NCBI GenBank assembly: GCA_004524535.1
Contig: SDNY01000087.1
Coordinates: forward strand, 1 to 15,305
Direction: 5' to 3'
Length of the DNA stretch: 15,305 bases
Origin: Promethearchaeota archaeon
GTDB lineage: Archaea; Asgardarchaeota; Lokiarchaeia; Sigyniarchaeales; SOKP01
Below, piece after piece: positions 1 through 15,305 of the stretch. The position numbers and the translations under genes were made by a program. The notes beneath the pieces were generated by a model, which saw nothing but the letters and a program-made list of their open reading frames with translations, was not told where the DNA came from and did not search any database. Position 1 is the stretch's first letter. Each line of letters starts with the position of its first letter.

Positions 1-1080
1 ATTGGATGTGTTGAGCCAGCACATCCATGTAAAACACTTGGATGTACAAATGCAACTCAAATCAACCTTGTGAAATGTTTAGAACTAACGCTTAATAATG
101 GAGTTGACATGTTTACTAGAAAAAAATATGGCATTGAAAATAGGAAAAAAATCATATCTTATCAAGATCTTTGGGATGAATTTATCAATCAAATTAAATA
201 TTTCATTGAGCCAATGGTTGAAACAATGAGTTATCTTGATAAATCTATCGCTGAACTTAATCCTCAGCCATTTTTATCGGCAACAACAGATGATTGCATT
301 GACCGTGGACTTGATATTACCAACGGAGGAGCTATTTATGACTTTACAACTACACAGGCAATTGGATTGGCAACGGTAGCAGATAGTCTTGCTGTAATAA
401 AAAAGGTTGTTTTTGAAGATAAGCTACTTCCTTATGAAGATTTAGTTCAGATGTTAGTGAAAAATTATAGAGGTACATACCAAGGCAGAAAAGGGGCAGA
501 ATGGAGGGAATATTTTATTAATAAAGTTCCTAAATTTGGTAACGATGAGGATTATGTTGATTCAATTGCGCATGATGTTGCAAAACAATTTTGTAATGAA
601 ATGGTAAAACATGTAAATTATCGAGGCGGTAAATATAATCCAGGAATCTATTCCACTACATTTCATTTAGCATTTGGAGTGTTTACGGCAGCAACTGCGG
701 ATGGAAGAAAATCAAGAGAACCTCTTTCAAATGGGGTGGGACCTTTTACTAGCAGAGATAAAAATGGTCCTACAGCTATTCTTAATTCAATTATGAAACT
801 TGAAAACGAATTAATGACGAATGGTAATTCACTTATTTTGTCTTTCCACCCAAATACTTTAAATTTAGAGTTATTTCCTTCTTTAATACGAACGTTTTTT
901 CAATTAAATGGAGGGTATCATGTACAATTTAATGTTGTTGGCAAAGAGATACTATGTGACGCTCAGAAAAATCCAGAATCATATCGAGGATTAGTTGTGA
1001 GAATTGCAGGATATTCTGTATTGTTTAATGAGTTATCTAAGGGAGCACAAGATGAAATCATTGCTCGAACACAATATTAA
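1..1080 (+). CDS. Glycyl-radical enzyme (PFL2/PflD-like family), 5'-truncated by the window edge
   Basis: Frame 1 is open from base 1 (IGCVEPAHPCKTLGCTNATQINLVKC...). It contains the Cys-loop motif GCVEP, the PKFGND and ATADGR...PLSNG motifs, and the C-terminal Gly-loop LVVRIAGYS. The ORF-track start at 70 is internal. Confidence 0.93.
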   Translation: MGCVEPAHPCKTLGCTNATQINLVKCLELTLNNGVDMFTRKKYGIENRKKIISYQDLWDEFINQIKYFIEPMVETMSYLDKSIAELNPQPFLSATTDDCIDRGLDITNGGAIYDFTTTQAIGLATVADSLAVIKKVVFEDKLLPYEDLVQMLVKNYRGTYQGRKGAEWREYFINKVPKFGNDEDYVDSIAHDVAKQFCNEMVKHVNYRGGKYNPGIYSTTFHLAFGVFTAATADGRKSREPLSNGVGPFTSRDKNGPTAILNSIMKLENELMTNGNSLILSFHPNTLNLELFPSLIRTFFQLNGGYHVQFNVVGKEILCDAQKNPESYRGLVVRIAGYSVLFNELSKGAQDEIIARTQY

Positions 1081-1088
1081 AAGTTATT

Positions 1089-1108
1089 CTTTTTTTGCAT
1101 TTTTTATT
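1089..1108 (+). terminator. Possible archaeal oligo-T terminator after the glycyl-radical enzyme gene
   Basis: CTTTTTTTGCATTTTTTATT lies immediately after the stop codon. Two T-runs are consistent with archaeal U-tract termination, but the background is AT-rich. Confidence 0.35.
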
Positions 1109-1160
1109 CTTTGAATTATTAGTATTAAACATTTAAAATCACAAATTATTTTTAGTTTCA

Positions 1161-1177
1161 CAAATTTTAATATATAA
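1161..1177 (+). promoter_or_regulatory. Putative TATA box (with upstream BRE) for tRNA-Ala
   Basis: CAAATTTTAATATATAA lies about 20-35 bp upstream of the tRNA 5' end, where an archaeal TATA box is expected. Confidence 0.4.
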
Positions 1178-1196
1178 CAGCAAGAGTTATATAAAC

Positions 1197-1297
1197 GGGC
1201 CTGTAGATTAGTCGAAGATCACTCAATAATCTATTTCAAATTCTGGATTTATTGACTCGCATTCAAGAGGCCGCGGGTTCAATTCCCGCCAGGTCCA
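1197..1297 (+). tRNA. tRNA-Ala(CGC) with a 29-nt intron (1223-1251) in the 5' strand of the anticodon stem
   Basis: Acceptor stem GGGCCTG/CAGGTCC has the G3:U70 alanine identity pair and discriminator A. D-stem GATT/GATC; T-arm GCGGG-TTCAATT-CCCGC; variable loop AGGCC. Removing 1223-1251 gives anticodon arm CTTGA-CT CGC AT-TCAAG. CCA is not encoded. Confidence 0.9.
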
Positions 1298-1361
1298 CTT
1301 ACTTGCTTCAAATAAGTTAAAAGCAAAATTTTTAATATCAGGATTCAATTTTGTGTTTAGT

Positions 1362-2561
1362 TTATTCTAATTCTAGATTTATAAAAATTTCTCCACCTTT
1401 AAATCCAACTGCTGTTATAAGTTCAAGATTTCTTAATTTATTATCAATAGGAGTATTATCAAGATTAATTTTTTTCATTCCATCAAAATCCATAATAGTT
1501 AATATTGGATATTTCATATGATTATCTCTTTCAAAACCCATGTTTATCAATGATTGAATAATCTCCTCACAATGAGCATTTTTTTTTAATTTCACATTTA
1601 CTCTATTAACTTTATCACCACATACAGAGCAATTTGGATTCCTTTTGATTTCTATGGGAAATAATTGCATTGTGATAGCATTAAAAAGATGTTGAGAAGT
1701 AATAGGCTTACCTAATGATTTATTCCCATTCAACCAATGTAAAATCTTAATAGTTTCATGTGATATCATCGCAGATATCATAGTAATAACAGTTATAAGC
1801 TGGGGGCTCCGTGAAATTATTTTTTTCACTTCTTTATCTGTAAATAGTGGAAAAAAATCATAAGTCGATACAAGATTATTAGCATAATTTAAAATAAAAT
1901 TGATATGTTCAGAGTTTTCTGGATCTGGAGTTAGTTCCTTATTTTTCTCAAATTCTGAATATGCTTTAAAAACACAGTGTATCCTTTTTCTTGGAATTCT
2001 TCTGCGAACTATTCTTTCTCTTGGTATCTCAATAGAACATGCGTTTTCAAAAGGAAAAACTGAACAAACATAACCATGATAACCACCAACTCCTCCTTCA
2101 ACGAAAGGTTTTTTAAAACGAATACAATGTGAATTTAAATTTAATCTTGATCTCCTTGTATCTATTGCTGCTATAATGACGTCAGCAGCTTTATATATCG
2201 CTGGATCAAGGTGTTCAAGTGAAGTATAATACCCTTTCACCGTGATAAATGGATTTATTTCTTTCAACCGTTCAGTTGCCACTTTTACCTTTGGGCGACC
2301 TTCATCACCAGGTTTATATAACACTTGCCGAGATAAATTTGATCGCTCTATTATATCCAAATCTACAAGATCGAGATAGCCAACACCAATCCTTGCAAGA
2401 TTTTTAGCGACTTCACAACCAACACCCCCCACCCCTACGATTAATACGCGAGAATTTTTAATAATTTTTTGAGACCAGCCTCCAAGATCAAATTGACGAC
2501 TATATAAATCTTTTTCTTCTTCTGATATCTCAATATCAATAAATTCAGTTTTTAATCCCAA
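1362..2561 (-). CDS. ThiF/MoeB/E1-family ubiquitin-like activating enzyme with Uba3-like architecture, apparently lacking the catalytic Cys
   Basis: Contains YSRQ, Rossmann VLIVGVGGVGCE, VDLDIIERSNLSRQ, a PR..HC helix, C-terminal NPNCSVCG, and about 80 further C-terminal residues positioned like the Uba3 E2-binding ubiquitin-fold domain. TTG start. Confidence 0.88.
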   Translation of the reverse strand: MGLKTEFIDIEISEEEKDLYSRQFDLGGWSQKIIKNSRVLIVGVGGVGCEVAKNLARIGVGYLDLVDLDIIERSNLSRQVLYKPGDEGRPKVKVATERLKEINPFITVKGYYTSLEHLDPAIYKAADVIIAAIDTRRSRLNLNSHCIRFKKPFVEGGVGGYHGYVCSVFPFENACSIEIPRERIVRRRIPRKRIHCVFKAYSEFEKNKELTPDPENSEHINFILNYANNLVSTYDFFPLFTDKEVKKIISRSPQLITVITMISAMISHETIKILHWLNGNKSLGKPITSQHLFNAITMQLFPIEIKRNPNCSVCGDKVNRVNVKLKKNAHCEEIIQSLINMGFERDNHMKYPILTIMDFDGMKKINLDNTPIDNKLRNLELITAVGFKGGEIFINLELE

Positions 2562-2655
2562 ATTCTACACTTCTTTATTAGTTCTCTAGTTAAAAACAAA
2601 TATCACTGTTAATATCTCTTTTTAATTTGGATATTTAAACTAACACAATTCTATG

Positions 2656-2680
2656 TTTCTTAAACTTAAAGTTTAAGAAA
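2656..2680. promoter_or_regulatory. Perfect 12-bp inverted repeat with 1-nt spacer; candidate operator in the divergent E1/valS promoter region
   Basis: TTTCTTAAACTT-A-AAGTTTAAGAAA; the arms are exact reverse complements. Confidence 0.5.
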
Positions 2681-2754
2681 AAAGAGAAAATTTTTTTTGT
2701 TATGTTTATAGTTGCAATGTAATTGATTTACATGAATATTAGTATAAAATTTAA

Positions 2755-5355
2755 ATGAAAGAAGAATATTTAATTCCAAAACGATATAAATTTAAGGAAA
2801 TCCAAGCAAAATGGATAAAATATTGGAAAGATGAGGAAATATACAATTTTGATATAAACGCAAAGGGAGAAATATTTTCAATTGATACACCCCCTCCATT
2901 TGTTAGTGGAACCTTACATCTAGGACATATTTTAAATCATTCATGGATCGATTTCGTTGCTAGATATAATAAAATGAAGGGACTAAATGTATATTTCCCA
3001 CAGGGATACGACTGTCATGGACTTCCGGTAGAATTAGCAGTTCAGGATAAGTACGGGATTTCACAGCATCAACGCGATGAGTTTTTAGAAAAATGTATCG
3101 AATGGGTAGAGCAAAACATTAAGAATATGACTAAACAATATGATGATTTCGGGTACTCCACTGACTGGAATTTTACTTATAGAACTATGAACGATGATTA
3201 CAAATTCAAGATCCAATGGTCCCTTTTATATTTCTATGAAAAAGGTTGGTTATATCGGGAGAAGTTTCCAACACATTTCTGCGTTAATTGCGAAACATCA
3301 GTTGCCAAAGCCGAAGTTGGATATAATGAAGAACTTGGAAAACTCTGGTATATTAAATTACCTATTGTTGGGAGGGAAGGTGAATATATAACTATAGCTA
3401 CAACGCGACCTGAATATATGGAGGCTTGTGTTGGTGTTTTCATTCATCCGAACGATGAGAGATATTATCATCTTTCCGCTGCAGAAGTGGAAATTCCAAT
3501 GACTAATCGCACAGTTCGTATTGAGATGGATAAAAATGTTGATATGAATTTTGGTACGGGTATCGTTTATTGTTGTACATATGGTGATGAATTGGATATT
3601 AAATGGAAAATAAATTACGATCTTGATGAGATTCAGATTTTTACTGAAGATGGACATATGAATGAGAACTCAAAATACCAGGGGATGACTATATTAGAAG
3701 CTCGAGAGCAGATAGTAAAAGATCTTGATGAAATGGGGTTACTTGAAAAAATTGAGGATTATGAGCATAGAATTGTGATACACTCTGAGCGATCTTCTTG
3801 TAGGAAACCAATAGAATATTTACCTGTTTATCAATGGTTTATTAATGTGAAGGATTTTACTGATGAAATCATCGAATCTGGGAATGTTATGAATTGGTAT
3901 CCTGAAAAACATAAACAAAGGTTAATAGATTGGTGTGAGGGTTTAGATTGGAATTGGGTTATCTCGAGACAACGTGTTTTTGGAACACCGATTCCATTTT
4001 GGTATTGTAAAGAATGTAATGAAATCATTCCGCCAAGAATAGAGGATTTACCATTAGATCCAGTCAAGACAAACCCACCTGTGGATGAATGTCCTAAGTG
4101 TAAAAGTAAAAATTTACAAGGAGAAAAGGATGTATGTGATTGCTGGATTGATTCAAGCATTACACCATTAGCTATTAGCAAATGGCTTGAAGATGATGAA
4201 TTTTTTGAGAAAACATACATGAAGGCAAAAGTTCATCGCCCTCAAGGTTATGAAATAATTCGTACCTGGTTATTTTATACATTATTTCGATGTAAAAAAT
4301 TAACTGGAAAGGCTCCTTTTTATGAGATAATGGTAAACGGCATGGTAGCTGGGCCCGATTCGAAAAAAATGTCCAAGAGTTTCGGTAATATCGTTTCTCC
4401 CGACGAAGTAATGCCCGAATTTGGAGCAGATGCAATTAGACAATGGGCAGCACTGGGATCATTAGGAGATGATTATCCATTTGAATATACATGGGTAGAC
4501 CTTCAGACAAAACAGCCAGTTTCAGATGATAAAATTAAAGAAGAAATGGAGAAATTGCCTGAAGATAAGTTTAATAAGAAATATCGTAGAAAATTTGAAC
4601 AATTGATCGGAGCTTCCCGATTTTTAACTAAGATTTGGAACGCGTATAGGTTTTTAGGGCTAAATTTAAATAAATTCGAGATTTCTGACATTAATATTGA
4701 TAACAATGGATTGACTGTTATTGATAATTATTTTTACTCTGAATTTAATAAGAATTTAGAATTAATTACTAAATATTTTGATGGATACAATTGGCATGAA
4801 GCTTTTACAATAGTAAGACCCTTCTTTTGGAACGAGATCTGTGATAATTACATTGAAGCGATTAAGTATAAGTTTTATTCGGAGGAGCAAGAAACGAGGG
4901 AATGGGCTTTAAAAAACGCTTTAAACCTATTTTATAAGATGTTAACAATTTTTGCGATAATTATGCCCTTTATTTCTGAAGAAATCTATTCAAATATGTA
5001 CAAGAAATTTAAGAAATTAAAATCTATTCACTTAGAGCGTTGGCCGACTCCTTACGAGAATATTTCCGAAGAATTAGCAGAAAAAGGAAAGTTTGGTATC
5101 GATATAATTAAAATTTTGAGGAATTATAAATCAAAACATCAGATTCCGTTAAATCAAGAAATTACTAGAGTTATAATCCTCTCTGATAAAAATAAACAAG
5201 AAATCATTAATGATTTAAAAGAAGATATTAAAAATACTATTCGGATTAAAAATTTGGAAATCTATGAAAAGAACCAAGAAGATAAGATAAAAGACAAACC
5301 GGATTCAAAAGAAATTGTTGATGAGTTAGGAATAATTTTTTATTTTTTATGTTAA
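2755..5355 (+). CDS. valS: Valine--tRNA ligase, archaeal type
   Basis: DTPPPFVSGTLHLGH (HIGH), GYDCHGLP, editing-domain ATTRPE and GTGIV, WVISRQRVFGTPIP and KMSKS. It lacks the bacterial C-terminal coiled-coil arm. Confidence 0.97.
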   Translation: MKEEYLIPKRYKFKEIQAKWIKYWKDEEIYNFDINAKGEIFSIDTPPPFVSGTLHLGHILNHSWIDFVARYNKMKGLNVYFPQGYDCHGLPVELAVQDKYGISQHQRDEFLEKCIEWVEQNIKNMTKQYDDFGYSTDWNFTYRTMNDDYKFKIQWSLLYFYEKGWLYREKFPTHFCVNCETSVAKAEVGYNEELGKLWYIKLPIVGREGEYITIATTRPEYMEACVGVFIHPNDERYYHLSAAEVEIPMTNRTVRIEMDKNVDMNFGTGIVYCCTYGDELDIKWKINYDLDEIQIFTEDGHMNENSKYQGMTILEAREQIVKDLDEMGLLEKIEDYEHRIVIHSERSSCRKPIEYLPVYQWFINVKDFTDEIIESGNVMNWYPEKHKQRLIDWCEGLDWNWVISRQRVFGTPIPFWYCKECNEIIPPRIEDLPLDPVKTNPPVDECPKCKSKNLQGEKDVCDCWIDSSITPLAISKWLEDDEFFEKTYMKAKVHRPQGYEIIRTWLFYTLFRCKKLTGKAPFYEIMVNGMVAGPDSKKMSKSFGNIVSPDEVMPEFGADAIRQWAALGSLGDDYPFEYTWVDLQTKQPVSDDKIKEEMEKLPEDKFNKKYRRKFEQLIGASRFLTKIWNAYRFLGLNLNKFEISDINIDNNGLTVIDNYFYSEFNKNLELITKYFDGYNWHEAFTIVRPFFWNEICDNYIEAIKYKFYSEEQETREWALKNALNLFYKMLTIFAIIMPFISEEIYSNMYKKFKKLKSIHLERWPTPYENISEELAEKGKFGIDIIKILRNYKSKHQIPLNQEITRVIILSDKNKQEIINDLKEDIKNTIRIKNLEIYEKNQEDKIKDKPDSKEIVDELGIIFYFLC

Positions 5356-5690
5356 TATAAATATTTCCCAAATCTCATTAGTGCTGTTTTCTCCTTGATC
5401 TTTCTTGGTATTAAAATATCTAATCCAAAAATCACCCACTAATCCTATACAAGAGATAGTTATCAAAATCAAATCTTATTTTTTGAAAATTTTGTTTAAA
5501 TTTGTTTATTATTATAATTAGATTGAGTCAAAAAATTTAAAGTGTTCAACTTTTGGTCAGCTCTTCTGAACATTTTCTTATAATAATAAAATATATATAT
5601 TAGTTTGATCAATATTAATTATAATAACTGAAATAATTTTAGCGAATCATTATTTAAATTTTCATCAAAAAATTGTTAATCTGAGATTAA

Positions 5691-6845
5691 ATGACATTAG
5701 ATTATTGGGAAGATAAAACAGATGCTATAGTTAATGGAGATAATTTAAGAGATGTAAATCAGATCTCGGGAAAAACATTTATAGATGAATTAGGTTTTAA
5801 GCATATTTTTTTTAGGAAAAAACTTTTTCACAACCCTGATTATTGCATTCCAAAGGATCATCTTAATTTATTTAAAAAATTTTTAGATGGGGGATCGAGG
5901 AGTTATCCATCAGATGGGAAGATACCTTTAGATATTATAGCAACAGAGGCAAAATTAATAATAAATAAAATTATAGAGATTTCCTATAATCCTGAACACA
6001 TCTATTATGAAGATGCTAAAGAAGCTCTAAGTAAAGGCAAGTATAATATTGTAAGGGGAACTGTAAAGATTTACCTTAAAAAGTATACAACAAGAGATTG
6101 GAGGAGAAAACGATTTTCAGATGACATAGATTTCTGGATTCATAAAGTAAAGTTATTCGAGTATACTTTAAAAGAATGCGGTTGGAAAAGAAATAATAAA
6201 ACTAAAGAATGGGAAAAACAATTAGAATGGTTTAATTATGAAACTAAACAAAGAAATACTGGAATTTTAATTGCTTCGAATGATATAAATCAAGCAATGG
6301 ATTTCGGTAATTGTAGTTATCTTGATGGATGTTCTCTAAAAGATATTTTTCATAAAAAGTTAAAACGTGGCCATGATGTTGATTTAAGCGATATAATTAA
6401 TATAGCATTAGTCCAAAATAAAAAATATAATACAAGCGAAGAATGGGAGAATTCTTGGAAAGCTATTAAGGAAGCAATAAATACACGTAGTAAAAGGACA
6501 ATTTCCAATTTAATAAGTCTTTGTAAGTATGCTTCTGCAATTGCTGATTATATTGAACGTGTTGGGGACAGTATCCATATGTATAAAAAGTTGATATTTG
6601 ATAAATCAATGTTTCCAAATTCAAAATTAGAGGAGATTTGTCATTTTTCAAGTCACTGGACTGGGTATTTCCATAACAACGGGCCAGAATCGACACGCAG
6701 CTTGATTTATTCCTATTTGATTGAACAACAAAATAAAAGAATATTTTACGCAGAAAATCTAAGAGATTTTGTAAGAGAAGTATTAAACTATCTCAACTAT
6801 AAATTTCAGTATGCTAAAATTGTTTTCGAAATAGAAAATAAATAG
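5691..6845 (+). CDS. Hypothetical protein with Pol-beta-like nucleotidyltransferase motifs (AbiEii/MenT-like)
   Basis: 384-aa ORF with VRGT (aa 121-124), RFSDDIDFW (aa 141-149) and a downstream KKLKRGHDVDLSD (aa 222-234). These resemble the hG[GST]...RxSxDhD and K...R...D..D motifs of AbiEii-type NTases. The CDS is secure; the function is inferred. Confidence 0.6.
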   Translation: MTLDYWEDKTDAIVNGDNLRDVNQISGKTFIDELGFKHIFFRKKLFHNPDYCIPKDHLNLFKKFLDGGSRSYPSDGKIPLDIIATEAKLIINKIIEISYNPEHIYYEDAKEALSKGKYNIVRGTVKIYLKKYTTRDWRRKRFSDDIDFWIHKVKLFEYTLKECGWKRNNKTKEWEKQLEWFNYETKQRNTGILIASNDINQAMDFGNCSYLDGCSLKDIFHKKLKRGHDVDLSDIINIALVQNKKYNTSEEWENSWKAIKEAINTRSKRTISNLISLCKYASAIADYIERVGDSIHMYKKLIFDKSMFPNSKLEEICHFSSHWTGYFHNNGPESTRSLIYSYLIEQQNKRIFYAENLRDFVREVLNYLNYKFQYAKIVFEIENK

Positions 6846-6920
6846 TTTTACTAATAATCTCTATTTTTTTAGAATTTTTACTCTAATATCTTTGGGGAAT
6901 TTTCTACTTTAATATTTACT

Positions 6921-7340
6921 TCACTCTTGAGAGAGTTCATCATCTTGAGAGAGTTCATCATCTTGAGAGAGTTCATCATCTTGAGAGAGTTCATCATCTT
7001 GAGAGAGTTCTTCGTCTTGAAAGGATTCTACATTTGTTGACGAAATTTCATCAAGACCTAACTGTGCAATCATAACCCTTTTCAGTTCTTCTTTGTCTGT
7101 TGGTAATCCGAACATTTCAGAATATTTATTTGTTGTTGTTAATTCTTTTGATCTCCCTTTTTTCATTGAGTCAATGAGCCCGTTATCTTCGAGATATTTG
7201 ACATGTTCATAAGCTCCGCTCCCTCTTATTTTTACTACCAAAGATTTCATTATAGGTTGTTTCAAAGCAATAATAGTCAATGTTTTTAAGTATTTCTCTG
7301 CTATAGCACCACCTTTAAGTAAATTTAGATACTTTCGCAG
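6921..7340 (-). pseudogene. scpB: Truncated second copy of scpB (C-terminal winged-helix half) with a different acidic tail
   Basis: 7048-7234 matches 8289-8475 at 186/187 nt. 7235-7316 matches at 68/82 nt. Homology (SAKVSKFT vs AEKVSKFA) continues to about 7340 across a +1 frameshift near 7317. The N-terminal half is absent. An open frame from TTG 7280 (119 aa) remains. Confidence 0.85.
6925..7020. repeat. 18-bp tandem repeat, about 5.3 copies, encoding (QDDELS)n on the minus strand
   Basis: TCTTGAGAGAGTTCATCA occurs as four perfect copies (6925-6996), one copy with 2 mismatches (6997-7014) and a partial TCTTGA (7015-7020). Confidence 0.97.
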
Positions 7341-8475
7341 AAAGTAAATTTATTGATTTCTCATTTTTTAGATAAATCAAATACTTTTATGTAAAATTTA
7401 TTAAATATCATAGGTTTTTGTTAAATAATATGTCCAATCAATTAATTGAATTTTTAGGAGGGGAATCCTAATTAGTAATAATTTAGATGATTTAATGAAA
7501 GAAGTTGTTCAGCAAAAAGAATTTGTTTTTTCAGCGAAATGGACTTATCCTTGGTTTTTTGTCTTGTTTATTACTTTAATTATGTCAATAGTCTTATTGA
7601 TAGTATTTCCAATCCTTGCTATATTTCCATTCCTTGTTTTTCTTGCATTTTTTGCCTTTCTGTGTAAAAAAAAACAAGCAAATTTAGTAATTAATCCAAG
7701 AGAAGTAAGATTTGAAAAGGGATTTTTTCCAGTAATAGTAAAATATGAAGATGTACATACCATAGAATATTATACTGAGACAGTAAATTTTATGAATACA
7801 GATTATTATGTGAAATTTATTCTTAAAAATGGCAGACCTGTAAAAAAAACTCTCCGTTATTGGAAAGTTCCCTATAGTTTTGATCCTGAAATCTATCTAA
7901 GAACAATTATTGAAGCATATTTAATGTTATATAAAAAAGGAATAACCAAAAATGAACAACAATTGAGTTTACAATCACCTCAATTTGAAAAAAAATACTG
8001 TACTAAATGTGGAAGTGATAATTCGACTAAAAGTAAATATTGTACTTATTGTGGAACTCAACTTAATTAATGCATTTTGGCACAATTTACAGTATTGAAT
8101 AATTAAACGTATTATTCAAGGAAAATATTTTTGGATTATAAATATCAGGATTTTTGTTAAAAATTCGATAAAATGAAGATTATTAAGTTATTGAATTCAA
8201 AATGATTTCAAGATTTTGCGTTTTTTTTATCTATTCTTCTTCATTATTTTCTAATTCTTGTGGTTCTTCTTCTGGTTCAGAAGTTATCTCATCAAGACCT
8301 AACTGTGCAATCATAACCCTTTTCAGTTCTTCTTTGTCTGTTGGTAATCCGAACATTTCAGAATATTTATTTGTTGTTGTTAATTCTTTTGATCTCCCTT
8401 TTTTCACTGAGTCAATGAGCCCGTTATCTTCGAGATATTTGACATGTTCATAAGCTCCGCTCCCTCTTATTTTTA
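7048..8475. repeat. 187-bp near-identical direct repeat pair (7048-7234 and 8289-8475, offset 1241 bp)
   Basis: Manual alignment shows a single mismatch (T7166 vs C8407; Met vs Val). Confidence 0.95.
7495..8070 (+). CDS. Membrane protein with C-terminal zinc ribbon
   Basis: Hydrophobic segment at about aa 20-56 (one or two TM helices), a beta-rich soluble middle region, and C-terminal CTKC-x10-CTYC. Confidence 0.8.
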   Translation: MKEVVQQKEFVFSAKWTYPWFFVLFITLIMSIVLLIVFPILAIFPFLVFLAFFAFLCKKKQANLVINPREVRFEKGFFPVIVKYEDVHTIEYYTETVNFMNTDYYVKFILKNGRPVKKTLRYWKVPYSFDPEIYLRTIIEAYLMLYKKGITKNEQQLSLQSPQFEKKYCTKCGSDNSTKSKYCTYCGTQLN

Positions 8476-9055
8476 TAACTAATGATTTCAATATGGGTTG
8501 CTTCAAAGCAATAATAGTTAAAGTTCTTAAGTATTTTTGCGCTATAGCACCTCCTTTTGCAAACTTTGAGACTTTTTCTGCATATTCTGATTTAATTTGC
8601 ATTTGGTAGCTATCGCCTATCTGAGCGATCATAAGAGAGGTTGAACGATCTAAGTAATCAAAAGCTATGTCATTAATTAACTCTTCGACCTCCTTTTTTG
8701 GGATTTCGAGTTTAGTTGATAATTCTTCAATACTTAATGGTCTACCAGCCACATAAAGAGAAGCTTCAATTTGATTTCTATGGAAATCTCTTAATTGTCT
8801 TGCTAATAGTTCTTCTTCAGATATTTCAGATTTTAAGGATAATCCATTTTGGACATCGATTTCCTTTTTTGAAATTACATTGTTAATAATTTCTTCATCA
8901 TTATTTTCAGTTGCGCTTTCTTGGGATTGATTTTTTGGAATATTATCAATTTTTTCGTTTGAATCATCATCTGATTCCCCGTTTAATTCCTGCTCTAATT
9001 GCTCCTCATTATTTTCTTCGGATTTATCATCTAAATCTTCATCAAAATTATTCAA
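8231..9055 (-). CDS. scpB: Segregation and condensation protein B (kite subunit of Smc-ScpAB)
   Basis: IEASLYVAGRPLSIEEL, LRTLTIIALKQPI..S....IRG, GRSKELTTTNKYSEMFGL. It has an acidic N-terminal extension of about 85 aa and lies directly downstream of scpA. TTG start preceded by GGAG. Confidence 0.95.
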   Translation of the reverse strand: MNNFDEDLDDKSEENNEEQLEQELNGESDDDSNEKIDNIPKNQSQESATENNDEEIINNVISKKEIDVQNGLSLKSEISEEELLARQLRDFHRNQIEASLYVAGRPLSIEELSTKLEIPKKEVEELINDIAFDYLDRSTSLMIAQIGDSYQMQIKSEYAEKVSKFAKGGAIAQKYLRTLTIIALKQPILKSLVIKIRGSGAYEHVKYLEDNGLIDSVKKGRSKELTTTNKYSEMFGLPTDKEELKRVMIAQLGLDEITSEPEEEPQELENNEEE

Positions 9056-9088
9056 TTTACATCTCCAAATTTATTAAATTAAAAGTTT

Positions 9089-10093
9089 TTATTTCTTAAT
9101 ACCAATTGAAATATTTTTAAATTCATCATTCTGAAGTAACTCAAGTTTACCACTGGTACTTAAGAACATAAGGGCTAAAAATAATCTTATTAGAGCAAAT
9201 TTTCTTCCAATACTACTTTTTTCATCGTTTTTTATTATATTGAGAAGATCGAAAAAACTCGTATCAACGTTGTTAAGATTAATTGTTGCATTTATTCGAT
9301 TTAACCAGCTCTCGAGTAATTCTTCTATAGACTGTTCTTTTCCGCTTATGTGTTTTAACAGTTCTTTAGGTAATTTAGCTTTTGATTTCATTTGCATTGT
9401 TTTCTGTTTTTCTTCTTCTCTGCGCATTCTTCTGCGTTTCAATTTTTCTTTATTTTGCATTGTTTCAATGATGGCAGCTCTCATTGCATCAAATAATTCA
9501 TCTTTTGTAGCAATTTGCATTTTAGGTTGTATAGGTTGAGGTAAAGCTTTAGGAATCGTTCTTGAATGTCTCGCTCTAAGTTTTTCTAGTTCCTCCTTTT
9601 TTTGAATCTGTTCTTCTTCTTTTATTATACTGGAAATTTTGTAATGATGCAAAGATGCGGCTGATTTAAGAGCAATTCCAGAGATTTTATAATTAATTAA
9701 CTCTTCTTTAAGCATTTTAGAAAAGAATTTTTCTATTAAATTTGATAAATCGTAAAATACTACTTCAGAATCTTTTGCTAATTCAAGGTCTAATAATGAA
9801 GAATAAGGAGGTTTTTGCCAAAATTTTAATAAAGTTTTTTCTTTTCTTAATAACGCAATATCTTCATCATCAAATTCAGCAACTAATTCTTCTTCTAATG
9901 TTTCTTCTTGAGATCTATCAACAAAATCAGGATGCGCAACTACTTTTTGAATAAGTTCTACAATATCCTTTTTTTTGGACTTTGAAGGTATTTTTATGTT
10001 ATTCTTACTACAAAATTCTTTTAATTCCTTTACAGTCCAATTGTTAAAATCTGTATTTTTAATAGATTTTTTCTCTTCTGAAATTATTTTCAC
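9089..10093 (-). CDS. scpA: Segregation and condensation protein A (kleisin) with N-terminal SAP/HeH-like domain
   Basis: N-kleisin-like YDLSNLIEKF...INYKISGIALKSAASLHHYK and C-terminal winged helix SFFDLL...LFLALMFLSTSGKLELLQNDEFKNISI. It sits between smc and scpB. Confidence 0.88.
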   Translation of the reverse strand: MKIISEEKKSIKNTDFNNWTVKELKEFCSKNNIKIPSKSKKKDIVELIQKVVAHPDFVDRSQEETLEEELVAEFDDEDIALLRKEKTLLKFWQKPPYSSLLDLELAKDSEVVFYDLSNLIEKFFSKMLKEELINYKISGIALKSAASLHHYKISSIIKEEEQIQKKEELEKLRARHSRTIPKALPQPIQPKMQIATKDELFDAMRAAIIETMQNKEKLKRRRMRREEEKQKTMQMKSKAKLPKELLKHISGKEQSIEELLESWLNRINATINLNNVDTSFFDLLNIIKNDEKSSIGRKFALIRLFLALMFLSTSGKLELLQNDEFKNISIGIKK

Positions 10094-10111
10094 CTCTTAA
10101 TTAAATAAATG

Positions 10112-13100
10112 CTAACCTTCTTCAACTTCAGGAACTATATCTTCAAGTTCAAGAAGTTTTTTTGCCTCTTCTTCTAAATCAACGCTAAAGATATCTGTTA
10201 TTCCACTCTGTGGCATAGAAACTCCATATATTCTATCGGCATTAACAATATTTTCTTCTCGATGGCTAATCACTAAAAATTGCGCTTGGCTTGAGAACTC
10301 TTTCAGTGTCATGCTTACTCTATGAACATTTGGGTCGTCCAAGGCCGCATCAATCTCATCTAAAATATAAAATGGAGCAGGATAAAATTCCTGAACAGCA
10401 AAAATGAAAGAAAGTGCAACTAAGGTTTTTTCTCCTCCGCTTAGAATCTCCAGAGAGCTTATTTTCTTACCTCTTGGTCTTGCTTCAATCGAAATTCCAC
10501 CCTCAAAAGGTTTATCAGGTCTATCCAAAATCATTTTAGCTGAACCTCCAGGAGAAAGTTTCTGAAAAATCCTTGAAAATTCTCGATTAATTTCATGATA
10601 AGCCTTCATGAAAGTACGTGTTTTTTCTAATTCAATTTTATCAATTGAGTCTAGAATTGCTTTCCGTTCTCTTTGGATTGTTTGTCTTCGCATATCTATC
10701 TCATCAAACCTTTCTTTAACAACATCATATTGTTCAATAGCTTTTAAATTAACTGGTTCAAGTGCTTTTTTCTTTTTTGTGGTACTTTCAATGTCAGATT
10801 GTAGGCTTTCTTCCGATAGATCATCAGTTACAGGAGGTAACGTGCCGTATTCTTTTGATCTCTCAAATAAAGTTTCAATTTGATCAGTACAAATAATTTT
10901 TTTAGACTCAAAATTGTTCATTTTAGAATTTTCCATCGAAAGATCTGATTTTAGATCAGTAATAAGTTTTTGATAATTTTTTTGCTTTTTCCAAGATTCA
11001 TCTTTTTCTTGAATTAATTTATCTATTTCTTCTTGTTTTGCGTCTTTTTTCTTAATTTCGGATTCTAAGCTTTCTTCAAGTTTTTCAATTTCTTTTACTA
11101 ACGATACTGTTTGGTTTTCAGTATCTTTAATATCCTCCTCTATTTTTACTATTTGTTGTTCTCTCTCTTTATTTTTGTTTAACTCATTTAATTTTCCTTG
11201 AGATTTCTGGAGTTCTTTATTTAATTTATTTAATTTATTTTGAGCTGCCTTTTGTTCTCCTAATTCTTTAGCCTTTTCATCCCTTAAAGAGTCTATTTCT
11301 TTTTGTTTATTATCTACATTTTTTTGGATTTTGTCAACTTCAGAATTATAGGTATCTATATCTTTTTTGCTTAATTCAATATTTTTATTAGCCTCTAAAT
11401 TTTCATTAGTTAGTTCTTCAATTGAATTAATAATTCTCATAATATTATCAAGTCCTCTCAAAGTATCCATGGTTTCTTCTAGTTTTTTATTTTCTTCATC
11501 TATTTTAACCTGTATATTTTCAGTTTTTTCCCAGTATTTCTCTTTATCACTGCTTAGAGATTCTATTTTTTTTTGTAAAGAATCTGCCTCTAGTTGTATC
11601 TTCCTAATACTCTCTTCAGTATTGATTATTATTTTTTTCTTTTCTTCTATTGTGTTATTCATTTCCAGTAAGATATTGTCAATTTCTTCAATATTCCCGA
11701 ATAATGTTTGAATCCCTTGTAGTTCCTGTAGTTTTTCTTGATTAATATTTAATTCATTTTGGGTTGATTCAATCTCATCTTGAATCTTAGAAAGATTATC
11801 CCAGTATTTATCTTTAATTTCCTTTAATTTTTTAATTTCAATATCTAAATCATCATAATTCTTTTGTATTTCTTTGATTTTTGTATTCCTATCCTCAATT
11901 TCTTTTTTATATTTTTCAATCCTCGAGTTTAATTCATTCATTCTTTTGTCAATTTCCTCGAGCTTTCGGTTTGATGTTGAGAGTTTTTCTGAATCATGTT
12001 TATTTTGGCTGTCCAATATCGTTAGTTTTCTTTCTATATCATTAAAATCATCACTTTGAGATTTGATACTATTCGAAATTTCTTCTAACTGTTTATAAAG
12101 CTCTTGGCTTTTAGATAAAGTTAATTTTCTTAAAGACAAATGCACATTTTCAAGAATATATGTTAAATCTTGAACAAAACCATCAAAATTTGATGTAGAA
12201 TCTTGTACCGCAATATCAACCGAGTCCTTTACTTTATAAATAAGTTGTTCTATTGTAGAATCGGCATTCTCAGTAAAAAGACCTAATGTCTGAACAATCG
12301 AATTAAGTGTACCTGTCATTTCAGGCGTTTCATCCACATCACAGCTTATACCTTCAAGTGTTTTCATTATATCAACAATATCTAACATAAATTTTTTGAA
12401 ATCTTCCGCAGACATGTCAATTGCTTCGGCATTTGATTGTTGTATGGTTCCCTTAATAGATTCTACAGACACATCAATGTTTTGAGTAAGCATATTAAGA
12501 ATTTGTAGAATTCCTGTGATATCTTCTGTATTTTTCCCATATTCTTCTTCTGAACCTTCAATTCTCTTCAATAAAGTTTCCTTCTCTTGAGAGAGTTCAT
12601 TTAACCGTCTTTGAATATTTTCTTTTTTGATATTGAGAGTACTTATTTCTTTTTCTGTATTTGAAATTTTAGCATTTAAATCAGTAGTAATTAATTCTAA
12701 ATTACGTTTTTCACGTTCTAAGGTCGTCAATTCTTTTTTAAATATTTTTTGCTCAGTAATAATGTTAGAAATTTTTCCATTATTATCGATAATTTCATTT
12801 TCAATAGAGCTTTGTTTCAATTTTAATAGTTCAAAATTTTGTTCGTTTTCTCGATAAATTGAATCCTCGTTTTTTGATTTATTCTTTAATTCAGTATTTT
12901 TTTTGATAATATTTTCTTTTTCCTTTATGAGTTCTTTTATAACTTCTTCAGTATCTTTATCTTTACTTAATTCTTTAATTTTTATCTCTGTGTCTGCTTT
13001 TTTCTTTTTCAAATCCGCAACTGTCTCATTATTCATTTTAATTTCCGTATTAAGAGATGATAATGTTGATTGTAAATCAGATAATTTTGAATTTAAATCA

Positions 13101-14569
13101 CTCTTCTCTTTTTGTATTGAATTAATTGAATTTTCTAAATTAATTTGATTCTTATTTTCTTCAGATATCCTATTTTTTAAATCATCAATCTTTTTTCTAA
13201 TCTCGGTTTCAATTTTTTTCGTAGCTTCAATAGCATCTTCTATACTCTCAGCCTCTCCCTTTAATTTATCTAATTCTATTTCTAGATTCTTTTTCTTCTC
13301 TTCATTTTTTTTAATATTTTCTTTATGAAGTTTAATTTGTGCCTTATTTGACGAGATTTGTTGTTTAAAGTTCGAAATTTCTGACTTTAAATTAGATTTC
13401 TCATCTTCACTATTTTTGATTTTAACATCAAGTTCGGCTTGATTTTGCTGACTTTTTTCAACATCATTTTTTGCGTCTTCTATTTGCGCTTCTTTTTCAG
13501 ATATTTCTTTTGATACACTTTCAATTAAAGAATCAGAATTTTGACCTTCTTCAAGAATCATTAATAATTTCTCTAAATTTTCTTTGTCCTGATTTAATTT
13601 CTCTATTGATTTTTTAGCTAAGTTTAAAGTTGTTTGGTTAGAAGATAACTCTGTCTTTAGTTGTGTAATACCTTCGTTTACTTCTTCTCTTTCTTTTTCT
13701 TTTTCAGATACTGTTTTTTGGATATTTTCCATAACAAGAGATTCTTGTTTCAAAAGGTCTTCTTGTCTAGCTATCTTTTCTTGTAATTCTTCAATTATTT
13801 TAGAAGATTCTTCAATTTTTTTATCTAATTCTTCTTCTTCTTTTTGTAATTTTGAGATTTTTAAAGATATTAATTGGGCGTAATATTGGTTTATCTGATC
13901 ATCCAACTCTCTCCAAGCTATTGCGTCATTTTTTTCTTTTTCAACTTTTCTTAATTGAGAAGATACTTCCTTAAAGATTGCCTCAAATTGACCGAGGTCT
14001 CGCTCAGCCTTTTCTAATTCCTTTAACGTCACATCTTTCATCTCATCGTATTTTTGAAGTCCAATAAGTTCTTCAATAAATTTTCTTCTATCTTCTGCAT
14101 TCATGTGAGTTAATTCGACGATCTTGCCTTGAAGGACAAATTGGTTAGATCCATCAGGATCTATATTAGCTGCGGCTAACGCACTAAGGATTTGCTGTCT
14201 AGTGGCTTTTTTACCATTCATTTTATAGCCCCCACCCCCGCCTCTCTTTATAGTTCTACTAATTGTGAAATCTCCATCTACGCCCCCCGGAAATACACTA
14301 TCAGAGTTATCGAAATGTAATGTAACACTAGCACGATTTGCTTGGGTTTTACCTTTAGATCCCGCAAAAATAAGATCCTCTAAACTTTTAGCTCTCATTG
14401 TCTTTTTACTTAATCGTCCAAGTGCGAAACATAAAGCATCGATAATATTTGACTTGCCAGCTCCGTTGGGTCCGACGATACATGTAAAGCCACTGCTTAG
14501 CTTTACGGTGACGGTTCTATCTCCAAATGATTTGAAGCCTGTCATTGATATCTTTTTAATATACGTCAA
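10112..14569 (-). CDS. smc: Chromosome segregation protein Smc, elongated and without a canonical hinge
   Basis: GFKSF, Walker A GPNGAGKSN, Q-loop VLQG, PVNLKAI, signature LSGGEK, Walker B/D-loop FYILDEIDAALD and H-loop ISH. Long coiled coils; TTG start. Confidence 0.96.
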   Translation of the reverse strand: MTYIKKISMTGFKSFGDRTVTVKLSSGFTCIVGPNGAGKSNIIDALCFALGRLSKKTMRAKSLEDLIFAGSKGKTQANRASVTLHFDNSDSVFPGGVDGDFTISRTIKRGGGGGYKMNGKKATRQQILSALAAANIDPDGSNQFVLQGKIVELTHMNAEDRRKFIEELIGLQKYDEMKDVTLKELEKAERDLGQFEAIFKEVSSQLRKVEKEKNDAIAWRELDDQINQYYAQLISLKISKLQKEEEELDKKIEESSKIIEELQEKIARQEDLLKQESLVMENIQKTVSEKEKEREEVNEGITQLKTELSSNQTTLNLAKKSIEKLNQDKENLEKLLMILEEGQNSDSLIESVSKEISEKEAQIEDAKNDVEKSQQNQAELDVKIKNSEDEKSNLKSEISNFKQQISSNKAQIKLHKENIKKNEEKKKNLEIELDKLKGEAESIEDAIEATKKIETEIRKKIDDLKNRISEENKNQINLENSINSIQKEKSDLNSKLSDLQSTLSSLNTEIKMNNETVADLKKKKADTEIKIKELSKDKDTEEVIKELIKEKENIIKKNTELKNKSKNEDSIYRENEQNFELLKLKQSSIENEIIDNNGKISNIITEQKIFKKELTTLEREKRNLELITTDLNAKISNTEKEISTLNIKKENIQRRLNELSQEKETLLKRIEGSEEEYGKNTEDITGILQILNMLTQNIDVSVESIKGTIQQSNAEAIDMSAEDFKKFMLDIVDIMKTLEGISCDVDETPEMTGTLNSIVQTLGLFTENADSTIEQLIYKVKDSVDIAVQDSTSNFDGFVQDLTYILENVHLSLRKLTLSKSQELYKQLEEISNSIKSQSDDFNDIERKLTILDSQNKHDSEKLSTSNRKLEEIDKRMNELNSRIEKYKKEIEDRNTKIKEIQKNYDDLDIEIKKLKEIKDKYWDNLSKIQDEIESTQNELNINQEKLQELQGIQTLFGNIEEIDNILLEMNNTIEEKKKIIINTEESIRKIQLEADSLQKKIESLSSDKEKYWEKTENIQVKIDEENKKLEETMDTLRGLDNIMRIINSIEELTNENLEANKNIELSKKDIDTYNSEVDKIQKNVDNKQKEIDSLRDEKAKELGEQKAAQNKLNKLNKELQKSQGKLNELNKNKEREQQIVKIEEDIKDTENQTVSLVKEIEKLEESLESEIKKKDAKQEEIDKLIQEKDESWKKQKNYQKLITDLKSDLSMENSKMNNFESKKIICTDQIETLFERSKEYGTLPPVTDDLSEESLQSDIESTTKKKKALEPVNLKAIEQYDVVKERFDEIDMRRQTIQRERKAILDSIDKIELEKTRTFMKAYHEINREFSRIFQKLSPGGSAKMILDRPDKPFEGGISIEARPRGKKISSLEILSGGEKTLVALSFIFAVQEFYPAPFYILDEIDAALDDPNVHRVSMTLKEFSSQAQFLVISHREENIVNADRIYGVSMPQSGITDIFSVDLEEEAKKLLELEDIVPEVEEG

Positions 14570-14782
14570 AATTAACCAACCAAATACGCTAAATTATTTT
14601 AATTTTTTTTATATTTTTTTAATTTATTTATTTTTACTTCAAAACTATTAAAGTAATTAGCTTTGATAAATATTAGTGAGAAATAGAAATAGTAAAGAAA
14701 ATCAACTAAATGAACATTAAAAATTTAAATAATAAGAGATAGAATCAGTTAAAAACAAAAAAATAGGAAGTGAGAAATTGAA

Positions 14783-15305
14783 ATGGAGTTTGAAACTGTA
14801 ATTTATGAAGCAAGAAAAAAAATCGGATATATTACTTTAAATAGACCCGAAAAACATAATGCTCTAAGTTATCAATTGCTTGACGACATAGATGCTGTGT
14901 TTGATCATGCGGAAGCTGATAACAAAGTAAATGTAATAGTGTTAAAATCTAACGGCAAAAGTTTCTGTTCTGGTTTTGATCTCAAAGGATCTTATTATAT
15001 GACACCGCCAGAAGGAGGATGGAGATATAAAAATTCGTACGAGATATTAAATAAAAAGATTTATGCTAAATATCCGCGTATTTGGAATTTTCCTAAACCG
15101 ACTATAGCTCAAGTTCACGGTTATTGTACTGATGCGGGATGTTACCTTCAGCTTCTATGTGATATAACAGTTGCCGCAGAAGATGCAATATTAGGGCATC
15201 CTGCTCAGACATGGGGAGGAGCACAGAGTCTTCCTCTTTGGCAATTTTATTTAGGTGTTAAAAAGGCACGATATCTTTTAATGACGGGTCGCACAATAAA
15301 CGGAA
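14783..15305 (+). CDS. Enoyl-CoA hydratase/isomerase (crotonase) family protein, 3'-truncated by the window edge
   Basis: Not in the ORF track. ATG 14783 opens MEFETVIYEARKKIGYITLNRPEKHNAL...FCSGFDL...PKPTIAQVHGYC...CDITVAAEDA, and the frame stays open to the window end. Confidence 0.93.
   Translation, partial: MEFETVIYEARKKIGYITLNRPEKHNALSYQLLDDIDAVFDHAEADNKVNVIVLKSNGKSFCSGFDLKGSYYMTPPEGGWRYKNSYEILNKKIYAKYPRIWNFPKPTIAQVHGYCTDAGCYLQLLCDITVAAEDAILGHPAQTWGGAQSLPLWQFYLGVKKARYLLMTGRTING

Follow-up and report, generated by a model that had tools for sequence, protein, structure and literature searches.

A long condensin-type SMC protein with a putative duplicated helical apex in place of the hinge in one order of Asgard archaea

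A gene of a Promethearchaeota archaeon was found to encode a long SMC protein that carries, at its midpoint, an internally duplicated segment predicted to be helical, and that lacks a detectable hinge. The gene lies in a stretch of 15,305 nucleotides (hereafter, the window; contig SDNY01000087.1 of assembly GCA_004524535.1). We consider, with a probability of about 0.6, that it encodes a paralogous condensin-type SMC in which the hinge has given way to a duplicated helical apex, with long arms and with a kleisin-like protein and an ScpB of its own, and that the apex would serve dimerisation. According to this reading, the long SMC would be a paralogue that branched off from the canonical Smc of archaea and then became fixed in a single order of the Loki-type Asgard archaea. 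An all-helical apex of ~140 residues, made by tandem duplication of one helical unit of ~55 residues with a period of 71 residues, would have replaced the globular hinge. The protein would work with its own kleisin-like subunit, which bears a putative SAP/HeH-like DNA-binding domain, and with its own ScpB; in this genome, it would do so alongside a canonical Smc–ScpB complex and an SMC5/6-like complex.

Heads, arms and partner genes of the long SMC

The whole gene occupies positions 10112..14569 on the minus strand, and its translation in the ORF list comprises 1485 aa from a TTG start; the midpoint region at 12110–12547 on the same strand, to which a sequence-only reading had drawn attention, corresponds to aa 675–820 of this ORF, as that reading had stated. 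The reading frame is open and every ATPase motif is intact. The N-terminal half of the head (~aa 1–170; 14060..14569, minus strand) contains the Walker A motif GPNGAGKS at aa 33 and the Q-loop at aa 147, and the C-terminal half (~aa 1271–1485; 10115..10759, minus strand) contains the signature LSGGE at aa 1376, the Walker B motif FYILDEID at aa 1400 and the H-loop ISHR at aa 1434. In the Pfam scan, the protein matched PF02463 (SMC_N) at 2.7e-42. Its score against TIGR02168 was above the cut-off (600 bits; cut-off 567), and that against TIGR02169 was below (623 bits; cut-off 729). The RecN model TIGR00634 gave 28 bits compared with a cut-off of 407.85, and the Rad50 models of NCBIfam gave 45–92 bits compared with cut-offs of 700–1087. 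The earlier description of a condensin-type SMC with normal heads therefore agrees with PF02463, TIGR02168 and all five ATPase motifs. The heads were strongly conserved, with a mean identity to 43 relatives of 0.84 for the N-terminal half and a mean identity to relatives of 0.90 for the C-terminal half; the identity between the C-terminal head and that of the canonical Smc of the same genome was 36%.

Profile alignment and AF2 models delimited an ascending coiled-coil arm of ~513 aa (~aa 171–683; 12521..14059, minus strand) and a descending one (~aa 831–1270; 10760..12079, minus strand). The long-SMC profile aligned to the canonical Smc profile along both arms. Compared with canonical Smc, the hhalign profiles indicated ~150 extra residues in the ascending arm, with the main insert at ~aa 271–353, and ~120 in the descending arm, with the main insert at ~aa 1005–1075, although insert boundaries within a coiled coil are approximate; the arms are thus ~1.4–1.5 times the usual length. 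In the ascending arm, 42% of residues are charged. That the arms run antiparallel was indicated by the AF2 model of aa 600–900, in which the flanks form a helical hairpin with pLDDT >90.

Two further genes follow on the minus strand, the first of which (9089..10093) encodes a 334-aa kleisin-like protein with an N-terminal SAP/HeH-like domain, assigned by PF10281 and by its position. The second (8231..9055) encodes a 274-aa ScpB kite with acidic N- and C-terminal extensions, which matched PF04079 at 1e-34 and TIGR00281 with 99.8 bits (cut-off 89.2), so that the kite expected beside the Smc was indeed there. The kleisin, on the other hand, is not the normal one that had been supposed: PF02616 (ScpA kleisin) had no match on this protein (P0002), and the domain at its N-terminus was that of PF10281 (Ish1; 31.2 bits, above the cut-off of 26.6), matches to HeH, SAP and Rho_N all being below their cut-offs. 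Several of its homologues are named kleisin family by JGI, and its profile found only one partner in PDB, namely the Scc1 C-terminal domain, which aligned weakly (E 0.2) to its C-terminus. Position, size, the JGI label and the weak Scc1 match together point to a putative divergent kleisin. The only PF02616 match elsewhere in this genome, a 294-aa ORF on contig C129 (E 0.24), was also considered as a kleisin and was rejected, because its sequence was taken to be that of a nucleoside phosphorylase-like enzyme. The kleisin-like and ScpB genes adjoined each other in all five relatives compared, and in four of the five they were located ≤3 kb from the long SMC.

A duplicated helical apex without a hinge or hook

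Neither an SMC hinge nor a MukB hinge nor a Rad50 hook was found among the Pfam matches of the long SMC at E ≤ 1, and MukB families were likewise absent among them. The PF06470 (SMC_hinge) model did match the two other SMCs of the same genome (~109.5–114 bits for the best and 30.6 bits for the other). When the apex was compared with a profile of 17 Asgard Smc hinges, the hhalign probability of homology was 0.4%. A global profile alignment of long against canonical SMCs placed the apex on the hinge columns, but we regarded this placement as forced, given the 0.4% of the domain-only comparison. The motif CxxC is absent from the whole protein, and from aa 600–900 in 42 of 42 aligned relatives. 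The absence of both an SMC hinge and a Rad50-type hook, as first read from the sequence, is thus borne out by these searches and by the all-helical models described below.

The apex consists of repeat 1 (aa 684–738; 12356..12520) and repeat 2 (aa 755–809; 12143..12307), both on the minus strand and both delimited by duplication statistics and conservation. Without gaps, the two repeats share 14 of 55 residues at a period of 71 aa, exactly as had been noticed, with a BLOSUM62 score of 67, which was reached in none of 20000 shuffles (z 6.3). A free local alignment of the apex recovered the same register, and none of 500 shuffles equalled it. This register was also significant in each of the 15 orthologues compared, which come from two families of the order (z 4.7–7.8; 0 of 5000 shuffles for each), and the profile of repeat 1 matched that of repeat 2 with a probability of 97.9% (hhalign, E 3.5e-13). 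The claim of a gapless duplication is therefore confirmed by shuffling, orthologues and profiles alike.

Between the repeats lies a variable acidic linker (aa 739–754; 12308..12355, minus strand), recognized by its length, identity and pLDDT. Conservation is lowest here (mean identity 0.33), and the length of the linker among relatives ranges from 7 to 22 residues. The single Cys of the turn-like joint that had been pointed out is present as Cys743; it is not conserved, since any Cys occurs in this linker in only 6 of 42 relatives. The repeats are followed by a conserved post-apex segment with the motif L.KLT.SKS.ELY (aa 810–830; 12080..12142, minus strand), defined from alignment A4 and AF2. 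With a mean identity of 0.62–0.69, compared with 0.53–0.61 for the arms and 0.84–0.90 for the heads, the apex is conserved only slightly above the arms. Its composition is distinct: large hydrophobic residues account for 38% of the apex compared with 26–27% of the arms, and charged residues for 22% compared with 42%; 6 Lys and Arg stand against 22 Asp and Glu, giving a net charge of –16. Alignment A4 further showed, in each repeat, a conserved Ser four residues ahead of a conserved Phe (S720/F724 and S791/F795).

We compared two AF2 models of this region, both of which were all-helical, as had been proposed for the apex. When aa 600–900 were modelled together with the flanking arms from a 44-sequence alignment, the mean pLDDT was 84.3 (77–82 in the apex), and the model showed one helix at aa 601–744 and a turn at aa 745–748 within a long hairpin, with a predicted kink in the post-apex segment at aa 819–821. 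A turn at this position would place repeat 1 antiparallel against repeat 2. Foldseek matches of this model were antiparallel coiled coils, including Smc arm fragments (5nnv and 5xg2); the structures named were the Smc arms of B. subtilis and Pyrococcus, the MukB elbow, the dynein stalk and a chemoreceptor hairpin, and a hinge fold was not among them. When the apex was modelled in isolation, a four-helix bundle within one chain was obtained at low confidence (pLDDT 65.6), with helices at aa 671–710, 714–744, 749–781 and 785–824. The two models thus differ in topology, an extended hairpin with flanks compared with a four-helix bundle alone, and in both of them the linker had the lowest pLDDT. 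Searches of PDB and Pfam with the apex sequence and profile yielded insignificant matches only (an adhesin, MCP, designed bundles and IL-10).

The isolated model raises the possibility that the apex folds into a four-helix-bundle cap within a single chain and does not dimerise, the two SMC chains being held by engaged heads, kleisin, the ScpB dimer and zippering of the arms, so that the tip would stay open and a closed tripartite ring would not be needed. The breaks of that model (aa 711–713 and 782–784) fall at equivalent places in both repeats, its best Foldseek matches were up-down four-helix bundles (TM to query 0.55–0.67), and the weak PDB profile matches include designed helical bundles. 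In addition, the S-x-x-[DN]-F motifs conserved at aa 720 and 791 resemble helix N-caps; each repeat would then more likely be a helix-loop-helix, with its hydrophobic residues buried in one chain, and a dimer would not be required. However, none of those Foldseek matches reached E 1e-3, the confidence of the bundle is low, and once flanking arms and a deeper alignment were supplied, AF2 returned a continuous hairpin with higher confidence. Moreover, the putative loops are free of indels in 15 of 15 orthologues, although the central linker can be as short as 7 or as long as 22 aa. We therefore regard such a cap as unlikely.

On the preferred reading, that of an apex joining two chains, the hydrophobic, charge-poor and acidic apex would be a protein–protein module, and two apex hairpins may pack as a four-helix bundle to connect two SMC arms. 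We infer dimerisation through such a bundle because a two-helix hairpin would expose excess hydrophobic surface. The heads and the kleisin would then close the ring as in Smc-ScpAB, and the DNA contacts usual for a hinge would be lost or shifted, for example to the SAP/HeH domain of the kleisin; the net charge of –16 and the presence of that domain on the kleisin suggest such a relocation. The small margin by which the apex exceeds the arms in conservation, the differing topologies of the two models and the weak kleisin assignment count against this reading. The cytoplasmic hairpin of chemoreceptors (MCP) consists of long antiparallel helices that form a four-helix bundle in the homodimer. Its structure 2ch7 matched the apex weakly (sequence E 0.18; Foldseek E 1.4e-3, TM 0.46), and it offers an analogy for the pairing of two hairpins, with no significant sequence relationship to the apex. 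A homodimer prediction with two copies of aa 640–860 (alignment A2), run without controls, gave a score of 0.04 and a mark of 0.42, values that count as evidence on binding in neither direction. A 2918-aa bacterial repeat protein (P0146) with 13 stretches matching repeat 2 was judged a compositional or repeat artefact, and it was excluded from all alignments.

Paralogy, distribution and non-SMC carriers of the apex

This genome has three SMC loci. Contig C139 encodes a 1195-aa canonical Smc with the strong hinge match (~109.5–114 bits), followed by its own ScpB, and contig C103 encodes an SMC5/6-like protein. The condensin-type assignment of the window's gene holds, but not the impression that it was the organism's only Smc. 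Because the canonical Smc is retained, the window's gene is a paralogue, and it may serve a specialised function in this genome, not a general one. A tree of the heads (41 rows, 6 of them the SMC5/6-like outgroup) united the long SMCs in one clade (100/100) nested in the canonical-type clade, and a 100/100 branch with a length of 3.29 separated the SMC5/6-like proteins from both. BLASTP of the long SMC against the SMC5/6-like protein of C103 gave only 1e-15. Within the long-SMC clade, branches were shorter than those of the canonical Smc from the same genomes.

The apex was present in 135 of 399 genomes of the phylum. This presence was distributed over the families f1, to which the window's genome belongs (112/133), f2 (1/1), f3 (14/14) and f4 (2/4), all within the window's order. 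Two matches elsewhere were not accepted as a wider distribution. That in G063 (f16) is on an 8.6-kb contig, and its heads are identical to P0133 and nest in the f3 clade, a finding that we attribute to mis-binning of the contig or to recent transfer; that in G039 (f13; 73% identity, three fragments) was tentatively interpreted in the same way. The apex module is thus confined to one order of the phylum. A strong hinge match was found in only 11 of 133 other f1 genomes, and in all five high-quality f1 genomes, the sole Pfam hinge match above the cut-off belonged to an SMC5/6-like ORF of ~1160 aa. Judged from these sequence searches, the long SMC is apparently the only condensin-type SMC in most of f1, the canonical Smc having been lost.

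This distribution also bears on whether the architecture is an assembly artefact, or the gene a decaying paralogue that has lost its hinge while the canonical Smc of C139 does the work. The retention of the canonical Smc–ScpB in this genome would fit such decay. Yet this architecture recurs in >120 protein clusters drawn from independent assemblies, as well as in the single-contig genomes G135, G138 and G143, and the open frame, intact ATPase motifs, heads 84–90% identical across relatives and short branches are at odds with it, as are the f1 genomes, most of which keep the long SMC and not the canonical one. On such conservation, this explanation is effectively refuted.

The whole apex module was also detected in a non-SMC protein, P0144 (hhalign 98.8%, E 4.5e-17), which has the post-apex motif L.KLT.SKS.ELY as well. 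Its occurrence in a non-SMC protein argues for a discrete domain. Such carriers are ~1000–1180 aa long, with the module near the N-terminus; some have two copies, and some have Lys-rich, histone-H1-like tails. Around the P0144-type gene in G135, no informative families were found. Several f3 genomes contain both a long SMC and a carrier. It is conceivable, then, that the apex is chiefly a docking platform for another factor, possibly this same-module protein by heterotypic helix packing, which would load the complex onto chromatin or tether it there; the acidic, Lys- and Arg-poor apex is itself unlikely to bind DNA. Nevertheless, the window's genome has no P0144-type second protein, the sole match of P0144 there being the SMC apex, and among the listed f1 genomes only G219 has a carrier. 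A partner that is missing here and nearly so in f1 cannot be the general explanation, and we regard docking as the chief function as improbable. A more far-reaching version of the preferred reading, which we put forward only tentatively, is that a new autonomous helical domain for both dimerisation and docking replaces the hinge. This domain would form a four-helix bundle between SMC chains and would dock heterotypically with the Lys-rich non-SMC carriers, and most of the family would have no working condensin other than the long SMC.

Comparison with known SMC systems and significance

We compared the long SMC with known systems. Similar to Smc-ScpAB, it has full head motifs, heads that group with canonical Asgard Smc, long antiparallel arms, and a kleisin-sized gene between the SMC gene and that of the ScpB kite. 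It differs from Smc-ScpAB by the lack of PF06470, by arms longer by ~150 and ~120 residues, by the acidic duplicated helical apex, and by a kleisin without PF02616 and with a SAP/HeH-like N-terminus. With Rad50/SbcC it shares an SMC-superfamily ATPase and a coiled-coil tip that is a simple helical hairpin without a globular hinge; unlike Rad50/SbcC, it lacks CxxC and its putative partners are a kleisin-like protein and ScpB, and the window ORFs that were scanned contained no Mre11-like family. MukB/MksB is distinguished from it by the lack of any MukB family match, by heads that group with canonical Smc and by the kleisin-like and ScpB neighbours.

Sussfeld et al. (2025, PMC12153180) recently described, in marine Actinobacteria, ‘hinge-less’ SMC homologues that have SMC-type heads and a coiled coil but neither hinge nor CxxC, and suggested that they represent a novel form of SMC biology. 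The authors found none of them co-occurring with a regular SMC, and in the passages of that article devoted to them, neither a duplicated apex nor ScpAB partners are described, so that these bacterial proteins are set apart from the long SMC by description. A preprint reported a third SMC complex in some Asgard archaea (bioRxiv 10.1101/2024.01.07.573240), with which the three SMC loci of this genome accord. In the portion of its text considered here, the term ‘hinge’ occurs in three general descriptions and a missing hinge is unmentioned; the additional kite clade of that preprint groups with Nse3, and the kite in the window resembles ScpB instead. We found no published description of a duplicated helical SMC apex in the literature.

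Nearly all SMC complexes have a hinge, to which roles in dimerisation, in the binding and entry of DNA and in communication with the heads have been ascribed. If the tentative, more far-reaching reading is true, a loop-extruding Smc–kleisin–kite machine would need neither the hinge fold nor the DNA-binding surface of the hinge, and this would be shown in the archaeal lineage closest to eukaryotes. A long hinge-less SMC makes it possible to ask by direct biochemistry why a hinge is needed and how the length of the arms is set. Because hinge-bearing and hinge-less complexes are encoded side by side in this genome, their division of labour could be compared within one organism, and because the order belongs to the Asgard archaea, the finding bears on the multiplication of SMC complexes before eukaryotes arose.

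The hinge-less SMC and its duplicated apex

We analyzed the 1485-aa ORF encoded on the minus strand of the window (positions 10112–14569), in which the region previously singled out (12110–12547) corresponds, as the sequence-only reading had placed it, to aa 675–820. The protein matched PF02463 (2.7e-42) and TIGR02168 (600 bits, exceeding the cut-off of 567), scored 623 bits against TIGR02169 without reaching the cut-off of 729, and contains the full set of Walker A, Q-loop, signature, Walker B and H-loop motifs; it is an SMC. Profile alignment with the canonical, hinge-bearing Smc placed its added length chiefly at aa 271–353 and 1005–1075, with smaller inserts besides, and the arms exceed those of canonical Smc by ~150 and ~120 residues, with approximate boundaries within the coiled coil.

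The sequence-only reading had claimed that this protein lacks both an SMC hinge and a Rad50-type CxxC hook, and both absences were borne out. A Pfam scan at E ≤ 1 returned neither a hinge nor a hook family, and the same hinge model did detect two other genes of this genome. Comparison of the apex profile with a profile built from 17 Asgard Smc hinges gave a probability of 0.4%, PDB searches with the apex sequence and profile yielded no significant match, and CxxC was found within aa 600–900 in none of 42 relatives.

At the apex, aa 684–738 align without gaps to aa 755–809 with 14/55 identities and a BLOSUM62 score of 67, which was equalled by none of 20000 shuffles, and a free local alignment returned the identical register. 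We aligned this apex with those of 14 further orthologues, drawn from two of the order's families (alignment A4). Because the repeat register was significant in all 15 orthologues (z = 4.7–7.8) and the profiles of the two repeats matched each other (hhalign probability 97.9%, E = 3.5e-13), the proposed tandem duplication is real and older than the split of the sampled families. Conserved residues occupy matching positions in the two repeats (N697/N768, S720/S791, F724/F795 and D730/D801). The linker joining them has the lowest conservation and varies from 7 to 22 residues; only 6 of 42 relatives carry a Cys anywhere in it, and the single Cys to which the sequence-only reading had drawn attention is not conserved.

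Predicted structure and composition of the apex

An AF2 model of aa 600–900 (44 sequences, mean pLDDT 84.3) consisted exclusively of helices (601–744, 749–767, 769–818 and 822–899, with a turn at 745–748 and a kink at 819–821), and repeats 1 and 2 were packed antiparallel against each other. Foldseek matched this model to antiparallel coiled coils (Smc arm fragments of B. subtilis and Pyrococcus, the MukB elbow, dynein stalks and the chemoreceptor hairpin); no hinge was among the matches. The apex modelled alone (15 sequences) had lower confidence (pLDDT 65.6) and formed four helices, each repeat being broken at an equivalent site (aa 711–713 and 782–784); the nearest Foldseek matches were up-down four-helix bundles, none reaching E = 1e-3. 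These two models and their matches point to a helical apex, with a predicted topology of either a hairpin in extended form or a bundle of four helices.

Large hydrophobic residues make up 38% of the apex, compared with 26–27% of the arms, and charged residues 22%, compared with 42%; the apex contains 6 Lys+Arg and 22 Asp+Glu. This hydrophobicity is too high for a two-stranded coiled coil that lies exposed, and the acidity too great for a surface that binds DNA.

Full-text literature searches found no account of a hinge-less Asgard SMC. The available portion of one study treats archaeal SMCs as canonical and SMC5/6-related only (PMC8665677). SMC homologues that lack a hinge have been described from marine Actinobacteria (PMC12153180). 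A preprint notes, for some Asgard archaea, three paralogous kites and what may be an additional duplication of the entire complex (bioRxiv 10.1101/2024.01.07.573240). The observation of a hinge-less SMC with a duplicated apex is accordingly confirmed, and its interpretation in the sequence-only reading is partly supported, pseudo-symmetric dimerisation through the apex being putative.

Partner genes and SMC paralogues

The SMC gene is followed consecutively, on the same strand, by genes for a kleisin-like protein (9089–10093, 334 aa) and ScpB (8231–9055, 274 aa; PF04079, 1e-34). The kleisin-like protein had no PF02616 match. Its aa 1–50 (9944–10093, minus strand) form a SAP/HeH-like domain of the Ish1-type helix-extension-helix class (PF10281, 31.2 bits), and some of its 400–410-aa orthologues have extra SAP, HeH and Rho_N matches; to our knowledge, such an N-terminus is unusual in ScpA. 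Several homologues are labelled as kleisin family by JGI, and the sole PDB match of the profile was the Scc1 C-terminal domain (E = 0.2). The protein is probably a divergent kleisin.

ScpB is extended at both ends, by ~90 residues of strongly acidic, low-complexity sequence at the N-terminus and by an acidic tail at the C-terminus. A small minus-strand ORF (6921–7280; 119 aa from a TTG start, 142 aa between stop codons) lies ~1 kb away from the operon, with a plus-strand zinc-ribbon gene (7495–8070) in between. Its match is confined to the second winged-helix half of ScpB (PF04079 positions 90–158, 1e-12), and it appears to be a ScpB paralogue with a single domain. A plus-strand 384-aa ORF (5691–6845) without a Pfam family at E ≤ 0.01 is situated between the gene for a class I aminoacyl-tRNA synthetase (2755–5355) and the operon region.

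The window (contig C11) belongs to a 3.66-Mb genome (G000) of 99% completeness. Because two other contigs, out of reach of the sequence-only reading, carry further SMC genes, the window SMC is a paralogue and not the sole Smc. The first (C139:2752-6895) encodes a canonical Smc of 1195 aa in which the hinge scores strongly (109.5 bits), directly followed by a short ScpB of 189 aa and adjoined by no recognisable ScpA; a PF02616 search of the whole genome gave no kleisin above the cut-off. The second (C103:20746-26641) encodes a 1150-aa SMC5/6-like protein with a weak hinge (25.8 bits). The ORFs on its flanks (410, 215 and 177 aa) have no Pfam family and may encode a divergent kleisin and Nse-like kites.

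Phylogeny and distribution

In a tree of the head regions of 18 long SMCs, 17 canonical ones and 6 of the SMC5/6-like type (41 proteins in all; 476 columns, LG+C20+F+G4, careful search), the long SMCs formed a single clade (100/100) with a stem of 0.9, nested in the canonical-type clade, from which the SMC5/6-like outgroup was split at 100/100. The tree gave them no resolved place among canonical Asgard lineages, and internal branches of the long clade were shorter than those of canonical Smc from the same genomes.

The apex was found in 135 of 399 genomes of the phylum. Within the window's order it occurred in families f1 (112/133, the window's family), f2 (1/1), f3 (14/14) and f4 (2/4), and outside the order there were, apart from a handful of marginal matches, only two cases, both probably mis-binned. 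A phmmer search of 1.84 billion representatives returned just 29 proteins at E ≤ 1e-3. The whole module also occurs near the N-terminus of non-SMC proteins of ~1000–1180 aa, chiefly in f3 (P0144, P0143, P0148 and P0150; for example, G135:C1:3822492-3822914, L058:4997-8122, minus strand). For P0144, which holds two modules, the match to the apex profile had a probability of 98.8% (E = 4.5e-17), and some of these proteins have Lys-rich, histone-H1-like tails (PF07382, 24.7 bits, under the cut-off). A search of the window's genome found no such protein.

Strong hinge matches (E below 1e-20) were present in 11 of 133 other f1 genomes, compared with 10/14 in f3 and 3/4 in f4. The large genera g11 (0/54) and g12 (0/42) had weak matches only. 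In the window's own genus, 4 of 9 genomes, G000 included, had a strong canonical hinge, and a 92% complete member (G168) had a weak match only; canonical Smc thus seems to be variably retained even between close relatives. In five f1 genomes of 90–100% completeness, the sole Pfam hinge match above the cut-off lay in an SMC5/6-like ORF of 1155–1170 aa, and two of the five had an added match below the threshold in a ~525-aa ORF (E = 0.05 and 0.15). Three of these five genomes (G205, G161 and G264), searched for ScpB as well, each had one copy, adjoining the kleisin-like gene. Because strong hinges are this scarce in f1, and given the hinge content of the five genomes and the single ScpB of the three, gene content indicates that most of this family has lost canonical Smc and retained the hinge-less SMC.
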